IMG/VR virus record: IMGVR_UViG_3300030376_007782
Location: 1 to 61,725 of that record
Length of the DNA stretch: 61,725 nt
Direction: 5' to 3' (one strand)
Source of the DNA: a virus
Lineage: Duplodnaviria; Caudoviricetes
The notes under the pieces were generated by a model. It was not told where the DNA came from. It saw only the letters and a list, made by a program, of their open reading frames with translations, and made no database searches. A program made the position numbers and the translations under genes. Positions 1 through 61,725 of this stretch are shown here, piece after piece (position 1 is the stretch's first letter; the number at the start of each line of letters is the position of its first letter).

Positions 1-1
1 T

Positions 2-229
2 ATTGAGCTTCCTATTGGCGAAGACATTGCTGCACTCAAAGAAGCTTTTATCGAAGCTCATCCAAAGAGAGTAGACGGAATGTCGATGGGCGGCCTTTCG
101 TCCCTTCCTCCCGGTGCAGGTGTGGCAGGTAAAGCACTAAACCCAGTGCCTGAAGCTAAAGTCGAAAAACCTAAAGAACTTACGGAAGAGCAGAAAGCAG
201 CGATTAAAGCTGCCGGTCTGGAGGTATAG
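2..229 (+). CDS. C-terminal part of a hypothetical protein (possibly ssDNA-binding/recombination), truncated by window edge
   Basis: Open frame IELPIGEDIAALKEAF...AAIKAAGLEV-TAG, followed by hairpins and a terminator; function guessed from context only. Confidence 0.6.
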   Translation: MELPIGEDIAALKEAFIEAHPKRVDGMSMGGLSSLPPGAGVAGKALNPVPEAKVEKPKELTEEQKAAIKAAGLEV

Positions 230-294
230 TTTTCAAGCGGTTGTGTCAGTAGGATGACCATCCGCCTCCTTCTTAAAGGAGGTAGGGGACGATT

Positions 295-330
295 AAAGGC
301 TCAGATCTTGTCACAGACTGAGCCTTTTTT
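295..330 (+). terminator. Rho-independent terminator
   Basis: AAAGGCTCAG / CTGAGCCTTT stem followed by T-run. Confidence 0.75.
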
Positions 331-575
331 CATGCTTCGCGTTTGTCAAAGAGAGTCGACATAGGAGGCAGGTTGTATCCGTTAGCGATACAGTAAGCCA
401 CGAGCTTTCTAAACATCTCAGTTTTCACTAGGTAGTTCGTATGTACAATGTCCACAATCTCGGTTAACTCCTCTTTACCTAGTTTGTTGCATCCATCCAT
501 TACACGTTTATGTTGAAACTCTTGTTCTATCGTCAGATAGCCATGAATCGCTTTGAGAATTTCTTTATCATCCAT
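330..575 (-). CDS. hypothetical protein
   Basis: 81-aa ATG ORF, protein-like helical composition. Confidence 0.6.
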   Translation of the reverse strand: MDDKEILKAIHGYLTIEQEFQHKRVMDGCNKLGKEELTEIVDIVHTNYLVKTEMFRKLVAYCIANGYNLPPMSTLFDKREA

Positions 576-1098
576 GTTCTACAAAATCCCTGAACTGGTC
601 TACGCACCGCTTGCCAACAAAGAAATCGTGACCGGCACAGTGCTGGTAGTTAACGATCAAGAGCAAACTCTGGAGACTCAGATAAAAAAGGAAGGGTGTG
701 ACGTTTACTCCTGCACGTTAAACGATCTAGTCGAGGGTGTTCAAGTAGGCCAACTCCCAAAAATCGACTGGCTCGTGTGTGTGACACAAGGTCTAGGCAG
801 GAAAGCTGAATGGGTTGTAGATGTAGGAATAAAGGTACCCGTTGAAGGTTTTTGTCTTTTAGACAGAATTAGTTTTCTTGAGCCCACGCGCTCGCGAGAA
901 TCGTTACTAAAAGCTCATTCCCTAAGAAATTTGATTGTTCTATCGCCACGTCCTGCGTTCCGTGCGGATAACAAACAAGCAAAAGACTCAGTAACATCTG
1001 CGTGGTTCGTATTCTCCAATAACTCAAAGAACAAAATGAACACAGAAATAGATTTTGCACTAAACTGGCAGCGACCTCAGACTCTACGTAGTGTCTAG
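574..1098 (+). CDS. DNA methyltransferase-like protein with degenerate catalytic motif
   Basis: C-terminal RISFLEPTRSR, LSPRPAFR and DSVTSAWFVF are typical of small phage adenine MTases; the NPP(Y/F) position reads VTQG; start set at ATG 574. Confidence 0.55.
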   Translation: MFYKIPELVYAPLANKEIVTGTVLVVNDQEQTLETQIKKEGCDVYSCTLNDLVEGVQVGQLPKIDWLVCVTQGLGRKAEWVVDVGIKVPVEGFCLLDRISFLEPTRSRESLLKAHSLRNLIVLSPRPAFRADNKQAKDSVTSAWFVFSNNSKNKMNTEIDFALNWQRPQTLRSV

Positions 1099-1399
1099 TG
1101 ATTTCAAACAGCTCTTATCTAAGTTGGTCGACATACAAGTCGAGCAGAGCAATAAACTTGATAAAATAGCTGCACTTCTTCTAAGTAATCAACTGCTAAC
1201 GGAGTGTATCGATCACAACGGTAAGCCTAGAGACGCAGATACAGCAGCAGAAATCGTTTCTGAATCGTTCTCTGCAGGGCTCTGTCTCTTAGGCGAGCTG
1301 GAGAACAGAAATAAGCAATATTTGTATCAGATGCAAGAGTTTTTTCTGGATGACAACGAAAGTTCGATCGGGAATGACGACCTAACTAACCCTTTTTGA
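1091..1399 (+). CDS. hypothetical protein
   Basis: 102-aa ORF overlapping both neighbours, acidic C-terminus. Confidence 0.65.
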   Translation: MSSDFKQLLSKLVDIQVEQSNKLDKIAALLLSNQLLTECIDHNGKPRDADTAAEIVSESFSAGLCLLGELENRNKQYLYQMQEFFLDDNESSIGNDDLTNPF

Positions 1400-2190
1400 G
1401 TAGCTCTGTGAGTGATACACGTGTAACTATTAATGGTCTCAGACATTACGTTTGTGGTGGAGTACCTAAACCTCTACCGAGTGTTACCTCAATCCTGAGC
1501 GCTACACAGTCAGAAGAGCAGCAAAGAAAACTAGCTTACTGGAACAAAATGAATCCAGGGGTAGCTGACTCTGCCGCAACAAGAGGAACATGGATACACA
1601 ATGCGGTAGAAAACCACATCACTGGCTTAAGAGTGGTGCCCCCTAATGACTATTTTCCTTTTTGGGAAGGGATGCCAGAAAGAATAGATGCTCTTCTTGA
1701 AGGAGGAAAAGTACTGTGGTCAGAGCGTCCCTACCAGCAACCACGCTGGAACAAATACGTAGGTGACGACGGAGTAGGACGTATCTTTTATTACGACACT
1801 AAGCGTCAGCAAGGATATGCAGGTTGTTGCGACCTTATCTACGAAGATGCAAACGGTGAGATCATCCTTGCTGACTTCAAGACATCTAACGGTCCTTACG
1901 CTGCGAAGTTCCCACCGAAGGATGCAGACATAGATGTAAAAACGAGAAAAGCTTTAATTTCAGGAGCGTTTAAGGCCAAGAAGACCCGTCTGCAGCTAGC
2001 TGCATACAAACTTGCAGCAGAAGAGTGCCTTGATATAAAGATTGCTAAGACGCAGATAATAGTAACTACTGCTGTAGAACAGTTCAGTACGCAAGTATTT
2101 ACTTTTGGTGAAAAAATGGTGGAGAAAGACGAAAAGAAGTGGATGGAACTAGTCGGGCAATATTATGATATGCAGGCAGCGAGCGTCTAA
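1396..2190 (+). CDS. PD-(D/E)XK exonuclease (phage exonuclease/Cas4-like family)
   Basis: LPSVTSIL, RGTWIHNAVE, YAGCCD, ADFKTS, LQLAAY motifs. Confidence 0.85.
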   Translation: MSSSVSDTRVTINGLRHYVCGGVPKPLPSVTSILSATQSEEQQRKLAYWNKMNPGVADSAATRGTWIHNAVENHITGLRVVPPNDYFPFWEGMPERIDALLEGGKVLWSERPYQQPRWNKYVGDDGVGRIFYYDTKRQQGYAGCCDLIYEDANGEIILADFKTSNGPYAAKFPPKDADIDVKTRKALISGAFKAKKTRLQLAAYKLAAEECLDIKIAKTQIIVTTAVEQFSTQVFTFGEKMVEKDEKKWMELVGQYYDMQAASV

Positions 2191-2224
2191 GCTAGCAAAA
2201 GGCTACGGCTCATCGTTACACCCC

Positions 2225-2253
2225 TTGCGCATATTCCGCATAGGAATCATAAT
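2225..2253 (+). promoter_or_regulatory. sigma70-type promoter of primase gene
   Basis: TTGCGC-N17-CATAAT; spacer contains inverted repeat ATTCC/GGAAT. Confidence 0.55.
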
Positions 2254-2274
2254 ACTAGACCAAGCTGACATCAA

Positions 2275-5016
2275 ATGAATTTCTCATGCTCCATCAACAG
2301 TGTAGTCGCACAGCATGTCGATAGTGAGACAGGTAAGATCCTGCAAGGTGGTAACTTCCAGGCTTTCAATAAAAACTGGCAAGCTCTAGAACTTGACGCA
2401 CAGGAAATATCTGAGTACGTAGCGCTCAAATCTGGTCTCTGCGCGTGGCACCTACAAGAAGGTAAGAGAGAATCCAAAAACACAGGATTAATACAAGCTG
2501 GCCTTATTATTGTTGACATCGATAATCAAGCGGATAAAAAAGGACCTAATGGAGAAAAAATTCAGCAGCAAGAACTTACATATGCTGAAGCTCTGGACCT
2601 TCCTATATGCCAGAAATATCTCAGTTTTGCTTATGACTCACCTTCTGGGAATGAAAATTGGCCCCGATTCAGACTCGTCTTCGGTCTAGAGAAACAAGTT
2701 CGTGATCCTAAGTTTTACCAGTGGTTTTCAAAAAGCATTGGTAAACAAATACCTGGCTCTGACTTTAGAGCTTTTTCGGTTCCTCACCTGTTCTATGGAG
2801 CCCACGGTCCAGAAGGAGTTCTCACCGTTACAGATAAATTTATACCATCTTCTGTTATCGATAAGGCTTATCAAGAGTACTTTGCTTTAGATCTTGGCCA
2901 AGAAGAACAAGACGAGAGTGACGGTTACACAACTCTTTCTCGAAATAATGTCAGCCCTGACGGTCTCGACCTAACGAAACTCTGCTCTCAGTTAGTTAAA
3001 AATGTACTTCAAGGGCAAGAGGTAGACGATCGTAGCGCTACCATGGCTAACGTCTTCAAGGAGCTTATAGGGTGGTGCAACTGGCTTGATATGCATGGTT
3101 TATCAAGCAATGTATCTGGGTTGACAGTTGCGCAAGAAGCGTTCTACAATGTCTATAGTTACCCGCACGACCTAGACGGTAAGTTTCGGCGAATCCTAGA
3201 TTCGATTAGAAGCGCACCAGATCTACTACCAGCAATATCCTTGGCTTCAGAGCTGGGTGTGACTGCTTGCTGGAAGAAAGTAGCTGTCCTCGACCACGCT
3301 CTCTTTGAGAGTCTTGCTCCTCAAAAAGACCAAGAAAAATTGGCACAGAGGCGACCGGGTCCTTCTAATAACATCTTGTCTCTAGACCAATACGTCTTAG
3401 ACAACACAACAACACCACCTATGACAAGCACCAACACCCCAACTCAAAAAATCGATCTACCTGACGCAGGTGGTGACAGAGCAGCGTTTGCTGAGAATGA
3501 CGTTGCAAACGCAATAAGCGACACTTTTGGTCACAACTTTGTCTACGACAGCATCCAAGACCGGTTCTACACCTATGACGAAGAGATGGGTGTGTGGTAC
3601 TCGATGGACGAGCAACACATCAAACAGAAGATTTGCTCTGCTCTCGACACCTTCGTTAGAGCAAGTTTAATTGCCAAATACACTGCTACGACTATCGATT
3701 CAATTTTTAAAATTCTCAAAGGTAAATTCTTGAGGTCTCTAGACAACGGACGTAAGTCCATATGGAGTACGGCTACGGGATATATTCCTTTTCACAACGG
3801 TGTGTATGACACCAAAACAATGAAGTTTCAGGAGGGACTACATAAAGACTTATACATCAGAGCAAAACTAGGTTTTAATTACGACGCTCAAGCTTCGTGC
3901 CCTTCGTTCCTTAATTGGCTTGAGACATCACTGCGTAAAGATCAGTCGGTATTGATTCAGGCTTACGCTCGTGCGCTTCTGACTGGATATACATCAGGCG
4001 AACGCTTCCTTCACTTAGTAGGTCCTGGTGGTACTGGTAAATCAACAATGCAGCAATTGATGATTGCTCTTGCTGGATTTACCTCGACCCACACGTCTTC
4101 CTTGGAGATTATCGAAACCAACAAGTTTGAAACATATAACTTGATGGGCAAAAGACTTCTCTTGCTTACGGATGAGTCGAACTACAACAAGCGAATGGAC
4201 GTTTTGAAAAAACTAACTTCAGCGTCCGACACCCTTCGTGCTGAGCGTAAGTACGGCAAAGAAACCATAAGCTTCAAACCAGAGCTGCTGGTATGTATCG
4301 CGTCTAACGAGCACATCTCTTCAAACGACTCAAGTTCGGGTCTTGAACGTCGTCGCCTTACCATTGTTATGGATAAGGTGGTTCCACCAAGCAGCAGGCG
4401 TCAGCTCCTCGATGTCTACGAAGATCGTATCGAAGGTGAGTTTGTGCCTGAGATGAGCGGAATCGTCTCATGGGCACTATCTATGAGTTTTGACAAAATG
4501 CGTGATGTGCTAGCGAACCCTGTTAAGCATGTCCCATCATTAGCAGTCACGAACCTAGAAGCACTGAAAATCAACAACCCCTATGTCGCTTGGCTTGATG
4601 ACTGCTGTCTGTATTCACCCAACGCAACCACGCCAATTGGTAAGGGTGCGTTCAAAGCTTCAGCTGATGAGCAGGAGAGAGGACTAATAGTCAAGGATTC
4701 CTATGGTGAACTATATGCAAGCTACGTTCAGTACTCACGTGCGTGTCAGTACAGACCTTGTAACAAACCAAATTTCACTGGACGTATAAAAGAGACACTT
4801 CAAAACATCCTTAAACTGCCAGCCTGTGGCAATATAGTGCATAGGAACGGAGGTATGTCCGTTCAAGGTTTACGACTTAAAAAGTATGACTTAACATCTG
4901 ATCGAGCTTCTGTAGGCGACACAAGGCTTCCCACACCTGTGGAGTTTGCTGAAGATCCTGATTTTTCAAAGTGGGACAAAGCATTTAAGAAACATGATTC
5001 AGTTCAAAGCATTTGA
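2275..5016 (+). CDS. DNA primase-helicase (N-terminal primase-like domain + D5/P4-type SF3 helicase)
   Basis: N-term IIVDIDN and SPS...PRFRLVF; IPFHNGVYD; Walker A GPGGTGKST; Walker B LLLTDE; IASNE; RRRL finger. Confidence 0.9.
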   Translation: MNFSCSINSVVAQHVDSETGKILQGGNFQAFNKNWQALELDAQEISEYVALKSGLCAWHLQEGKRESKNTGLIQAGLIIVDIDNQADKKGPNGEKIQQQELTYAEALDLPICQKYLSFAYDSPSGNENWPRFRLVFGLEKQVRDPKFYQWFSKSIGKQIPGSDFRAFSVPHLFYGAHGPEGVLTVTDKFIPSSVIDKAYQEYFALDLGQEEQDESDGYTTLSRNNVSPDGLDLTKLCSQLVKNVLQGQEVDDRSATMANVFKELIGWCNWLDMHGLSSNVSGLTVAQEAFYNVYSYPHDLDGKFRRILDSIRSAPDLLPAISLASELGVTACWKKVAVLDHALFESLAPQKDQEKLAQRRPGPSNNILSLDQYVLDNTTTPPMTSTNTPTQKIDLPDAGGDRAAFAENDVANAISDTFGHNFVYDSIQDRFYTYDEEMGVWYSMDEQHIKQKICSALDTFVRASLIAKYTATTIDSIFKILKGKFLRSLDNGRKSIWSTATGYIPFHNGVYDTKTMKFQEGLHKDLYIRAKLGFNYDAQASCPSFLNWLETSLRKDQSVLIQAYARALLTGYTSGERFLHLVGPGGTGKSTMQQLMIALAGFTSTHTSSLEIIETNKFETYNLMGKRLLLLTDESNYNKRMDVLKKLTSASDTLRAERKYGKETISFKPELLVCIASNEHISSNDSSSGLERRRLTIVMDKVVPPSSRRQLLDVYEDRIEGEFVPEMSGIVSWALSMSFDKMRDVLANPVKHVPSLAVTNLEALKINNPYVAWLDDCCLYSPNATTPIGKGAFKASADEQERGLIVKDSYGELYASYVQYSRACQYRPCNKPNFTGRIKETLQNILKLPACGNIVHRNGGMSVQGLRLKKYDLTSDRASVGDTRLPTPVEFAEDPDFSKWDKAFKKHDSVQSI
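3121..3150 (+). promoter_or_regulatory. internal sigma70-type promoter within primase gene
   Basis: TTGACA-N18-TACAAT, 270 nt upstream of in-frame ATG 3421. Confidence 0.5.
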
Positions 5017-5566
5017 CGCAGCTCTACTTATCGGAGGAGCTGTCGGAGTAGCAACTACCATAGTAAATCCCATGTACTCAGGGGTTTCCCTTGCGTTTAT
5101 GGGTGGTCTCCTTGGAGGAGCTTCTCTTCAAGAGCAGCGTTCTGTTAAGAAGGAAAAAAGTAAAAAGGAAGCCGAGCGTGTGGGGCTCACCTTTGCCACT
5201 CTCTACGACAAAAATCGAGGGTTAGTAGATCCGGTTGAGCTTTCCTTCTTGGCTAACTGCCCTTTGAACCACGCGCATGAGTTTTTGAGCGTCATTGCGG
5301 AAGAGTCAAACGGGCAAAAAGTTGCGACTCAGCAAGGAGTAGGGGTTGTCTTCAACTTTCCTCATTCCATGAATGCTCTGGATGACCTTTCTAAAAATGC
5401 AACTAACTGGGCGCAGGCGCAGAATAAACAGCTGCAGCTGGATTTAGATCAATACAAGAGAGCCCTTCAGATGGTACAAGCTCAACAAGCTGCAACAGCT
5501 ATGCAGGTCAAGCCTCCTGATTTTGAGAAACCCGATCCTTGGAATGGAGTTGCTCCTGGGTTATAG
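4994..5566 (+). CDS. membrane-anchored hypothetical protein
   Basis: Two N-terminal hydrophobic segments, C-terminal coiled coil; start set at ATG 4994. Confidence 0.7.
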   Translation: MIQFKAFDAALLIGGAVGVATTIVNPMYSGVSLAFMGGLLGGASLQEQRSVKKEKSKKEAERVGLTFATLYDKNRGLVDPVELSFLANCPLNHAHEFLSVIAEESNGQKVATQQGVGVVFNFPHSMNALDDLSKNATNWAQAQNKQLQLDLDQYKRALQMVQAQQAATAMQVKPPDFEKPDPWNGVAPGL

Positions 5567-5575
5567 ACTTACTGA

Positions 5576-5743
5576 ATGATCAGAATCCGAATGGCAGGAG
5601 GAGTAAAGCTCCCCGACAAAATGGATCCTCGGTTACTTAAAGCAGCCGAGGAAGCCATTCCTAGTAGCCCTAACGTCACAATATACGAAGGGATTTCCAA
5701 CCGGACAATGCTGGTTCCTCGACTTCCGTCAACGCTTCAGTGA
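5576..5743 (+). CDS. small leaderless protein (55 aa, MIRIRMAGGVKLPDKMDPRLL...), not in ORF track
   Basis: TAGACT -10 box 6 nt before ATG; carries RMAG motif; overlaps thyX 3' end convergently. Confidence 0.5.
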   Translation: MIRIRMAGGVKLPDKMDPRLLKAAEEAIPSSPNVTIYEGISNRTMLVPRLPSTLQ

Positions 5744-6365
5744 TGGTGGGTAGTAGTTTCTTAAGCTGTCTTCCAATTGAAAGAGCAATCTTTCGGTGCT
5801 CCAACTGAGTATCACCCTGCCCACGTAGGCCAACGTAATGGATAAAAGTACGAATCGAGGCAGCCATGTGGAGTTTGCTCGGCGTGTAGAGAGGGAGGAT
5901 ATTTCGAGCACACTCACGGGCAACACCTGCATCGAGCATATCTTCGTACAGATTTCGCGTAGTTACATCTAAAAGTTGAATCTGTTTACGGAACTTTTTT
6001 TGAATCTCGTATGGGATTTCAACAGAGCTGCTTTGGCGATTGGCTGTCGCTTGCTCTCGTAGAGAAAAATCTGTTGGGTCGTTGTCTGCTTCTCGCAATA
6101 CCTCCCACGGGTTAGCGTAACGCTGAGAAAGTTCCTGAAAATTTGCAGTCTTGTGACGCAGAATTTGTGGGGAGATTGCCCTAGTCGTCCAAATCTCAAA
6201 GCTCGCACTAGCTTGCTCGAACACCGACCAGTGTCCATGCTTGATGCAGAAACTAATCAATTTTTTAAACTCAGCTCGGTCAGGGTTCTTGGTCGACACC
6301 CTCGCATGACGAGCAATCACCTCTTCTGGGTTGGGAGTGATCCAATCAAGATTTGCAGTATGCAC
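5676..6365 (-). CDS. thyX: FAD-dependent thymidylate synthase
   Basis: HWSVFE, QILRHKTANFQELSQRY (RHx-x7-S-x-R signature), GVARECARNILP, TQLEHR. Confidence 0.95.
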   Translation of the reverse strand: MHTANLDWITPNPEEVIARHARVSTKNPDRAEFKKLISFCIKHGHWSVFEQASASFEIWTTRAISPQILRHKTANFQELSQRYANPWEVLREADNDPTDFSLREQATANRQSSSVEIPYEIQKKFRKQIQLLDVTTRNLYEDMLDAGVARECARNILPLYTPSKLHMAASIRTFIHYVGLRGQGDTQLEHRKIALSIGRQLKKLLPTITEALTEVEEPALSGWKSLRIL

Positions 6366-6394
6366 TTAGCGCCAAGATAGTGGCACTCAGCTTA

Positions 6395-6553
6395 TCAGCT
6401 GCGGGGAAATGCTTCCTGATATCGAAGTCTTTTTGTGATCTCGCTGGGGTTAGAGACCATTCGGATCACTTCAGAAGGCCCCATGCCAAACTGCATTCCA
6501 GCCATGCGAACACCAGACCCTGGCATTTGCTCACTGCGGATATTGTTACGCAT
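6395..6553 (-). CDS. small hypothetical protein (52 aa, MRNNIRSEQMPGSGVRMAGMQFGMG...), not in ORF track
   Basis: ATG overlaps end of upstream gene; carries RMAG motif. Confidence 0.55.
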   Translation of the reverse strand: MRNNIRSEQMPGSGVRMAGMQFGMGPSEVIRMVSNPSEITKRLRYQEAFPRS

Positions 6554-7064
6554 CTTTCTTACCCTCAACCGCACCTGGCATATACAGATTGTCAGGCATG
6601 TTGTAGTTAATTAGCGGATATGTAGATGTGTTCTGGTCGTTAAAGAAGTTCTGCTTAGGCACAGAAGTTGCCATGGCGACTTGCTGACGCAGAGCAGGAT
6701 TTAAGTTGTTTGCCTCTGCAAGCAAGTACTGTTGATGGCTAAGGTCAGCAGCTTTTCCAGGCATAACCATTTTGCCTGCTTGGTTGTACCCAGCAACGCC
6801 CACGGTCTCTTGGCTTGGCATGATGTTGCCCAACTGGTAGTTAGTAGTCCCTACCGCTGGGCGCTGGTACTTTCCCGTGTCTACCTCGTACTGTGTGATG
6901 ACACGATTGATGTTATCTAAACCTCTCAAGCCGGTGACGGCAGTATTAGAGGAGTGATACATGGCAGGTGAAGAAGGCAACTGCGTAGTTGCAGCATCTT
7001 TACTTCCCAAAGGTGTCATCTTTGGCAGTGGTCCGTTTCCGCCGGGACGTTGTAAATAAGCCAT
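6546..7064 (-). CDS. hypothetical low-complexity protein (possible internal virion protein)
   Basis: 172-aa ORF rich in P/G/N/Q/M. Confidence 0.65.
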   Translation of the reverse strand: MAYLQRPGGNGPLPKMTPLGSKDAATTQLPSSPAMYHSSNTAVTGLRGLDNINRVITQYEVDTGKYQRPAVGTTNYQLGNIMPSQETVGVAGYNQAGKMVMPGKAADLSHQQYLLAEANNLNPALRQQVAMATSVPKQNFFNDQNTSTYPLINYNMPDNLYMPGAVEGKKDA

Positions 7065-7073
7065 GCGTTTACT

Positions 7074-7316
7074 TTAACTCCTTTTAGGTTGTCTTTTGAG
7101 ATTAGTTTTAGCTCCAATTACCCGAAGATTCTCAGAGCTGTTGTCCTCCGCGTTGTAGTTTTTGTGGTCGACATGTTTTCCGTCGTGCTTACGTACTCGA
7201 CCGCTCTTTTGCATATGTCGACGAGCCTTGTTACGCGCAGCACGACGCTTTCTTTGCTTTGCAGTGCCATGATATTCGTCGTATTCACGTCGATAATCGC
7301 GGTCAGATCTACTCAA
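7074..7316 (-). CDS. small basic HNH endonuclease-like protein
   Basis: RDYRREYDEYHG...DGKHVDHKN...NSSENLRV...N. Confidence 0.75.
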   Translation of the reverse strand: MSRSDRDYRREYDEYHGTAKQRKRRAARNKARRHMQKSGRVRKHDGKHVDHKNYNAEDNSSENLRVIGAKTNLKRQPKRS

Positions 7317-7340
7317 AGTGTGACCTTTTACGCTATTTAA

Positions 7341-7535
7341 TTATACTCGGTCAGCAAAGTAAGCTTCCTTGGCTTCACGACCGTAGCCCTCATTCTCTGC
7401 ATCCCACTCCTCCCACAGACCTGTATAAAGACCGTTGGTACGATCACTACGGTCATACAAAAACTGAATGAACTCAGCCTTTTGGTTCTCCAGGTTTATA
7501 TCCCACTCTTTCAAGTAGTCAGCTTCGGTCTTCAT
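7341..7535 (-). CDS. hypothetical protein
   Basis: 64-aa acidic ORF (LYDRSDRTNGLYTGLW). Confidence 0.6.
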   Translation of the reverse strand: MKTEADYLKEWDINLENQKAEFIQFLYDRSDRTNGLYTGLWEEWDAENEGYGREAKEAYFADRV

Positions 7536-7559
7536 GGTGAAAATGTCAGTGGAAGAAGT

Positions 7560-8801
7560 CTAGGAGCGTTCGGCACAAATGCCCCATCCGTCGTGAGCTG
7601 AGGCCACGCTCCATCTCCTTCCAAGTTTGTCTTTGTTATAAAGCTGGTTGCTTCCGTCGGCAGAATTGTAAGTTCCTGTATCCAAATTGAGGGATCCAAA
7701 TGGATCGTGGCAAATGATGTTTTTCCCATCGGGAGTGATTCCTTTTGCCAAAATCCAATGCCCTCCGCCGCTGGGCGAGTCCAACATGCCTCTGTGCAAA
7801 ATGCCAATGGGGACAGGCATATCATCATGCAGCAGGTCCTCAACGTCCGACCACGCAAGGTCTTGCCGGAACTTGGCATCAACTCCGTAGGACGAAAGTG
7901 CTTGAAGCTGGACCCAGGCTTCAGTAGTGTCTCCAATAGAGAAAACAGTTTTGATATAGTCGTCGTCATTGCTGATAACTCCAGGCTTTAAGTAGTTTAA
8001 TAACATCGCACAAGAAGAAGAGTAGCAAGTGCGGTCAGCATCTCTGTAGTTATCTCGCTGCGAGTAGTACTTAACAGCTAGGTCTACACCAGCTCCTTTG
8101 TTGACGGTGACAGTACCATCTGGAACATCGTTAATAATTTTGAAATGCTCTCCCCAGATATACCAATGCTTCTGGTCAGCAGTTAACAGAACTCTCTGAT
8201 GAGAACTTCCCGCAAACATTGTTAGTTCGTTCCACTCCCACGCTGAAGATTTAGGGACAAAAACTTTTTCTTCAGAAAGCAAGGTGGAAGAGTCAGCCAT
8301 TCTCTTCTTTAGCCAGGTGTCTTGCTTGGCATAGATCGACTGACCTAGTTTTGGGTGCTTGTTGACTTTCTCAAGAAAAAGGGTTTTTTCAGCTTCTCTA
8401 CGTTTAACGAGACCAGGAAGAGGCTTGCCATCAGCGCCTTTTACCCAGCGACCAAACTGCTCAGCCACTACCTTCTTATCTTCATTTTCGTTAATAAGAC
8501 GACAAAGAGTTGAGTCCTTGAAAGCAGTACAACCAACGTTGAAAGCGAAGCTAACTAACGCATCGAATTCGTTTTGGTTCAGTTTTACGTTTGTGAAAGT
8601 GCTTATACACTGCTCGAAACTCGCTACATCCTGCCTGAGAAAGGTATCTGCCTCTTCTTCTGTGATGGTCATCCCTAGTTTGACATCGGCTCCGGTGTGA
8701 CCATAACCAACCGTCTCCACAGAGCTAGGGCACAGGTACGCCATAAGACGAAGACCTTCAAACCTCTTGATGAGAGCTAGTCCATTATTAGAGATTCTCA
8801 C
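7560..8801 (-). CDS. endolysin: GH24 lysozyme + C-terminal C39-like cysteine peptidase
   Basis: IKRFEGLRLMAYLCP, TVGYGHT, NQNEFDALVSFAFNVG, LPGLVKRREAE; YYSQRDN...TCYSSSCAM, GGGHW, HDPFG. Confidence 0.9.
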   Translation of the reverse strand: MRISNNGLALIKRFEGLRLMAYLCPSSVETVGYGHTGADVKLGMTITEEEADTFLRQDVASFEQCISTFTNVKLNQNEFDALVSFAFNVGCTAFKDSTLCRLINENEDKKVVAEQFGRWVKGADGKPLPGLVKRREAEKTLFLEKVNKHPKLGQSIYAKQDTWLKKRMADSSTLLSEEKVFVPKSSAWEWNELTMFAGSSHQRVLLTADQKHWYIWGEHFKIINDVPDGTVTVNKGAGVDLAVKYYSQRDNYRDADRTCYSSSCAMLLNYLKPGVISNDDDYIKTVFSIGDTTEAWVQLQALSSYGVDAKFRQDLAWSDVEDLLHDDMPVPIGILHRGMLDSPSGGGHWILAKGITPDGKNIICHDPFGSLNLDTGTYNSADGSNQLYNKDKLGRRWSVASAHDGWGICAERS

Positions 8802-8810
8802 GTAATTACA

Positions 8811-9188
8811 TCAGCGTGATCTTATTTTGACAATCAGTGAATCAAAAAGCAACGCAAACACAGATGCTGCAGTACCCATCAGCAACGACTGAGCAGGATG
8901 GACTGAGTCATGAAAAGTGAGACTAACAAGACCAGATAAGGTGGTGAGAGCAAACACCAAAAATAACGATGTCAGCAGTGTCATCCTGCTAACCAGAAAA
9001 CAAGTTAAAGAAAAGACAATCGTTGCTGGGGCAGCGATCAAATAAGCAGTTTTTATTAAGGGTAGTGAAAGTTTGGTCACACTCCCTTCGGACAAAACCA
9101 AAAGAGAACCTAACCAAATTTCAAAAAAAGTTCGAGGAAACAAATTTATAGCCCGAACCATCCCGTAGGATCTAGACACGGTCACCAA
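8811..9188 (-). CDS. multi-pass membrane protein (holin candidate)
   Basis: About four hydrophobic segments; directly upstream of the endolysin. Confidence 0.45.
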   Translation of the reverse strand: MVTVSRSYGMVRAINLFPRTFFEIWLGSLLVLSEGSVTKLSLPLIKTAYLIAAPATIVFSLTCFLVSRMTLLTSLFLVFALTTLSGLVSLTFHDSVHPAQSLLMGTAASVFALLFDSLIVKIRSR

Positions 9189-9230
9189 AGAAAAGCTAAA
9201 CGTATACTAGCTTGACCTAGTTTTCAAAAT

Positions 9231-9632
9231 TTACGCAGCTGTGTAAGTAACTCGATAGACACAAGGAGATCGATCTTTTTTTTCTACATAAAGATAGTTC
9301 TCGATAGAAGCTCCTACTGAGAAAGTGAAAGAAACATCTTGACGATTAGAGATCTTAGGAGCCTTGACTTCTCCAACTACAGAGCCATCCGTGCCACTAC
9401 GAATGTAGATGCGGCCAACAGCGTGAGAGCCTGCTTGTAAAGTAACAGTTCCAGTTCCTGTTGCAGATGAGGTAACAGCGAAAAGATCGGCTCTTGGTTC
9501 AGAACCCTCAGTGGTGTCTTCAGTAATGGAGTTGACAGTGATGTTTCCCCCATCCTCAGTCCGATACTGTCTGAAGCGAGTAATTCCTGCGGGGTTGGCA
9601 CCAAGCTCTCGATTAAAAGTGAATTGAGCCAC
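9231..9632 (-). CDS. hypothetical beta-rich virion protein
   Basis: 133-aa ORF, T/S/G-rich, TAGACT -10 box upstream. Confidence 0.6.
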   Translation of the reverse strand: MAQFTFNRELGANPAGITRFRQYRTEDGGNITVNSITEDTTEGSEPRADLFAVTSSATGTGTVTLQAGSHAVGRIYIRSGTDGSVVGEVKAPKISNRQDVSFTFSVGASIENYLYVEKKDRSPCVYRVTYTAA

Positions 9633-9739
9633 GGTTAATTAATACTGCGATGTTTATAGTCTACCGCTTTTGCTTTAATTTAATAACTAACAATTTACTG
9701 ACACCCTAGAGTAGGGTAAAGTGCTACTCACTGCAGCTA

Positions 9740-10060
9740 ATGACCTACTCTCGCAAGAACGCTCTCATTTATCAACTGACTGAATTTATAGAAAAATTCA
9801 GACCAGGGTTTATTAACAGAGGGTGGGTCAAGAAGATTAGAGAGTACTGTCGTGAAGACTGGGCAGAATGGCGTACTGGTCTTGTAATGAAAGAGTTAGA
9901 TAATCAAATTGAAGATCTTCACGCTCTATGGAAAATTGAGGAAGACGAAAAAAATCAACCCCTTTACAGCGAAACAGCTCCAGATGGATCAGAAGCACAA
10001 GAATTTTTAGGTGGAGAAATGCGTCTTACTTCGCCTTGGACTTCCGAGCGCGAGACTTAG
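9740..10060 (+). CDS. hypothetical protein
   Basis: 106-aa ATG ORF ending LGGEMRLTSPW. Confidence 0.65.
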   Translation: MTYSRKNALIYQLTEFIEKFRPGFINRGWVKKIREYCREDWAEWRTGLVMKELDNQIEDLHALWKIEEDEKNQPLYSETAPDGSEAQEFLGGEMRLTSPWTSERET

Positions 10061-10172
10061 ATTTAGCTGAAGCTGCTTTACCAGACTTAACGCAGTTAGG
10101 GACCATTCGGTCTCCTTTTTTCTTCATGCCCTCTTGAACGTAACCGTCCCAGCAGGTTCCTTGCTTAGCCAT
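10026..10172 (-). CDS. small basic CWxGY-motif protein (48 aa), not in ORF track
   Basis: MAKQGTCWDGYVQEGMKKKGDRMVPNCVK; CWxGY...VPNCV motif known from phage head-associated proteins. Confidence 0.75.
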   Translation of the reverse strand: MAKQGTCWDGYVQEGMKKKGDRMVPNCVKSGKAASAKSKSRARKSKAK

Positions 10173-10380
10173 TGTTTTTAGATGCTTTGTAGGCACGAGC
10201 TTTTTTGCCAGCTCGTTTGGCTTTTTCAGTATTCGCTACATGAGTATTTACTGGTTTACCTCGTGTGGCGGCTTTCTTTTTTTCATCAGTAGCTTTCCTC
10301 TCCTCAGCAGACATCGAAGCCCACGCTGCTTTAGGAAGGTAACGCTCGGTGCGTCCTTTTTCTCTCGCTTTATCGGCCAT
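10165..10380 (-). CDS. basic protein, C-terminal half of DUF5872-like domain
   Basis: ERYLPKAAWASMSAEERKATDEKK...VANTEKAK; start set at ATG 10380. Confidence 0.7.
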   Translation of the reverse strand: MADKAREKGRTERYLPKAAWASMSAEERKATDEKKKAATRGKPVNTHVANTEKAKRAGKKARAYKASKNNG

Positions 10381-10936
10381 GTCCTCCCAAAGAATTTTTA
10401 AGCATCTCAAGTCTATTAGCTTGGCCTCTGTGTGTCTGAGATGCTTTGTCTAATTGACTAACAATTTCTGTAAGCTCGTTTTCAGTCTCGGTTTCAGGCA
10501 TCGGTTGTCTCTCCTGATCACGAATAGGTCCACCAAAAAGCCAAGCATCACAAGTTCTACTTCCTGCACACTTGAACTTAAACAACTGACAATACCCAAG
10601 ATCAGCTAACTCCATAACTTCTCTAGGATCAGCCGCTTTTGTTTCGTTAATACCTTTCTCAATGCAACCAAGAACTAGATCTGACTGATCAAATGCAGCG
10701 CAGTTACCGCACCTAGCGGTCTTAACAGTATCTAGATCAGTCTTCCATAGCTGCGCTTTTTCTTCCCAAAAACCGGGGTCAGGAACGGCAGGGTTAAGTG
10801 GACCGTACCCATAATTTTCAATAGTCCAATCTCTGTTTTTTATATTGTCCTCAATGTCCACGGTGGCAAGAGGGCAGGCACCGTTTACTTCTGTGATTCT
10901 TTTATCGAGAAATAGTTCGCTTTGGAGGTTACTCAT
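10370..10936 (-). CDS. Cys-rich hypothetical protein (HiPIP-like Cys spacing)
   Basis: CGNCAAF...GYCQLFKFKCAGSRTCDAW; YGPLNP motif; start set at ATG 10936. Confidence 0.7.
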   Translation of the reverse strand: MSNLQSELFLDKRITEVNGACPLATVDIEDNIKNRDWTIENYGYGPLNPAVPDPGFWEEKAQLWKTDLDTVKTARCGNCAAFDQSDLVLGCIEKGINETKAADPREVMELADLGYCQLFKFKCAGSRTCDAWLFGGPIRDQERQPMPETETENELTEIVSQLDKASQTHRGQANRLEMLKNSLGGHGR

Positions 10937-10940
10937 GAGA

Positions 10941-11171
10941 TTAATTTTTCTTTTCGTGCTCTTCACGAGTCTGCCAGTCCTCTTTACCCCATTTTGAAAG
11001 TTTGTTTTTACTTGATTTTTTACCTTGGTACTTTCCGCCCATGTCTTTGTAGTATTTTGTCGCTAATTGCATAGCGCGTGCAGAGTGACCGCCCATTTTT
11101 TTACGTGCTTTAGCCTTCGCACGAGCCCATTTCTCAGGGTGTTTTTTCTTCGCAGTTTCAGCCAAGATCAA
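10941..11171 (-). CDS. basic protein, N-terminal half of DUF5872-like domain
   Basis: HSARAMQLATKYYKDMGGKY...LSKWGKEDWQT. Confidence 0.7.
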   Translation of the reverse strand: MILAETAKKKHPEKWARAKAKARKKMGGHSARAMQLATKYYKDMGGKYQGKKSSKNKLSKWGKEDWQTREEHEKKN

Positions 11172-11437
11172 AGCCTCCCTGAAGTGTTGCGCTCGTCTTT
11201 CTTACCACGCTCGCGTTCAATCTTGTACTTTTTAGCACGTGTTTTAGCGCGTGTAGCCTTACTCATCTCAGCCCTACGGTCACCTTTCTTAGTACTTTCG
11301 TAAGTACCTTTTTTCAAATCCCCAGACTTCTGCAAAGTACTGACTGCAATAGCGTAAGCAGAATCCTTCGACATTTTAGGATTCTCTTCGCGGATACTAT
11401 GCACTGCCTTACTCAAGATATCGTGCTTATCTGCCAT
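11168..11437 (-). CDS. small basic protein
   Basis: SAYAIAVSTLQKSGDLKKGT; K/R-rich; TAGAAT -10 box upstream. Confidence 0.7.
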   Translation of the reverse strand: MADKHDILSKAVHSIREENPKMSKDSAYAIAVSTLQKSGDLKKGTYESTKKGDRRAEMSKATRAKTRAKKYKIERERGKKDERNTSGRL

Positions 11438-11480
11438 TGCGAAGTGGAGCTAGAGTAGTTTTATTCTACTTGAAAATCTG

Positions 11481-11657
11481 ATGTCGTTTATTTTCAACAA
11501 CTGGTCAGAGATTGTTGGAGTCGCAGGTGCTGCTCACTTGGTAGCTCTCGCAGTTGTCAACCTCACCCCCACACCTAAAGACAACGAGGCTTATGCTCGT
11601 TTCTACAAAGTTATTGAAAAGTTTGCCGGTATCATTACCAAGGTGGCTAAAAAGTGA
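11481..11657 (+). CDS. small membrane protein, holin-like (58 aa), not in ORF track
   Basis: MSFIFNNWSEIVGVAGAAHLVALAVVNLTPTPKDNEAYARFYKVIEKFAG; TM segment + TPTPKD motif. Confidence 0.7.
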   Translation: MSFIFNNWSEIVGVAGAAHLVALAVVNLTPTPKDNEAYARFYKVIEKFAGIITKVAKK

Positions 11658-12044
11658 TTATGCGGTCTTCGGAAGAAGAAGCGTTTCATACTCCATCCAA
11701 TCGGTAAGTATCGAAGGGGGAGATTTTATTTCTTGCTGATTAACCCAGTCAAGAATTTTTTCTTCCCTTTCCATTGTCCAAAAGTCTTGGCTCCTGTACC
11801 ACACGAACCACGGTGTGTCGCTTTTTATTAAGTTGCACTCACCGCAGCATCCCACAAGGTTGTGACGCTCGTTTTTACCTCCTTTCGATTGAGCTAAAAC
11901 GTGATCTAACGTGCTGGGTTTTGAACGTCCGCAGTACGCGCAATCAGGCCATTTATCGAGAATACTTTTTCTAAACCGTTTGCGAGCAGACCGTTTCTGT
12001 AAACAACAAAGATTGAATACAAGATCATTTTCGCTCACAGGCAC
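11658..12044 (-). CDS. HNH endonuclease
   Basis: CAYCG...TLDHVLAQSKGG...NLVGCCGECNLIKS. Confidence 0.9.
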   Translation of the reverse strand: MPVSENDLVFNLCCLQKRSARKRFRKSILDKWPDCAYCGRSKPSTLDHVLAQSKGGKNERHNLVGCCGECNLIKSDTPWFVWYRSQDFWTMEREEKILDWVNQQEIKSPPSILTDWMEYETLLLPKTA

Positions 12045-12097
12045 GTGCGCGTTTAGATGTACATATTCTAACTAAATATTATCAATACCTACAATGT

Positions 12098-13951
12098 TTA
12101 AATTGTCTCAAGAATAAGAAGACCAGAAGAGGAGACTGCTTTAGCAATAGGACGCCAAGGAAAAGAAGGATCTCCATTCCAAGTAGAAGGTTCACCTGAA
12201 GCAGTCGTATATCCACTTGTAGTTGGATCTACGTAATAGAAATACCCTGTAGATAACCCAGTATTATTGTAACCAATAGAACGAGGAACATTAATAGTGA
12301 CTGGCTCTCCGCTTGCCACGGTGGATTGAGAGGTACCGATAAAGTTATTGGCTGAGTTTAGTGTTGGGAATGTAGATGACCCTACGGAGCCCACTGTGGC
12401 TTTTCCGTCGGAACTGTTAGTGTCGTCTGTGTAGTTAATGACGACTCGTTGATTAGAAGAGTCGTAAACGCAGCCTATATCAAGAACAACATTAGAATCA
12501 AATAAAACAGAAGTACCAAACCCAATAGTTGTATCAGAAACAGTGCCAACTATAGCTGATCCGTAGGCACTGTTACTTTGATCTCGATAAGCAATTATTA
12601 CTTGATTAAGAGTTGAATCATAAGCAGTAGCTATATAACTAGCTCTATTAGCTAGAAACTCAACAGCAGTGCCAAATGTTATAGATGTACCAGAAACGGT
12701 ACCCACAATTGCACGACTAGTAGCCGACCCAGTATATCCATAATAAGCAATGACTATTCTCTGATTAGAGGAGTCATAGACGACTGGCATGTCTGTAGCG
12801 TAGTTAGCCTCAAAAACAACTGCAGTACCGAATGAAATAGATGTACCGGAAACAGTACCGACAATGGCAGTACCGTAATTTGAATTTCCTACGTCTCTGT
12901 AAGCTACAACGACTTTGTTGTTAGTAGAGTCAAATCCGGCATAAAGGTTATTAGTATCACTAGTTGAAAAAACTACTGGACTACCAAAACTAATAGATGT
13001 TCCAGAAACCGTACCTACTATGGCAGTGCCATAGTCGCTATTATTTCTATCTTCGTAAACAATGACAACTCGCTGATTAGAGGAGTCGTATGTAATATTC
13101 GCATCAGCAGTTGTGTGCGAGTTGAAATCTGTACTGCTGCCCCACGAACTAGTTGTACCGGAAATTGTACCCACAATTGCAGCGCCGTAATTAAGACCAC
13201 CAACGTCCCGTGAGAAACAAAAAACTACTTTATTGTTAGTGGAGTCGTAAGTTACACCATAAGGTGTGGACCATGAAGACTCAACAACAACTTTAGTACC
13301 AAAAGAAATAGATGTACCAGAAACAGTGCCTACAATTGCAGTGGCGTAACTTGAGTTTGATTGATCTCGGTAAACAATAACAACTTTGTTATTAGAAGGG
13401 TCGTAAACTGATCGACCAAACGGGATAGTTCCACTATCGAAAGTAACAGGAGTGCCAAAACTTCTTTGAGTACTGTCCTGAAGAGTAATAACAACTCTAG
13501 CTTTACCTGCATCATCCAAACCAACAGGATTACCTGCTTGAATAACACTGGAAGCTGTAAAATCTACAGAACTACTACTCGAAAAATTAACTGCAAGATC
13601 TAATGCGGCATTACCCGAAGCAAGAGCAGTATTTGCATCTGATTGAGCTGCCACACCGCTGGCCAAAGCAATCGCAGAAGCACTAGAACCAGCGACCCCA
13701 GAAGCTAATGCAGAACTTGCAGTTACAAGATCGGCACCATCCATACCGATAGAATCGCCGACAAAAATTACACCGCTAGCGCTGGAAGCAAGTGCAACAT
13801 CAAGTCGTTTATTACCAGTTTGTAAATCTCCACCACCAACTAGACCACTACCAGCGGTAAGAGAACCAAGTTCAGCTCCGTCAACTGCATCTCCTGTAGG
13901 TAGCTGACTGAGCTGCCCGTCTACGTAAACAAGAGGGAGTTTCTCAGCCAT
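12098..13951 (-). CDS. tail/receptor-binding beta-propeller repeat protein, paralog 1
   Basis: About 7 repeats of YDSxNxxVVIxYxD...AIVGTVSGTSISFG; N- and C-terminal domains shared with 14309 and 16188. Confidence 0.8.
   Translation of the reverse strand: MAEKLPLVYVDGQLSQLPTGDAVDGAELGSLTAGSGLVGGGDLQTGNKRLDVALASSASGVIFVGDSIGMDGADLVTASSALASGVAGSSASAIALASGVAAQSDANTALASGNAALDLAVNFSSSSSVDFTASSVIQAGNPVGLDDAGKARVVITLQDSTQRSFGTPVTFDSGTIPFGRSVYDPSNNKVVIVYRDQSNSSYATAIVGTVSGTSISFGTKVVVESSWSTPYGVTYDSTNNKVVFCFSRDVGGLNYGAAIVGTISGTTSSWGSSTDFNSHTTADANITYDSSNQRVVIVYEDRNNSDYGTAIVGTVSGTSISFGSPVVFSTSDTNNLYAGFDSTNNKVVVAYRDVGNSNYGTAIVGTVSGTSISFGTAVVFEANYATDMPVVYDSSNQRIVIAYYGYTGSATSRAIVGTVSGTSITFGTAVEFLANRASYIATAYDSTLNQVIIAYRDQSNSAYGSAIVGTVSDTTIGFGTSVLFDSNVVLDIGCVYDSSNQRVVINYTDDTNSSDGKATVGSVGSSTFPTLNSANNFIGTSQSTVASGEPVTINVPRSIGYNNTGLSTGYFYYVDPTTSGYTTASGEPSTWNGDPSFPWRPIAKAVSSSGLLILETI
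13497..13562. repeat. 66-bp perfect direct repeat, copy 1 (copy 2 at 15696-15761)
   Basis: CTAGCTTTACCTGCATCATCC...GGAAGCTGTAAAA identical in both tail paralogs. Confidence 0.9.
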
Positions 13952-13991
13952 TACTACTACCTAGTTTATTTTATTTTATCCGATAAACTTA

Positions 13992-14276
13992 CTATTCAGT
14001 TTCTAGTTCTACACGAGGGTCAACCCAATCAGGATTTAGTACCCAGCCGCCAGCGTCCGTAAAGGTGTACTTCCAACCGAACCAATCAGTAGGTTCAGTA
14101 ACACCCTCATTCAACACGCAGTTAGCTGTGGTGCAATCCATGATATACATTTCAGGATTACTAGGATCGCCAATCGTAGTTTTATCTGACTCAATCAGAA
14201 CCTGTTTGTCGTCGGAATACAGGTATACACTGAGGTTTGGGACTTGAAAGTCACCCAGGCGGCAAATAGTTTTCAT
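13992..14276 (-). CDS. small tail-accessory protein
   Basis: VTEPTDWFGWKYTF...WVLNPDWVDP; lies between tail genes; start set at ATG 14276. Confidence 0.7.
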   Translation of the reverse strand: MKTICRLGDFQVPNLSVYLYSDDKQVLIESDKTTIGDPSNPEMYIMDCTTANCVLNEGVTEPTDWFGWKYTFTDAGGWVLNPDWVDPRVELETE

Positions 14277-14308
14277 GAAGCTCTCGAGCACTAAAACAGT
14301 GTAACCGA

Positions 14309-16153
14309 CTAAATCGTATCAGTCAGCAACAAGGTAGTAGAGTTAACCGCTCGGCCAACCACCCCCCAATTAACTGCTCCAGACCACGAAGCTGGTTGGG
14401 TCGAAGTTGTAGTAAATCCGCTGGTTGTCGGATCAACGTAATAACCAGAGCCAGCAAGTAAGCCAGTGTTGTTTTGATCTGGCGAACCAGGCAGGCGTAC
14501 TGATACTGCTGCACCGCTTGCCACGGTGGATTGAGATATACCGATAAAGTTGTTTTGAGAAGAAATTGTGGGAAAAGTTGAGAAACCAGGAGCACCAACT
14601 ACGGCAGTACCGTAATATGAGCCAACGTTGTCTCTGTAAGACACAACAACTCGATCATTTGTGGAGTCGTAGGTATTAGAAATATAGTAAAGATCACCAG
14701 AAAAAATAACTGCTGTACCGAATGATATAGATGTACCGGAAACAGTACCGACAATGGTAGTACCCTGACCTGATAAGCCTCTGTAAGATATTACCACTCG
14801 ATTATTTGTAGAGTCGTAGGTGGAGGCTAGGTAGTTAACACTAACAGACTCAAAAACAACTGCAGCACCAAACGAAATAGATGTACCAGAGACAGTACCG
14901 ACGATTGCAGTACCGTAGCTTGAGTTTCCGTCGTCTGGATAAGCTATAACAACTCGATCATTTGTAGAGTCGTACGTGGGGGCGGGGGATGAACCGCTAT
15001 TAGTACTAAAAACAACTTCAGTACCAAATGAAATAGATGTACTAGAAACAGTACCGACAATAGCAGTAAAGTAATTTGAGTTTCCGTTGTCTACATAAAC
15101 CATAACGACTCGGTTATTTGTAGAGTCGTAGGTAAGACTAGGGTAAAAAGTAGAAGCAGAATTAAAAACAACTTCAGTACCAAATGAAATAGAGGTACCG
15201 GAAATAGTACCGACAATTGCAGTACCATAGCTTGAGTTATCGAGGTCTCTATAACTTATAACGACTCGATTATTTGTAGAGTCATAGACGGCGTTAGGTT
15301 GCAGAGTAGCGCCAGAATTAAAAACAACTGCAGTACCAAATGAAATAGATGTACCGGAAACAGTACCGACAATTGCAGTACCGTAAGATCCGTTACCGTC
15401 GTCTCTATAAGCTATAACGACTCGATCATTTGTAGAGTCATAAGTAGAGGCTCTCACGTCAATTAATACATAAGCAGATTCAAAAACAACTGCAGTACCA
15501 AACGAAATAGATGTGCCAGAAACAGTACCGACAACTGCAGTACCGTAAAATGAGTTATCGGCGTCTTGATAAGCTATAACGACTCGATTATTTGTAGAGT
15601 CGTAGGTACAGGAGCTTTCATCAGTACGAGCAGACTCAAAAACAACTGAAGATCCAAAACTTCTAGTATTTGCATCAGTAACACTAGTAACAACACTAGC
15701 TTTACCTGCATCATCCAAACCAACAGGATTACCTGCTTGAATAACACTGGAAGCTGTAAAAGTCTGAATAGCACCAGCAGGCTTCGCAGCGATATCAACC
15801 AGAGCAGCATTACCGCTAGCTAGAGCAGTAGCGGATACAGAAATAGCAGCATTACCGCTTGCTACTGCATATTCTGCAATTTCTAATGCTTGATTACCAC
15901 TGGCTAATGCTGTTTGTCCTGTACGCAACGCAGAGCCGTCATTTGCCAGTTTATTGCCGACAATAATTAAACCACTGGGGTTTGGAGCTATAGCAACATC
16001 TAATTCAACAACCGCTCCTAAATCTCCAGCACCATCTACGGCAACACCACTACCAGAAACTATATTTCCAGGAGAAGCACCTACAATCGTGTCACCAGGA
16101 GGTAACTCAGTCCGAAGGCCACTAACAGAAACAACAGGAAGCCGGACTACCAT
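14309..16153 (-). CDS. tail/receptor-binding beta-propeller repeat protein, paralog 2
   Basis: Seven highly similar ~46-aa repeats TYDSTNxRVVIxYxD..GTAIVGTVSGTSISFGTAVVF. Confidence 0.8.
   Translation of the reverse strand: MVVRLPVVSVSGLRTELPPGDTIVGASPGNIVSGSGVAVDGAGDLGAVVELDVAIAPNPSGLIIVGNKLANDGSALRTGQTALASGNQALEIAEYAVASGNAAISVSATALASGNAALVDIAAKPAGAIQTFTASSVIQAGNPVGLDDAGKASVVTSVTDANTRSFGSSVVFESARTDESSCTYDSTNNRVVIAYQDADNSFYGTAVVGTVSGTSISFGTAVVFESAYVLIDVRASTYDSTNDRVVIAYRDDGNGSYGTAIVGTVSGTSISFGTAVVFNSGATLQPNAVYDSTNNRVVISYRDLDNSSYGTAIVGTISGTSISFGTEVVFNSASTFYPSLTYDSTNNRVVMVYVDNGNSNYFTAIVGTVSSTSISFGTEVVFSTNSGSSPAPTYDSTNDRVVIAYPDDGNSSYGTAIVGTVSGTSISFGAAVVFESVSVNYLASTYDSTNNRVVISYRGLSGQGTTIVGTVSGTSISFGTAVIFSGDLYYISNTYDSTNDRVVVSYRDNVGSYYGTAVVGAPGFSTFPTISSQNNFIGISQSTVASGAAVSVRLPGSPDQNNTGLLAGSGYYVDPTTSGFTTTSTQPASWSGAVNWGVVGRAVNSTTLLLTDTI
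15696..15761. repeat. 66-bp perfect direct repeat, copy 2
   Basis: Identical to 13497-13562. Confidence 0.9.
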
Positions 16154-16187
16154 GATTTTGTGACCTTTAAATACACTTTAGCCTGGG

Positions 16188-18044
16188 TCATATTGACTTG
16201 AGCAACATCAAACCGCTCGAAGTAACGGCGCGACCGATATAGTTCCAGGGAACTTGACCGTCCCAAGTAGTAGGTTTAGTTGATGTTGTTGTAACACCAC
16301 TAGTTGTTGGATCTACGTAATAGAACTTACCTGGAGTATACGAAGCATTAGGGTCATTATAAATTGATCCAGGGAGAACGACAGTACAGTCAGTTCCGCT
16401 AGCCACGGTGGAATCAGCGATTCCAAGAATATTCGACTGTCCGTTTAGAGTGGGAGTATTGACTTGAATACCGACGCCACTGGCAATCGCCATCGATGCG
16501 TTTGAATTGCTGATGTCAAGACAATATGAAGGATCATCTGTAGAAAGCTTAAATTGTGATGTGTAAGCTCTATAGAACAAATTAGTATAGTTAGGAGATG
16601 TATCTAGCAAAGTAAGAGAACTGCCAGATTTACGTAAGCTATACAGATAGAAAGCACTATTTGATGCTCCTCCCGCGCCAAAAGTAAATCCTTCATCATC
16701 TGTGAAACTTACGGGACAGCGTACATAGTACCCTACTGCTCCCGTATTTATTTCCGCTCCCACTGTTATAGACGTACCCGCCGAGTTTATAGTTGCGATG
16801 TAACCGTAAACAGGATAGGGATCTGCCGACCCTTCGGAAATCAAAAATACAAATTGTCGATTACCAATCGAAGCCAAATTTGTACCGATATTGTGGCGAG
16901 TTCTAGTAGAGAACGCTGATGTCCAGCTGTTTTGAGTAAGACTACTCGCAGTTACAGTCCAGGTTGACAGATAGTGATTATTACCAGATTCATAGTACTG
17001 AATGGGTATACCTGTACTATGATCGTAAAATGTGTAATATTTACTTCCCGTTTGACTAGAAGAAGCAAAATCCTGTTGAGTCGTAACGTTTCCTGAAATT
17101 GAATATAAATATAGTCTTGAACCGCCTGCGGCGTAAGTGGCAAGGACTCTATCTACATCAGGCAGATACATAACATTTTGACTGTCAATATATGAGGGTG
17201 TTATAGTTTTATCTTCAACAACTGTGACCGTATTTCCAGATACTGATGCTAGATAGTGATGAACACCAGTTGCTCCATCAAATTGAGAACCTGCAATGAA
17301 AAGTCTGCTTGAACCCTGATGCCAGCAAACACAAGCATTATTGGTGTTAGCGCTTACTATAGTTAGCAAAGTGCCGTAAGACCACGAGGTTCCATTCCAA
17401 GTACCAACAACAGCTTTCATGTAGCCGCCAGAACTCTGACGAGTAATACATACAGCTTGGTTAGTACCAGCTATTACAGCAATATTTGTCCCAGGTCCAT
17501 AGTTTTCGTTTTGAATACCTTCAGTTGTAAAGGAAGAAATAGCACCGAAATCAATTTCAGTCGATTGAAAATATGATTCAGCGGCTTGAACTCTCCCAGT
17601 ATCATCAACACCTACAGGTACACCAGAAGCCACAACGCTTGCAGCTTCGAGCACAGTTGTATTTGAGCCGCCACCAAGCGTTGGAACTAAATCAAGCGCA
17701 GCATTACCAGACGCAAGTGCTTCAGCACCGATAGAAAGCGCAGCGTTACCAGACGCAAGAGCATCAGCTGAATCAGCTAAAGCTGCATCACCATAACTAA
17801 GTGCAGTCGTAGCATTTACGAAGGAAACGCCGTCATTGCCGATAGAGTCGCCTGCGTAAATCAGACCACTCGGATTCGGAGCGACCGCAAAATCAAGTCG
17901 AGTATTAGGGCCAATACTACCGCCGCCAACCAGACCACTTCCTGCGACTACTTCAGTCGAAGATCCTCCGGTTTGTACCGTATCTCCTTGAGACAGTTCG
18001 GAAACCAAACCATCTTTGGTAACTAAAGGGCGGCGGCTGACCAT
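16188..18044 (-). CDS. tail/receptor-binding protein, paralog 3 (divergent central domain)
   Basis: Shared N-term (VAGSGLVGGG, APNPSGLI, ALASGNAAL) and C-term (STVASG, YYVDPTTSG); central domain lacks the clear repeats. Confidence 0.8.
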   Translation of the reverse strand: MVSRRPLVTKDGLVSELSQGDTVQTGGSSTEVVAGSGLVGGGSIGPNTRLDFAVAPNPSGLIYAGDSIGNDGVSFVNATTALSYGDAALADSADALASGNAALSIGAEALASGNAALDLVPTLGGGSNTTVLEAASVVASGVPVGVDDTGRVQAAESYFQSTEIDFGAISSFTTEGIQNENYGPGTNIAVIAGTNQAVCITRQSSGGYMKAVVGTWNGTSWSYGTLLTIVSANTNNACVCWHQGSSRLFIAGSQFDGATGVHHYLASVSGNTVTVVEDKTITPSYIDSQNVMYLPDVDRVLATYAAGGSRLYLYSISGNVTTQQDFASSSQTGSKYYTFYDHSTGIPIQYYESGNNHYLSTWTVTASSLTQNSWTSAFSTRTRHNIGTNLASIGNRQFVFLISEGSADPYPVYGYIATINSAGTSITVGAEINTGAVGYYVRCPVSFTDDEGFTFGAGGASNSAFYLYSLRKSGSSLTLLDTSPNYTNLFYRAYTSQFKLSTDDPSYCLDISNSNASMAIASGVGIQVNTPTLNGQSNILGIADSTVASGTDCTVVLPGSIYNDPNASYTPGKFYYVDPTTSGVTTTSTKPTTWDGQVPWNYIGRAVTSSGLMLLKSI

Positions 18045-18068
18045 TTTTAAACCTCAGTAAAACAAGAC

Positions 18069-18575
18069 CTAGTTAAACAGGTCTACAGGGGGTTGGATTT
18101 CAACATGCAAAGCAGTACTACTAATTGCAAGTCCAAGATTAACAAGAGAAGCATAACCGCTTGCAGCGGTAATAGTCCCAGAAGCGGTACTGAACTCTGT
18201 GAGCTGTCCTTGGAACTTGGATAAATAATAGTATTGACCAGGGACTAAGGAAGTACCAGCAGAAATATTGGCAGCACTTACAACTGCAATATCGTCCAGA
18301 TTGACAGAAACGGTGGCATTTTGTACCGCTGCCTCTGTAGTAAGACCAATTGCTTGATGTTGAGCTGCGTCCACACCGCTTACTGCGGTAGCCGGGACTG
18401 CATAAACTCCACTAACATATACGACCTCACCTTGAATAAGGTCAGCCCCAGCTACAAAATCTACTAGCGACGTTGGAGAAGAAGAAGTAACTCCGCCGCC
18501 GTTAACGAGAAAAACAGGAGTATCTCCTGGTTGAAATTCAGTGTATTTTCGATTAAAAATCGCCCGGTTAGTCAC
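18069..18575 (-). CDS. virion structural protein
   Basis: LVPGQYYYLS...LGLAISSTALHVEI resembles the C-terminal domain of the tail paralogs. Confidence 0.65.
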   Translation of the reverse strand: MTNRAIFNRKYTEFQPGDTPVFLVNGGGVTSSSPTSLVDFVAGADLIQGEVVYVSGVYAVPATAVSGVDAAQHQAIGLTTEAAVQNATVSVNLDDIAVVSAANISAGTSLVPGQYYYLSKFQGQLTEFSTASGTITAASGYASLVNLGLAISSTALHVEIQPPVDLFN

Positions 18576-18623
18576 TACTTACACCCAGACATCATTCCTT
18601 TAATCATAATCGATGTTTGATAT

Positions 18624-18713
18624 TTATTCGTCATCGCGAGGATTAATCGCCATCAAACAGAATCCCATGAGGTACAAAAACCCGAGGGCTCCAAGAACGA
18701 TAGCAGTACCCAT
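18624..18713 (-). CDS. 29-aa single-TM peptide, not in ORF track
   Basis: MGTAIVLGALGFLYLMGFCLMAINPRDDE, starts 1 nt after the upstream stop codon. Confidence 0.5.
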   Translation of the reverse strand: MGTAIVLGALGFLYLMGFCLMAINPRDDE

Positions 18714-18714
18714 A

Positions 18715-19224
18715 TTAAGTAGTAGGTTGTGAGGGCCACTCAACACTCCAGGGAAAACCTGTCTGTTGTGGGACCATTCTTAAGCTCTCACGATAGAGAG
18801 CCCAGGCGTTTTTGCCTTCCGCATCCAAAGGAGAATCTGTTAGTTGAGTCCAGTCACATTCAGTCAGTTTTTTAGTGCGTTGACTACGTACAGAAATTGC
18901 TTTAGATGCATCTAAACGAGATTCATATTCAGTTTGCTGGTGCAGTGCAGTAGTTATAACACCGTCACCATCAACAGAGTCAGTGAAAATAGGACCTACT
19001 ACGTAGCGTGTGAACCACTTACCCTCAATCTCTTCGACTCCAGATCGGACGCTGGTCTGATAAGGAGGCGTAGTGCGTGCTTGCGGTCCTTCAAAAACAG
19101 GATCCACGCCAAAATTGTTCATCGTTTCTTGACTTAAAGTCTTTGAAAACGAAGTGTTTGAGTGGCGACGACGGAATTCAGATTCCGAAATTACCTCGCC
19201 AGTTTCCCGAATACGTAATTCCAT
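18715..19224 (-). CDS. tail fibre assembly/chaperone protein
   Basis: VRSQRTKKLTECDWTQLTDSPL...WALYRESLRMVPQQTGFPWSVEWP; leaderless (TAGAAT 6 nt before ATG). Confidence 0.85.
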   Translation of the reverse strand: MELRIRETGEVISESEFRRRHSNTSFSKTLSQETMNNFGVDPVFEGPQARTTPPYQTSVRSGVEEIEGKWFTRYVVGPIFTDSVDGDGVITTALHQQTEYESRLDASKAISVRSQRTKKLTECDWTQLTDSPLDAEGKNAWALYRESLRMVPQQTGFPWSVEWPSQPTT

Positions 19225-19242
19225 AATTAAATTCTACTACTT

Positions 19243-21147
19243 TTAAGCGATGGCGAGAAACAGGTAGGTGCCACCATCGACATTTAGTGCGTCTGGGGCG
19301 GAACTCGTAACGGTAAAACCAGAAGCCAGCGGGTCGATGTAATCGGTATTTGTTACTTCTGCTGCGTCGGTGTTGAGAAGCAAGTACGGGTCATCACCAC
19401 TACCAATGCCGGTCGCTGTGTTCCAAACATACCAACCGCCAGCACCATTTTTGCGTTTGATCATTACAAATCTTGCGCCTGCAGTGAATCCGCAGTCAAC
19501 ATCAACTGCGTTACCTGTGCCAGAATAAATACCTACCTTAGATATGCCGGGTAGAGTTGCGAAGAGGTAGGAAATGAATGCCTTACTTGTACCGTTAAGA
19601 TCTCCGTAATCACCAAGTGTAAACGTTGTAGATGAATGCGTTGAACTGTTCCAGTAGTTAGAAACACTTTGCTCCGCAACGTTTCCGTTCGACGCCCCAT
19701 CCATCCTGATTGCATAGTTGGTCGTCAAATCCTTGTGATAACACCACCACCCAGCTGTATCGTTTTTACATTTGCATATGATAAACTCTGGCACACTTTC
19801 TAAATTGTGTGTAACAGTTCTACCAGCCGTTGCATTTCCATCATATTCAACCATATCAAAGAAACCTGGGGCACGTTTGAAAAAATGATAAAGACCTGTT
19901 CCAAGTAAGGCTCTCCCATTCATTCCGTCATTAGTCGCGAATGAATTATCATTAAAGATATCAACAGTCTGAGCTGAGTTGAGGTTCGTTTTGAGGACTT
20001 TTCTATTTCTAAATCTATCTATAGCTGAATGATTGAAAGAGTTACCTGACTGTATGGCACCTAAAGCCATATCTACTGTAAAACCGGTTGCTGTAGCAGT
20101 AGCGTCATTATCTACAAGTGATTTATACACTTCCGTCGCAGATTCAGGCGGCTTATTCGGACGGCGGATTGCTATGTAGATATATGTTGCACCTGATTTA
20201 TTATGACGGGCAGAACTATCCTGCAAGGTAAAACCATTAGCACTGAAATCAAAATACGGTTCGTCTTTATCAGCGTCAGTGAGGTTGGGATATAGTTCCT
20301 TGCCAACCCTCATGTTGTCCCGAATGACCCAATCTCTAGCTTCGCTAGTACATTTAATTAACACCCATTGAGGCTCAAATCCTACATCTACAAATTTACC
20401 CGCAGCGCCACTGCCCGTATATGTGCCACATTTAATAATGCTTTCATCCTCGTTAGTGCCAAACACCGGTTCGTCGTTAGCGAAAAGGTAGGCGATGTAG
20501 GTGTCGCCGTCTGTATTGACATCATTACTAATTCCCACCGTAAATTCAGTGCTAGTAGGAGCCGTGTTATTCCAATAGTTAGCACTGGGACCTACTGGAC
20601 CAGTTGTAAGATCTAGTATTTCCGCTTTTGTTGGACCTAAACTTGTGTGATAAACAAGCCAATTAGTTCCTCCAGTATTAGTACACTTGACGATCATCAT
20701 GCCCGGTGTACTTTTTAAATTATGAGCCACAGTGCGGTTAGATCCTGTACCCGTATAAGTAACTACATCAAAGAAACCAGGCGCTTTGCGGAATGACCAA
20801 GAGGCGTAGTCTACGCTGCTACTATTAACCCTTGAATTAGCTGGTACTGTGTAGCCTGTAGAAGCAAAATTGAATGAAGCTATTCCATTATTTGGGTCAG
20901 TATTATTGCTTTTTAAGTAAAAATTACCCCTTTCACTGTCTACCCAAATATGATCGGCAAAGGTTGCGCTAGTTCTGTTTTTTGTCCAAACCAATCCACC
21001 TTCACCAGCTAAATCAATACCATTCGGAATCGTCTTTGTACTACCATTACCATCATACAAAAACGTACTAAAAACATCATCAACGTAAGTTGCATCATCA
21101 GCAGCCCCGGCAGCACCTTGAATTAAACGTAGAGTAGTAGGATCCAT
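19243..21147 (-). CDS. tail fibre protein (DUF7483-like repeats)
   Basis: Repeated FRKAPGFFDVVTYTG, HNLxSxP, CGTYTG, GFEPQWVLIK; ends YLFLAIA. Confidence 0.8.
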   Translation of the reverse strand: MDPTTLRLIQGAAGAADDATYVDDVFSTFLYDGNGSTKTIPNGIDLAGEGGLVWTKNRTSATFADHIWVDSERGNFYLKSNNTDPNNGIASFNFASTGYTVPANSRVNSSSVDYASWSFRKAPGFFDVVTYTGTGSNRTVAHNLKSTPGMMIVKCTNTGGTNWLVYHTSLGPTKAEILDLTTGPVGPSANYWNNTAPTSTEFTVGISNDVNTDGDTYIAYLFANDEPVFGTNEDESIIKCGTYTGSGAAGKFVDVGFEPQWVLIKCTSEARDWVIRDNMRVGKELYPNLTDADKDEPYFDFSANGFTLQDSSARHNKSGATYIYIAIRRPNKPPESATEVYKSLVDNDATATATGFTVDMALGAIQSGNSFNHSAIDRFRNRKVLKTNLNSAQTVDIFNDNSFATNDGMNGRALLGTGLYHFFKRAPGFFDMVEYDGNATAGRTVTHNLESVPEFIICKCKNDTAGWWCYHKDLTTNYAIRMDGASNGNVAEQSVSNYWNSSTHSSTTFTLGDYGDLNGTSKAFISYLFATLPGISKVGIYSGTGNAVDVDCGFTAGARFVMIKRKNGAGGWYVWNTATGIGSGDDPYLLLNTDAAEVTNTDYIDPLASGFTVTSSAPDALNVDGGTYLFLAIA

Positions 21148-21152
21148 TTATA

Positions 21153-21743
21153 TCAAGTTGTGTAGTCAACAAGAGAAGATGCACGCCAAGTACTACCAGT
21201 GTCGTCAGTGACAAACATAAACAGGTGTGTTTTACCAGTTGTCAGTGTTGGAGCAGTAGATGCAGGCCATTCAATCGAAGTATCCCAAGAAATTGTTCCG
21301 CCTGTATGCTCAACTTCGTAAGTCAAACTATATGAATTAGCTGGAATTGGAGCAACAAAGTATACAAGAGAGTCTGTGCTCAGTGTAGCTGTGAAGTAAT
21401 TACCAGAGGCACAAGGAATACCACTCCCATTTGCGCCTAATGCCGTGACCACAGAGCGGAGTTGTCCACCCAGGATGCCTCCTGAAACAGCAAGCTTGGT
21501 ATCGGCGTAAGCAATCCCTGCGTTACCTGACGCGAGAGCAACACCAGCATCAACAAGAGCTGCATTACCAGAAGCAAGAGCTTCGTGTGCTACATCACCG
21601 CTTGCACTGGCGGCATAACGTACATCTAAAACGCCAACATCTACCCTTTGGTTAGTTACACCAGAGGCTCGGACAATAGGAAAGTAATCACCGCTCGCAA
21701 CCGTTGTAATCGCACCAAGTTGCGAAATCTTTTGGCTAGCCAT
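21153..21743 (-). CDS. tail protein
   Basis: MASQKISQL N-term, ALASGNA repeats, WPASTAPTLTTGKTHLFMFVTDD. Confidence 0.75.
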   Translation of the reverse strand: MASQKISQLGAITTVASGDYFPIVRASGVTNQRVDVGVLDVRYAASASGDVAHEALASGNAALVDAGVALASGNAGIAYADTKLAVSGGILGGQLRSVVTALGANGSGIPCASGNYFTATLSTDSLVYFVAPIPANSYSLTYEVEHTGGTISWDTSIEWPASTAPTLTTGKTHLFMFVTDDTGSTWRASSLVDYTT

Positions 21744-21748
21744 GCGAT

Positions 21749-22228
21749 TTAAGCAGATGCGGTCTCTAGATCAATAGTCGATCCGTCTTCTAATAATAAC
21801 CCTTCAATTAGTAATCCGACACTGGTTTCAAGAAGGATAACTGAATTCGAGTTAACAGTAAGCTGAGGGGGCATAGTTTCAATAGATAAAGTTGTGGGAG
21901 TGACGACACGACCCACATTCGTTAAGAAAGCGTCGGTAGAAACAGTTGTCAGCTCAACAGCAAAGTCACTGAAAGAAATCAGTAAACCAGGAGTAAGAAT
22001 GGATAAATACCTAAAGTCACCAGGAGTTAAACCAGAATAACCAGTGTAAATACCGTCAGCATTAATGCGAAGTATGGCTCCAGAACTTACCGTATCAACG
22101 GCAATACCTAGAACAGAGGCGTTAGTGACTGTATCGGCTTTAGCAAGCGCAGCCTGCCCAGTTGAAGTCACATAGACCGCTTCACCAGCAGAGATATTTT
22201 CGCTAGCAATTAAACTCGCAATAGCCAT
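21749..22228 (-). CDS. virion structural protein
   Basis: ASENISAGEAVYV...GLTPGDFRYLS; C-term LLLEDGSTIDLE. Confidence 0.7.
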   Translation of the reverse strand: MAIASLIASENISAGEAVYVTSTGQAALAKADTVTNASVLGIAVDTVSSGAILRINADGIYTGYSGLTPGDFRYLSILTPGLLISFSDFAVELTTVSTDAFLTNVGRVVTPTTLSIETMPPQLTVNSNSVILLETSVGLLIEGLLLEDGSTIDLETASA

Positions 22229-22434
22229 CTCTGCTTAAAACCATATGCTTAAGTTTAGCGCTTTCCCTGGCCACGGTATTTCTTCCTGCCTCTACGTACA
22301 GGACGTGAGTGACGGCCATTACCAATAGAAGTGGTTTTTGGTTTGAAAAAAATGTTGTTAGAAGTGTGCGCCTTAGCCTTCGACATTTTTATGAGGGAGT
22401 TCCAGTAAGCTTAGCGAGTAGCAACAAGCTGTCA

Positions 22435-23376
22435 TCAAGTATTTGCGTCAACCCAAGTTGTGCCATTCCAAACCTTGAGTGCGTTGGCTGTATCGTCATA
22501 CCAACCTTCTCCAGGAACTTGTGCAGAAGGTGCAGCGGTTGAGTAAGCGAACGAACGACGAGGACCAGACTCGTACCAACCGGAGGTAACAGCGTCGTAC
22601 ACAAATATTGATCCAACTAGTTCGTGGAAGAAAGCCGATCCATCACGAGGTGGTGCATTAGTTCCTGTTCCCGAAGGAGGAGTAGTTCCTTTAAGAATAA
22701 TTCCTTCAGCGTTGGTTTGATACCAATTCGGTTGAGTGACAGAACCACCGGATGCGTAAACAAACATTCGACCTTGGTTAACGTCGAACCACAGATCACC
22801 GGTTCCGTAACCAGTACCAGGAGAACCTGAAACAGTAACGGATACACCGCTTCCACCGCCTCCTCCACCGCCGCCTTGAGTGTCTGTACCACTAACAATG
22901 ACGGAGGTTCCGCTGTAACTAATAGTTACAGACCCTTCATCGAGGAAGTGGCCTGAGACAACGTTGTCGTATACAGCGTCGTAATCGACGTTGACAACAG
23001 CGCCGCCTTGAGTCAGGTAGATACCAGAACCAGCACCGATCGAAAGACCAGAAGCTGAAACTACACTCGCATTAATAATTGTAGAAGTACCAGAAGAGGT
23101 GAAGTAAATACCCGACCCAGGTGCGATGTCTGAAGCTCCTCCACCGCCTCCAGAAATACCAGATATAGAGGTATTTAAGTCTTCTAAAGCCCTGACAACA
23201 CCGTCGAAGTTGGGTTCATATCCATAAGGACACCGAGAGTAAGATACTGTTCCCACACCACTAACCGTGTCGATAATTTGTGAGATAACGGTAACTATGC
23301 CGTTAAAATTAGCCTCATGCAGGGCACGAGGTAGAGAGCCGTGCGTTGCGCACGGAGGAATATTTCTTTCCGGCAT
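22435..23376 (-). CDS. Gly/Ser-rich tail protein
   Basis: GDLWFD and GEGWYD...LKVWNGTTW tail-fibre motifs; poly-Gly linkers. Confidence 0.75.
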   Translation of the reverse strand: MPERNIPPCATHGSLPRALHEANFNGIVTVISQIIDTVSGVGTVSYSRCPYGYEPNFDGVVRALEDLNTSISGISGGGGGASDIAPGSGIYFTSSGTSTIINASVVSASGLSIGAGSGIYLTQGGAVVNVDYDAVYDNVVSGHFLDEGSVTISYSGTSVIVSGTDTQGGGGGGGGSGVSVTVSGSPGTGYGTGDLWFDVNQGRMFVYASGGSVTQPNWYQTNAEGIILKGTTPPSGTGTNAPPRDGSAFFHELVGSIFVYDAVTSGWYESGPRRSFAYSTAAPSAQVPGEGWYDDTANALKVWNGTTWVDANT

Positions 23377-23394
23377 CAGTAATAAACGCCCTCC

Positions 23395-23595
23395 CTATTT
23401 TGAGTTTAGCTCATTTTTATAGCTGCTTTCACCTTTTACTACTAAAGAACCATTAGAAGAATGAAAAGTGAACTCTTCGGCCAACTTCCAAGCAGGTATT
23501 CCTAGAAGATCAGCCTTGCGTTTAAGAGCGCTCCAAGAAAGGTCTGCAGAAGCTTGCATATGAGTTGAAGTCATGAGTCTCATGCAATTACTCAA
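23395..23595 (-). CDS. hypothetical protein (start uncertain)
   Basis: WSALKRKADLLGIPAWKLAEE helical motif. Confidence 0.45.
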   Translation of the reverse strand: MSNCMRLMTSTHMQASADLSWSALKRKADLLGIPAWKLAEEFTFHSSNGSLVVKGESSYKNELNSK

Positions 23596-23997
23596 AGCTT
23601 AACAAATTAAGAAGAAAACCGCAAAGGTCATAAAAAACAACCTCAAAGGGTCGCATGAGGCTTAGTCAGAAAGGATGTGCCATTTGTATCCTTTAGTGAA
23701 CATTTCCAATTACAACAAAACCACGTGCGTTTATCGTTCTGATCTAGTTTGAGAAGTTTCTGGAAATCAGGTTCTTGACAAAGTGTCGTCAAGTTGGAAT
23801 TTATATAGTTATTTAAAAAGTATTTTATAAGTACTGGGGTTTGACCCTGTCGCAGAGGTGAATCTGCATATAAAGTCCCAAAAAAGCGACTTACGTCAAA
23901 AAAACCTTTGTTATAGAAAGTTTGAGAAGGGGGGTTTCGGACTTCCGAAAGCATCAAAGCAAACCATGTACTTGTATGCGTTTAGTATGTTAGGATC

Positions 23998-24723
23998 ATG
24001 AGACAAGAACAAGAAAATCACTCTGTTTTGGATAAGGCGACTCTGTTGACGAGGCTTTTTGGAGTCTTAGATCCCTCTTTGGATGCCACGCCGGAGGGTT
24101 CCGTCATTCGCACGAAGATCCAGGGTTTTTGGGAAGTTTCCGAGTACCAAAACGGATCTTCTTTTAACTGTCGCTGTGGACGATCGGAGCCTTTCTTCCT
24201 GCCCTTAGAACATGTGGAGCGACATCCTCTTAGAGAGGCTTCTGCGGGGTGTCATGTCTGTCAAAACGCTCTTCATTGGGCCACAACCAAAGCTGAGAGG
24301 CTTGGAGCGTGGATTGACTCTCGTAGGGCTGTCATCAACACAGAAGAGCACCTAGAGCTACCAGGCGACTGTGGTCAGCTCTATATCAAAGATCCGAACG
24401 AAAGCAACCCTTGCGCTATTATTCGCACACGTCACTTCGTGTATACTCATTTCTATAGAAAACCTGTTCCACACGGGTTTTGTGTTATTAGCACCTGTAG
24501 AAAGAGTTTATGCCTAAATCCACACCACTTATGTCTAAGTCCAGTTCGTCACAGCAAGCTCAGCACTCGTACTCGAAAATTAATAGAGAAGCTATCCTCT
24601 TTGGGGATGTCCCCAAAAACGATCCAACTCTTTTTGCGCGAAGAGCACTCCGTAGAGCTTTCGGTGAGATCCGTGCAGCGGACGTTAAAAGAAGCAAGAG
24701 AATTAGAAAATTGCGTTTTCTGA
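23998..24723 (+). CDS. Zn-binding His-Me/HNH-like protein with C-terminal HTH
   Basis: CxC, CxxC, CRKSLCLNPHHL, LSSLGMSPKTIQ...LSVRSVQRTL. Confidence 0.65.
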   Translation: MRQEQENHSVLDKATLLTRLFGVLDPSLDATPEGSVIRTKIQGFWEVSEYQNGSSFNCRCGRSEPFFLPLEHVERHPLREASAGCHVCQNALHWATTKAERLGAWIDSRRAVINTEEHLELPGDCGQLYIKDPNESNPCAIIRTRHFVYTHFYRKPVPHGFCVISTCRKSLCLNPHHLCLSPVRHSKLSTRTRKLIEKLSSLGMSPKTIQLFLREEHSVELSVRSVQRTLKEARELENCVF

Positions 24724-24938
24724 TTTATGAGCTACAGTCCATACAGCCAGCGGAGCTAGAACACATTTCGGGCGCTATAGGGCAGTCCAAAAATACCACC
24801 AAAGACCAACTAGACAAGTTAATTGCTTGTGACCTAGTAGTAAAAACAGTATTTGAAAAGCACACTCTGTACTGTATAAACGGTCTTTACAACAAAACTA
24901 TTTCTTCAAAAATTATCGATGGACTATTCGACAACTAG
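24510..24938 (+). CDS. winged-helix DNA-binding protein (start uncertain, possibly TTG 24711)
   Basis: AELEHISGAIGQSKNTTKDQLDKLIACDLVVK wHTH pattern. Confidence 0.55.
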   Translation: MPKSTPLMSKSSSSQQAQHSYSKINREAILFGDVPKNDPTLFARRALRRAFGEIRAADVKRSKRIRKLRFLIYELQSIQPAELEHISGAIGQSKNTTKDQLDKLIACDLVVKTVFEKHTLYCINGLYNKTISSKIIDGLFDN

Positions 24939-25362
24939 TTTTAAGGAGACTCCCACGCTGGCTATAAAGTGGGATTCTGCTTTTGTTATAGAGAATCTAC
25001 CTCCCTGGGTTTATAAAAATAATCTCATGCCTTTGAGCATGAACGAGTGCAATGCAAAGCTCTCGTCTCTCGACCACACATTATCCGACATGGATCTGCA
25101 GATAGAGGTTAAGAGGTGTGAAAAGAGAATTGCTGAACTAACAGACGGCTCTTTTGACGAGGTCGACTTTTACGAGCGTTTGCGTAAAATCCATAAAGCA
25201 AAGCAGTCAACTCTGTACGTTATAAGCGCTCTGAAGTACTGGAAGCATCTTAATACAAACACAGTGTGTGCCGGATCTGACGACAAATTCAGTACTCTTG
25301 TTGAATTACTGATCGAAGACCCACCAAATTTTGTGGATCAGGCAAGAAACCTACTAAGCTAG
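24919..25362 (+). CDS. hypothetical protein
   Basis: 147-aa ORF with coiled coil. Confidence 0.65.
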   Translation: MDYSTTSFKETPTLAIKWDSAFVIENLPPWVYKNNLMPLSMNECNAKLSSLDHTLSDMDLQIEVKRCEKRIAELTDGSFDEVDFYERLRKIHKAKQSTLYVISALKYWKHLNTNTVCAGSDDKFSTLVELLIEDPPNFVDQARNLLS

Positions 25363-25363
25363 C

Positions 25364-25416
25364 GGTGACTGTCTTGTAAGAACCGCCTTGACAGTCACCA
25401 GAGGTTGAGGCATCAT
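25364..25416 (+). promoter_or_regulatory. sigma70-type promoter with overlapping inverted-repeat operator
   Basis: TTGACA(25388)-N17-CATCAT; perfect 10-bp IR GGTGACTGTC / GACAGTCACC overlapping the -35. Confidence 0.6.
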
Positions 25417-25501
25417 TTTTGTGGTTTCTGATCCTCACGTAAGCCTCCTGGTTGCCAAGTACTTGGTGGCCTAGGGGGTCCTCCTTTCTATTTTTTTTAC
25501 T

Positions 25502-25828
25502 ATGGACATCACTCAACTAACAAAACAGCTTCGTGACATTGCAAGTACTTTGGACAGTATCGATGCTTCACTTCAATCCATGTCTCAATCTGATGAGAAA
25601 GAGACTAGAGCGTTTGTGAGCAAAAGAACTATCTGCAGCAGACTAAACGTACCTTCAGTAGCTCTAGACAAACTCATTCATCAAGGTGTTGCATCAGGTG
25701 GAGATAGTGGATTAGTTGAAGGTGTACACTTCTGCAGAACAGACCCAGATGAAAGAAACAGTTCCAAGTTCCTCTATGATTCCCAACGTATCCTGAACTC
25801 AGCTTGGAAAAGTTTTAAAAATGTTTAA
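25502..25828 (+). CDS. hypothetical DNA-binding protein (excisionase/HTH-like)
   Basis: SKRTICSRLNV...GLVEGVHF...FLYD. Confidence 0.55.
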   Translation: MDITQLTKQLRDIASTLDSIDASLQSMSQSDEKETRAFVSKRTICSRLNVPSVALDKLIHQGVASGGDSGLVEGVHFCRTDPDERNSSKFLYDSQRILNSAWKSFKNV

Positions 25829-26237
25829 CGAGAAGAGAGTAAACGATTTACGCAAGATGCTGTTCAGTGGGAATGAGTCTGAACGGATGATGTCAGCAGG
25901 TGTACTAAGGACAATTTTTTCAGACATAACTAGATTGTATTTTGAGAACAAGCAAGCACTGGGTTTAGGTTTACTTGTTTTTAATCCAGAAGCACCTGAT
26001 AAAAGCAAGTACATAACTAAAGGAGATCTTGAGAATGATCTCTCTTTAGCTCAAGAGGACTGCAACTCCGTCTTTGAGGAGGGTTTTCAAAAGATGATTA
26101 ACGTCATCGAGAAAGAGAAAGACTCTGACCTTGCAATCGTCGCAATGGCTTACGAGGACGGTATAGCAGTCAACCTCATCGATCCCGATCAAATCAACGA
26201 AACAATCGACGAACTCAGCAACGGACTTGTTTACTGA
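25821..26237 (+). CDS. hypothetical protein
   Basis: 138-aa ORF in tightly packed operon. Confidence 0.65.
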   Translation: MFNEKRVNDLRKMLFSGNESERMMSAGVLRTIFSDITRLYFENKQALGLGLLVFNPEAPDKSKYITKGDLENDLSLAQEDCNSVFEEGFQKMINVIEKEKDSDLAIVAMAYEDGIAVNLIDPDQINETIDELSNGLVY

Positions 26238-26515
26238 TGACTACTAGCACCAAAAGAAAACGCGAAGCAAAACCCAGATTTGCGGTAGGCGACACTGTCC
26301 AAGAAAACAGTCACAACATACTCATAAACTCACCAGGAGCTGCACAATCTAAAGCTAAGTTCAAGGGACTCAGGGTAGGCGAGGTAAAAAACGTAGTAAC
26401 TAAAGCTAATAAAGGAGGAGCTAAGTGTTTTTACTACGAAGTACTTTGGAAAGACATGCAAAGTACTCAAACTATTTCTCAAGTGAGGTTAGTTTTAGCT
26501 GATGGTGCTTGCTAG
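26237..26515 (+). CDS. hypothetical SH3-like beta-barrel protein
   Basis: PRFAVGDTV...GEVKNV...YYEVLW pattern. Confidence 0.6.
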   Translation: MTTSTKRKREAKPRFAVGDTVQENSHNILINSPGAAQSKAKFKGLRVGEVKNVVTKANKGGAKCFYYEVLWKDMQSTQTISQVRLVLADGAC

Positions 26516-27080
26516 TAGAGATTTTGTTTCACCTATAGATTTGATTGCTACTACCACGGCATTCTTTGACGGTGAAATAGATCTCGACCCTGCTTCTAGC
26601 GAACACGCGAACACTGTTGTCCAAGCAAAGCGTTACTTTACGTGGAAAAACAATGGGTTATTGCAGGATTGGACCTGTAGAAATTTATATTTGTTTCCAC
26701 CTCGTGAGCTGCTGCTTAAAAGCGAGCAACCAAAACCCACTGCTTTGTTCACAAAAACTCTCCAATACAGAAAATCTGCTCAAAGAGTTTGGTTAGAGCT
26801 TTGTTACCAGAAGTGGTTAAAGAAAGAATTTAATCAGGCAGTTACACTTATAACGTCTACTGAAGTAGCACTACTAGTTACACAAAAAATAGGAATAGAC
26901 CTTCCGATGTGTGTCCTAAAGAAAAAACCAAAGCTGCTGAACGATGACGAAAACCTTAAGCCTTTAAGATCTACAAAAGTGCTTGGTTTTATATTTTATT
27001 TTCCTCCTCCGGATAATCTAGAGGAGAGCATACAGAAGTTCAGTACTTTCTATAGTACGTTGGGTCGTGTGTACTGTTGA
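26502..27080 (+). CDS. phage Dam-like N6-adenine MTase homolog with altered motif IV
   Basis: GEIDLDPASS...AKRYFT...NGLLQDW; LYLFPPR where NPPY is expected. Confidence 0.7.
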   Translation: MVLASRDFVSPIDLIATTTAFFDGEIDLDPASSEHANTVVQAKRYFTWKNNGLLQDWTCRNLYLFPPRELLLKSEQPKPTALFTKTLQYRKSAQRVWLELCYQKWLKKEFNQAVTLITSTEVALLVTQKIGIDLPMCVLKKKPKLLNDDENLKPLRSTKVLGFIFYFPPPDNLEESIQKFSTFYSTLGRVYC

Positions 27081-27300
27081 GAGGATCTTTTGTGTCCCAA
27101 TTATCATCAGGACCAAACTTATCTTTATCGGCAAAACCTAGCCCACGGGGGTTACCACTTGGTCGCACTTCCTTGTTCTTTTTCTCAATACCGAAGAGTT
27201 CTCCGGCAAAACGCATTGACTTAGTTTCTTTTTCGACGTGATGTGATCGCCGAAAAGCTTTACTGTCTGCTCTTCTTTCTACCGAAGTGGGTCTAAGCAT
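27040..27300 (-). CDS. small basic hypothetical protein
   Basis: 86 aa, contains MRFAGE motif. Confidence 0.65.
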   Translation of the reverse strand: MLRPTSVERRADSKAFRRSHHVEKETKSMRFAGELFGIEKKNKEVRPSGNPRGLGFADKDKFGPDDNWDTKDPLNSTHDPTYYRKY

Positions 27301-28028
27301 CAGACATTATAGTTCATAAGGGACTGACCAGGGCCAGCACCGTCAGCCATTGCACGAGTGTATTCGTTGACTTGAGGTCGACCAAAGTTCATCATGCTCA
27401 CTGCATCTGGATCATCCATGTACGTAATCAGGGGATTTTTTTGGTTGTAACCAACTTCTGGACTGAAGTCGAGAGCATTAGGGAAGATCTTGCGAGGATC
27501 TGTGCTGATAACTTTCTGGTATGCATCCATAGCAGGTGAGTTAAGTAGCCCAAACTCTTCTCGTGCATTGTTGATGGTTCCTCCCAACTTGCTTGTGTAG
27601 TCACTTAGGTCAGGTCGCTCGTTACGGAGCACATCTGTGTACTGCGTTGTTAGCCCACGGGAGATATCTTCAAAGTATTGTTTATACGCACTAACAGCGT
27701 CAGAAGTAGTGTTACCGGTAAAGGTGTCGTTTAGTTTTTGAAGATCGAGAATTTTAGTTTCGTACTCTGTTGCTCTCCGATCCAACTCATCTGTAGATTT
27801 TCGTACGCTCTCTTCCAGTTCTTCTATTGCTTTCTTGTAACCATCTGCACCACCAGAACTACCGCTACTACCAAAAGCTCCTATAACGCTTCCGATGCCG
27901 CCAAGAGCACGACCGATATCCTGAAAATTGATGTTTTTTCCTGCAGTTGCTGCTCCCGTACCAAAATTTTTGTTTGCTTCGCCTAAATACGTGGTTGCGG
28001 CATCAGATGGTGACGTAAGTCCAGCCAT
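27300..28028 (-). CDS. putative internal virion/ejection protein
   Basis: Gly-rich hydrophobic stretch followed by coiled coil. Confidence 0.55.
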   Translation of the reverse strand: MAGLTSPSDAATTYLGEANKNFGTGAATAGKNINFQDIGRALGGIGSVIGAFGSSGSSGGADGYKKAIEELEESVRKSTDELDRRATEYETKILDLQKLNDTFTGNTTSDAVSAYKQYFEDISRGLTTQYTDVLRNERPDLSDYTSKLGGTINNAREEFGLLNSPAMDAYQKVISTDPRKIFPNALDFSPEVGYNQKNPLITYMDDPDAVSMMNFGRPQVNEYTRAMADGAGPGQSLMNYNV

Positions 28029-28049
28029 TTTCTTAAATCAAACCTACAC

Positions 28050-28853
28050 CTAGATTACACTCTTTCCAGGAGTGAATGCCTTGTACGCTTCACTAATTCT
28101 TTCTTGAAGTGCCTGTTTAGTTGAAGACGCTTCAGATTGACCTCCGGTTTGCTTAAGTAGCTTGATGATCGCTTCTTGAGTTTTCTGGAGATCGCTTATT
28201 GCTTTACTGTCGTTTGACATTTCTGTATTAGCGATTTGTACTTCTTCAGTTAACGCCTCTTTAAGCAAATCTGCATCAGCCTCAAGAGGTGTAGTTTTTG
28301 GTGCAGACACAGAAGGACCAAGAGAGTCTTCAAAAAGCTGTATTAGTGCTGGTAACTGATCATTTTGTACTTGCTCAGACTGCGGAGCACTTTGCTGCCC
28401 ATTAGAAGCACTTTGCTGCACATTATCGGTACCTGCATACTTATACAAATCACCCATGGACTTTGCTCTCTGGTTTGGGTAGTAGCTTTTGCCTGCAGCG
28501 GTCGGCAAAGAAGCCCATTCAGCAGCTAAAAGAGCAACGTTCCCAGGGTTTATCTCAGCTGTATCAAAGTCCACGCCGCGTCTAAGTCCTAGTTGGTACG
28601 CATACTCGTCCTGACGATCAGGCGTCATAGAACCTCCTCCTAAGCCTTGCCAAGTACCAGGCATAAACTGATACGCACCTGCTGCAGAACTAGGGATCGA
28701 GTTCTGAGTTGGTTGGATGACTTTATTAGGGTGGCTTTTTGTGTTGTCGAAAGTCCCCCCACCGTAGTAAATGTTGTAGCCCCTACTTCCGTCTGGGTTA
28801 CGAGTACCTTCTGCGCCGGAGATGAGATTCAACCAGGATTGTCTGTTACTCAT
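28050..28853 (-). CDS. virion-associated lambda-type lysozyme/lytic transglycosylase
   Basis: LNLISGAEGT, GYNIYYGG, HP, SSAAGAYQFMPGTW, QD, EWASLP. Confidence 0.85.
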   Translation of the reverse strand: MSNRQSWLNLISGAEGTRNPDGSRGYNIYYGGGTFDNTKSHPNKVIQPTQNSIPSSAAGAYQFMPGTWQGLGGGSMTPDRQDEYAYQLGLRRGVDFDTAEINPGNVALLAAEWASLPTAAGKSYYPNQRAKSMGDLYKYAGTDNVQQSASNGQQSAPQSEQVQNDQLPALIQLFEDSLGPSVSAPKTTPLEADADLLKEALTEEVQIANTEMSNDSKAISDLQKTQEAIIKLLKQTGGQSEASSTKQALQERISEAYKAFTPGKSVI

Positions 28854-29089
28854 GTGACGTGGTTCTCTTCGTTTTTGTCGTCGAATACGTCGACTGAGGG
28901 ATCGACCATGATGCCTAGCTCTTCAATCACCGCTTTGTAAGCTCGCTCTCTGCAGACCATTCGAAAGATGCGTTGCCAGAGGTACTGATCTCTGTCCCGA
29001 CCTTTTAGCTGCTTTGCACCGTTACGAATACGAGTAAGAGTGAACTCGTCTTCAAGCGTGAGACCTATAGAGATTTGCTCATGTTCCAC
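28850..29089 (-). CDS. hypothetical protein
   Basis: 79-aa ORF; LTLEDEFTL...RERAYK loosely recalls NblA-type two-helix proteins (weak). Confidence 0.55.
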   Translation of the reverse strand: MEHEQISIGLTLEDEFTLTRIRNGAKQLKGRDRDQYLWQRIFRMVCRERAYKAVIEELGIMVDPSVDVFDDKNEENHVT

Positions 29090-29130
29090 GGGGGTTGCTC
29101 CGCTGCTTTTGATTTTAGCTGAGTTCTAGC

Positions 29131-29382
29131 TCACCAAGCCTTGCAGCTCCAGTATCCGGCAGATAGTTTTGATTTGGGTTCATCACACTTGTGACGTGCT
29201 CTGAAGCTCTTTCTTCTTTCTGGATTGTCTTTTTTGATACTCATATTGGGATCTCCAAAACGCACTAAGCGCACGGTTTCTCCTTCTTTGGCAGCAACCG
29301 CATGTGATTTACCACCTTGTACATCCTTCTTTGGTTTGTTATAACCTTGAAACACCTCTCCAGCGAGTCTTATTTGCGCCAC
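29131..29382 (-). CDS. small basic phage protein
   Basis: GYNKPK...VRFGDPNM...RRKSFRARHKC...SAGYWSCKAW; GTG start 29382; N-term RLAGE. Confidence 0.75.
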   Translation of the reverse strand: MAQIRLAGEVFQGYNKPKKDVQGGKSHAVAAKEGETVRLVRFGDPNMSIKKDNPERRKSFRARHKCDEPKSKLSAGYWSCKAW

Positions 29383-29516
29383 GAAGAACATCGCTACTGA
29401 AATAATTCTACCCAATCAAAAACGAAAGAAAATATAAATTCAAGACTTTATGGTTAACAACTCAGTGGTTTTGCCCTATTCTCGTGCTGTTGAGATTACT
29501 GAGCTTTCAGTTTTAA

Positions 29517-29783
29517 ATGGATTCTGCCAAACTGTTGACTATTGCCCAGACTGCTGAGCTGTTGAATTGCTCACAGGGTTTTGTGCGTAAGCGTATTGCA
29601 CTTACTGAAGCTAACCAAGATGGTGGTTGGCCAAAGACCATCTTTGTTAACTTGCAGCCCAACGGCATCAAATCTCTCTACCGCATCAAGCAGGAAGCAC
29701 TTGTTGACTACCTGACTGAGCAGAGTGAGGCTAAACTAGATGAAGCTCCTGAAGCAGTTGCCACGGACGCTTGCACTTTTTGA
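29517..29783 (+). CDS. excisionase-like helix-turn-helix protein
   Basis: LLTIAQTAELLNCSQGFVRKRI...YRIKQEALVDYL. Confidence 0.75.
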   Translation: MDSAKLLTIAQTAELLNCSQGFVRKRIALTEANQDGGWPKTIFVNLQPNGIKSLYRIKQEALVDYLTEQSEAKLDEAPEAVATDACTF

Positions 29784-29796
29784 GTCTGGTTAGCAG

Positions 29797-30333
29797 ATGA
29801 CTACTTCTAATCTTGAGGAAATCTTTCAAGCAGTAGCGGCTCCTACAGAGGAAGTTGTTACTGAAGAGGTTGTCATTGTGAAGGAAGCGAGCATCGACAA
29901 CTTTATTTTTAATCTTGTCGAGTTTGCTTCTTACAACTACCAGCTCAGTATTCAAGCGCATATGTTGCACTTGAATTTGGAATCACCAAACTTCTTGGCA
30001 TTACATAAGTTTCTAAAAAAACAGTATCAGCAGCACCTTGAAGATTTTGATACCGTCGCTGAACTTGTTCGCTCGATGGACTACCTCATGCCTATGTGTG
30101 GCAAAGGTCTTTTAGGTGCATGTAAAGATTTTAAGCATGTAAAAAGCTACGACGCCACTGAGAGTCTGGTTCGATATACCAAAAACCTAGAGAACGGTGG
30201 GTACATGGCTAAAGACTTGTACGTCATGGCCAGAGAGTGTGAGTGCCCCGATGGAGAAAACGAAATATCTAAAATAGTCAATCACATGTTCAAGTCTGCT
30301 TGGATGGTGAAGTCGACTCTCAGAACAAGTTAA
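29797..30333 (+). CDS. dps: Dps/ferritin-like protein
   Basis: AHMLHLNLESPNFLALHKFL...Y...DTVAELVR...KSAWMVKS. Confidence 0.75.
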   Translation: MTTSNLEEIFQAVAAPTEEVVTEEVVIVKEASIDNFIFNLVEFASYNYQLSIQAHMLHLNLESPNFLALHKFLKKQYQQHLEDFDTVAELVRSMDYLMPMCGKGLLGACKDFKHVKSYDATESLVRYTKNLENGGYMAKDLYVMARECECPDGENEISKIVNHMFKSAWMVKSTLRTS

Positions 30334-30890
30334 ACCAACACTTTGTTCCAGGAAGTTCCGTCGGATACGTATAGGAATTGGTTAACGGTGTCGAAGGCCA
30401 AAGATCCAGAGTCTCCCACGGTAGGTAATGAGCCGCTAAATAACGTACTCACTTCTCCTGTACAGCTACCAGCCGTGGTTGCAAAGTTTGCAGTAGTAGC
30501 GTTAGTAGCGTTAGTAGCTGTGCCAGCAGTCGTTGCAAAGTTGGCCGTCGTTGCAGTGGTAGCAGTGTCCGCCAGAGTGGCAAAACCAGCTCCGATTTCT
30601 ACCCATGCAGAGCCATTCCATACCCTCATGTTGTAGTTAGTTGTATCGTCTACCCACAGCTCGCCTACAGAGTTCCCTGATTGTCCGTTTGGTGTTGAGT
30701 TAGGAGCGTTCGTTCCGTATTGCGCACCTCCGATTTTACGAATATCGCTAGCGGAATCCAAAAAGTAAAGCCCTGGCTCCGTTGCACCGAAGGAAAGTGC
30801 TAACTGGCCAGTAGTAAGTGACGCAGGAAAAGGTCTATCCGCAGACTGACCAGTTCTGAACGTAAGAATTGTTACTGGGGTGGAAGTCAT
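30330..30890 (-). CDS. tail fibre-related protein with ATTA/ATNA repeats
   Basis: RPFPASLTTGQLALSFGATEPGLYFLDS...KIG; GELWVD; ATTATTANFATTAG repeated. Confidence 0.7.
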   Translation of the reverse strand: MTSTPVTILTFRTGQSADRPFPASLTTGQLALSFGATEPGLYFLDSASDIRKIGGAQYGTNAPNSTPNGQSGNSVGELWVDDTTNYNMRVWNGSAWVEIGAGFATLADTATTATTANFATTAGTATNATNATTANFATTAGSCTGEVSTLFSGSLPTVGDSGSLAFDTVNQFLYVSDGTSWNKVLV

Positions 30891-32459
30891 TTAGTAAGTG
30901 CCGCCGTTGACAAGAGATCGATAAATCGGAGGACCCACAATGGCACCATTTAAATACTCACCACAATCGTAGATTAAAATAGCTCCGCTTCCCACGGGTA
31001 CTCCGTTTTCGTATTGACCTCCATCGATAACAGGAATGTTCTCAGGTGGAACAGGAATTAGTGGGTTGAACTCTTCTAGAAAGAACATTGTGAACCCACT
31101 GGCTTGAATAGCAGGTACATTCCCCGATGCCAAAGTATCGAAATTTAAAACTTTAGAAGTTGTAGGAAATCCATCCGAATAGAGCATGTGTGTGGGAGTG
31201 TTCTCTTTTGAGGGAGAGAATCTTTCCCAGTACTCCAAGTTTTTAGATCTATTTTTAAAATCAGTTGCTTTTTCTAGATTTTTATAAAAATGCTCTCTAT
31301 AGGCAGGGTTCATTGGCTCGTCGTTAGGTTCAGCCAAGTAAGGAGCTACGAACGCCTGTGTTTTAAAGCGGTTTTGCATGTCCCACCATGAGGCGTATAA
31401 GTGTTTACAAAACCTGGGTTGAAAAAAGAACATATTGGGATCTGAGTAAGACGATCCTGCACTGTCGTCATACTCAGGAGGATCCAGCAGCTTATTGGTG
31501 TAGATAAAACCAAAATCTCTTGTAAATCCTGGTAAATCACGGGTGACGGCAGGTCTGTCTCCTGTATACGTTTCTGTACCGGCATCGTAAAAACCAGGCT
31601 TTAAATCTTGAGGTTTGGTGTATGGATAACTCCTCATGGAGGAGTATTTGTAGAGATTGAAGTCATCTCTCCCGAGATAATCAGGACAGTTACACCCAAA
31701 CCTCATTGCTGTTGTAAAAAAGTCTCCAGGAATCGGGTCCATTGCAGCTGGACTAGAAAGGACATCGTTACCAAAAACTGTCCAACTAGTATTTGCAGTT
31801 GCCGATAGAAAAAGAGTGTCAAAAACAGGAAGAGGTGTTGGTTCCTGCGGACCACCAGCTAAGGTGCCAACACCGACCACGGTGTAGTTGTTGTATATGC
31901 TTTTTTCGTCACCATTTGAGTCAAAGCGATCAGAAACAACCTCACCGGTCATAAAAGATATTGGCGCACCAAAAGTAGAAGACAGTTCTGTAGCCAAAAT
32001 GCTGTTCTCTTCGTCGTAAGTGGTAACACTTTTAATTGAAATACCGTAGTCAAGAAGATTAATGGTGTCTCTAGGTCGGATGAGTGTCATCCTCATCGCC
32101 ATATCCTGCGTTGTTGCGGGATACATATAACAGATACCAGGAATTTCGAGACTTCCCGAACCTGCTTGTCCGTTTACCGCATAACGAAAGCTGTAGTTAA
32201 GACCTAGGAACCGCTGGTTCGCATACATGAAGAGTTCATACCCACGTCTCCACCGAGTCCAAAGGGAAGCGTAGTTGTAGTTGTCTAGAACGCTTAGGTC
32301 TTTGAGATTAAATTGAGGTCTGAATTTTTCTTTAAAAGGAACAGATCGGCTTAGTTTGTTTGTCGAACTCGCACCTTTAACTCTCCCAAACTCAAAGGAC
32401 TCTTTGGGTGGTTTAAAGTCCTTAAAAGAGAAACCGTCAGAACCTTTTTTTCGTGACAT
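30891..32459 (-). CDS. SWIM zinc-finger-containing protein
   Basis: FGCNCPDY ... FCKHLY (CxC...CxH). Confidence 0.65.
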   Translation of the reverse strand: MSRKKGSDGFSFKDFKPPKESFEFGRVKGASSTNKLSRSVPFKEKFRPQFNLKDLSVLDNYNYASLWTRWRRGYELFMYANQRFLGLNYSFRYAVNGQAGSGSLEIPGICYMYPATTQDMAMRMTLIRPRDTINLLDYGISIKSVTTYDEENSILATELSSTFGAPISFMTGEVVSDRFDSNGDEKSIYNNYTVVGVGTLAGGPQEPTPLPVFDTLFLSATANTSWTVFGNDVLSSPAAMDPIPGDFFTTAMRFGCNCPDYLGRDDFNLYKYSSMRSYPYTKPQDLKPGFYDAGTETYTGDRPAVTRDLPGFTRDFGFIYTNKLLDPPEYDDSAGSSYSDPNMFFFQPRFCKHLYASWWDMQNRFKTQAFVAPYLAEPNDEPMNPAYREHFYKNLEKATDFKNRSKNLEYWERFSPSKENTPTHMLYSDGFPTTSKVLNFDTLASGNVPAIQASGFTMFFLEEFNPLIPVPPENIPVIDGGQYENGVPVGSGAILIYDCGEYLNGAIVGPPIYRSLVNGGTY

Positions 32460-32462
32460 GTA

Positions 32463-33029
32463 TCAATAGAATCCGCCTTGTGCAAACCAAGTCACACCAG
32501 AAGCACTCAGAGAACCTGAAGGAGTAAACGTTGTAGGACTACCCCCAGCTCCTAGATAACCTACGCAAAGAATGTACCCCTTCTCCAGATAAAGACCTTC
32601 CATTTTGCCAATCATGATTGGCCTTAAGAGATTAGTGTTACCTGTTTGAGGAGTAGGAGCGTTAGTCGAGGGAAGAATGACAGGCTGTGGTAGCCCATCT
32701 TTACCTCCAGACAAACCAATTTCATACTTGCCAATCATCATGGGAAATGATGTGGCAGGAGCAGACTGGTTGGGAGCGTAGACATATAGACCAAACTCAG
32801 CCGTATACATACCCGCATCATCGGGATATGCTTCGTTACTTACACACCAAATATCTTCAACTAGCGCTGCGTCTTCAGACGGAATGTCGCCCACACGGAC
32901 TAACTGAGTCAGTGTGGAGAAATCAGGTACTGCAGGGTTGATTACAGAAGAACCTTCAGTAAACCTCGCACCCCTCAAAAAGGGGCGATCAACCATAAGC
33001 GGCTGTTTATTGGTGGAGGTACTTGCCAC
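32463..33029 (-). CDS. virion structural protein
   Basis: MASTSTNKQPLMVDRP...GLYLEKG...AQGGFY. Confidence 0.65.
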   Translation of the reverse strand: MASTSTNKQPLMVDRPFLRGARFTEGSSVINPAVPDFSTLTQLVRVGDIPSEDAALVEDIWCVSNEAYPDDAGMYTAEFGLYVYAPNQSAPATSFPMMIGKYEIGLSGGKDGLPQPVILPSTNAPTPQTGNTNLLRPIMIGKMEGLYLEKGYILCVGYLGAGGSPTTFTPSGSLSASGVTWFAQGGFY

Positions 33030-33103
33030 TGCCTACTACGTCTGAGGGTAATCTAATGTTAACACCGGAGAATTAGAGATTACATACCTCTAAATTCTAG
33101 GTT

Positions 33104-33790
33104 TTACTGATAAGGCACTTGCTGTAGTTCGACGGGACCTGAACCCAAACCTTGATTACTTAAGGAGCTGATTTGAGCAAGTGCTTTAGGGCCAAAGCTG
33201 TAGCCACGCTCTAGACCGCGCTCTACAAATTCCCTAGGAGCTATTCCGTATTCGTTTGCTCCTCTTAGTACAGCCTCAAGACCAAGTGTCTTTCCGTCTA
33301 CAGCACCTCCTTCTTCTGGGGTACCGATAAATCTGGACAGATCATCAGTTGCTGCAAACGTAGATTCTGCGACAGGAGATTCAATTACTGAACCTCCGAC
33401 CTCTCCTGGCTTAGGTGGTTTTTTTCCAGTTTGACCACTCTCAATCAGGTCTCGTGCTCCGTCGTAACCAAGAGAACGAGCGAGCATGTCGTATTGAACT
33501 CCTTGGTTAAAACCAGCAAAGCGATTTTGACTGTTAGGTACTCCCCTAATAGCCTCAACGATGCTTCCAGCTCCGTAAAGAAGAGGAGTGATGTCTTTAG
33601 CAAAACTTCCTAGACGTTCTAACCAGTTGCCCTCGCTAGCTTGAGGGGTGCCAATCTCCGCGTAAGTCTGCTCGGCTGAATTGGGTTGACCGTAGTCGAT
33701 GTTCAAATCCCTGAGAAACTCAGGAGATTCTGAAGCTCTTGTACCGAGGGAGAAAGGAACGTTAGACGTGGATCCGATGTCGTAGTTCAT
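33104..33790 (-). CDS. putative internal virion protein
   Basis: Low complexity, contains RFAG. Confidence 0.55.
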   Translation of the reverse strand: MNYDIGSTSNVPFSLGTRASESPEFLRDLNIDYGQPNSAEQTYAEIGTPQASEGNWLERLGSFAKDITPLLYGAGSIVEAIRGVPNSQNRFAGFNQGVQYDMLARSLGYDGARDLIESGQTGKKPPKPGEVGGSVIESPVAESTFAATDDLSRFIGTPEEGGAVDGKTLGLEAVLRGANEYGIAPREFVERGLERGYSFGPKALAQISSLSNQGLGSGPVELQQVPYQ

Positions 33791-35526
33791 TGGTAGATAC
33801 CTTGAGCAGCGAGTTTTTGTTGGATAGACAGAGGTAGGTTCTCTAAATTTATTCGAACCTGAGGCTGAGTAGCCCTGTTAATGTCTGGGTTACCGATAAA
33901 AGCAGCTCCGGTAGCAGCAGCTTCTTGAGGGTTGCTACCGAGTTCTGAAACAGCTGTAAAACTCTCAGCGTTAGGAGTCTGCTCACTCGCCTGTGGCGCG
34001 CTTAATGATTGCCTTTGTAACTCATAAGCAAGACCAGGGTTAGCTAGTGCCCAAGTTTTATTAGCACTCTCTTGAAGACCACTTAACTCAGCGATTGCTG
34101 CTGCGAGGAGATTTTTGCGAGACGTTTGATTGGCGTAGTTGTTGCGATCTCGATAGTAATCTCCGATGTTTGCATACTTTTCAGGAGACATCGGCTCTGT
34201 GTACTTATCGATGGTTGCATCGAGACCCCCGTACTGTCCGTTATTTTGTCTTCGGATTGAGTCTGCTCCTTCGTTAGTTCTAATTACAGATTCACCTGAA
34301 GAAAACGGGTTGGTCACAGACGGTGTTTCCATTTCTGCTTGAAGAGCAGCGGCAGCAGCAGTGTCACCCGTAAGAATCCCTTTGCCTGCTCGCTCCAGAG
34401 CAACAAGATCAGCAGCTGTCATTTGTCCGGCAGCGGTATCAACCGGAGCAACTTGAGACAGAGTATTTGGTGGAGCTACGGAAGCTGGAACGTTATCCGC
34501 ACCACGAGTCATAGGCAGTTCGCCTTGTACGCGATCAGCTTGTCCTTGAGTTAGTGCGTTTATTCCAAAAGCTGTCCCGACACCACCCGCACTAAGAGCT
34601 GCGAGCACACGTGGATCGCTGAGGTTAGTTAGAAAAGCGCCTTCATTAGTAGGTAAAACCCCACGAAGCGCAGCAGGAACTTGAAAGGTCTCGTCAACTA
34701 ACCCCGCTGCTGCATTGGAGTTATCGACAGTTCTCCTGATTGCTGAAGGAATGGACAACTGTCCATCAGGTATACGGTTGAGATAACTAGGAGAATCAGC
34801 ACGATCCATGAAAGGACCTCCGTCTCTTCCCCCACGCCTAATAATTTGGGAAGCTTCAGGAGTTGCAGCAGCTTGAGGGTTGTACATCTGACCCCCAGTC
34901 TTTCTTCCAGGTGCTTTTTGCACACCTTTAGAAGTTGTGGATGCCTGGTTAGCAACAGATCCTGCAGGATTACGAAGATCTAGTCTTCCTTGTACTGAAT
35001 TAGTCATCGTCCCTGTGGGACGTACATTTATAGATGGTTGCGGATTAACAGCTGCTTGCGGATTAACAGTTGCTTGTGGTACAGGACGATTAGGAGTCCC
35101 TGAAATGATCTCTCCTGGAGAAGAGCCTGTAAATCCACGGGGAGAAGAACCTGTAACGTCAAACTCAGGTCTTGGTGCTTGGGTTCGGACAGGAGCTTGG
35201 CTTCTTATGATGTCTGCTGAGGAAGAAGGTCTAAACCCAGTCCTAGGAGCAGGGGGAGTATTAAAAACAGCCTCACCAAGAAGTCCACCCCTGTTTGTAA
35301 CACCGCTCCCTCCATAAGTCTCACGCGCAATACGACCACCAAAAGGTCCTAGTCCTAGAGCGTCTGCAGCGTTAGAAGGGATTTCAGGAATATTAGATAA
35401 AGCGTTTCTAGCAATCGCTATAGAACTTTGCATTTCAGGTGGGATATTCCTGGCTGCACCTCTAGCCCCGCCCATAAGAAGGTCTACTAAGGTTCCGCCT
35501 GCGCTTTTTAGTATTTTCCCGGTCAT
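33787..35526 (-). CDS. large disordered putative internal virion/ejection protein
   Basis: 579 aa, A/G/P/S-rich, one hydrophobic Gly-rich segment. Confidence 0.6.
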   Translation of the reverse strand: MTGKILKSAGGTLVDLLMGGARGAARNIPPEMQSSIAIARNALSNIPEIPSNAADALGLGPFGGRIARETYGGSGVTNRGGLLGEAVFNTPPAPRTGFRPSSSADIIRSQAPVRTQAPRPEFDVTGSSPRGFTGSSPGEIISGTPNRPVPQATVNPQAAVNPQPSINVRPTGTMTNSVQGRLDLRNPAGSVANQASTTSKGVQKAPGRKTGGQMYNPQAAATPEASQIIRRGGRDGGPFMDRADSPSYLNRIPDGQLSIPSAIRRTVDNSNAAAGLVDETFQVPAALRGVLPTNEGAFLTNLSDPRVLAALSAGGVGTAFGINALTQGQADRVQGELPMTRGADNVPASVAPPNTLSQVAPVDTAAGQMTAADLVALERAGKGILTGDTAAAAALQAEMETPSVTNPFSSGESVIRTNEGADSIRRQNNGQYGGLDATIDKYTEPMSPEKYANIGDYYRDRNNYANQTSRKNLLAAAIAELSGLQESANKTWALANPGLAYELQRQSLSAPQASEQTPNAESFTAVSELGSNPQEAAATGAAFIGNPDINRATQPQVRINLENLPLSIQQKLAAQGIYQ

Positions 35527-35558
35527 GGTAACTAGCTGAGCTACTGCTTCTTTCTATA

Positions 35559-36179
35559 TTAACGCCAATTAGCAAAGAAATATAATCTGTCAGCACGTGA
35601 CACGTCAGGAGGACCAGGAAGTGCTTGGATAAATTCTCCTCCGCTTCTTTCAAACCTGTATCTTGCTGCCACAGGATCTTTGTAGTTAGCTACATAAAGC
35701 ATTTCTGCAAGACGACCTGTCTCATACAAGTAGTTTTCACGCCAAACTCTGGCTACCTGTTGCTTGTCCTGAACGGTGATCGAACGCTGAACGTCACCAA
35801 GGATTGTTTCTTGTCTACTTGATGCGTCCCCCGTAGCTAGTTCAGTAAATCGCTCGGCTTCTTCGCACCTTTCAATTTGAGCAACAATCTTGTCGTAGTA
35901 GTACTCAGAGGGTATAGAAGTAGCAGCTTCGATTAACCTTGCGTAATCACCAGCAGGAACTGTAGCAATGTTGTAACCCAGGTGGTAAGCTACACGACTA
36001 AAGTTAAAGTCATCAAGTCTGTAACCGAAAGCCTGGGCTGGGTTGCGAGTGAGCTGATTGACAGCAGCGTAAACAACCTCACGCTTAGTAGCGTCGGTGC
36101 TAGTGGCGTCGAAAGTGACGCCTTGCTGAGCTAGATACGACTGAATCTGTTCTAACTCAAATTGCGAAAGCTGAGCCAC
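35559..36179 (-). CDS. putative head-tail adaptor/completion protein
   Basis: RVAYHLGY...YETGRLAEMLYV; downstream of capsid genes. Confidence 0.5.
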   Translation of the reverse strand: MAQLSQFELEQIQSYLAQQGVTFDATSTDATKREVVYAAVNQLTRNPAQAFGYRLDDFNFSRVAYHLGYNIATVPAGDYARLIEAATSIPSEYYYDKIVAQIERCEEAERFTELATGDASSRQETILGDVQRSITVQDKQQVARVWRENYLYETGRLAEMLYVANYKDPVAARYRFERSGGEFIQALPGPPDVSRADRLYFFANWR

Positions 36180-36212
36180 TTACCACAACCACGAATTAGT
36201 TTTATTCTACTT

Positions 36213-36665
36213 CTACTCTACGAATACCAGTCCAGTCTCAAAAACAGCATCCCAATCAACACGCTTAATTGAAGCAAGTTGATCGAGTTTGGTGAATCGC
36301 TCTCCCGGAAGAGTTTGTTTAAGTTCGACAATTTCTTTTGCTGTTTTAAGACCTACTCCTGGTAGTACTTGAGTAAGACCCTCTGCAGTCAGCGTGTTCA
36401 GGTTGACACGGTTGTCAGTTGGAACCTGTGGCTTAACTACAGCGGTAGCGGTAGAGCTAGAGCTAGAAATTTTTCTCCTTCCGCGTCGATTTCTTGACGG
36501 TGCGTCGTTGTTTTCAGATGGTGTATCTTGCTGCTCTACCTGATCTCTATGCGCATAGAAGACCTTACTGGAGGTAAGAGATCGCACCATGTGATATTCG
36601 CCGTCGTCATGCGTAGAGAGGATAACAACCTTAATTCCACTGGGTTTGTAGATCGTGTCGGACAT
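36213..36665 (-). CDS. helix-hairpin-helix (ComEA-like) DNA-binding protein
   Basis: RVNLNTLTAEGLTQVLPGVGLKTAKEIVE...FTKLDQL. Confidence 0.8.
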   Translation of the reverse strand: MSDTIYKPSGIKVVILSTHDDGEYHMVRSLTSSKVFYAHRDQVEQQDTPSENNDAPSRNRRGRRKISSSSSTATAVVKPQVPTDNRVNLNTLTAEGLTQVLPGVGLKTAKEIVELKQTLPGERFTKLDQLASIKRVDWDAVFETGLVFVE

Positions 36666-36690
36666 AAACAAACAGTATGTAGGCAGTACT

Positions 36691-36975
36691 TTAATCTAAA
36701 CCATCAAAATCCGCACCCCACATACCCACACTGCTTTGTGACTCAGCCTCCATATCTTCTATAAACTGTCTTCTCTTTTCCCAAGTATCTCCTCCTTCTT
36801 TACCTTTCATAGCATTAATACACATACTGCTCTGTACTGTGTTACATACAAGACCAGCTAAATCAAGCTCGTTACCTCGACTTCCAGTAGCCCAGTAATG
36901 GACTCCGTTAAGCCATACAGCACCGCATTTAGGGCACTCTTTACGGTTGATGCTGATCTCTGAGGTGTCTGTCAC
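36691..36975 (-). CDS. hypothetical Cys-containing protein
   Basis: CPKCGAVWLNGVHYW...DLAGLVCN...CIN...GGDTWEKR. Confidence 0.7.
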   Translation of the reverse strand: MTDTSEISINRKECPKCGAVWLNGVHYWATGSRGNELDLAGLVCNTVQSSMCINAMKGKEGGDTWEKRRQFIEDMEAESQSSVGMWGADFDGLD

Positions 36976-37024
36976 GATACTAACGGTACAGATAGTCTAT
37001 ATAGTCTACTCAGTTTATATAGAC

Positions 37025-37051
37025 AAAAAAAGACCCCTCCGAAGAGGGGCC
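37025..37051 (-). terminator. Rho-independent terminator after capsid operon
   Basis: GGCCCCTC-TTCG-GAGGGGTC-TTTTTTT on the minus strand. Confidence 0.9.
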
Positions 37052-37073
37052 GTCCGTGTTCCAACTGATCTTA

Positions 37074-37952
37074 TCAGCGGGGTTGGGTAGATGTGTAAAC
37101 AGAAGATTCTGTAACACCGTCGGGCTGAAGAGCCACGTCCTGACGCTCTGGAGGAGAATCGGGAAGAATCCAACAGACTTCGCAAATTGCGAGAGCCTTT
37201 TCGTCGCCAGACAAGAAGTTGTTGCCAGCGCGAGGATCGTAAACACCAGAACCTTGCACCACAGGGGAGGCATTGGTTGTTGCAAAAAGCTTCCACTGAG
37301 TTTCCGCAGTAGTAGCTTCCAGCAGACTGGAGTCGATGATGTTGGTGGAAGCAACCGATCCGTTAGGAATGCAGCGGTTAGCACCAATGGCGGAGACTGC
37401 GAAACCACCCGAAACAACAGTGTTGTCATTCGGATAGCCTTCACCCACGGCGGGAGCCAAGGACAAAGTAGGTGCAGCTTCTGAGCCAGGGATACCAGAG
37501 CTGACTACGTCTCCTCCGGTGATCCGCAGAGAAGCGCGGTAGCAATAGACGCCTGAAGGAACCTGAATACCGTCAGCAATGTCCTGACGAACATCCTTAT
37601 GGAAGTCCGGTGAAGGGATGATGACAGCAGCGTTACTAAAAGCAACGTTGGAGTTGCCGTTAGGGGAGCTGTTAACACCAGAGCCATAGGCTTGGGTGTA
37701 GTACTCCAGCTGGTTGACGGAACCAAGAGCTTGGTAGCTCAGGTCAACGTAACCAATTGCTTGTTGAGCAACCCAGCCGGGACGGAAGATGACGCCGACA
37801 GGACCACCAACAGGCTGGTTGGTGTAGCTCGAAGAAACGCCATTGGCGTTCTCGAACTGCATGGTTTTTTCTTCGTGCCAGTAACGAAGAACATTTGCGT
37901 AGTTGCCAGGATAAATCTTGGCGACTGAGATCTGGTTGGGATTAATTGCCAT
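37074..37952 (-). CDS. minor capsid/decoration protein
   Basis: Directly after MCP, GAGG RBS, co-terminated; beta-rich. Confidence 0.6.
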   Translation of the reverse strand: MAINPNQISVAKIYPGNYANVLRYWHEEKTMQFENANGVSSSYTNQPVGGPVGVIFRPGWVAQQAIGYVDLSYQALGSVNQLEYYTQAYGSGVNSSPNGNSNVAFSNAAVIIPSPDFHKDVRQDIADGIQVPSGVYCYRASLRITGGDVVSSGIPGSEAAPTLSLAPAVGEGYPNDNTVVSGGFAVSAIGANRCIPNGSVASTNIIDSSLLEATTAETQWKLFATTNASPVVQGSGVYDPRAGNNFLSGDEKALAICEVCWILPDSPPERQDVALQPDGVTESSVYTSTQPR

Positions 37953-37963
37953 CGTTAGTTACC

Positions 37964-39079
37964 TCAAGCGTCGAAGGAGTAACCAACGGTCACGAAGTCT
38001 GCATTTAGCAGCTCGAAACCAGCATACAGGCTCCAGATCATCATGATGAATCGCGAGAAGTCATCATTATTATTCAGGAGTACCTGTGCATTGTTACCGC
38101 CGATGCCGACGCCAACAGACTGAGGACCGAAGAACATACCGATCGCAGCGTTGTAATCAGCTGCTGCACCGGCAATAGTTGCGTTTTGACTTTGAGAAGG
38201 CATGTTGGTCGATTCGAAGAATCGCACACCTTCAAATACAAAGCCCGTAGGCATGATCGGCTCGCCAGCTACGAAAGTAGCCTGACCGAAACCCTGACCC
38301 ATATACAGCGCAGCGTTAGGCTGCATTGCTGACATAAGGGGATTAATCTGACCGTTACCGGGGTAGCGAGCCACCTCACGGAAGTCAGAGTTTTGACGCA
38401 AGTGCATCAAAAATGTAGGGTCGCAAACGCAGCGGTAGAACCCATCCTGGTAGGTAGGGGTGTTGCGCTTACGGAGCGATTTGACCACGCGGAGGAGGTC
38501 ATCTTTAACGTCGAACTTGGCTTGCTCGGCGTTGGTGTATGTAAGTGCTCCCGTGGCAAGATCGCCAGGGAAGTAGTAACCACCTTGTGTATCTGATGAT
38601 TGGCCTTTAGAAACAGCTTTTAGAAGCTCGTTAATAAAGACGCGATCACGCCAACGGCGGTAATCATCCAACAAAGTCAAGCTGCCTATGCTCTGATGGA
38701 AGGTAGTTAGATTACCTGTATCGAGCAACAATCGTTGCGCAGTGATGAGAGTCTCACGCGCAACTTTGAAGGTAGAAGGTTGTGTTGGATCTGAAGGATC
38801 TGCAGGTCCCGTATACTCACGAAGCGTGACTAATACCTTGTCTTTTACGATATTCCTGCTGTTTGCAGTACCAATCGTTTGCTCAGCTGTACGCTCACGT
38901 GACTCCTTAGAGCCAGGATTGCCGAAGAACTTGTAACGGTCAAGCTGTACAGTCTGACCCGGCTGTTTTGAAAAATCGTGGACAATAACAGGCTCTGCAG
39001 CCATTTCCACGATGTAAGCCGGGTGGGGACGATACAGTTCCGCACCAAGAATCTTCGGAAAATCATTATCGATGAACAT
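37964..39079 (-). CDS. major capsid protein (N4-gp56-like HK97 fold)
   Basis: DFSKQPGQTVQLDRY, VLVTLREY, GFYRCVCDP, GFVFEGVRFFESTN, FFGPQSVG. Confidence 0.85.
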   Translation of the reverse strand: MFIDNDFPKILGAELYRPHPAYIVEMAAEPVIVHDFSKQPGQTVQLDRYKFFGNPGSKESRERTAEQTIGTANSRNIVKDKVLVTLREYTGPADPSDPTQPSTFKVARETLITAQRLLLDTGNLTTFHQSIGSLTLLDDYRRWRDRVFINELLKAVSKGQSSDTQGGYYFPGDLATGALTYTNAEQAKFDVKDDLLRVVKSLRKRNTPTYQDGFYRCVCDPTFLMHLRQNSDFREVARYPGNGQINPLMSAMQPNAALYMGQGFGQATFVAGEPIMPTGFVFEGVRFFESTNMPSQSQNATIAGAAADYNAAIGMFFGPQSVGVGIGGNNAQVLLNNNDDFSRFIMMIWSLYAGFELLNADFVTVGYSFDA

Positions 39080-39160
39080 CGATAAATTCCGTAGAAACTA
39101 CCTGCTAAGTCTACGTTGTAGCGTTACTAAAACACTACATGGGTGTTGCATTCTTAGCGG

Positions 39161-40372
39161 TTACTTTACGGTAACACCAGCAGAGTTAACACTAGCGCTA
39201 AAGGTGCGTTGTACGTTCCGAGAAGCCTCTCCAATCATGCCGTAGACACCGCCATAGTTTGTGACATATATAGAGGACTTACCTCTGTACATCCGACGGA
39301 TGTTGCTATCCAGAGTTCCAGGAAGCTTAGATCGCACGATCTCACTAAAAGTTTCACAGTAAACAGGAGGGTTGTAAACCCACGCAGCTCTAGATCCGGA
39401 GGTATCCCCTGTTTTGTTGATTATTGTCGGATACTGAGCGCGTGGGTAGGAGACACCACCACCTGTACTTCCGTTTTGCTTTCCGTCTGCTTGAGGAGTT
39501 TGAAAAGGAGAATAAGACTGATTGTTAGGTGCAAACGCACCCCACCACGTGTAAGCTCCCTTGCTTCTCAACCCAGGTTGACCACCTAAAGCAGTTTGAA
39601 CAGTCGAAGCAGTATTGCTTCGGTAGAGGTTCTGATACCTAAAACCGTCCTGCAGGGTGAGCTGACCAGAAACTGCTGGAAACTCAAATGAGGTGTAGTT
39701 GCTCCAGTAACCAGGAACTGCAGGAGGAACAGTTCTCCAATTTGTGGTTTGATACAGAGGATTGTTAATAGGCACACCTCCGTACGGGAAGTTTGTAGTG
39801 CCACCCATATTGGGGTGAATCTGACAGTAGGGGTAGATAACTTCCATTGGAAGTAACTCACCTACTACTCTTACAAACGCTCCAGTAGTTCCCGGTACTC
39901 CTGAATATGTCACTCCGTCAGTTAAGAGCGTCCCTCCTGCATGCGTCCCATCCGCAGTAAGACTCAGTTTAAAAGGATGAGGTACTAATGAAACGTCGGA
40001 AATATCAAAAGTGTATGTACTCCCCTCAAAAATAAAAAAGTTGGTGTTTTCGACTCCATCGAAGTAAAAACGATTACCAGCCGGAGTATTGACCACCGTG
40101 ACTGTGATGGTTTTGTTTTCTGGGTATGTAGGTTGGTTGATTTCCGACGCAAAAGTCATCGGAGGACCTGGGGTAATAATCCCAAAATTTGGTCCGTCGT
40201 TAATAACGGTGAAATAACTTTGTTGTTTACCGTTAGGCATTCGGTATCCACTTGATACCAGTTTGTACGTATCTGTTAAGTCAAGACTATCCTCTGTGCG
40301 CTGTGGCCCTGACTGTATATTGTGATAAAGGTTCTTGTCGTACTTCCAGTTAGTTTGAGATGCGTAAGTCAT
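39161..40372 (-). CDS. virion structural protein with cupredoxin-like domain
   Basis: GSTYTFDISD...HPFKLS...DGTH...YPYCQIHPNMGG. Confidence 0.65.
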   Translation of the reverse strand: MTYASQTNWKYDKNLYHNIQSGPQRTEDSLDLTDTYKLVSSGYRMPNGKQQSYFTVINDGPNFGIITPGPPMTFASEINQPTYPENKTITVTVVNTPAGNRFYFDGVENTNFFIFEGSTYTFDISDVSLVPHPFKLSLTADGTHAGGTLLTDGVTYSGVPGTTGAFVRVVGELLPMEVIYPYCQIHPNMGGTTNFPYGGVPINNPLYQTTNWRTVPPAVPGYWSNYTSFEFPAVSGQLTLQDGFRYQNLYRSNTASTVQTALGGQPGLRSKGAYTWWGAFAPNNQSYSPFQTPQADGKQNGSTGGGVSYPRAQYPTIINKTGDTSGSRAAWVYNPPVYCETFSEIVRSKLPGTLDSNIRRMYRGKSSIYVTNYGGVYGMIGEASRNVQRTFSASVNSAGVTVK

Positions 40373-40433
40373 AATCTTCTTTCTGCTTTTTGAATCCTAG
40401 ATCATTTAAAATATTTATAGTTTCGGGGAACCG

Positions 40434-40802
40434 ATGAATTATCTAGCCGAAAAAGCTCTAGATGTTCTGACAGACGACCCTGAACAATTTATGGCTGCAA
40501 TGTCAGGATCAATCACAGATTCTATTTTGCATCCAAAAAAACTAATGTCGTGTTTGTTAAAAACAGCGGTAGTTGGTTTTTTCTTGGCTGAGTTCGTTAG
40601 TCCTGCGATTGCACAAAGACTAGAACTCAGTCCTAAAGAAGCTGTAGCCCTTTCCTTTATCTGCGGTTATGCAGGAATAAGAGGACTAAGAATTGCAGAA
40701 AATATGGTGATGAAAAAAATTCAACCGATGGGAGGAGTAAGCGATATTTCGACGCCTTCGTCAAAACCATCAGAAGAAGCTTCTACGTCTTCTGCTGACT
40801 GA
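40434..40802 (+). CDS. holin-like membrane protein
   Basis: AAMSGSI...AVVGFFLAEFVSP...ALSFICGYAGIRGL TM pattern. Confidence 0.6.
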   Translation: MNYLAEKALDVLTDDPEQFMAAMSGSITDSILHPKKLMSCLLKTAVVGFFLAEFVSPAIAQRLELSPKEAVALSFICGYAGIRGLRIAENMVMKKIQPMGGVSDISTPSSKPSEEASTSSAD

Positions 40803-40903
40803 GTAATTTCAGTTGTTTTTTTGTTGGGTTTTGCTTTTGCTTCAACAGGAGCTGCTTGCAAAGGAATCATTCGAGTACCAGCAGCATCAGGAGAGAGTGC
40901 CAT
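40721..40903 (-). CDS. small hypothetical protein
   Basis: 60-aa ATG ORF with TAGTAT -10 box upstream; convergent overlap with 40434. Confidence 0.5.
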   Translation of the reverse strand: MALSPDAAGTRMIPLQAAPVEAKAKPNKKTTEITQSAEDVEASSDGFDEGVEISLTPPIG

Positions 40904-40936
40904 AGTTTAAAACTGTGAGTCAGCTAATACTAAGTC

Positions 40937-40969
40937 AAAAAAATACCCCCGCATTGACTGCGGAGGTAC
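40937..40969 (-). terminator. Rho-independent terminator after scaffold gene
   Basis: GTACCTCCGCA-GTCAA-TGCGGGGGTAT-TTTTTT on the minus strand. Confidence 0.85.
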
Positions 40970-41012
40970 TGTGTTCAAGATCTGTATCGAGGAGATCCGA
41001 ATTAAGCCTATA

Positions 41013-41945
41013 TCAGGCTCCTTCCATAAACAAGAGCTTATTACGCATAGCGTCTTGGTTCATGCCCTGGAGGTAACGCCAAGCGTTTTCAGGATTGCGG
41101 TTCATAACTTCAGAGAAGCCTTCCCACTGCTGCTGAGGAGCTACGGAACCTTGCTGACCACCAGCGCCAGCAGGTACAGCAGGCATATCAAACTGTTGTT
41201 GATACTGCTGTTGTGGTTGTTGATAACCACCTTGCTGTCCCATCTCATCACCGATGTCCACGGGGTAGACCTCAGTGAAGTAGCGATCTGTGTAGTCAGC
41301 CAGATGATCAGGATGGGTAAGAATCTGATGCATCGCACCAGCCTTCTGGTTCAAAGCGTCGTAACGCTGAGACTGATCAATAAGCATATCCTCAAGAGCA
41401 CATGAGTACTGATTGAGGATTCCAGGAGCTTCGATTCCGAAGTGCCTAACGACCTCTTCGCTTACGTTGCTTAGGCTTATTTGGCTGGGTGCCGTAGAAG
41501 CCGGAGAGGAAGTTTGGGTCGGTGAGGCGCTGGTAGGCAATGTCTGCGCTGCCTGCGGTTCCTGGTAAGCCCAAGGCTGGGCCTGTGAAGGCTGACTGAG
41601 CGTTGCTGTATCCACCTGTGGCGCTTGATTGAGCGACCACTGAGTCGGGCTGGGGGAGGGAGAGTTGACCTGAGTCAGCACCCGCTCCAGCGAACCCATC
41701 GCTGCTTCCCAAGGATTGTTCGGGAAGGACTGCGATGGAGACTGGCTGTACTGGTTGTTGGTAGTAGGGGCCGTAGCCTGTGTTACCTGCTGTGGCGAGG
41801 GGGCTGTAGGTACCGAAGCTGCCACCGGGGTAGCTGCTTGAGGTACCCACTGGGGATAAGCGGTTGAGCCCTGGTCGCTGGTTACCGTCGGGGCTACCGC
41901 CGGGGAGACCGGGCTCGGGGTCGAAGCTTGGATCTGCTGGCTCAT
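41013..41945 (-). CDS. putative capsid scaffolding protein
   Basis: P/Q/S/T-rich N-term, coiled coil, C-terminal helix (FSEVMNRNPENAWRYL); located between portal and MCP. Confidence 0.7.
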   Translation of the reverse strand: MSQQIQASTPSPVSPAVAPTVTSDQGSTAYPQWVPQAATPVAASVPTAPSPQQVTQATAPTTNNQYSQSPSQSFPNNPWEAAMGSLERVLTQVNSPSPSPTQWSLNQAPQVDTATLSQPSQAQPWAYQEPQAAQTLPTSASPTQTSSPASTAPSQISLSNVSEEVVRHFGIEAPGILNQYSCALEDMLIDQSQRYDALNQKAGAMHQILTHPDHLADYTDRYFTEVYPVDIGDEMGQQGGYQQPQQQYQQQFDMPAVPAGAGGQQGSVAPQQQWEGFSEVMNRNPENAWRYLQGMNQDAMRNKLLFMEGA

Positions 41946-43671
41946 AGCTACCCGAATAAGTTAGTTCTTCAGCGAGATGGTCAAACGTCCTGTAAAGGAG
42001 CGGTGTGATGTTTAGTCTAGGATCAGCCGCAAGTGGTTGATCTGGCGCAAGGGGATGCGGTGATTGCAACATCTGGCTTAATAATACCAGGAATTGTTGC
42101 ATTGCTGCTTGAGTTTGTTGAACCATACGAAATGGGAAACCCTGCAGCATTTCTGCTCTTTCGTTGTCAGTTTTTTCAGGAAAAAGGAATTTAAGTGCTT
42201 CCACACTGTCTACTCCTAGTTCTTGCAAGTTTCTAACAACAATCGACTTCTGGTTGATGTCGTAAGCGGTGTCTTCGTAGACATCACCTTGGTAACGATA
42301 AGTCACCTGACGCTCACCGTCTTCAGGAAGACCAACTACACCAGGAGGGACTTTGCCCTTCTCAATAGCAGTCTTAATCTCCTGATTCACCTTGTTATCA
42401 AAGCGGCGAAGAGAAGTTTGATACTTCTCATTCGACTCAGGAGTTTGCTCCTTAGGAGGTGAGGGAACTTTCATTCCCGAAGCAACAATAAAGGACTCTC
42501 GGAAAATTTGTTCCTGGTGGTAGATAATCATTTCCAACAAACGGCAAAATCCGTAGGTCAGAAACGACTTATTTTTCCGAAGAGCAGTTGCTTGCGCTCT
42601 ACCAGTGAGACCTTTGATCTCTGTGGCAGTTGCACCAGCTGAGATTGAGATTTCGTCGACTCCGCCAAGCGCTGTACGAATTTCTTCGCGTAGTAACAGC
42701 GAATAACGGTTCATATCCCCAGACACAGGGTCTGGAGTCATGTAACCGACTCGATCTGAAGGCTCGATGTTCGCAATAATTCGCGGAACACGTAGCCCAC
42801 CACCCATAGCGGTGCCAAAAGGCTCGCTAACCCTTGTTGAGGGGGTGCTTTGACCCGCAAATCCGCTCTGACTGCTGATTGTCGGGCGGAAAGTGTTCTG
42901 AGCGTCGTTAGCTTCGACCAGATCACTACGGGGACGGGAACTAATCAGGGTGGGGTTGCCAAAGAACTCGATATTCTTGGCAACATTGCGAATAATCTGA
43001 TCATGAAGCACGATTTGCTCCATAAATGGGTCAAATTCGCCCTCACCCTCTGTTCCTGATGCGTTTGGCTTGTTTAGAACCTCTACAGCAGGTACGAAAC
43101 CCAGAGTGTTCTTTCTTGTGTTGCCTGGAGTCAGTACACTTCCGGGTTCTAACTCAAAGCTAAGCTCAGAATCACTCTCGTTTTCTGTTATTTCGTCTGC
43201 TGTAATGGATAAACGAACGTATCTTTTGTTCTGTCCATATGTCGTTGAGGGCAGACCTAAGTTACCATTCTTAACTTTATAGCTGTAGAGAATGACAACT
43301 TCCTCTACAGAACCGTTTAGGTCGTGGTAGACCCGATACTGGTTTCTGTTGAAGAAATAGATCTGATATTTTAGTTTCTCATCAGGACGAAAGTAAAACA
43401 GGCCACAGCCGTCGATCAGGAAGTTCCTAATAATCGAAGGAAATCGAATATCAAGCCTGTTCAGGGCAATAATGTCATCTAGAAACCTAGTGCGGCTCTT
43501 GTAGGTATCTTGTTCGCAGTAGAAGGTAATACCCTTCTTGATCATGTACAAGACCATCTGCTGGATGTGACTAAGCACAACCATCGTCGCTGACTGACTT
43601 GAGCGATCCTGAGTCCTTGCGGCTTCTAGGATCTCCTCAAATCGATTTCTAATTTCTGTTGAGGACGACAT
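41446..43671 (-). CDS. portal protein
   Basis: 741 aa near terminase; NTLGFVPAVEV, GEGEF, NIEFFGNP, ISAGATATEIK, RNLQELGVDS. Confidence 0.8.
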   Translation of the reverse strand: MSSSTEIRNRFEEILEAARTQDRSSQSATMVVLSHIQQMVLYMIKKGITFYCEQDTYKSRTRFLDDIIALNRLDIRFPSIIRNFLIDGCGLFYFRPDEKLKYQIYFFNRNQYRVYHDLNGSVEEVVILYSYKVKNGNLGLPSTTYGQNKRYVRLSITADEITENESDSELSFELEPGSVLTPGNTRKNTLGFVPAVEVLNKPNASGTEGEGEFDPFMEQIVLHDQIIRNVAKNIEFFGNPTLISSRPRSDLVEANDAQNTFRPTISSQSGFAGQSTPSTRVSEPFGTAMGGGLRVPRIIANIEPSDRVGYMTPDPVSGDMNRYSLLLREEIRTALGGVDEISISAGATATEIKGLTGRAQATALRKNKSFLTYGFCRLLEMIIYHQEQIFRESFIVASGMKVPSPPKEQTPESNEKYQTSLRRFDNKVNQEIKTAIEKGKVPPGVVGLPEDGERQVTYRYQGDVYEDTAYDINQKSIVVRNLQELGVDSVEALKFLFPEKTDNERAEMLQGFPFRMVQQTQAAMQQFLVLLSQMLQSPHPLAPDQPLAADPRLNITPLLYRTFDHLAEELTYSGSYEPADPSFDPEPGLPGGSPDGNQRPGLNRLSPVGTSSSYPGGSFGTYSPLATAGNTGYGPYYQQPVQPVSIAVLPEQSLGSSDGFAGAGADSGQLSLPQPDSVVAQSSATGGYSNAQSAFTGPALGLPGTAGSADIAYQRLTDPNFLSGFYGTQPNKPKQRKRRGR

Positions 43672-43677
43672 TCAGAG

Positions 43678-43821
43678 TCACTTGTCTTTTTGACGCATTT
43701 CCTTGGCCTTGCGAGATTTGTCACGAGCAGACTTACGCTTTTCGTGACGATCTTCGTCTCCTTTTTCTTCGTCACCTCCTCCTTGCTTTTTCTTGAACCT
43801 TTCCAGAAGCTCAGGTGGCAT
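43678..43821 (-). CDS. small charged protein (47 aa, MPPELLERFKKKQ...), not in ORF track
   Basis: Fills the gap between GT17 and portal; K/E/R-rich. Confidence 0.65.
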   Translation of the reverse strand: MPPELLERFKKKQGGGDEEKGDEDRHEKRKSARDKSRKAKEMRQKDK

Positions 43822-44638
43822 CTTGTTCGTCATCGGGAAGAAGATACTTTCTAACTCTCTCTAGTTTAACCACCTCTTCGGGCAAATCCTCAAGAGGATA
43901 CTCAGTTAATAAATGGTCTTCGCGTCCGAGCATATCGGTATTGCCGGGTTCCGCAACAAAATCTTCGCACAGCTGCTGTACTTCGGGTTTGTCCCAAATG
44001 TAGTACTCGGCGATGTTGCGGAGCTTGGTTTTTCTTCGGTCTGAGTCTCCCATCCAAGAGAAATGCCAACCAGCGTTGCGAACACCAACGTAATAGTTAT
44101 CAGTCGACGCTCGCATCGCCGATAGAGTTCCGAATTCTTTGAGTTTGCCGACTGTGCTAGCCACACCACAACGCCAATCAAAAAGTTCACCTTCAGGAGA
44201 GATAAGCTGCCGGTCTGCACGTCCATAGTGCATGCTCATGCTCATTCTAATTACTTTATTTTCCTCCATATCGACTGATCTCTTGATCGCTTCGAGTGCA
44301 GAAGGATTCGTAATCTCGTCGCAGTCAGAGCAGATGAAGTAGTCGTCATCATCGAGCATGTGAAGACCAACGCTCAAAGCATCTCGTTGTCCTCTTTCTC
44401 GAATCCAGGGGTCTGGAGCTTCCGTAACGTTGGGTAGCTCTACATGCAGAACTTGAATCTTGTCTTCCGGTAGCCCAAGCTCGCGAATAGTTTCCACGCA
44501 GGAGAAAGCTTTCTTGTCCCCTCTGTGAGTGCGGTCAGCGTCCGTGATTAAAAAACCATCTACGTGATTTTCAAGAGTCCGTACTCTCAGCTCTAAAAGC
44601 TCTTTCTCGTTGAAATACGTAAAACAATCAATAATCAC
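43811..44638 (-). CDS. glycosyltransferase family 17-like (beta-1,4-GlcNAc transferase)
   Basis: IIDCFTYFNEKELLELR, RERGQRD, SDCDEI, AGWHFSWMG. Confidence 0.85.
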   Translation of the reverse strand: MIIDCFTYFNEKELLELRVRTLENHVDGFLITDADRTHRGDKKAFSCVETIRELGLPEDKIQVLHVELPNVTEAPDPWIRERGQRDALSVGLHMLDDDDYFICSDCDEITNPSALEAIKRSVDMEENKVIRMSMSMHYGRADRQLISPEGELFDWRCGVASTVGKLKEFGTLSAMRASTDNYYVGVRNAGWHFSWMGDSDRRKTKLRNIAEYYIWDKPEVQQLCEDFVAEPGNTDMLGREDHLLTEYPLEDLPEEVVKLERVRKYLLPDDEQDAT

Positions 44639-44662
44639 GAAACGCTTGCTAGTAGCAACATG

Positions 44663-44884
44663 CTACCTGCGATCCTTCGCTGATGCCAGAAGCTGTCTTT
44701 TCATAACTTCTATATCAGCTCTTTCATCCATATTGGGATCAAAAGCTTCATCAGAGTCTGCGTTCGGTGGAAGAGGAGGGGGAGGAGCGCCTGCTTCTTG
44801 GTTAATCCCCTGGCGAACAAAATCCCCATAGCGGTTCTCACCCCGCATGGAGTTTTGCATTTGAGAAGCTTGGTTGTAGTTCAT
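44663..44884 (-). CDS. hypothetical protein
   Basis: 73-aa Pro-rich ORF. Confidence 0.55.
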   Translation of the reverse strand: MNYNQASQMQNSMRGENRYGDFVRQGINQEAGAPPPPLPPNADSDEAFDPNMDERADIEVMKRQLLASAKDRR

Positions 44885-45162
44885 CAGAAAAGAACAACGG
44901 CGGACGTAATGTTGCCACCAGAGATGGTTGTGGCACCAACTGGAAGTAGAGGATTATTAACAAACCCTCCCATAGGAATGAGTTGTCCTTGTCCGTCGTT
45001 CAACTCGATATAAACAACATCGCTATTGTTGCCAGTGATGATGCTGACGCCACGGCACGTTGTGAAAGTTTTAGGACCATCAGAAGGTGTCCATCTAAAA
45101 CCACTTGCATAGGGCAGTGATGCAACCTGCCCGTATACAGTCCCAAAAGCCGGGATATCCAT
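44884..45162 (-). CDS. small structural/spike-base-like protein
   Basis: TCRGVSI...VYIELND...LLPVGATTI...VVLF. Confidence 0.6.
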   Translation of the reverse strand: MDIPAFGTVYGQVASLPYASGFRWTPSDGPKTFTTCRGVSIITGNNSDVVYIELNDGQGQLIPMGGFVNNPLLPVGATTISGGNITSAVVLF

Positions 45163-45179
45163 AGCTCAGTAAATAATCA

Positions 45180-45404
45180 TCAGTCTACCTCTTTCTCCTT
45201 AATCAACAGGTTTAAGTACCACTGCGCTTTTTTTAGTGACTCAACTCCTTGCTTGTGATTTTCTCTCCAGATGTATTTAATGCAGTTAGCTTTGCAGTAA
45301 CCAAAAAACTCTTCGTCGGTTAGCGCAGATTTAATCGCGTCTATGCACTCTATACCTCCAGCCGTGTAGTGCGATGGGTGGTTGACGTTGTCGATAGTGG
45401 TCAT
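45180..45404 (-). CDS. DUF3310 family protein
   Basis: DNVNHPSHYTAGGIECIDAI...KYIWRENHK...LKKAQWYL. Confidence 0.9.
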   Translation of the reverse strand: MTTIDNVNHPSHYTAGGIECIDAIKSALTDEEFFGYCKANCIKYIWRENHKQGVESLKKAQWYLNLLIKEKEVD

Positions 45405-46273
45405 ACAAACATGTTCTCAGTAGTTATGCAGTCTGCCTGCTTCAGGAGTGTACCAGAATACTTTGTATCCAAGTGACGTATTAAACCTTCGTCAGCAATG
45501 GTTACCCAGTCACCTGTATGCACCAGAGGAACCACACGTCTGTGGTCTTGACCATCTTCAAGGTTCTCAAAGGCAGTGCCCATAGATGAACGATCTGCAA
45601 TAGGCCAGTTGCGGTGACCAACCATTCGATGACTGAGTTCAGGGTGAGAGCTGACAGAAGCAATATACTCTTCAGCCATTTCTTGATCAAGGATCATCAT
45701 CCCTGAGTAAGGGTTACCTAGAAGAACGAAACCTAAATACTTCTCATGCGTGGGAGTTAGGTAGACCTTTGCCTTGTGAGGAATGTCGTGCCAGACATTC
45801 TCTGTAAGCTCGGTAAGGTTGTACCTTTTGTAGTTGTCGAAGGGGATTTTTAAATCGTCGTTTAGCTCGTATCGACAGAAAGAAGGTTCGAGGTTTAGTT
45901 CTTTCAGAGCATCTTTATTCTCCAGCCAGTAGTTGAAATTATCGAGAGTAAACAGCATGTCATTCTCTGAGTACATGTAGTAATCGTAAGTACTCTGAGT
46001 AACAGCTAGTCGCAATAGGTTTTTATGTGCCCAACAGAGGTGGTACCCCTTGTAGTTAGCAGGAGCAGTAACAAGTTCAATGTCTAGTTTTTCGCAAACG
46101 TTTGCTTCAATCAAGTCGCGCAGAGCTTCTTGATCTCGCATGTGCTCGTAATCGATATAAATAACCACCGTCGTTTGCACAGGAAACTGTGCATACTCCT
46201 TTAGACACTTGAGCAGTGGGTCAAAACGAGACAGAGGGTCGTGAGCAGTAACCAGAATCAGAAGTTTTTTCAT
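45401..46273 (-). CDS. putative glycosyltransferase (GT-A-like)
   Basis: LCWAHK...YDYYMYSENDML (ExD), NPYSGMMIL, LIRHL. Confidence 0.55.
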   Translation of the reverse strand: MKKLLILVTAHDPLSRFDPLLKCLKEYAQFPVQTTVVIYIDYEHMRDQEALRDLIEANVCEKLDIELVTAPANYKGYHLCWAHKNLLRLAVTQSTYDYYMYSENDMLFTLDNFNYWLENKDALKELNLEPSFCRYELNDDLKIPFDNYKRYNLTELTENVWHDIPHKAKVYLTPTHEKYLGFVLLGNPYSGMMILDQEMAEEYIASVSSHPELSHRMVGHRNWPIADRSSMGTAFENLEDGQDHRRVVPLVHTGDWVTIADEGLIRHLDTKYSGTLLKQADCITTENMFV

Positions 46274-47799
46274 TAGTACTCAACCGAGAATTGGCCTCGT
46301 TTTTGGAGGAAAGTCATAAGCCAGACATAAGCATCTAGCAAATCATCATGACTAGTTGCGCCAATGTTGATCAGCTGGTCAATTAGTGCTTCGAACTTGC
46401 GGTACTTGTTGAAGGTTACTTTTTTGTTTTCCAAGAGACCTAAGGTACCTCTGAATCTGGCGATCTTGTCCCCTCTAAACCCTTTTACCTCGTGAACATG
46501 GAGGTTATGTAAGCCACGCTCGTTCAACAAAACTCTTCGTATGTCAGCAGCAAGGCTAGCTTGATAAGCCACAGCTTCAACTACGAGCGTCACAGTTGAA
46601 TATGTAGGGAAATACTCTCCGTCTTGTAGCGCCAAAATGCCCCACTCCACCAACATGTCACAGAGAAGATCAATTTTTTCCAAATTCCCAATTGAACGAA
46701 CCTGATGAGCGTCCACGATGTAGTAGTCGTCTTTCAGTCTTCCGCCTAACACAAACGCTGTGTAGTCAGATGTCTCGTTCTTACTAGCAGAGAGGTCTAT
46801 ACCTACAGCTAGAGAATCAAACTCAGTAGCCACTTCTCCTTTGATAATAAGGTCAGGAGACAACACCAAATCAGAAGACATAACTGCCTGCTGTTGGTAC
46901 TGATAAGCAAACGCAACAGGATCTAATTCTTTCTGTTGTAGTAAATAGGTTGCAGACCACTGACTAGGCCAGTAACTGACAGGATCACCATCATTGTCGT
47001 AAGTAATCGCTTCTTGTGAAACCTGCTTCCATCCCTTCTGAGGGGTAAACATAGTTTTATGGATATCCAACGGATGGAACCGTGTTCCTAGACATATCGA
47101 ACGACCACCTTCAAAAACAATCGGTGCGATGACGCTTGACCAGTTGTTGTTCATTTCCTCCCTAATCGCAGGGTTTTTAATGTCTGCACTGGATTTAATA
47201 GGGTCATCCACGATGACAAGGTGAGCACGTTTGGATGTAATCGAACCCCTTAGCCCAGCAGCACGAAGAGTAAACTCCTCGTCACCCACTCGATTGATTC
47301 CTGCATAGTCAAAATCAATCGACCAACCAACATCACTCTGCATACCCTGGCGAAGCTGCACTCGCGGAAAAATTTTCCTGAAAGTAGCTGAGTCAATGAT
47401 CTGTTTAATAATCCGACTTTTAGGGATGGCAGTGTTGATGTTGTATGAGCAGTAGATAATCTGAAGCGGTCTTTTCTGTGTAGTGTGGCGACCGATCACC
47501 CACGCGGTAAACAAGTTTAGAACCGTACTTTTTGCAGAACCACGAGGAGCAAGAATATCAAGGTTGGGTCCAGCTATATCCAACAGATATTTATTCGATT
47601 CACCAGTTACAAGATGCTTGTGCCACTCCAGCATATGCTGTGCTGGTGGTTTATCTAGAACAGTGCAAAAAGTAAGAAAATCATCCTGTGCTCTAGAAAA
47701 CACATTATCTACACCAAGACTATCTTCATCGGTATCTACAGCGCGTTGAGCTTTTAACCGTAAAGCTCTCCTATACGCAAAAGTTTCTCTACTCGGCAT
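46273..47799 (-). CDS. terL: terminase large subunit
   Basis: LAPRGSAKST, GSITSKRAHLVIVDDP, LGTRFHPLD, GIDLS...SDYTA, HDDLLDA; start set at ATG 47799. Confidence 0.92.
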   Translation of the reverse strand: MPSRETFAYRRALRLKAQRAVDTDEDSLGVDNVFSRAQDDFLTFCTVLDKPPAQHMLEWHKHLVTGESNKYLLDIAGPNLDILAPRGSAKSTVLNLFTAWVIGRHTTQKRPLQIIYCSYNINTAIPKSRIIKQIIDSATFRKIFPRVQLRQGMQSDVGWSIDFDYAGINRVGDEEFTLRAAGLRGSITSKRAHLVIVDDPIKSSADIKNPAIREEMNNNWSSVIAPIVFEGGRSICLGTRFHPLDIHKTMFTPQKGWKQVSQEAITYDNDGDPVSYWPSQWSATYLLQQKELDPVAFAYQYQQQAVMSSDLVLSPDLIIKGEVATEFDSLAVGIDLSASKNETSDYTAFVLGGRLKDDYYIVDAHQVRSIGNLEKIDLLCDMLVEWGILALQDGEYFPTYSTVTLVVEAVAYQASLAADIRRVLLNERGLHNLHVHEVKGFRGDKIARFRGTLGLLENKKVTFNKYRKFEALIDQLINIGATSHDDLLDAYVWLMTFLQKRGQFSVEY

Positions 47800-47843
47800 A
47801 TCTAAAAACTGTCTGTATAGTGTTAGAAAGATTCTACTTCTGT

Positions 47844-49016
47844 ATGGCCAAAATTCTCTGGTACGGAGATGCAGTTTCTCATACGGGTTTTGCACGTGTA
47901 ACCCATAGTCTTTTAGAGCACCTCAGCAAAAACCATGAAGTTGTAGTGTTCGGTATTAACTATAACGGAGATCCGCACCCCTACGATTTTAAAATCTACC
48001 CTGCAGCAGGAGTCCATCCTGGTGACCGTTTTGGTTTAGCTCGTCTACCTTCAGTTGTCGAAGAAGAAAAACCTGACTTTATCATCGCTTTAAACGATAT
48101 CTGGATGATCAATCAGGTGTGGGAGAAAATCCACTTCTTGCAATCGACTCTGGGTTTTAAGTTCATACCTTACTTCCCTATTGATTCTGAGCGGTATGTA
48201 GATTCTATGCTTAGGTATGTGAAGGACTGGGATTTCTCAGTCACCTTCACAGTCCAGCAAGCTCAACGAATCCAAAATCATAACGTCGAACCGAAGATGT
48301 TGGGAGTTCTCCCTCACGGAATTGACGCAGATAAGTTTTATCCCATGGATCAAAAAGAAGCTCGAAAAAAACTGAGTCTTCCTACAGATAAGTTCATCGT
48401 TTTAAACGCTAATCGCAACCAACCTCGCAAACGAATTGACCTAACAATCAAGGCATTTGCTGAGTTTGCAAAGGACAAGCCAGACACCATGCTCTATCTA
48501 CATATGAGTGAGAAGGATTTGGGATGGGGTATTCGTGAAATCTTTGACTCAGAAATGAAACGACGAGATCTGGACCCAACAAATCGGTTGATCATGACTG
48601 CACGGAACATCAACTATATGGCTCCCCCTACCGATGAAACGCTAAACTTAATCTATAACTCTTGTGACGTTGGTATAAATACAGCAGATGGAGAGGGTTG
48701 GGGACTAGTGCCCTTTGAACATGCGTCATGTAGAAAAGCACAAGTGGTTCCTGACCACACGTCGTGCCGAGATATTTGGCGTGGAAGCGGATGTCTAATC
48801 GATGTCGCGGCTTGGGTTAGGGATAAAGATCTCAGCGTAGAAAGAGGAATTATCGACGTTACTTCTGCCGTCGATCATCTCAATAAGCTTTATCACGACA
48901 AAGCATATAGAGACGAAGTAGCCGAAGAGTGTTACGAAGTTACGCAGAACCCCAGCTACCGCTGGGATCGAATTGCGCTCGGATTTGAAAAAGCAATGGA
49001 GGATCTGTCCAAATGA
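47844..49016 (+). CDS. glycosyltransferase family 4 (GT-B)
   Basis: TGFARVT, LPHGID, NANRNQPRKRID, GEGWGLVPFEHASC; start set at ATG 47844. Confidence 0.9.
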   Translation: MAKILWYGDAVSHTGFARVTHSLLEHLSKNHEVVVFGINYNGDPHPYDFKIYPAAGVHPGDRFGLARLPSVVEEEKPDFIIALNDIWMINQVWEKIHFLQSTLGFKFIPYFPIDSERYVDSMLRYVKDWDFSVTFTVQQAQRIQNHNVEPKMLGVLPHGIDADKFYPMDQKEARKKLSLPTDKFIVLNANRNQPRKRIDLTIKAFAEFAKDKPDTMLYLHMSEKDLGWGIREIFDSEMKRRDLDPTNRLIMTARNINYMAPPTDETLNLIYNSCDVGINTADGEGWGLVPFEHASCRKAQVVPDHTSCRDIWRGSGCLIDVAAWVRDKDLSVERGIIDVTSAVDHLNKLYHDKAYRDEVAEECYEVTQNPSYRWDRIALGFEKAMEDLSK

Positions 49017-50101
49017 GTACTCAGCACATTCGATACCACGCCTCGATGAGTAGTGTGTGTTACCCATCTAGAGTGCGTATGTATAAACACGGAGGACCCT
49101 GTGTTTATCAGCAAGCTGAAGATCTTGGAGGTGTATTCACCAGAATTAACCGAGGACTTCCTTTCCGTTCGGTAGCTAACTTTAGTCCTTGTTTATTCGA
49201 TCACGACGGTCACCAACTCATCGCGTGGCGGTCGCAGCCAGAACCATTTGTGTTCCGGCACGACATGAAGTACTTCTACTACAACAGTGTTCCTACAGAT
49301 GTCTATGTAGGTGAACTGATTGGTGACGACACAATTGTGGGAGCCAAGAAAATAAGAAACAACCCTCACAAACTCAGTTACGAAGATCCGAGGTTGTTTC
49401 ATGACTCACAGGGAAACCTGATGTGTCAATTCATTACCAGCGCTTACGCTTCCCGCTGGGATAACACCACTCATAAAATGGCAAAAAATCCCAAAGTTTG
49501 CGTAGGAGAAATCGATCGTTTCGGTAAATGTATAAATGCTTTCTACCCTGAGATTGGGTTAAATCATGTAGATGGTGGTTCAGAAAAAAACTGGTGCTTC
49601 TTCAGAGACGACGACAAAACTCGTCTCCTTTATTCGACTGTACCGATTGTCATAAAGACACCGGGAGAAAAAGAAAAGAGGATCGATTCTTCAGTACTAC
49701 AAAAAGTAACTGGAGAATTCCCCACTTTTAATTCCACAGCTCCAGTCAAGATTGGAGATGAGTGGCTTGTCTTTTACCACTTCAAGTTCATGGGTAGGGT
49801 CCCAGATCACGAACAACCAATTTTATTCTATGGATTGAGTTGCTATACGCTAGATGATAATCTCAGCAAGATCGTGCGGTACATGCCTGAGGTGCTGTTT
49901 GAGGGATCTATGGAAGATGAGCTAATTACGTGGACTGACGTTCAAGGGAATCCAGTCTCCAAGCAACCAGCTTGTATTCTTCCCTTCGGAGCCACGGTAA
50001 AAGAAGACGTTCTTAGTCTCTCCCTTGGAGTAAACGACTCCTTTATGGGTGTCTTTCGAGTGGGGTTGAATAATTTACTTTCTTTGATGAATAAGATTTA
50101 A
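49013..50101 (+). CDS. five-bladed beta-propeller glycosidase/phosphorylase-like protein (GH130-like)
   Basis: NFSPCL, SYEDPRLF, EKNWCFF, CILPFGA...LSLGVND. Confidence 0.65.
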   Translation: MSTQHIRYHASMSSVCYPSRVRMYKHGGPCVYQQAEDLGGVFTRINRGLPFRSVANFSPCLFDHDGHQLIAWRSQPEPFVFRHDMKYFYYNSVPTDVYVGELIGDDTIVGAKKIRNNPHKLSYEDPRLFHDSQGNLMCQFITSAYASRWDNTTHKMAKNPKVCVGEIDRFGKCINAFYPEIGLNHVDGGSEKNWCFFRDDDKTRLLYSTVPIVIKTPGEKEKRIDSSVLQKVTGEFPTFNSTAPVKIGDEWLVFYHFKFMGRVPDHEQPILFYGLSCYTLDDNLSKIVRYMPEVLFEGSMEDELITWTDVQGNPVSKQPACILPFGATVKEDVLSLSLGVNDSFMGVFRVGLNNLLSLMNKI

Positions 50102-50631
50102 CTCTTTTCTTCTCGTTCGATAGTGCCCCAAATGACGAGTGATGCTTCTTCAAGCAAAGCCATCATCGCGGGCACATCTTCAAAAGTGTTATTTAATTCC
50201 CGAAGACAACGATCAGCGCCAGCCAGTAAAAGTCCACGACGATCAACTCCATCAGTGAGTTGTCTTACGGCTTGGATGTGGGATCTAAGTTCTTTTTGAA
50301 GAACGGAAATTTTAGTAGCAGCAGTGGCATGATCAAGCATCCCAGTCAAAGTCATTTGACGGACATTCCCGATGTCTACTTTTAGTGAATCAATCTCAAT
50401 CAATAAGATTTTCCTGAGATCCTCTTTAGGGTATTTTTCTTGTACGTATGCGGTTAAATCAGAGATTGACCCTGCGTATCCCGGTTGAAGAAAACGAGAG
50501 TACAGGAATGCCTCAATATCACTAACGCAATTCTTGCAGTAGAACTTAAATGCGTCTTTTTGAGTTTTGTCGAGAGTATCTAACCACGCGCCAACTGTAG
50601 TTGAGTCACCAATAACACTAGTGCCGATCAT
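50098..50631 (-). CDS. helical hypothetical protein (terminase small subunit candidate)
   Basis: 177 aa, all-alpha; functional guess is inference only. Confidence 0.5.
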   Translation of the reverse strand: MIGTSVIGDSTTVGAWLDTLDKTQKDAFKFYCKNCVSDIEAFLYSRFLQPGYAGSISDLTAYVQEKYPKEDLRKILLIEIDSLKVDIGNVRQMTLTGMLDHATAATKISVLQKELRSHIQAVRQLTDGVDRRGLLLAGADRCLRELNNTFEDVPAMMALLEEASLVIWGTIEREEKS

Positions 50632-51386
50632 GCAAAACTTCTCGTTCCTGCTAGCGCCATGTTAGTTCCTTGACGACGCAGTGCCATCTGGCGTTTACCT
50701 TCAGCTTGAATTCTTGCCAACGAACCTAGATCTTTTACTTCCTGCATCTTGATGTTGTTGTTTAACTGCTGAGAATTTAGAGCCATTTGTCCTTTCGTGT
50801 TGGCTCGAGTATCAAAGACATCACCGATAGTGTACGCCTGATCAAGAGCAGCCTTTAGCTTGCCCGTTTCTTCTGCATTTCTCAAATCTATATTGGTTTG
50901 GCCAGCTGACTTAGCCAGTTCGTTTTCACCAGCTAAAACTGCGCTACCAGCTTCGTAGGTGAACTGAGGATTAAGTAGCTCAGTTTGTAGACGAGCATCA
51001 GCAGTGTTCCCAAGAAGTTTGATCCCACGGTCGGTCAAGCCTGAAGCCTCTCCTCCAAGTAGACCTGTGGCAGACTGTGATCGATTAGCAGCTTCAGCAA
51101 GTTGTGTAAGTTGGCCACTACTAATAAGATTACCTCGTTGGCCTAAGCTTCCTGCGTAAGCACCAGTCAAGGAAGCTAAACCTTGAGCAGCAGCAGTTAA
51201 AGGAGCATTAGCAGCTGCTGCAGCAGAAGCATACTGTTGCAAATAAAGAGCAGTGTTTGGGTCCATACCTCCACTACTACTCCCTCCGCCGCCGCCTCCA
51301 AAGAGACCGCCTAACATCTTGTCTGCACCAAAGCTACCAGCTGCCGATAAAGCACCTGTAGCCAATGCAGGTAAAATAGCAACCAT
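50628..51386 (-). CDS. putative DNA-ejection/internal virion protein
   Basis: Ala/Gly-rich hydrophobic N-term, poly-Gly, Q/A-rich helices. Confidence 0.6.
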   Translation of the reverse strand: MVAILPALATGALSAAGSFGADKMLGGLFGGGGGGSSSGGMDPNTALYLQQYASAAAAANAPLTAAAQGLASLTGAYAGSLGQRGNLISSGQLTQLAEAANRSQSATGLLGGEASGLTDRGIKLLGNTADARLQTELLNPQFTYEAGSAVLAGENELAKSAGQTNIDLRNAEETGKLKAALDQAYTIGDVFDTRANTKGQMALNSQQLNNNIKMQEVKDLGSLARIQAEGKRQMALRRQGTNMALAGTRSFA

Positions 51387-51392
51387 GATTAG

Positions 51393-52178
51393 TTAACGGC
51401 GAAGTGAACCAAGGACAGAAGCGCCTGGTACAAAAGAAGAGGCACCAGCCTGAACAATTGGTGAAAGAGCAGAAAGAGTAGCAGCGTTAGGGGTGCCAGC
51501 CTGGTAAGCAACCGACGCAAGCCCTAAAGCAATATCTTTGTTAGCTCTAATCGTCTCCTGCTCGATTGCTTTCCACGCATTAATGCGGGAGATGCTTTCT
51601 TCTCGTCTGCTTTTTTCTGCGGTTCTGCCTTCGATGCTCTCCAGCAGCTGCGCATTGAGTGCAAGCTTGGCGTCTCTTTGTCGGTCTGTAGCAGCTTGTA
51701 GATACTCTGGGGAGTTAACAGTCTCAAACTGTGCCCTCCGATCCTTCATTCCCTGAGTAATTGCCTCAAGGTAGCCATCTAAACTGGTCGGATCTGACAC
51801 CTGACCAGACTGAAACGCAGTAGTTCCACTAGGTGAGTTGTTGGTGTTCGCGTTGGGATCGCTAGCAGTGTTTGGAGATACAGGATTAACAGTAGAAGTG
51901 TTTGACTCATCTCCACCGCCTCCCATCAGTCCTGACACTAATAAAGCACCACCTGCACCACCGCCGATTAGACCAAGTCCTTTAAGAACATCTATTCCGC
52001 GATTTACTTGCTTCTCAGGTTGTACCAAGTTCTTTGCTTGTGAAAGCAACGCTCCCATTAAGTCATCAACTTGTTCTGGTCCTACCGCATTTCGAAGACC
52101 GGTAGCTACCTGAGCAGCACCCTTAGGATTTTTAAATGCTGCTTTTCCGAGTTCAGCACCTAATCGAGAAAAAGTCAT
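51393..52178 (-). CDS. putative DNA-ejection/internal virion protein
   Basis: Gly-rich TM-like segment; C-term FVPGASVL. Confidence 0.6.
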   Translation of the reverse strand: MTFSRLGAELGKAAFKNPKGAAQVATGLRNAVGPEQVDDLMGALLSQAKNLVQPEKQVNRGIDVLKGLGLIGGGAGGALLVSGLMGGGGDESNTSTVNPVSPNTASDPNANTNNSPSGTTAFQSGQVSDPTSLDGYLEAITQGMKDRRAQFETVNSPEYLQAATDRQRDAKLALNAQLLESIEGRTAEKSRREESISRINAWKAIEQETIRANKDIALGLASVAYQAGTPNAATLSALSPIVQAGASSFVPGASVLGSLRR

Positions 52179-52693
52179 CAGATTACCTGCCCTACAGCTG
52201 CATCTCCACTAATGTTAGCGTTGGAAAGGATGCTAGTAATAACTTCACCAAGAAGTTCATCACCAGACTTGGCTACATCGGCCACGCCTCGGGCAATAGC
52301 AGGGTTAGTCGCTGACATAACACCCAGTTCACCTAACGCGATTTCACCAGTACGAGTTTCTCTTAGTGCTTCTAAGTTCTTTTCGCGTGCGTTATCAATT
52401 AGTTCTCGTGGATTAATTTGATTACCTTCACTAAGTCCTGGAATCTGAAGGATTTTATCTAAAGCATTCTGAAGAAGTACTGACTGATAAATAGCTGCTT
52501 CTTGTGAAGGAGAAACAGTGTACTTACCAGCTGCAGTGTTCCCTGCCTGAAGTGCTTGGTTAGGAGAAGCAACAGCAGATTGAACCCCACCTAGAGCGGG
52601 ACCAATCAAGTCCTTCAGTAGAGCAAACGCAGCAGCAGTTTTAACACCTGAACCGATAGCGCCACCGGCCATAGGTAGTAGTCCAGCAGCCAT
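52178..52693 (-). CDS. putative internal virion protein
   Basis: Ala/Gly-rich, stop/start-coupled in operon. Confidence 0.55.
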   Translation of the reverse strand: MAAGLLPMAGGAIGSGVKTAAAFALLKDLIGPALGGVQSAVASPNQALQAGNTAAGKYTVSPSQEAAIYQSVLLQNALDKILQIPGLSEGNQINPRELIDNAREKNLEALRETRTGEIALGELGVMSATNPAIARGVADVAKSGDELLGEVITSILSNANISGDAAVGQVI

Positions 52694-52926
52694 TAGAAAC
52701 CTCCAGGATTGTCGTAAGTGGTGCCTTGGCGAGGCTTCTTCATATATTTTAGACTATTCCCTTCTTCTTGAGACAGTAGATTCATTCCTTCTTTTTGTCT
52801 AGAAGACGGATGTGCTCCGGTCTCAATAAAGTTAGATGCCAAGTAGCGACGAAGAAACTCACCAGGACTAACAACTGGTGCGTCTCTTCTTACGTCTCGT
52901 TCGCGTAATGCAGTAGCGCGGTTCAT
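52693..52926 (-). CDS. hypothetical protein
   Basis: 77-aa coupled ORF. Confidence 0.55.
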   Translation of the reverse strand: MNRATALRERDVRRDAPVVSPGEFLRRYLASNFIETGAHPSSRQKEGMNLLSQEEGNSLKYMKKPRQGTTYDNPGGF

Positions 52927-52927
52927 T

Positions 52928-53434
52928 TCAACTGAGCTGTTGGAACTGAACAGAAGGAGGGATCATGTTGCTGCCAGGAGCGTTCAACATGGAGTAGTTA
53001 TCACCAAGGTTGGGGTAATCACACTCAGCAGGTCTCTGTGAAGAGAGATGATCCATGTGCTGTTCTTGGTTTGACTTGATGTAAGCCAGCAGCTGCATAA
53101 TTGCGTCCACAGCTTCAGGCTGATCGCCCACCATCTCTAGCAACTGAAGGACTTCTGGGTCCAACTCAGGCGTTGCGTCGGTACGCATCCTGGAAGCCAG
53201 GTACTGACGCTCCATCGGGTGGTTGTTGTCGGGGTACCCGTTCAAAGAGTGAGTGGCACCAGTGTTTTGCATACCCTGGTTTTCCATCCCTGGCGGAGGA
53301 GGAGTGCCACCACGGCCAAACTCACGCAGTACCATAGCGACCATGGGTGCAGCAGCCGCTCTTTCCGCATCATTCTGAGGGATTGGTGCGCCTAAGGCAC
53401 GAGCTGCTAGTTCGTATTCAGCAGGAGAAAACAC
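52928..53434 (-). CDS. hypothetical protein
   Basis: 168-aa ORF, GTG start. Confidence 0.6.
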   Translation of the reverse strand: MFSPAEYELAARALGAPIPQNDAERAAAAPMVAMVLREFGRGGTPPPPGMENQGMQNTGATHSLNGYPDNNHPMERQYLASRMRTDATPELDPEVLQLLEMVGDQPEAVDAIMQLLAYIKSNQEQHMDHLSSQRPAECDYPNLGDNYSMLNAPGSNMIPPSVQFQQLS

Positions 53435-53696
53435 CAGACCCCATTACAACTTCTCCTTCCATCATACCTTTAATAAACAAAAGGTCGCCAGGTTGACACT
53501 CAAGTGACAAACAGATCTTCTCTAGAACATCAGGAGAAGGAATATACTTTTCGTCAGTATATATCTTGCGTGTGGTTGTAGGAGACAGGTCTGCTGCCTT
53601 ACTCAACGCAAACGATGAGAGCTTTTTACCCTCCAACAGACTCTTAAGGTTGTTGAACAGTTTGCCTTGGGTGGGGTATGAAGAGTAGAAAGGCAT
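53418..53696 (-). CDS. Cro/C1-type HTH transcriptional regulator
   Basis: LKSLLEGKKLSSFALSKAADLSPTT...LEKICLSLECQPGDLL. Confidence 0.85.
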   Translation of the reverse strand: MPFYSSYPTQGKLFNNLKSLLEGKKLSSFALSKAADLSPTTTRKIYTDEKYIPSPDVLEKICLSLECQPGDLLFIKGMMEGEVVMGSGVFSC

Positions 53697-53701
53697 TAAC
53701 C

Positions 53702-54385
53702 TCAGTGCAAGAACTTGAAACCTTCAGAGATATCGACTAGTCCGGTCCCAGTAAAGTGACCGAAACTAGTGAGATCAATTTTGGGGCTCTCAATACGACG
53801 CCAGTTGAGAAGTTCGCTAGTAAAGCGAATGTCATCAAGAAGCATGTACCTAGTTTTGTTCTCCATATTAAGCGTAGAAAGCAAAGAGTAAAACTTTTCT
53901 TCAAACACTCCATCTTTGCAAGCGTCGACCATGATGAAATCTGCTTGCTGTAGCAAAGCAGAGAACTTCTGAAAGTTGTCAGGTTCTGTGAGGTCAGCTA
54001 AGTGCTGCGTTAAACGACCTCCATTCTCTACAAAATCGCCTTTTTCTAGAAATGTTTTTTCGAACTCATGCCATGGCGTTAAATCAAAAGTATGGACTTT
54101 TGCCTTCTTTGCGTAGTCGTACATAACACGAGTACCTGTACCCATGTGAGTGCCAATATCTACAATGCAGTCAGGACGAAGAGAAGTGAGAAGACCAGCC
54201 AAGAGGCGGTAATGATCACCAGGGAAGGCGTTAGCAAAAGGATTATCAATATGCGAAAGGTCTGTACCAGAAGCAATGGTAAGAGCTTGGCAGATTAGAC
54301 CATAGTCATCGAAAGACTGTGCTGCAGCGTCGTCATCTACCGAAAGAAGCTTGCTGTTAACAATGTGTCGAACAGTGTATGACAT
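53702..54385 (-). CDS. class I SAM-dependent methyltransferase
   Basis: IVDIGTHMGTG, FIMVDACKDG, LLDDI, GHFTGTGLV. Confidence 0.85.
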   Translation of the reverse strand: MSYTVRHIVNSKLLSVDDDAAAQSFDDYGLICQALTIASGTDLSHIDNPFANAFPGDHYRLLAGLLTSLRPDCIVDIGTHMGTGTRVMYDYAKKAKVHTFDLTPWHEFEKTFLEKGDFVENGGRLTQHLADLTEPDNFQKFSALLQQADFIMVDACKDGVFEEKFYSLLSTLNMENKTRYMLLDDIRFTSELLNWRRIESPKIDLTSFGHFTGTGLVDISEGFKFLH

Positions 54386-55155
54386 CAGAAACCTAGGTGC
54401 TTACGACGGACGAACTCTAGATCATAGGTAGTGAAGTCAACTGGCATTTCAGGGATGTTAAAAGGAGTCTTATAAGTCTCTCCATCTACATGTCCTTGCC
54501 ACGCCTCGTTCCATTTCAAATGCAAGTACTTCTTATTCATCTCGTGCGCCAGGTGGATTGAGCTTGCAATCTCAGGTTCAGACCGCCAAGTTTGACTGCC
54601 GTCGCTGTAGTCATCCTTTTTAGTGCCGTGGTAGTAGCCCTTACTAAGTTGCATGACACGCTTCATGTCGTCGTGAATGAACCTCATCCCATAATCCATG
54701 TCTTCGCAATAACCGGGATACAAGTTCTCATCAAAGAGACCGTACTTCTCAACAACCCAGTCCTTGAGAGCAAATATGTCCCAACCTCCGCCAGATCCGT
54801 GGACAATACCAACCATCTCGTCTTGTATTGCTGTGTGCATCTCCTCCAGGAAACCTGGCTCAAACATCACGTCATGATTAGATATAACCCAGTAAGGCTC
54901 CTTCATAAACGTCTTGATAATCAAGTTCCATGCACCTGAGCACCCTACGTTTGCAGGCATATGACAAACATGCACTTTTTTGACAAAAGGGTTGCTGATG
55001 TCATGTAGAGCATCCACTTCTTTAGTGATCTGACCTCTACCGTTGTTATTGAAGACAACAAAGTTATCTACTGGGTAATCGATCGAAAGATACAACCGAT
55101 GGAGCCAGTAAGGAGCGTTTACAATCGCAGTCCCAAGGACCGGAATCGAATCCAT
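54385..55155 (-). CDS. glycosyltransferase family 2-like
   Basis: NVGCSGAWN, ISNHDV, GLFDENLYPGYCEDMDY. Confidence 0.85.
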   Translation of the reverse strand: MDSIPVLGTAIVNAPYWLHRLYLSIDYPVDNFVVFNNNGRGQITKEVDALHDISNPFVKKVHVCHMPANVGCSGAWNLIIKTFMKEPYWVISNHDVMFEPGFLEEMHTAIQDEMVGIVHGSGGGWDIFALKDWVVEKYGLFDENLYPGYCEDMDYGMRFIHDDMKRVMQLSKGYYHGTKKDDYSDGSQTWRSEPEIASSIHLAHEMNKKYLHLKWNEAWQGHVDGETYKTPFNIPEMPVDFTTYDLEFVRRKHLGF

Positions 55156-55179
55156 AAAAACTGAAGCAGTATCAGTATA

Positions 55180-55554
55180 TTAGTGCTTAGTCTCGTAATT
55201 GAAACACCCTTCTGCTTCAAGAGACCCTGCTTCTGGGTAACCAAACCCACAGCCCTTCAGATCAAAGTGCTCACACGAGTAGCAGATCACATGCTTAGTC
55301 GATTGTTGTAGGTCGTTGGGAGCTGATGGAGAAATAAGGTTTCTCACGTCTCTCATAAGCCTACGAAGCTCGGCCAACTCATCGTAAGACAAACTAGGAA
55401 TCTCGTAGGTAGTTTCGCGATAATCGCAATGTTTGCAACTGTATCGACGTTTTTTTCCTTCGGGAACCATCCTTGTGTCGATTACTTTGAGTGATGCTTC
55501 GCCACACTTTGGACAGCAGCGACACCTAGTCGAAGGAATGGTTGTAATTGTCAT
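55180..55554 (-). CDS. NrdR-like zinc-ribbon protein
   Basis: CPKCG...KVIDTR...RRYSCKHCDYRETTYE; second Cys cluster at C-term. Confidence 0.75.
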   Translation of the reverse strand: MTITTIPSTRCRCCPKCGEASLKVIDTRMVPEGKKRRYSCKHCDYRETTYEIPSLSYDELAELRRLMRDVRNLISPSAPNDLQQSTKHVICYSCEHFDLKGCGFGYPEAGSLEAEGCFNYETKH

Positions 55555-55643
55555 TTTTTTTATGTGTCTGATCTCCGCTGTTGAGGCGGAGACAAATGTT
55601 AGTCGCTGGTGTCTCTGATGCAGGAGTGGTTTGCCTTTAGTGA

Positions 55644-55943
55644 TTATTTAGAACTTTCTTTCTGTACTCGAACCTTAGATGCGAGCCTGCAGTATGTCCT
55701 GTCGACCTTCTGCCCAGCCTCCATCATCTGCAGCATGCACTGATTCGTGTATCTGGCCTGTGTTTTGAATTGCTGGAGGTTGGTTGTAATCACAACACCA
55801 AAATAAATTAAAAACCCAAAAACAATGAATCCTGTGAAGTTGCCGACGACGGCATTGAGGATTTCAGGGGAACGCCAGATACCAACTAAGCGAACAAGGT
55901 CTGTGGAGTCAAAACGAATGCTGCCTTTCTTTTGATCCTTCAT
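55644..55943 (-). CDS. single-TM hypothetical protein
   Basis: ATG 55943 after ACAACAACAAAAACAAC leader; TM segment. Confidence 0.6.
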   Translation of the reverse strand: MKDQKKGSIRFDSTDLVRLVGIWRSPEILNAVVGNFTGFIVFGFLIYFGVVITTNLQQFKTQARYTNQCMLQMMEAGQKVDRTYCRLASKVRVQKESSK

Positions 55944-55966
55944 GTTGTTTTTGTTGTTGTACACAG

Positions 55967-56017
55967 AGCATACACTGTATTAGCACCTCTTGCAACCTTT
56001 GGTGTGAGTGCTAACAT
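55967..56017. promoter_or_regulatory. divergent promoter pair sharing a palindromic -35 (TTGCAA)
   Basis: Minus: TTGCAA-N17-TATGCT; plus: TTGCAA-N16-TAACAT with TG extension. Confidence 0.55.
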
Positions 56018-56037
56018 GCTGGAAATGCGGAGTCTCA

Positions 56038-56760
56038 GTGACAAGCAAGTTCAAAGACTTAATGGCGCAGCTTAACGACGAAGAAGTAACCGTCACAGCC
56101 CCTAATGGGTCTGCTTTGGCTAAGCAAGTCACTTTAAAAGACAAAAAGAAGCTTAGTGATCGCTATAACTTCAATCAAGGATGGTATGACGCGCTGTTAA
56201 ACACCGACGCAGTGCTTAACGAGGCTACTGAAGGCGAAGTCTTCCGTTTAGATCCTAAAGAAAAACGACAGATCGTCGAAATTGGTGTTTATGAAGGTGC
56301 ATCGACCTGTTTTTGGTCTGATTTCTACCTCGACCACCCAGAATCACGTCTGATTTCAATAGATCCCTTTACTGGGAGCTTTGAACACCATGAAAACCCT
56401 GAAAATTACCCTGAACTAGGCTGTATCGAATACACAGCACGGGGAAATGTTGCTAAATCTGATAACGCTGCGAAAGTCGAAATCATCAAAGGCTTTTCGT
56501 GGTTCGTATTCCAGGAACTGGTGCTCAGAAACGACACCGACCGCTGGATTGATGTTCTGTACATCGATGGAGCGCATGACTCTGCCTCTGTTGCGCGTGA
56601 TGTTGCTCTTTTCTGTCCTATGGTCAAGCCTGGTGGATTGGTAATCTTTGACGATTACGCACATCCAGATGTGCAACGTGCTGTGGATATGACACTCAAT
56701 GCATTTGCCACAGCTCAAAAAGCTATGTTTACTGGTTGGCAACTAGCAGTAAAGTTTTAG
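56038..56760 (+). CDS. class I SAM methyltransferase (Methyltransf_24-like)
   Basis: IVEIGVYEGAST, SIDPF, DVLYIDGAHD, VKPGGLVIFDDY; start set at GTG 56038. Confidence 0.9.
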   Translation: MTSKFKDLMAQLNDEEVTVTAPNGSALAKQVTLKDKKKLSDRYNFNQGWYDALLNTDAVLNEATEGEVFRLDPKEKRQIVEIGVYEGASTCFWSDFYLDHPESRLISIDPFTGSFEHHENPENYPELGCIEYTARGNVAKSDNAAKVEIIKGFSWFVFQELVLRNDTDRWIDVLYIDGAHDSASVARDVALFCPMVKPGGLVIFDDYAHPDVQRAVDMTLNAFATAQKAMFTGWQLAVKF

Positions 56761-56780
56761 TTTTTGGTTGAGGCATCAAG

Positions 56781-57051
56781 TGTTCCTGTTGATTGCTAAG
56801 GCGGTGGAATGTTCAGCAGTCAGGCTTTTATGAGAAGCTTCGTGAGAGCAGGAAAACGGGGTTTGCGTATACACTCCTCGGCTATGAGCACTTGTGTAAG
56901 ACCTCTACAAATTACTTGAGGGCTCGCGCTCCCCACAGTTTTTACAGCTTGCGGTAGTCACGGGCGTCGTTTCCAGACAAAGACCCCACCCTCCTCCATT
57001 ACTACGACGGTTTACGTCATGGCCTCGTTTTTTACCACACGGGGCTTTTTT
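56781..57051 (+). ncRNA. candidate structured non-coding RNA (~270 nt)
   Basis: Multiple nested helices with G-U pairs valid only on + strand; ends in terminator; no ORF >=60 aa. Confidence 0.5.
57022..57051 (+). terminator. Rho-independent terminator
   Basis: GCCTCGT / ACGGGGC stem followed by TTTTTT. Confidence 0.75.
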
Positions 57052-57260
57052 ATTTGCACAAAAAAACTTCCATCTGACGATCGGATTCTTGACAGTACTG
57101 TCGCGCTTTATAGACCCTGTACAAAATTTACACTTGTTCTATGACTTTACGCATTTACCTGGACCCCAGCTACATGGCAAAACCGCTATCGGTTCAAACC
57201 AAAACACTAACTCACACACCTCATACACAACCTGTAATACTTACATCCTTACAACCATCC

Positions 57261-57288
57261 TTGACTTTTATTGACTTAGCGGTAGTAT
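57261..57288 (+). promoter_or_regulatory. sigma70-type promoter
   Basis: TTGACT-N16-TAGTAT upstream of 57332. Confidence 0.5.
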
Positions 57289-57331
57289 GACCTGAGACCT
57301 TGGAGTACTCCAGGCTTACCGCACCATCACT

Positions 57332-57589
57332 ATGAAAAACATTCTACTATCTGTTGCCTTTATCTACGGTCTGGGCATGTCTGTTTACGGCCTTAGCTGG
57401 TACGGCAAAGACATGGCACAACTCAATGCCGCCGTGGTCAACGGCAATCAACACGTCGAACTACGCCATCGAATCAATACCTGGGGCAACGTAGGTACAA
57501 TTATGTTTGCTCAACTAATCGCAACTACTGCTTTGGTTGGTATGTCCCGATCTGTACAGACCCAGGAGCACCGAAAGGATAAGGATTAG
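57332..57589 (+). CDS. small two-TM membrane protein
   Basis: Two hydrophobic segments flanking ELRHRINTW. Confidence 0.65.
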   Translation: MKNILLSVAFIYGLGMSVYGLSWYGKDMAQLNAAVVNGNQHVELRHRINTWGNVGTIMFAQLIATTALVGMSRSVQTQEHRKDKD

Positions 57590-58196
57590 TCAACCCCGCA
57601 TCTTCTAGTTTCCGGTGAACTGCACTACCTGCCGAAATCGCTCGGCTAACTAAGTCCAGTTCTCCGCCTTCCTTATCTCGACCACTCACGGCTCGCAATC
57701 TATGCCATGCAGGAATATGGTTCGTACCAAACTCATCGTCAACAGTTACCACACCAGTTTCAGGATTAACGTTGGCGTAATACCGACCGATGTCTTTATT
57801 TCTGAAATCACGGCCTAACTCGTCATAAGCCTGTCGGTTGTCAATGCCCTCATTAAAAACAAGAGTATTACTCTCGGGATAAAACTTAGCTTCATCGATT
57901 GTCCGCTGATAAAACTCATTGCTTGCAGGGTTTTCCATGATTCTGAACGGTTGTCCAGCAGTTCCAAGCGTTGACTTCACAAACGCCGCGCCAGTCCTCG
58001 CTTCCGGGATAATGTCCGTAAACGGAATCGGAATAGCTCCCTTGTTTGGTATGTCTTGCAAATAGTCCATAATCTGCTCTCTGGTGACATCCAATGCTTC
58101 ACCAGCCATTCGAACAGAACCGCCAACATTATTTTGAAAGGTGTTGCCAACTTCAGTAGCTCTATCTCCTATATACCCAAGTAGATCAAAATCCAT
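57525..58196 (-). CDS. hypothetical protein (possible internal virion)
   Basis: 223 aa, contains VRMAGE. Confidence 0.6.
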   Translation of the reverse strand: MDFDLLGYIGDRATEVGNTFQNNVGGSVRMAGEALDVTREQIMDYLQDIPNKGAIPIPFTDIIPEARTGAAFVKSTLGTAGQPFRIMENPASNEFYQRTIDEAKFYPESNTLVFNEGIDNRQAYDELGRDFRNKDIGRYYANVNPETGVVTVDDEFGTNHIPAWHRLRAVSGRDKEGGELDLVSRAISAGSAVHRKLEDAGLTNPYPFGAPGSVQIGTYQPKQ

Positions 58197-58219
58197 AACT
58201 CAACCCAGTTAGGTAAAAC

Positions 58220-58471
58220 TTACAATTTAGATTCAGGCTCTTTTAAACCCATCAAACTAAGCGTAGTGGCAATAGCCACGCCAAACAAAGTTTCTGCTCG
58301 ACCTCCTAAATCTGGGCAAACTTGCTGCACGGAAGAGTTCTCAGAGTTGCCAATCTTGTCAGCACACTTATAAAAACTAAACCCAATCACAGCAAACTCG
58401 AAAACAAAAATTCCGACAAGAGTTCTTAGTAAAAAGACTTCTCGTCGGAACGGGGATCGCGGAGCAGCCAT
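58220..58471 (-). CDS. small two-TM membrane protein
   Basis: TM-C...C-TM pattern (RAETLFGVAIATTLSL). Confidence 0.65.
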   Translation of the reverse strand: MAAPRSPFRREVFLLRTLVGIFVFEFAVIGFSFYKCADKIGNSENSSVQQVCPDLGGRAETLFGVAIATTLSLMGLKEPESKL

Positions 58472-58474
58472 GCT

Positions 58475-58705
58475 TTAACGCATGCCACCGTATGGATCAA
58501 CCTGCATAGCACCACGGCCATACTGTTGCTCGTTACTACGAGGGTCTGTATACATTTCCATACCAGGACCGCCTTGGTTCATACGACCTTGAGCAGCAGC
58601 ACGAAGCGCATTAAGGATTTCGCCAGCCATACGACCAGTACTCATCTGTTCTCCACCACTACCGGTACGCAAATCCATACCAGGACCGCCTTGGTTCATG
58701 CCCAT
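58475..58705 (-). CDS. small Gly/Met-rich protein with duplicated MNQGGPGM
   Basis: DNA direct repeat ccataccaggaccgccttggttcat twice; contains RMAGE. Confidence 0.7.
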   Translation of the reverse strand: MGMNQGGPGMDLRTGSGGEQMSTGRMAGEILNALRAAAQGRMNQGGPGMEMYTDPRSNEQQYGRGAMQVDPYGGMR

Positions 58706-58744
58706 TGTATCTGCCTACAAAAAATGATTTAAATAAATTCTAAC

Positions 58745-59506
58745 TCAATAGTATCCAAACAAAACGCTATTAACGTCCTTACCAAACCTGAGAGCTTCCT
58801 CAGGATCCTTCTTCCTCAAACGATCGTACTCAGCGTTAATCTCGTTTTTAGAAAAATCTTGGTAGTTAGTCGCACCCTCACTGAGCAACATTTTCTTCAT
58901 TTCTTCCACGGGGGCTTCAGAAGCAACAGTAGAAGAAGGAGTTGCTACTACCTCTGCTGTAAGAGTAGGAGGATTGTTATTAGTTGGTCCTTTATCTGTT
59001 ATTGGCGAAGAGAGTGGAAGCAAACTAGCGTCACGCCGTGCGCGAGTCGTTAATGTCAATCCTTTGGCATCATCGCTAAGACTTAAAACAATATCATCAG
59101 GAGAAGGTACTTTAAATTCATGGTCGTAAGGTCCTGGAGCCGGATTTCCAAACGGATCGAATGTTGGGAAAGGATCTTCCTCACCCAGCTCCATACTTCT
59201 TTTTCGAGTAGCTTGCGCAGCAGCAGTTAGCTTCCCAGTATTTTCATCGTAAATTTGCGACCCGGCTCCCGCAGGTCTCCTGAGGTCAGCCCCGATAACT
59301 GTAGCCCCAAGCTTAGGAACAAGTCCACCTGGCATGGACAAACCTATTTGGGCTCCCTCTCTAATAGAAGGATCCGCCCCCAGATACTTTAAAAGCTGAT
59401 CAGCAACCTCACCATAAATAATCCCACCACGGACGCTATCGGGGTTTAAAATCCTGCCGGGGTTCTGATATATACGACGAACGTCTAAAAACTTAGGAAA
59501 TTCCAT
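58745..59506 (-). CDS. hypothetical protein (possible internal virion)
   Basis: C-term INAEYDRLRKKDPEEALRFG; TAGAAT -10 box upstream. Confidence 0.6.
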   Translation of the reverse strand: MEFPKFLDVRRIYQNPGRILNPDSVRGGIIYGEVADQLLKYLGADPSIREGAQIGLSMPGGLVPKLGATVIGADLRRPAGAGSQIYDENTGKLTAAAQATRKRSMELGEEDPFPTFDPFGNPAPGPYDHEFKVPSPDDIVLSLSDDAKGLTLTTRARRDASLLPLSSPITDKGPTNNNPPTLTAEVVATPSSTVASEAPVEEMKKMLLSEGATNYQDFSKNEINAEYDRLRKKDPEEALRFGKDVNSVLFGYY

Positions 59507-59529
59507 CTGCAACCCTCTGTAGATTAATT

Positions 59530-59604
59530 CTACCGTCCAAACAACAACTCAGTAATGCCGAAATCGCCAGAGTCTTGAGCCCTAGCTTCTCCTGCCAGAC
59601 GCAA
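59530..59604 (-). CDS. candidate 24-aa micro-protein (M/L)RLAGEARAQDSGDFGITELLFGR
   Basis: TTG start right after an in-frame TGA; carries RLAGE motif. Confidence 0.3.
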   Translation of the reverse strand: MRLAGEARAQDSGDFGITELLFGR

Positions 59605-59672
59605 TCAAAGGATGGTTGGCTTTTTCTCACCACGCTCAACTACTTTTCTGACTTTCCGAAAAATATATACCT

Positions 59673-59879
59673 TCACTTAGACGCATCATCACCTAACTGA
59701 AACGAAATCTCCATAAGGGCTGCTCTAAACATGTAACGCAAGCGCCTAAGTCGCACTTGTTCTTCTATATCGTCCCTAGAGCCAGCCCAGTTGGTGCAAT
59801 GGAACTCGATACTCTTAGCTAACTGTCGAACGTCGTCAACTTGAAGAGAAAAATCAACTGATGGCTTCTTTTTTCCCAT
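59673..59879 (-). CDS. hypothetical protein
   Basis: 68 aa; SIEFHCTNWAG...EQVRL...LME. Confidence 0.6.
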   Translation of the reverse strand: MGKKKPSVDFSLQVDDVRQLAKSIEFHCTNWAGSRDDIEEQVRLRRLRYMFRAALMEISFQLGDDASK

Positions 59880-59897
59880 TTTTTAACTCAAAAAGTG

Positions 59898-60647
59898 CTA
59901 GATAACGCTTTGCCCACCCTTAAAAGCTTCTGCAGCTCGTTTAGCAGCTTGATCTAAAACCAATCTAGTCCTCTGTTCTTCAGTTTGACCCGATCCGAGT
60001 GCTGCCATCATTTGATTCAAGCTTCGTTGCATGTCTTGTACCGCTTTACTGCTTGTTTCTTTCTGAGCTTGACCATTTGGTTCATATTCTCTAAGCAGCA
60101 GGGCTTCTTTTACGTCTTCCACGAGGGGAGGCGTTTGAGTCTCAGCACTGTAAAGTACTTCTCTCTCAGGAGAAATAGAAGGTGTAGCTACAGGAGCAGG
60201 GGTAGCAGCAGGAACTGGGGCAGTAGCTTGCATAAACTTCCCAGGATCCGTATGGAATAACTCAATCTCGTATGGTCGACCTTGCGCATCGGTGATCTTG
60301 GCTACGCCAACGCCGTTCTGTGAGTAGTACTCAGTGGCACCTTGTATATACAGAGGAACTCCTGCAGGTATCGCGTAGTCCTGTCCTTTATGAAATTTAG
60401 AAGCTCCGGGTATGTCGAGGTTGCGTGGTCCGTACCCCGATGTCATGGGGTACGAAGTAATTGATCGTCTGTTATCTCCATCCCCAGCAAAAATACGAGC
60501 TAATAACTCGGGACGAGTAGCAGGGTCGATGTGTTGACCACGCTGTTCCCCGTACATAGGGATAATCCTAAAATCACCATGCGCTGCAGACGTAGCAAAC
60601 CGATCTCTGCTGGGGTCAATAATCCTACCTACAGGGAGAAAATCCAC
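59898..60647 (-). CDS. virion-associated M23-like peptidase (circularly permuted)
   Basis: TSGYGPR...HKGQDY...LFH, with the normally C-terminal segment (TSAAHGDF...HIDP) at the N-terminus. Confidence 0.7.
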   Translation of the reverse strand: MDFLPVGRIIDPSRDRFATSAAHGDFRIIPMYGEQRGQHIDPATRPELLARIFAGDGDNRRSITSYPMTSGYGPRNLDIPGASKFHKGQDYAIPAGVPLYIQGATEYYSQNGVGVAKITDAQGRPYEIELFHTDPGKFMQATAPVPAATPAPVATPSISPEREVLYSAETQTPPLVEDVKEALLLREYEPNGQAQKETSSKAVQDMQRSLNQMMAALGSGQTEEQRTRLVLDQAAKRAAEAFKGGQSVI

Positions 60648-60683
60648 AGCTACGACTTTTCGTTATATCGATTCTACGTGAAT

Positions 60684-60977
60684 TTACAGAGTGGTTCTTC
60701 TTCTAGGCCACTCAATAAGACCGTCATCAATAGTTTCTATTCTTTCCGGTAAGTTTCTTACCGTCCCACGTGGGAAGAAGTGGTCTGCGTGACCACTTAC
60801 CTTCTGCTGTCGAGCTTGCTGCAGTAAAGCGCCCATCATATTTTCTACTTGAGAAGCACTGACGGGAATAGAACTCGTATGTGCGCGTGAATCAGGAGCA
60901 CCTAAGAATCCATAGTGCTCTACACGGTACGGAACATCTGGCCCTAGTAGTGCAGCGAGTTCACCTTTCAAGGCCAC
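60684..60977 (-). CDS. hypothetical protein
   Basis: 97-aa GTG ORF with TAGACT -10 box upstream. Confidence 0.55.
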   Translation of the reverse strand: MALKGELAALLGPDVPYRVEHYGFLGAPDSRAHTSSIPVSASQVENMMGALLQQARQQKVSGHADHFFPRGTVRNLPERIETIDDGLIEWPRRRTTL

Positions 60978-61089
60978 GACCTTTGAGTCTCTTAAGTCTA
61001 AGCCAGAAATTTTTCTAGAATCGTGTTACCATATTGCTATACCAACCTTTGAGGGTCAATTTACCTCCAAGATTCTGAGTATGTTCTCG

Positions 61090-61430
61090 CCGCCGCCGTG
61101 TAACTCTCTAAATAATTAAAAAAAAGGGGCAGTTTGCGGGGAGGAAAAGATTAATACATAGCACATGACTATATATAATAATATATAATCAATCACTATG
61201 TGTTACTAATACACAAGGATTACTATGTATTAATATCATATAGGGGGGACACTTTCTTTTTTTAAATGTTCCTATCACGTACCCCACTAAGTAACACTAA
61301 CTCCCTCCATAGTTTGTTATACATAGACCTGCTAATCTGTCGAGGTTAGGTATACCTATCATATGTTAAGTTTTATTACATTAACAATCACCCAGCGCAT
61401 TATATGTTATTGGATAACATCAACCGCATA
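61090..61430. other. AT-rich non-coding region with repeated CTATGT(A/G)TTA motifs (origin/terminus candidate)
   Basis: No ORFs, homopolymer runs, perfect 12-bp IR ATTAATACATAG (61150) / CTATGTATTAAT (61223). Confidence 0.5.
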
Positions 61431-61725
61431 GTGTTCAGGGTCCGTATCATGTTGCACCAGACTTGTCAAGCAATATAATCAGTTTCAGCACTGGCACAAT
61501 TGGGGTATCGCTAGGCCCCAATCTGAGCGATACTTTATTCAACCGAGAGGCACAGGAGCCAAACGCTCTCAAGCCAAACGGGACACCTAGAAAACTGAAT
61601 AAAGATCTCAGCACCGAACAATGGGGGATGGCGAATAAGTGCCACCATTGCCACGGCCTGTCGCGCATGACGGACGCCAGACTACATAAAGTTCTGCCGG
61701 TGTCGTCATAACTGAACCTAAGCGG

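Follow-up and report, generated by a model that had tools for sequence, protein, structure and literature searches.

Can one stretch of DNA in a tailed phage encode the end of one head gene and, in another reading frame, the beginning of the next? The question is raised by 61,725 nucleotides of viral DNA (IMG/VR record IMGVR_UViG_3300030376_007782; Duplodnaviria, Caudoviricetes), hereafter the window, in which a portal ORF (43671..41446) and the ORF that follows it, here called X (41945..41013), both lie on the reverse strand and have 500 nt, 41446-41945, in common, the TAG stop of the portal (41448-41446) being counted within the overlap. A preliminary description of the window had pointed to this overlap, and its extent proved exact. 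The ATG of X lies at portal offset 1726 (3 x 575 + 1), which places X in the +1 frame, and the portal ORF continues for 166 codons beyond it. As set out below, we consider it very probable that the locus is a real and old case of out-of-frame dual coding, or overprinting, of neighbouring head-morphogenesis genes in an S-EIVl-like aquatic (marine) phage.

The portal and its tail

The identification of the upstream gene as a portal was borne out by a match to phrog_20475 spanning residues 8-729 (E 4.7e-167), with weaker matches to the portal families phrog_64 (E 1.6e-7) and phrog_104 (E 3.6e-5), and by a Foldseek search of its model against the PDB, in which the top matches were all phage portals (best E 2e-9), among them those of 80alpha/SaPI1, T7, SPP1, and cyanophages; Pfam gave no match to the portal. 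The AF2 model of the portal averages a pLDDT of only 51.6, its ordered blocks lying at 70-88; its last helix is at residues 556-574, and values are below 50 over residues 534-741. The overlap thus begins where the predicted portal fold ends, the fold reaching residue 574 and the ATG of X falling in codons 575-576. The compositions described earlier are present, with a G/S/P/Y-rich portal tail ending in KPKQRKRRGR and a P/Q/S/T/A-rich X head, and the suggestion that both products are disordered agrees with the predictions, in which both are largely disordered across the overlap. The positions of these and other features are collected in Table 1.

Table 1. Features of the portal/X locus and the capsid gene of the window, in window coordinates
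Feature	Position	Strand	Basis or remark
Portal gene, 741 aa	41446..43671	-	ORF; fold predicted to be ordered to about residue 574, with residues 575-741 a predicted disordered tail
Portal-only stretch with strongly reduced synonymous variation	41946..42119	-	directly 5' of the X ATG
X-frame TAA stop	41961..41963	-	5 codons 5' of the X ATG; closes the X frame upstream
X start ATG	41943..41945	-	made from the portal Ser-Tyr-Glu codons AGC TAT GAG
Dual-coding overlap, 500 nt	41446..41945	-	portal residues 576-741 / X residues 1-166
Portal-dominant patch, GNTGYGPYYQQPVQPVSI	41734..41796	-	portal third positions 7.0-8.3 changes vs 0.9-2.7 at first positions
Predicted X helix, residues 78-92, NPWEAAMGSLERVL	41670..41714	-	AF2; most conserved part of the X head
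Portal-dominant patch close to the end of the tail, GSADIAYQRLTDPNFLSGFYG	41482..41562	-	holds cross-clade invariant residues
Basic portal C-terminus, KPKQRKRRGR	41449..41478	-	ORF translation
Gene X (scaffold-like), 310 aa	41013..41945	-	ORF; +1 frame relative to the portal
Predicted X C-terminal helical hairpin, residues 270-307	41025..41138	-	AF2; best-predicted part of X
Major capsid protein gene, 371 aa	37964..39079	-	phrog_1357, major head protein, E 5.5e-22

The GC content of the overlap is 0.60-0.62 against 0.40-0.47 in most flanking windows, and its codon usage is unlike that of the genome in both the portal and the X frame. Such a GC island and such codon usage are what an old overlap would be expected to show; because the codon usage departs from that of the genome in both frames, it does not decide which frame is the older. 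When the portal tail of the window alone was subjected to synonymous or codon-order shuffling, the +1 frame remained open in 0.9-4% of the shuffles. An open +1 frame in a single sequence is unusual, not extreme, and it is because of its conservation in relatives that we accept the overlap as real.

Conservation of the overlap among relatives

A +1 ORF that begins within the portal gene and extends beyond the portal stop is retained by all 255 evaluable distinct relatives. They comprise 253 IMG/VR loci, the window, and S-EIVl; portal identity among them goes down to about 30%, and the overlap measures from 65 to 641 nt. Both frames are open in 82/82 members of clade 1, in all 79 evaluable members of clade 2 (of 81, two being lost to contig ends), in 74/74 evaluable members of a set at 33-51% identity (of 81, with five portals cut and two contigs ended), and in the 22 members of the most distant set, every one of which keeps the overlap. 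The tabulated overlap lengths of clades 1 and 2 are all 2 mod 3. Across the overlap, the portal and X frames are free of stops in 82/82 sequences and the other four frames, one sense and three antisense, in 0/82. In a midpoint-rooted tree of the sampled portal family, built without an outgroup, the overlap occurs on either side of the root; in one subclade it was shortened to 65-179 nt, the portal tails there being much shorter. Single distant portals used as queries retrieved one locus (P0023) and none (P0056).

The only named relative among 50,697 phage records is Synechococcus phage S-EIVl (KJ410740.1), which, like the window, has a +1 overlap, here of 554 nt, between a portal of 767 aa and an X of 325 aa. 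In the public record of S-EIVl, the portal is a hypothetical protein and X is a 133-aa gene that starts after the portal stop, so the overlap is missing from the annotation. This one isolate and hundreds of metagenomic contigs make up the sampling of the lineage.

An error of sequencing or assembly, by which a lost stop or an indel had falsely extended the portal ORF, can be dismissed as practically negligible in probability. The same architecture recurs in the cultured S-EIVl and in 253 further viral contigs, each assembled independently, and DNA contigs obtained in other studies show 0 differences from the window over 41509-42280. RNA-library contigs, the sole expression data and ones to which translation, transcript ends, and transcript levels are invisible, span 41248-42199 and carry the overlap without indels.

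Selection in the two frames

Inside the overlap, third-position change is lower in both frames by a factor of about 2-4, dropping from 9-13 to 3-5, and this holds for two independent clades; the parsimony counts depend on alignments of low-complexity sequence. In clade 1, Fitch changes per site at codon positions 1, 2, and 3 were 2.76, 1.32, and 12.83 in the portal-only part and 3.96, 2.86, and 13.25 in the X-only part, and 4.21, 2.24, and 4.96 in the overlap read in portal phase. The corresponding values in clade 2 were 2.24, 0.98, and 10.93 (portal only), 2.26, 1.41, and 9.28 (X only), and 4.94, 1.98, and 2.99 (overlap). The ratio of amino-acid to codon changes, which in the single-coding parts is 0.18-0.33 in the true frames and 0.90-0.95 in off frames, takes values in the overlap of 0.57 and 0.68 in the portal frame, 0.66 and 0.54 in the X frame, and 0.86 and 0.89 in the third frame. 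Constraint switches from patch to patch between the portal and X frames along the overlap, and both products contain residues inside it that are invariant across clades. From these sequence comparisons, the conclusion that both frames of the overlap are coding and under purifying selection is well supported. The overprinting proposed in the preliminary description is in agreement with open frames in 255/255 relatives, suppressed synonymous variation in two clades, and alternating conserved patches; the first two of these are what that description had suggested looking for in homologous genomes. A coupling of the co-evolution or stoichiometry of the two partners, also suggested there, is conjectural.

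Two simpler readings, each with a single selected frame, have to be weighed against dual coding. The X frame alone might be selected and the portal tail be a functionless appendage, translated for want of a stop. The tail is indeed predicted to be disordered (pLDDT below 50), its amino acids change at about twice the rate of those of the portal body, and the short overlaps of one subclade reflect much shorter tails. We nevertheless regard this reading as very unlikely, because the ratio in the portal frame, 0.57-0.68, lies well under that of non-coding frames, some patches show a clear portal-frame codon signature, and the portal frame is stop-free in every relative, over up to 641 nt. Moreover, 20 tail residues are invariant between two clades whose overall identity is 44%, with G707, D710, Q714, and P719 invariant among the 129 portals of two clades, and a PG(S/T)T-type motif together with the basic C-terminus recurs in relatives at about 30-40% identity; among the distant relatives shown, most also have portals that end in basic runs.

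On the other hand, the portal frame alone might be functional in the overlap, with X starting at Met83 (41699) or past the portal stop and the open +1 frame being a by-product of a C-rich, stop-poor composition. This would fit the S-EIVl gene in GenBank, the many automatic calls that begin X at about Met83 and yield forms of 222-227 aa, the few percent of shuffles in which the +1 frame is open by chance, and the GC of 0.60 in the overlap. Composition does not, however, account for an X frame open in 255/255 relatives when the third sense frame is open in 0/82, nor for an X-frame ratio of 0.54-0.66 when non-coding frames give 0.86-0.95. X-frame codon signatures are found before Met83, at X residues of about 25-60 and 77-82. 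In the stretch encoding the predicted helix 78-92, the X frame dominates the constraint (6-9 changes at X third positions and 0.2-2.8 at second positions), and P78, W79, E80, and A82 are the same throughout both clades, W79 and E80 among them speaking directly against a start at Met83 or later. Sequences of the S-EIVl type have no Met at the Met83 position, and in the window, the interval from the portal stop to the conserved X block FGIEAP contains no ATG, GTG, or TTG. The last result bears also on the possibility, raised in the preliminary description, that X starts downstream of 41446, where the window offers no start codon before that block. A portal-only reading is accordingly highly improbable.

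Start and product of gene X

The ATG of X is present in 82/82 clade 1 sequences, and about 65 nt around it are almost invariant within the clade. The X frame is closed upstream by a stop that precedes the ATG by 5 codons in 79 of the 82 clade 1 sequences, by 22 codons in two, and by one codon in S-EIVl. A conserved portal motif, E-L-(T/S/N)-Y-(A/G), supplies the start when its codons are read as ..T-TAT-G..; in the clade of the window, the start is shifted four codons downstream, to S-Y-E. The sequence GGGTAGCT, which the preliminary description had placed directly 5' of the ATG, is there. An AAGGAG motif lies 7 nt before the X ATG in 76/76 clade 2 sequences; in the clade of the window, a Shine-Dalgarno-like motif before the ATG was found in 0/81.

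These features of the start bear on a further proposal, a programmed +1 frameshift producing a portal-X fusion that would seed prohead assembly, either besides free X or replacing it. The +1 relation of the frames permits such a fusion, and the roughly 50 nt following the ATG, in which CCC-rich runs occur, hardly vary within any one clade; this invariance is explained by the encoding of two conserved peptides at once. Nevertheless, X has its own start in every relative, 1-22 codons after an in-frame stop in all those measured (clades 1 and 2), which is not what a product made only by frameshifting would need, and the AAGGAG 7 nt before the clade 2 start is canonical. No slippery site or stimulatory structure came to light, in a look at slippery motifs that was not systematic. 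The single-sequence RNA-fold z-scores of the region (-0.92 and -1.53) are not significant, and the alifold consensus is weak. The fusion suggested in the preliminary description is thus unsupported, and we judge it very improbable, though it might occur as a minor product; initiation at its own ATG remains the preferred origin of X.

The AF2 model of X is mostly disordered (overall pLDDT 46), with helices at residues 78-92, 160-223, and 270-307, the last segment forming a hairpin of helices 270-283, 285-293, and 297-307 with pLDDT of about 73-79. Invariant residues of the hairpin include W274, F277, M281, R283, P285, N287, A288, W289, and R290. Searches of the X family against Pfam, PHROGs (117 + 15 proteins), PDB profiles, BFVD (Foldseek), and the ESM Atlas gave no match, and in its source records X is named nothing beyond "hypothetical protein". 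In distant relatives (loci L254 and L256-L261), the major capsid protein gene comes directly after X; in the window, two other ORFs separate them. Complex predictions for the major capsid protein with X residues 250-310 scored 0.58, 0.04, and 0.03, the mark being 0.32, and so speak neither for binding nor against it. The label "scaffold" given to X in the preliminary description fits its gene position and its helical C-terminus but found no family match in any database searched. Because X belongs to no known family, its putative assignment as a scaffolding protein is drawn from gene order and predicted shape.

A constrained stretch upstream of the X start

Synonymous constraint is not confined to the overlap. 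In clade 1, the portal-only stretch before the ATG shows 4.07 third-position changes against 13.81 in the remaining portal body, a value this low being found in 0 of 460 windows of the same size; in clade 2, the 270 nt before the ATG show 3.58 against 12.27, with 0 of 403 windows as low. Between the two clades, the third positions in question show no conservation. Since only one frame is open here, the synonymous constraint implies that some non-coding constraint acts in the region, and such a constraint could also deepen the synonymous dip inside the overlap. The stretch may, for instance, be a control region for X. A hidden third gene was rejected, no other frame being open over 240-261 nt in more than one of 82 sequences, as was an antisense ORF at 42033-42194 of the window, which is kept in just 14/81.

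The TAGACT box mentioned in the preliminary description is present at 42019-42014; as a promoter it is unsupported, because a scan for sigma-70 consensus sites returned 0 sites in 41400-42400. No Rfam family matched the overlap or the constrained stretch at E<=1; two weak, sub-threshold Rfam matches lie at 40928-40986. The portal gene above 42216 is mostly without RNA-library contigs, except for one at 42767-42919. Because such contigs are blind to transcript ends and levels, this pattern of RNA coverage is no evidence for an internal transcript.

Comparison with known overlaps and implications

Long out-of-frame overlaps are a textbook feature of tiny viruses; to our knowledge, those in tailed dsDNA phages are rare and have seldom been verified. 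Among phage genes, the spanins Rz and Rz1 of lambda are an example from lysis, Rz1 being short, having its own start, and lying wholly within Rz in the +1 frame. Portal and X resemble them in same-strand +1 coding, in serving one shared process, and in the second gene having its own start, but here the ends of two head genes overlap over 500 nt (65-641 nt in the family), and both shared parts are long disordered arms. Lambda C/Nu3, Mu I/Z, and herpesvirus UL26/UL26.5 are nested in frame, an internal start giving rise to the more abundant product, the scaffold. They too are head-assembly genes, a scaffold included, encoded on shared DNA, but their products share frame and amino acids, whereas the frames of portal and X differ and the peptides are unrelated. 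In T7 10A/10B and the tail chaperones G/GT, the downstream frame lacks a start codon and is reached at a conserved slippery site. The likeness lies in a second frame read downstream of the main frame of a structural gene, and the difference in the conserved start of X behind an in-frame stop. Overprinting under size pressure is found in the very small genomes of Microviridae, such as phiX174 A/B/K and D/E, and of RNA viruses. The long out-of-frame coding, the suppressed synonymous change, and the disordered or compositionally unusual products are similar, whereas portal and X sit in a dsDNA tailed-phage genome of about 80 kb. By the figure given in one survey, 84% of annotated viral overlaps are shorter than 50 nt (PMC7017920).

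In the overprinting model that we favor, the portal is read to its stop at 41446, giving a 166-residue low-complexity, predicted-disordered, basic-ended tail after the fold, and the shared 500 nt, read one base further on, encode the first 166 residues of X. Translation of X would begin independently, at the ATG at 41945, without frameshifting, and the constrained 170-270 nt before this ATG would carry expression signals that yield X in excess over the portal. Both disordered arms would have gained functions and the arrangement would persist, since with both arms functional neither frame could now be lost. A more ambitious reading, whose parts taken jointly we consider unlikely, is that of a family-wide assembly and expression module. 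Here, the last helix of the portal fold would bear the start codon of the scaffold gene, the constrained segment would be an embedded promoter or leader setting the scaffold:portal ratio, and the portal tail and scaffold head would bind each other or the packaged DNA, nucleating the prohead at the portal vertex; co-expansion of one low-complexity tract would then lengthen both partners together.

Together, these data indicate that two core head genes overlap by 65-641 nt throughout a widespread and almost uncultured aquatic phage lineage, which offers a deeply sampled natural system for asking how two disordered arms split the constraint on one stretch of DNA. For the only isolate, they also correct the public annotation, from which about the first 190 residues of X are missing, and they call for caution with automatic annotation, as gene callers disagree among three X starts. 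A candidate expression signal lies buried within the portal gene. If it is true that the two arms interact, the gene overlap would be tied to the portal-scaffold nucleation of procapsids.

Layout and conservation of the overlap

The window is a linear IMG/VR virus record of 61,725 nt with an estimated completeness of 76%, for which a preliminary description had reported a 500-nt same-strand overlap between the portal gene and a downstream scaffold-like gene, here called X. The ORF coordinates bear this out, and the overlap is family-wide among relatives. The X ATG lies 1726 nt (3 × 575 + 1) into the portal ORF, which places X in the +1 frame. Compositional features named in that description were likewise found in the sequence: GGGTAGCT stands immediately 5' of the X ATG, with a TAGACT box further upstream; the portal tail is rich in G/S/P/Y, with KPKQRKRRGR at its end; and the head of X is P/Q/S/T/A-rich.

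Coordinates of features in the window
Feature	Position	Strand	Remarks
Portal ORF	43671..41446	-	741 aa, ORF listing
X ORF	41945..41013	-	310 aa, ORF listing
Portal/X overlap	41446-41945	-	500 nt, including the portal stop codon
TAGACT box	42019-42014
Constrained portal stretch upstream of X (clade 1)	42119-41946		~174 nt
X-dominant patches	41868-41824, 41724-41662 (NPWEAAMGSLERVL helix), 41580-41554	-
Portal-dominant patches	41796-41734, 41652-41590, 41562-41482	-
ORF between X and capsid genes	40434-40802	+	122 aa
ORF between X and MCP gene	39161-40372	-	403 aa
Off-frame stop-free run	37010-37444		142 codons, in 37074-37952 (-)
Off-frame stop-free run	7532-7969		141 codons, in 7560-8801 (-)

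The overlap coincides with a GC island (0.60-0.62 at 41500-42000, against 0.40-0.47 in most flanking windows) and with a strong plus-strand GC skew there (+0.21 to +0.24), and stops are rare in this interval because the coding strand is C-rich. Given the tail amino acids, the X frame was open in 0.9-4% of shuffles, so that from the window sequence alone the open +1 frame is only moderately unusual. The next-longest off-frame runs inside the window's long ORFs have translations that look like chance ORFs.

Relatives settle, at the level of sequence comparison, that the overlap is more than chance. Among 50,697 phage records there is just one named relative, Synechococcus phage S-EIVl (KJ410740.1; portal identity 45%), with a portal of 767 aa, a +1 ORF of 325 aa, and an overlap of 554 nt. 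Across four IMG/VR sets, with one contig common to sets 3 and 4 counted once, the +1 overlap was present in 255/255 distinct evaluable loci. Its length is 2 mod 3 in all tabulated cases of sets 1 and 2. In set 1, the portal and X frames are both stop-free through the overlap in 82/82 sequences, whereas the remaining four frames, one sense and three antisense, are interrupted by stops in every sequence (0/82 open). In two loci (L187 and L188), the first start codon of the +1 ORF, with ATG, GTG, or TTG accepted at that position, reads Val where their relatives have Met; counted from the first ATG, their overlap is only 74 nt.

Overlap in four sets of relatives
Set	Members	Portal identity	Loci with overlap	Overlap length	Scope
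1	80 loci + window + S-EIVl	78-97% to window	82/82	488-554 nt
2	80 loci + S-EIVl	78-97% to S-EIVl	79/79 evaluable	554-641 nt	81 sequences, 2 left out (contig ends)
3	81 loci	33-51% to window	74/74 evaluable	461-608 nt open	5 cut portals and 2 ending contigs left out
4	22 most distant loci	28-62% to search queries	22/22	65-569 nt	portals 565-777 aa; lengths from first ATG

An assembly error, which the preliminary description had wished to see excluded, is ruled out by 254 other assemblies with the overlap and by DNA contigs from other studies, which are identical to the window over 41509-42280 (0 differences).

Identity of the two genes

PHROG matches and the predicted structure identify the upstream ORF as a portal. 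It matches phrog_20475 over residues 8-729 (E 4.7e-167) and, weakly, portal PHROGs 64 and 104, and its AlphaFold2 model, based on 129 homologues, gave only phage portals as top Foldseek matches in the PDB (E down to 2e-9). Order in this model extends to the last helix (556-574), residues 534-741 have pLDDT <50, and secondary structure is almost absent from 575-741; the X ATG thus falls exactly at the end of the predicted portal fold.

For X, no Pfam or PHROG match was obtained, whether with X itself, 117 members of the family, or 15 distant homologues, nor any in a PDB profile search or the ESM Atlas; BFVD returned a single unnamed 133-aa protein, and none of the 129 database relatives has a source name beyond "hypothetical protein". 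The structural model is poor (mean pLDDT 46), with a disordered head containing one helix (78-92), more helices within 160-223, and, at the C-terminus, a helical hairpin (270-307; pLDDT about 73-79). Portal-scaffold-capsid is the classical gene order, and in distant relatives (L254, L256-L261) the MCP gene lies directly 3' of X, which makes the scaffold label of the preliminary description reasonable; X is rather likely to be a scaffold, as judged from position and not from demonstrated membership in a scaffold family. In the window, the 122-aa ORF has a weak holin match (phrog_2359, E 2.7e-4), and a short domain of the 403-aa ORF matches tail-fibre and virion-structural PHROGs (E 6.8e-17 for phrog_27200 and 8.5e-8 for phrog_693, tail fiber), an odd place for a gene of this type.

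Probable start and putative expression signals of X

Gene calls place the start of X differently, giving either full-length (303-317 aa) or Met83 forms (222-227 aa), and the GenBank record of S-EIVl has it 3' of the portal stop (133 aa; CDS 6324-6725, against the conserved 325-aa ORF at 5748-6725). That record labels the portal a hypothetical protein and leaves the 325-aa ORF, with its 554-nt overlap, unannotated. The upstream ATG is favoured as the probable start because it occurs throughout clades 1 (the window's set) and 2 (the S-EIVl-like set), directly 3' of an in-frame stop (gap of five codons in 79/82 clade-1 sequences and of one codon in 73/73 measured clade-2 loci), because X-frame codon signatures and invariant residues are present 5' of Met83, because no S-EIVl-type protein has Met at that position, and because, in the window, start codons are absent from the interval that separates the portal stop from the conserved FGIEAP block. 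A conserved portal motif, E-L-(T/S/N)-Y-(A/G), supplies the ATG in most lineages: it is read ..T TAT GCA GGA C, and its Tyr-(Ala/Gly) codons yield the ATG, so that X begins Met-Gln-Asp. In the window's clade the ATG lies four codons further downstream, in Ser-Tyr-Glu. A Shine-Dalgarno AAGGAG 7 nt 5' of the ATG was found in 76/76 clade-2 sequences, but in only 0/81, 6/74, and 3/22 of the other sets.

Portal third-position change is already about 3-fold lower 5' of the X ATG in the two independent clades: 4.07 versus 13.81 in clade 1 (0/460 equal-sized windows as low) and 3.58 versus 12.27 over ~270 nt in clade 2 (L083-L162; 0/403 windows as low). This stretch contains no second open frame, its third positions lack conservation between the clades, and searches of it for a promoter consensus, an Rfam family, or a significant RNA fold were negative. 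Our guess is that the constraint may reflect putative expression signals for X inside the portal gene.

Two metatranscriptome libraries from a single study contain contigs (95-99% alike) that span 41248-42199, that is, the 5' half of X and about 250 nt upstream; they include the X ATG and are free of indels in the overlap. Elsewhere on the portal gene there is a single RNA-library contig, at 42767-42919. These contigs are compatible with transcription, are silent on transcript ends and levels, and could include DNA carry-over.

Selection in both frames

Parsimony changes per site, counted on the portal-body tree, show that the "silent" position of each frame is about half to three quarters less variable in the overlap, and amino-acid changes per codon change agree.

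Changes per site at codon positions 1/2/3 and amino-acid/codon change ratios
Region	Clade 1	Clade 2	Ratio
Portal-only	2.76/1.32/12.83	2.24/0.98/10.93
X-only	3.96/2.86/13.25	2.26/1.41/9.28
Overlap, portal frame	4.21/2.24/4.96	4.94/1.98/2.99	0.57 and 0.68
Overlap, X frame	2.06/4.58/4.35	2.01/2.78/5.05	0.66 and 0.54
Overlap, third frame			0.86 and 0.89
Single-coding parts, true frames			0.18-0.33
Single-coding parts, off frames			0.90-0.95

Within the overlap, constraint is divided frame by frame into patches, and residues invariant in both clades occur in X (M1, Q3, V13, Q25, P31, Q32, V34, Q36, P78, W79, E80, and A82) and at 20 portal positions from Y576 to P719. On a scale where 0 is uniform and 1 genome-like, codon usage of the two frames is -0.02 and -0.21 in the overlap, neither being genome-like, compared with 0.77 in the portal body and 1.26 in the rest of X. 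The reduced synonymous variation in both frames and both clades supports overprinting, with both frames probably coding. The alternative put forward earlier, that a frameshift joins portal and X, gains no support: X starts at a codon of its own directly after an in-frame stop, and no stimulatory structure was seen (fold z-scores -0.92 and -1.53). Any fusion would probably be a minor product.

History of the overlap

Points of comparison for the portal/X overlap are Rz/Rz1, phiX174, lambda C/Nu3, and T7 10A/10B. Of the annotated viral overlaps in one survey, 84% fall below 50 nt (PMC7017920). A full-text literature search, which did not cover Chenard et al. 2015 (S-EIV1), returned no report of an out-of-frame portal/scaffold overlap. 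One low-complexity DNA tract lengthens or shortens the portal tail and the head of X together. In the portal-body tree, midpoint-rooted without an outgroup, overlaps of at least 266 nt are found on either side of the root, and the short ones (65-179 nt) are nested in a clade in which the remaining overlaps measure 338-542 nt; this distribution tentatively suggests that a long overlap is the ancestral state of the family as sampled, with a single later shortening. Absent from the public annotation of S-EIVl, the sole cultured member, the portal/X overlap is confirmed as family-wide.
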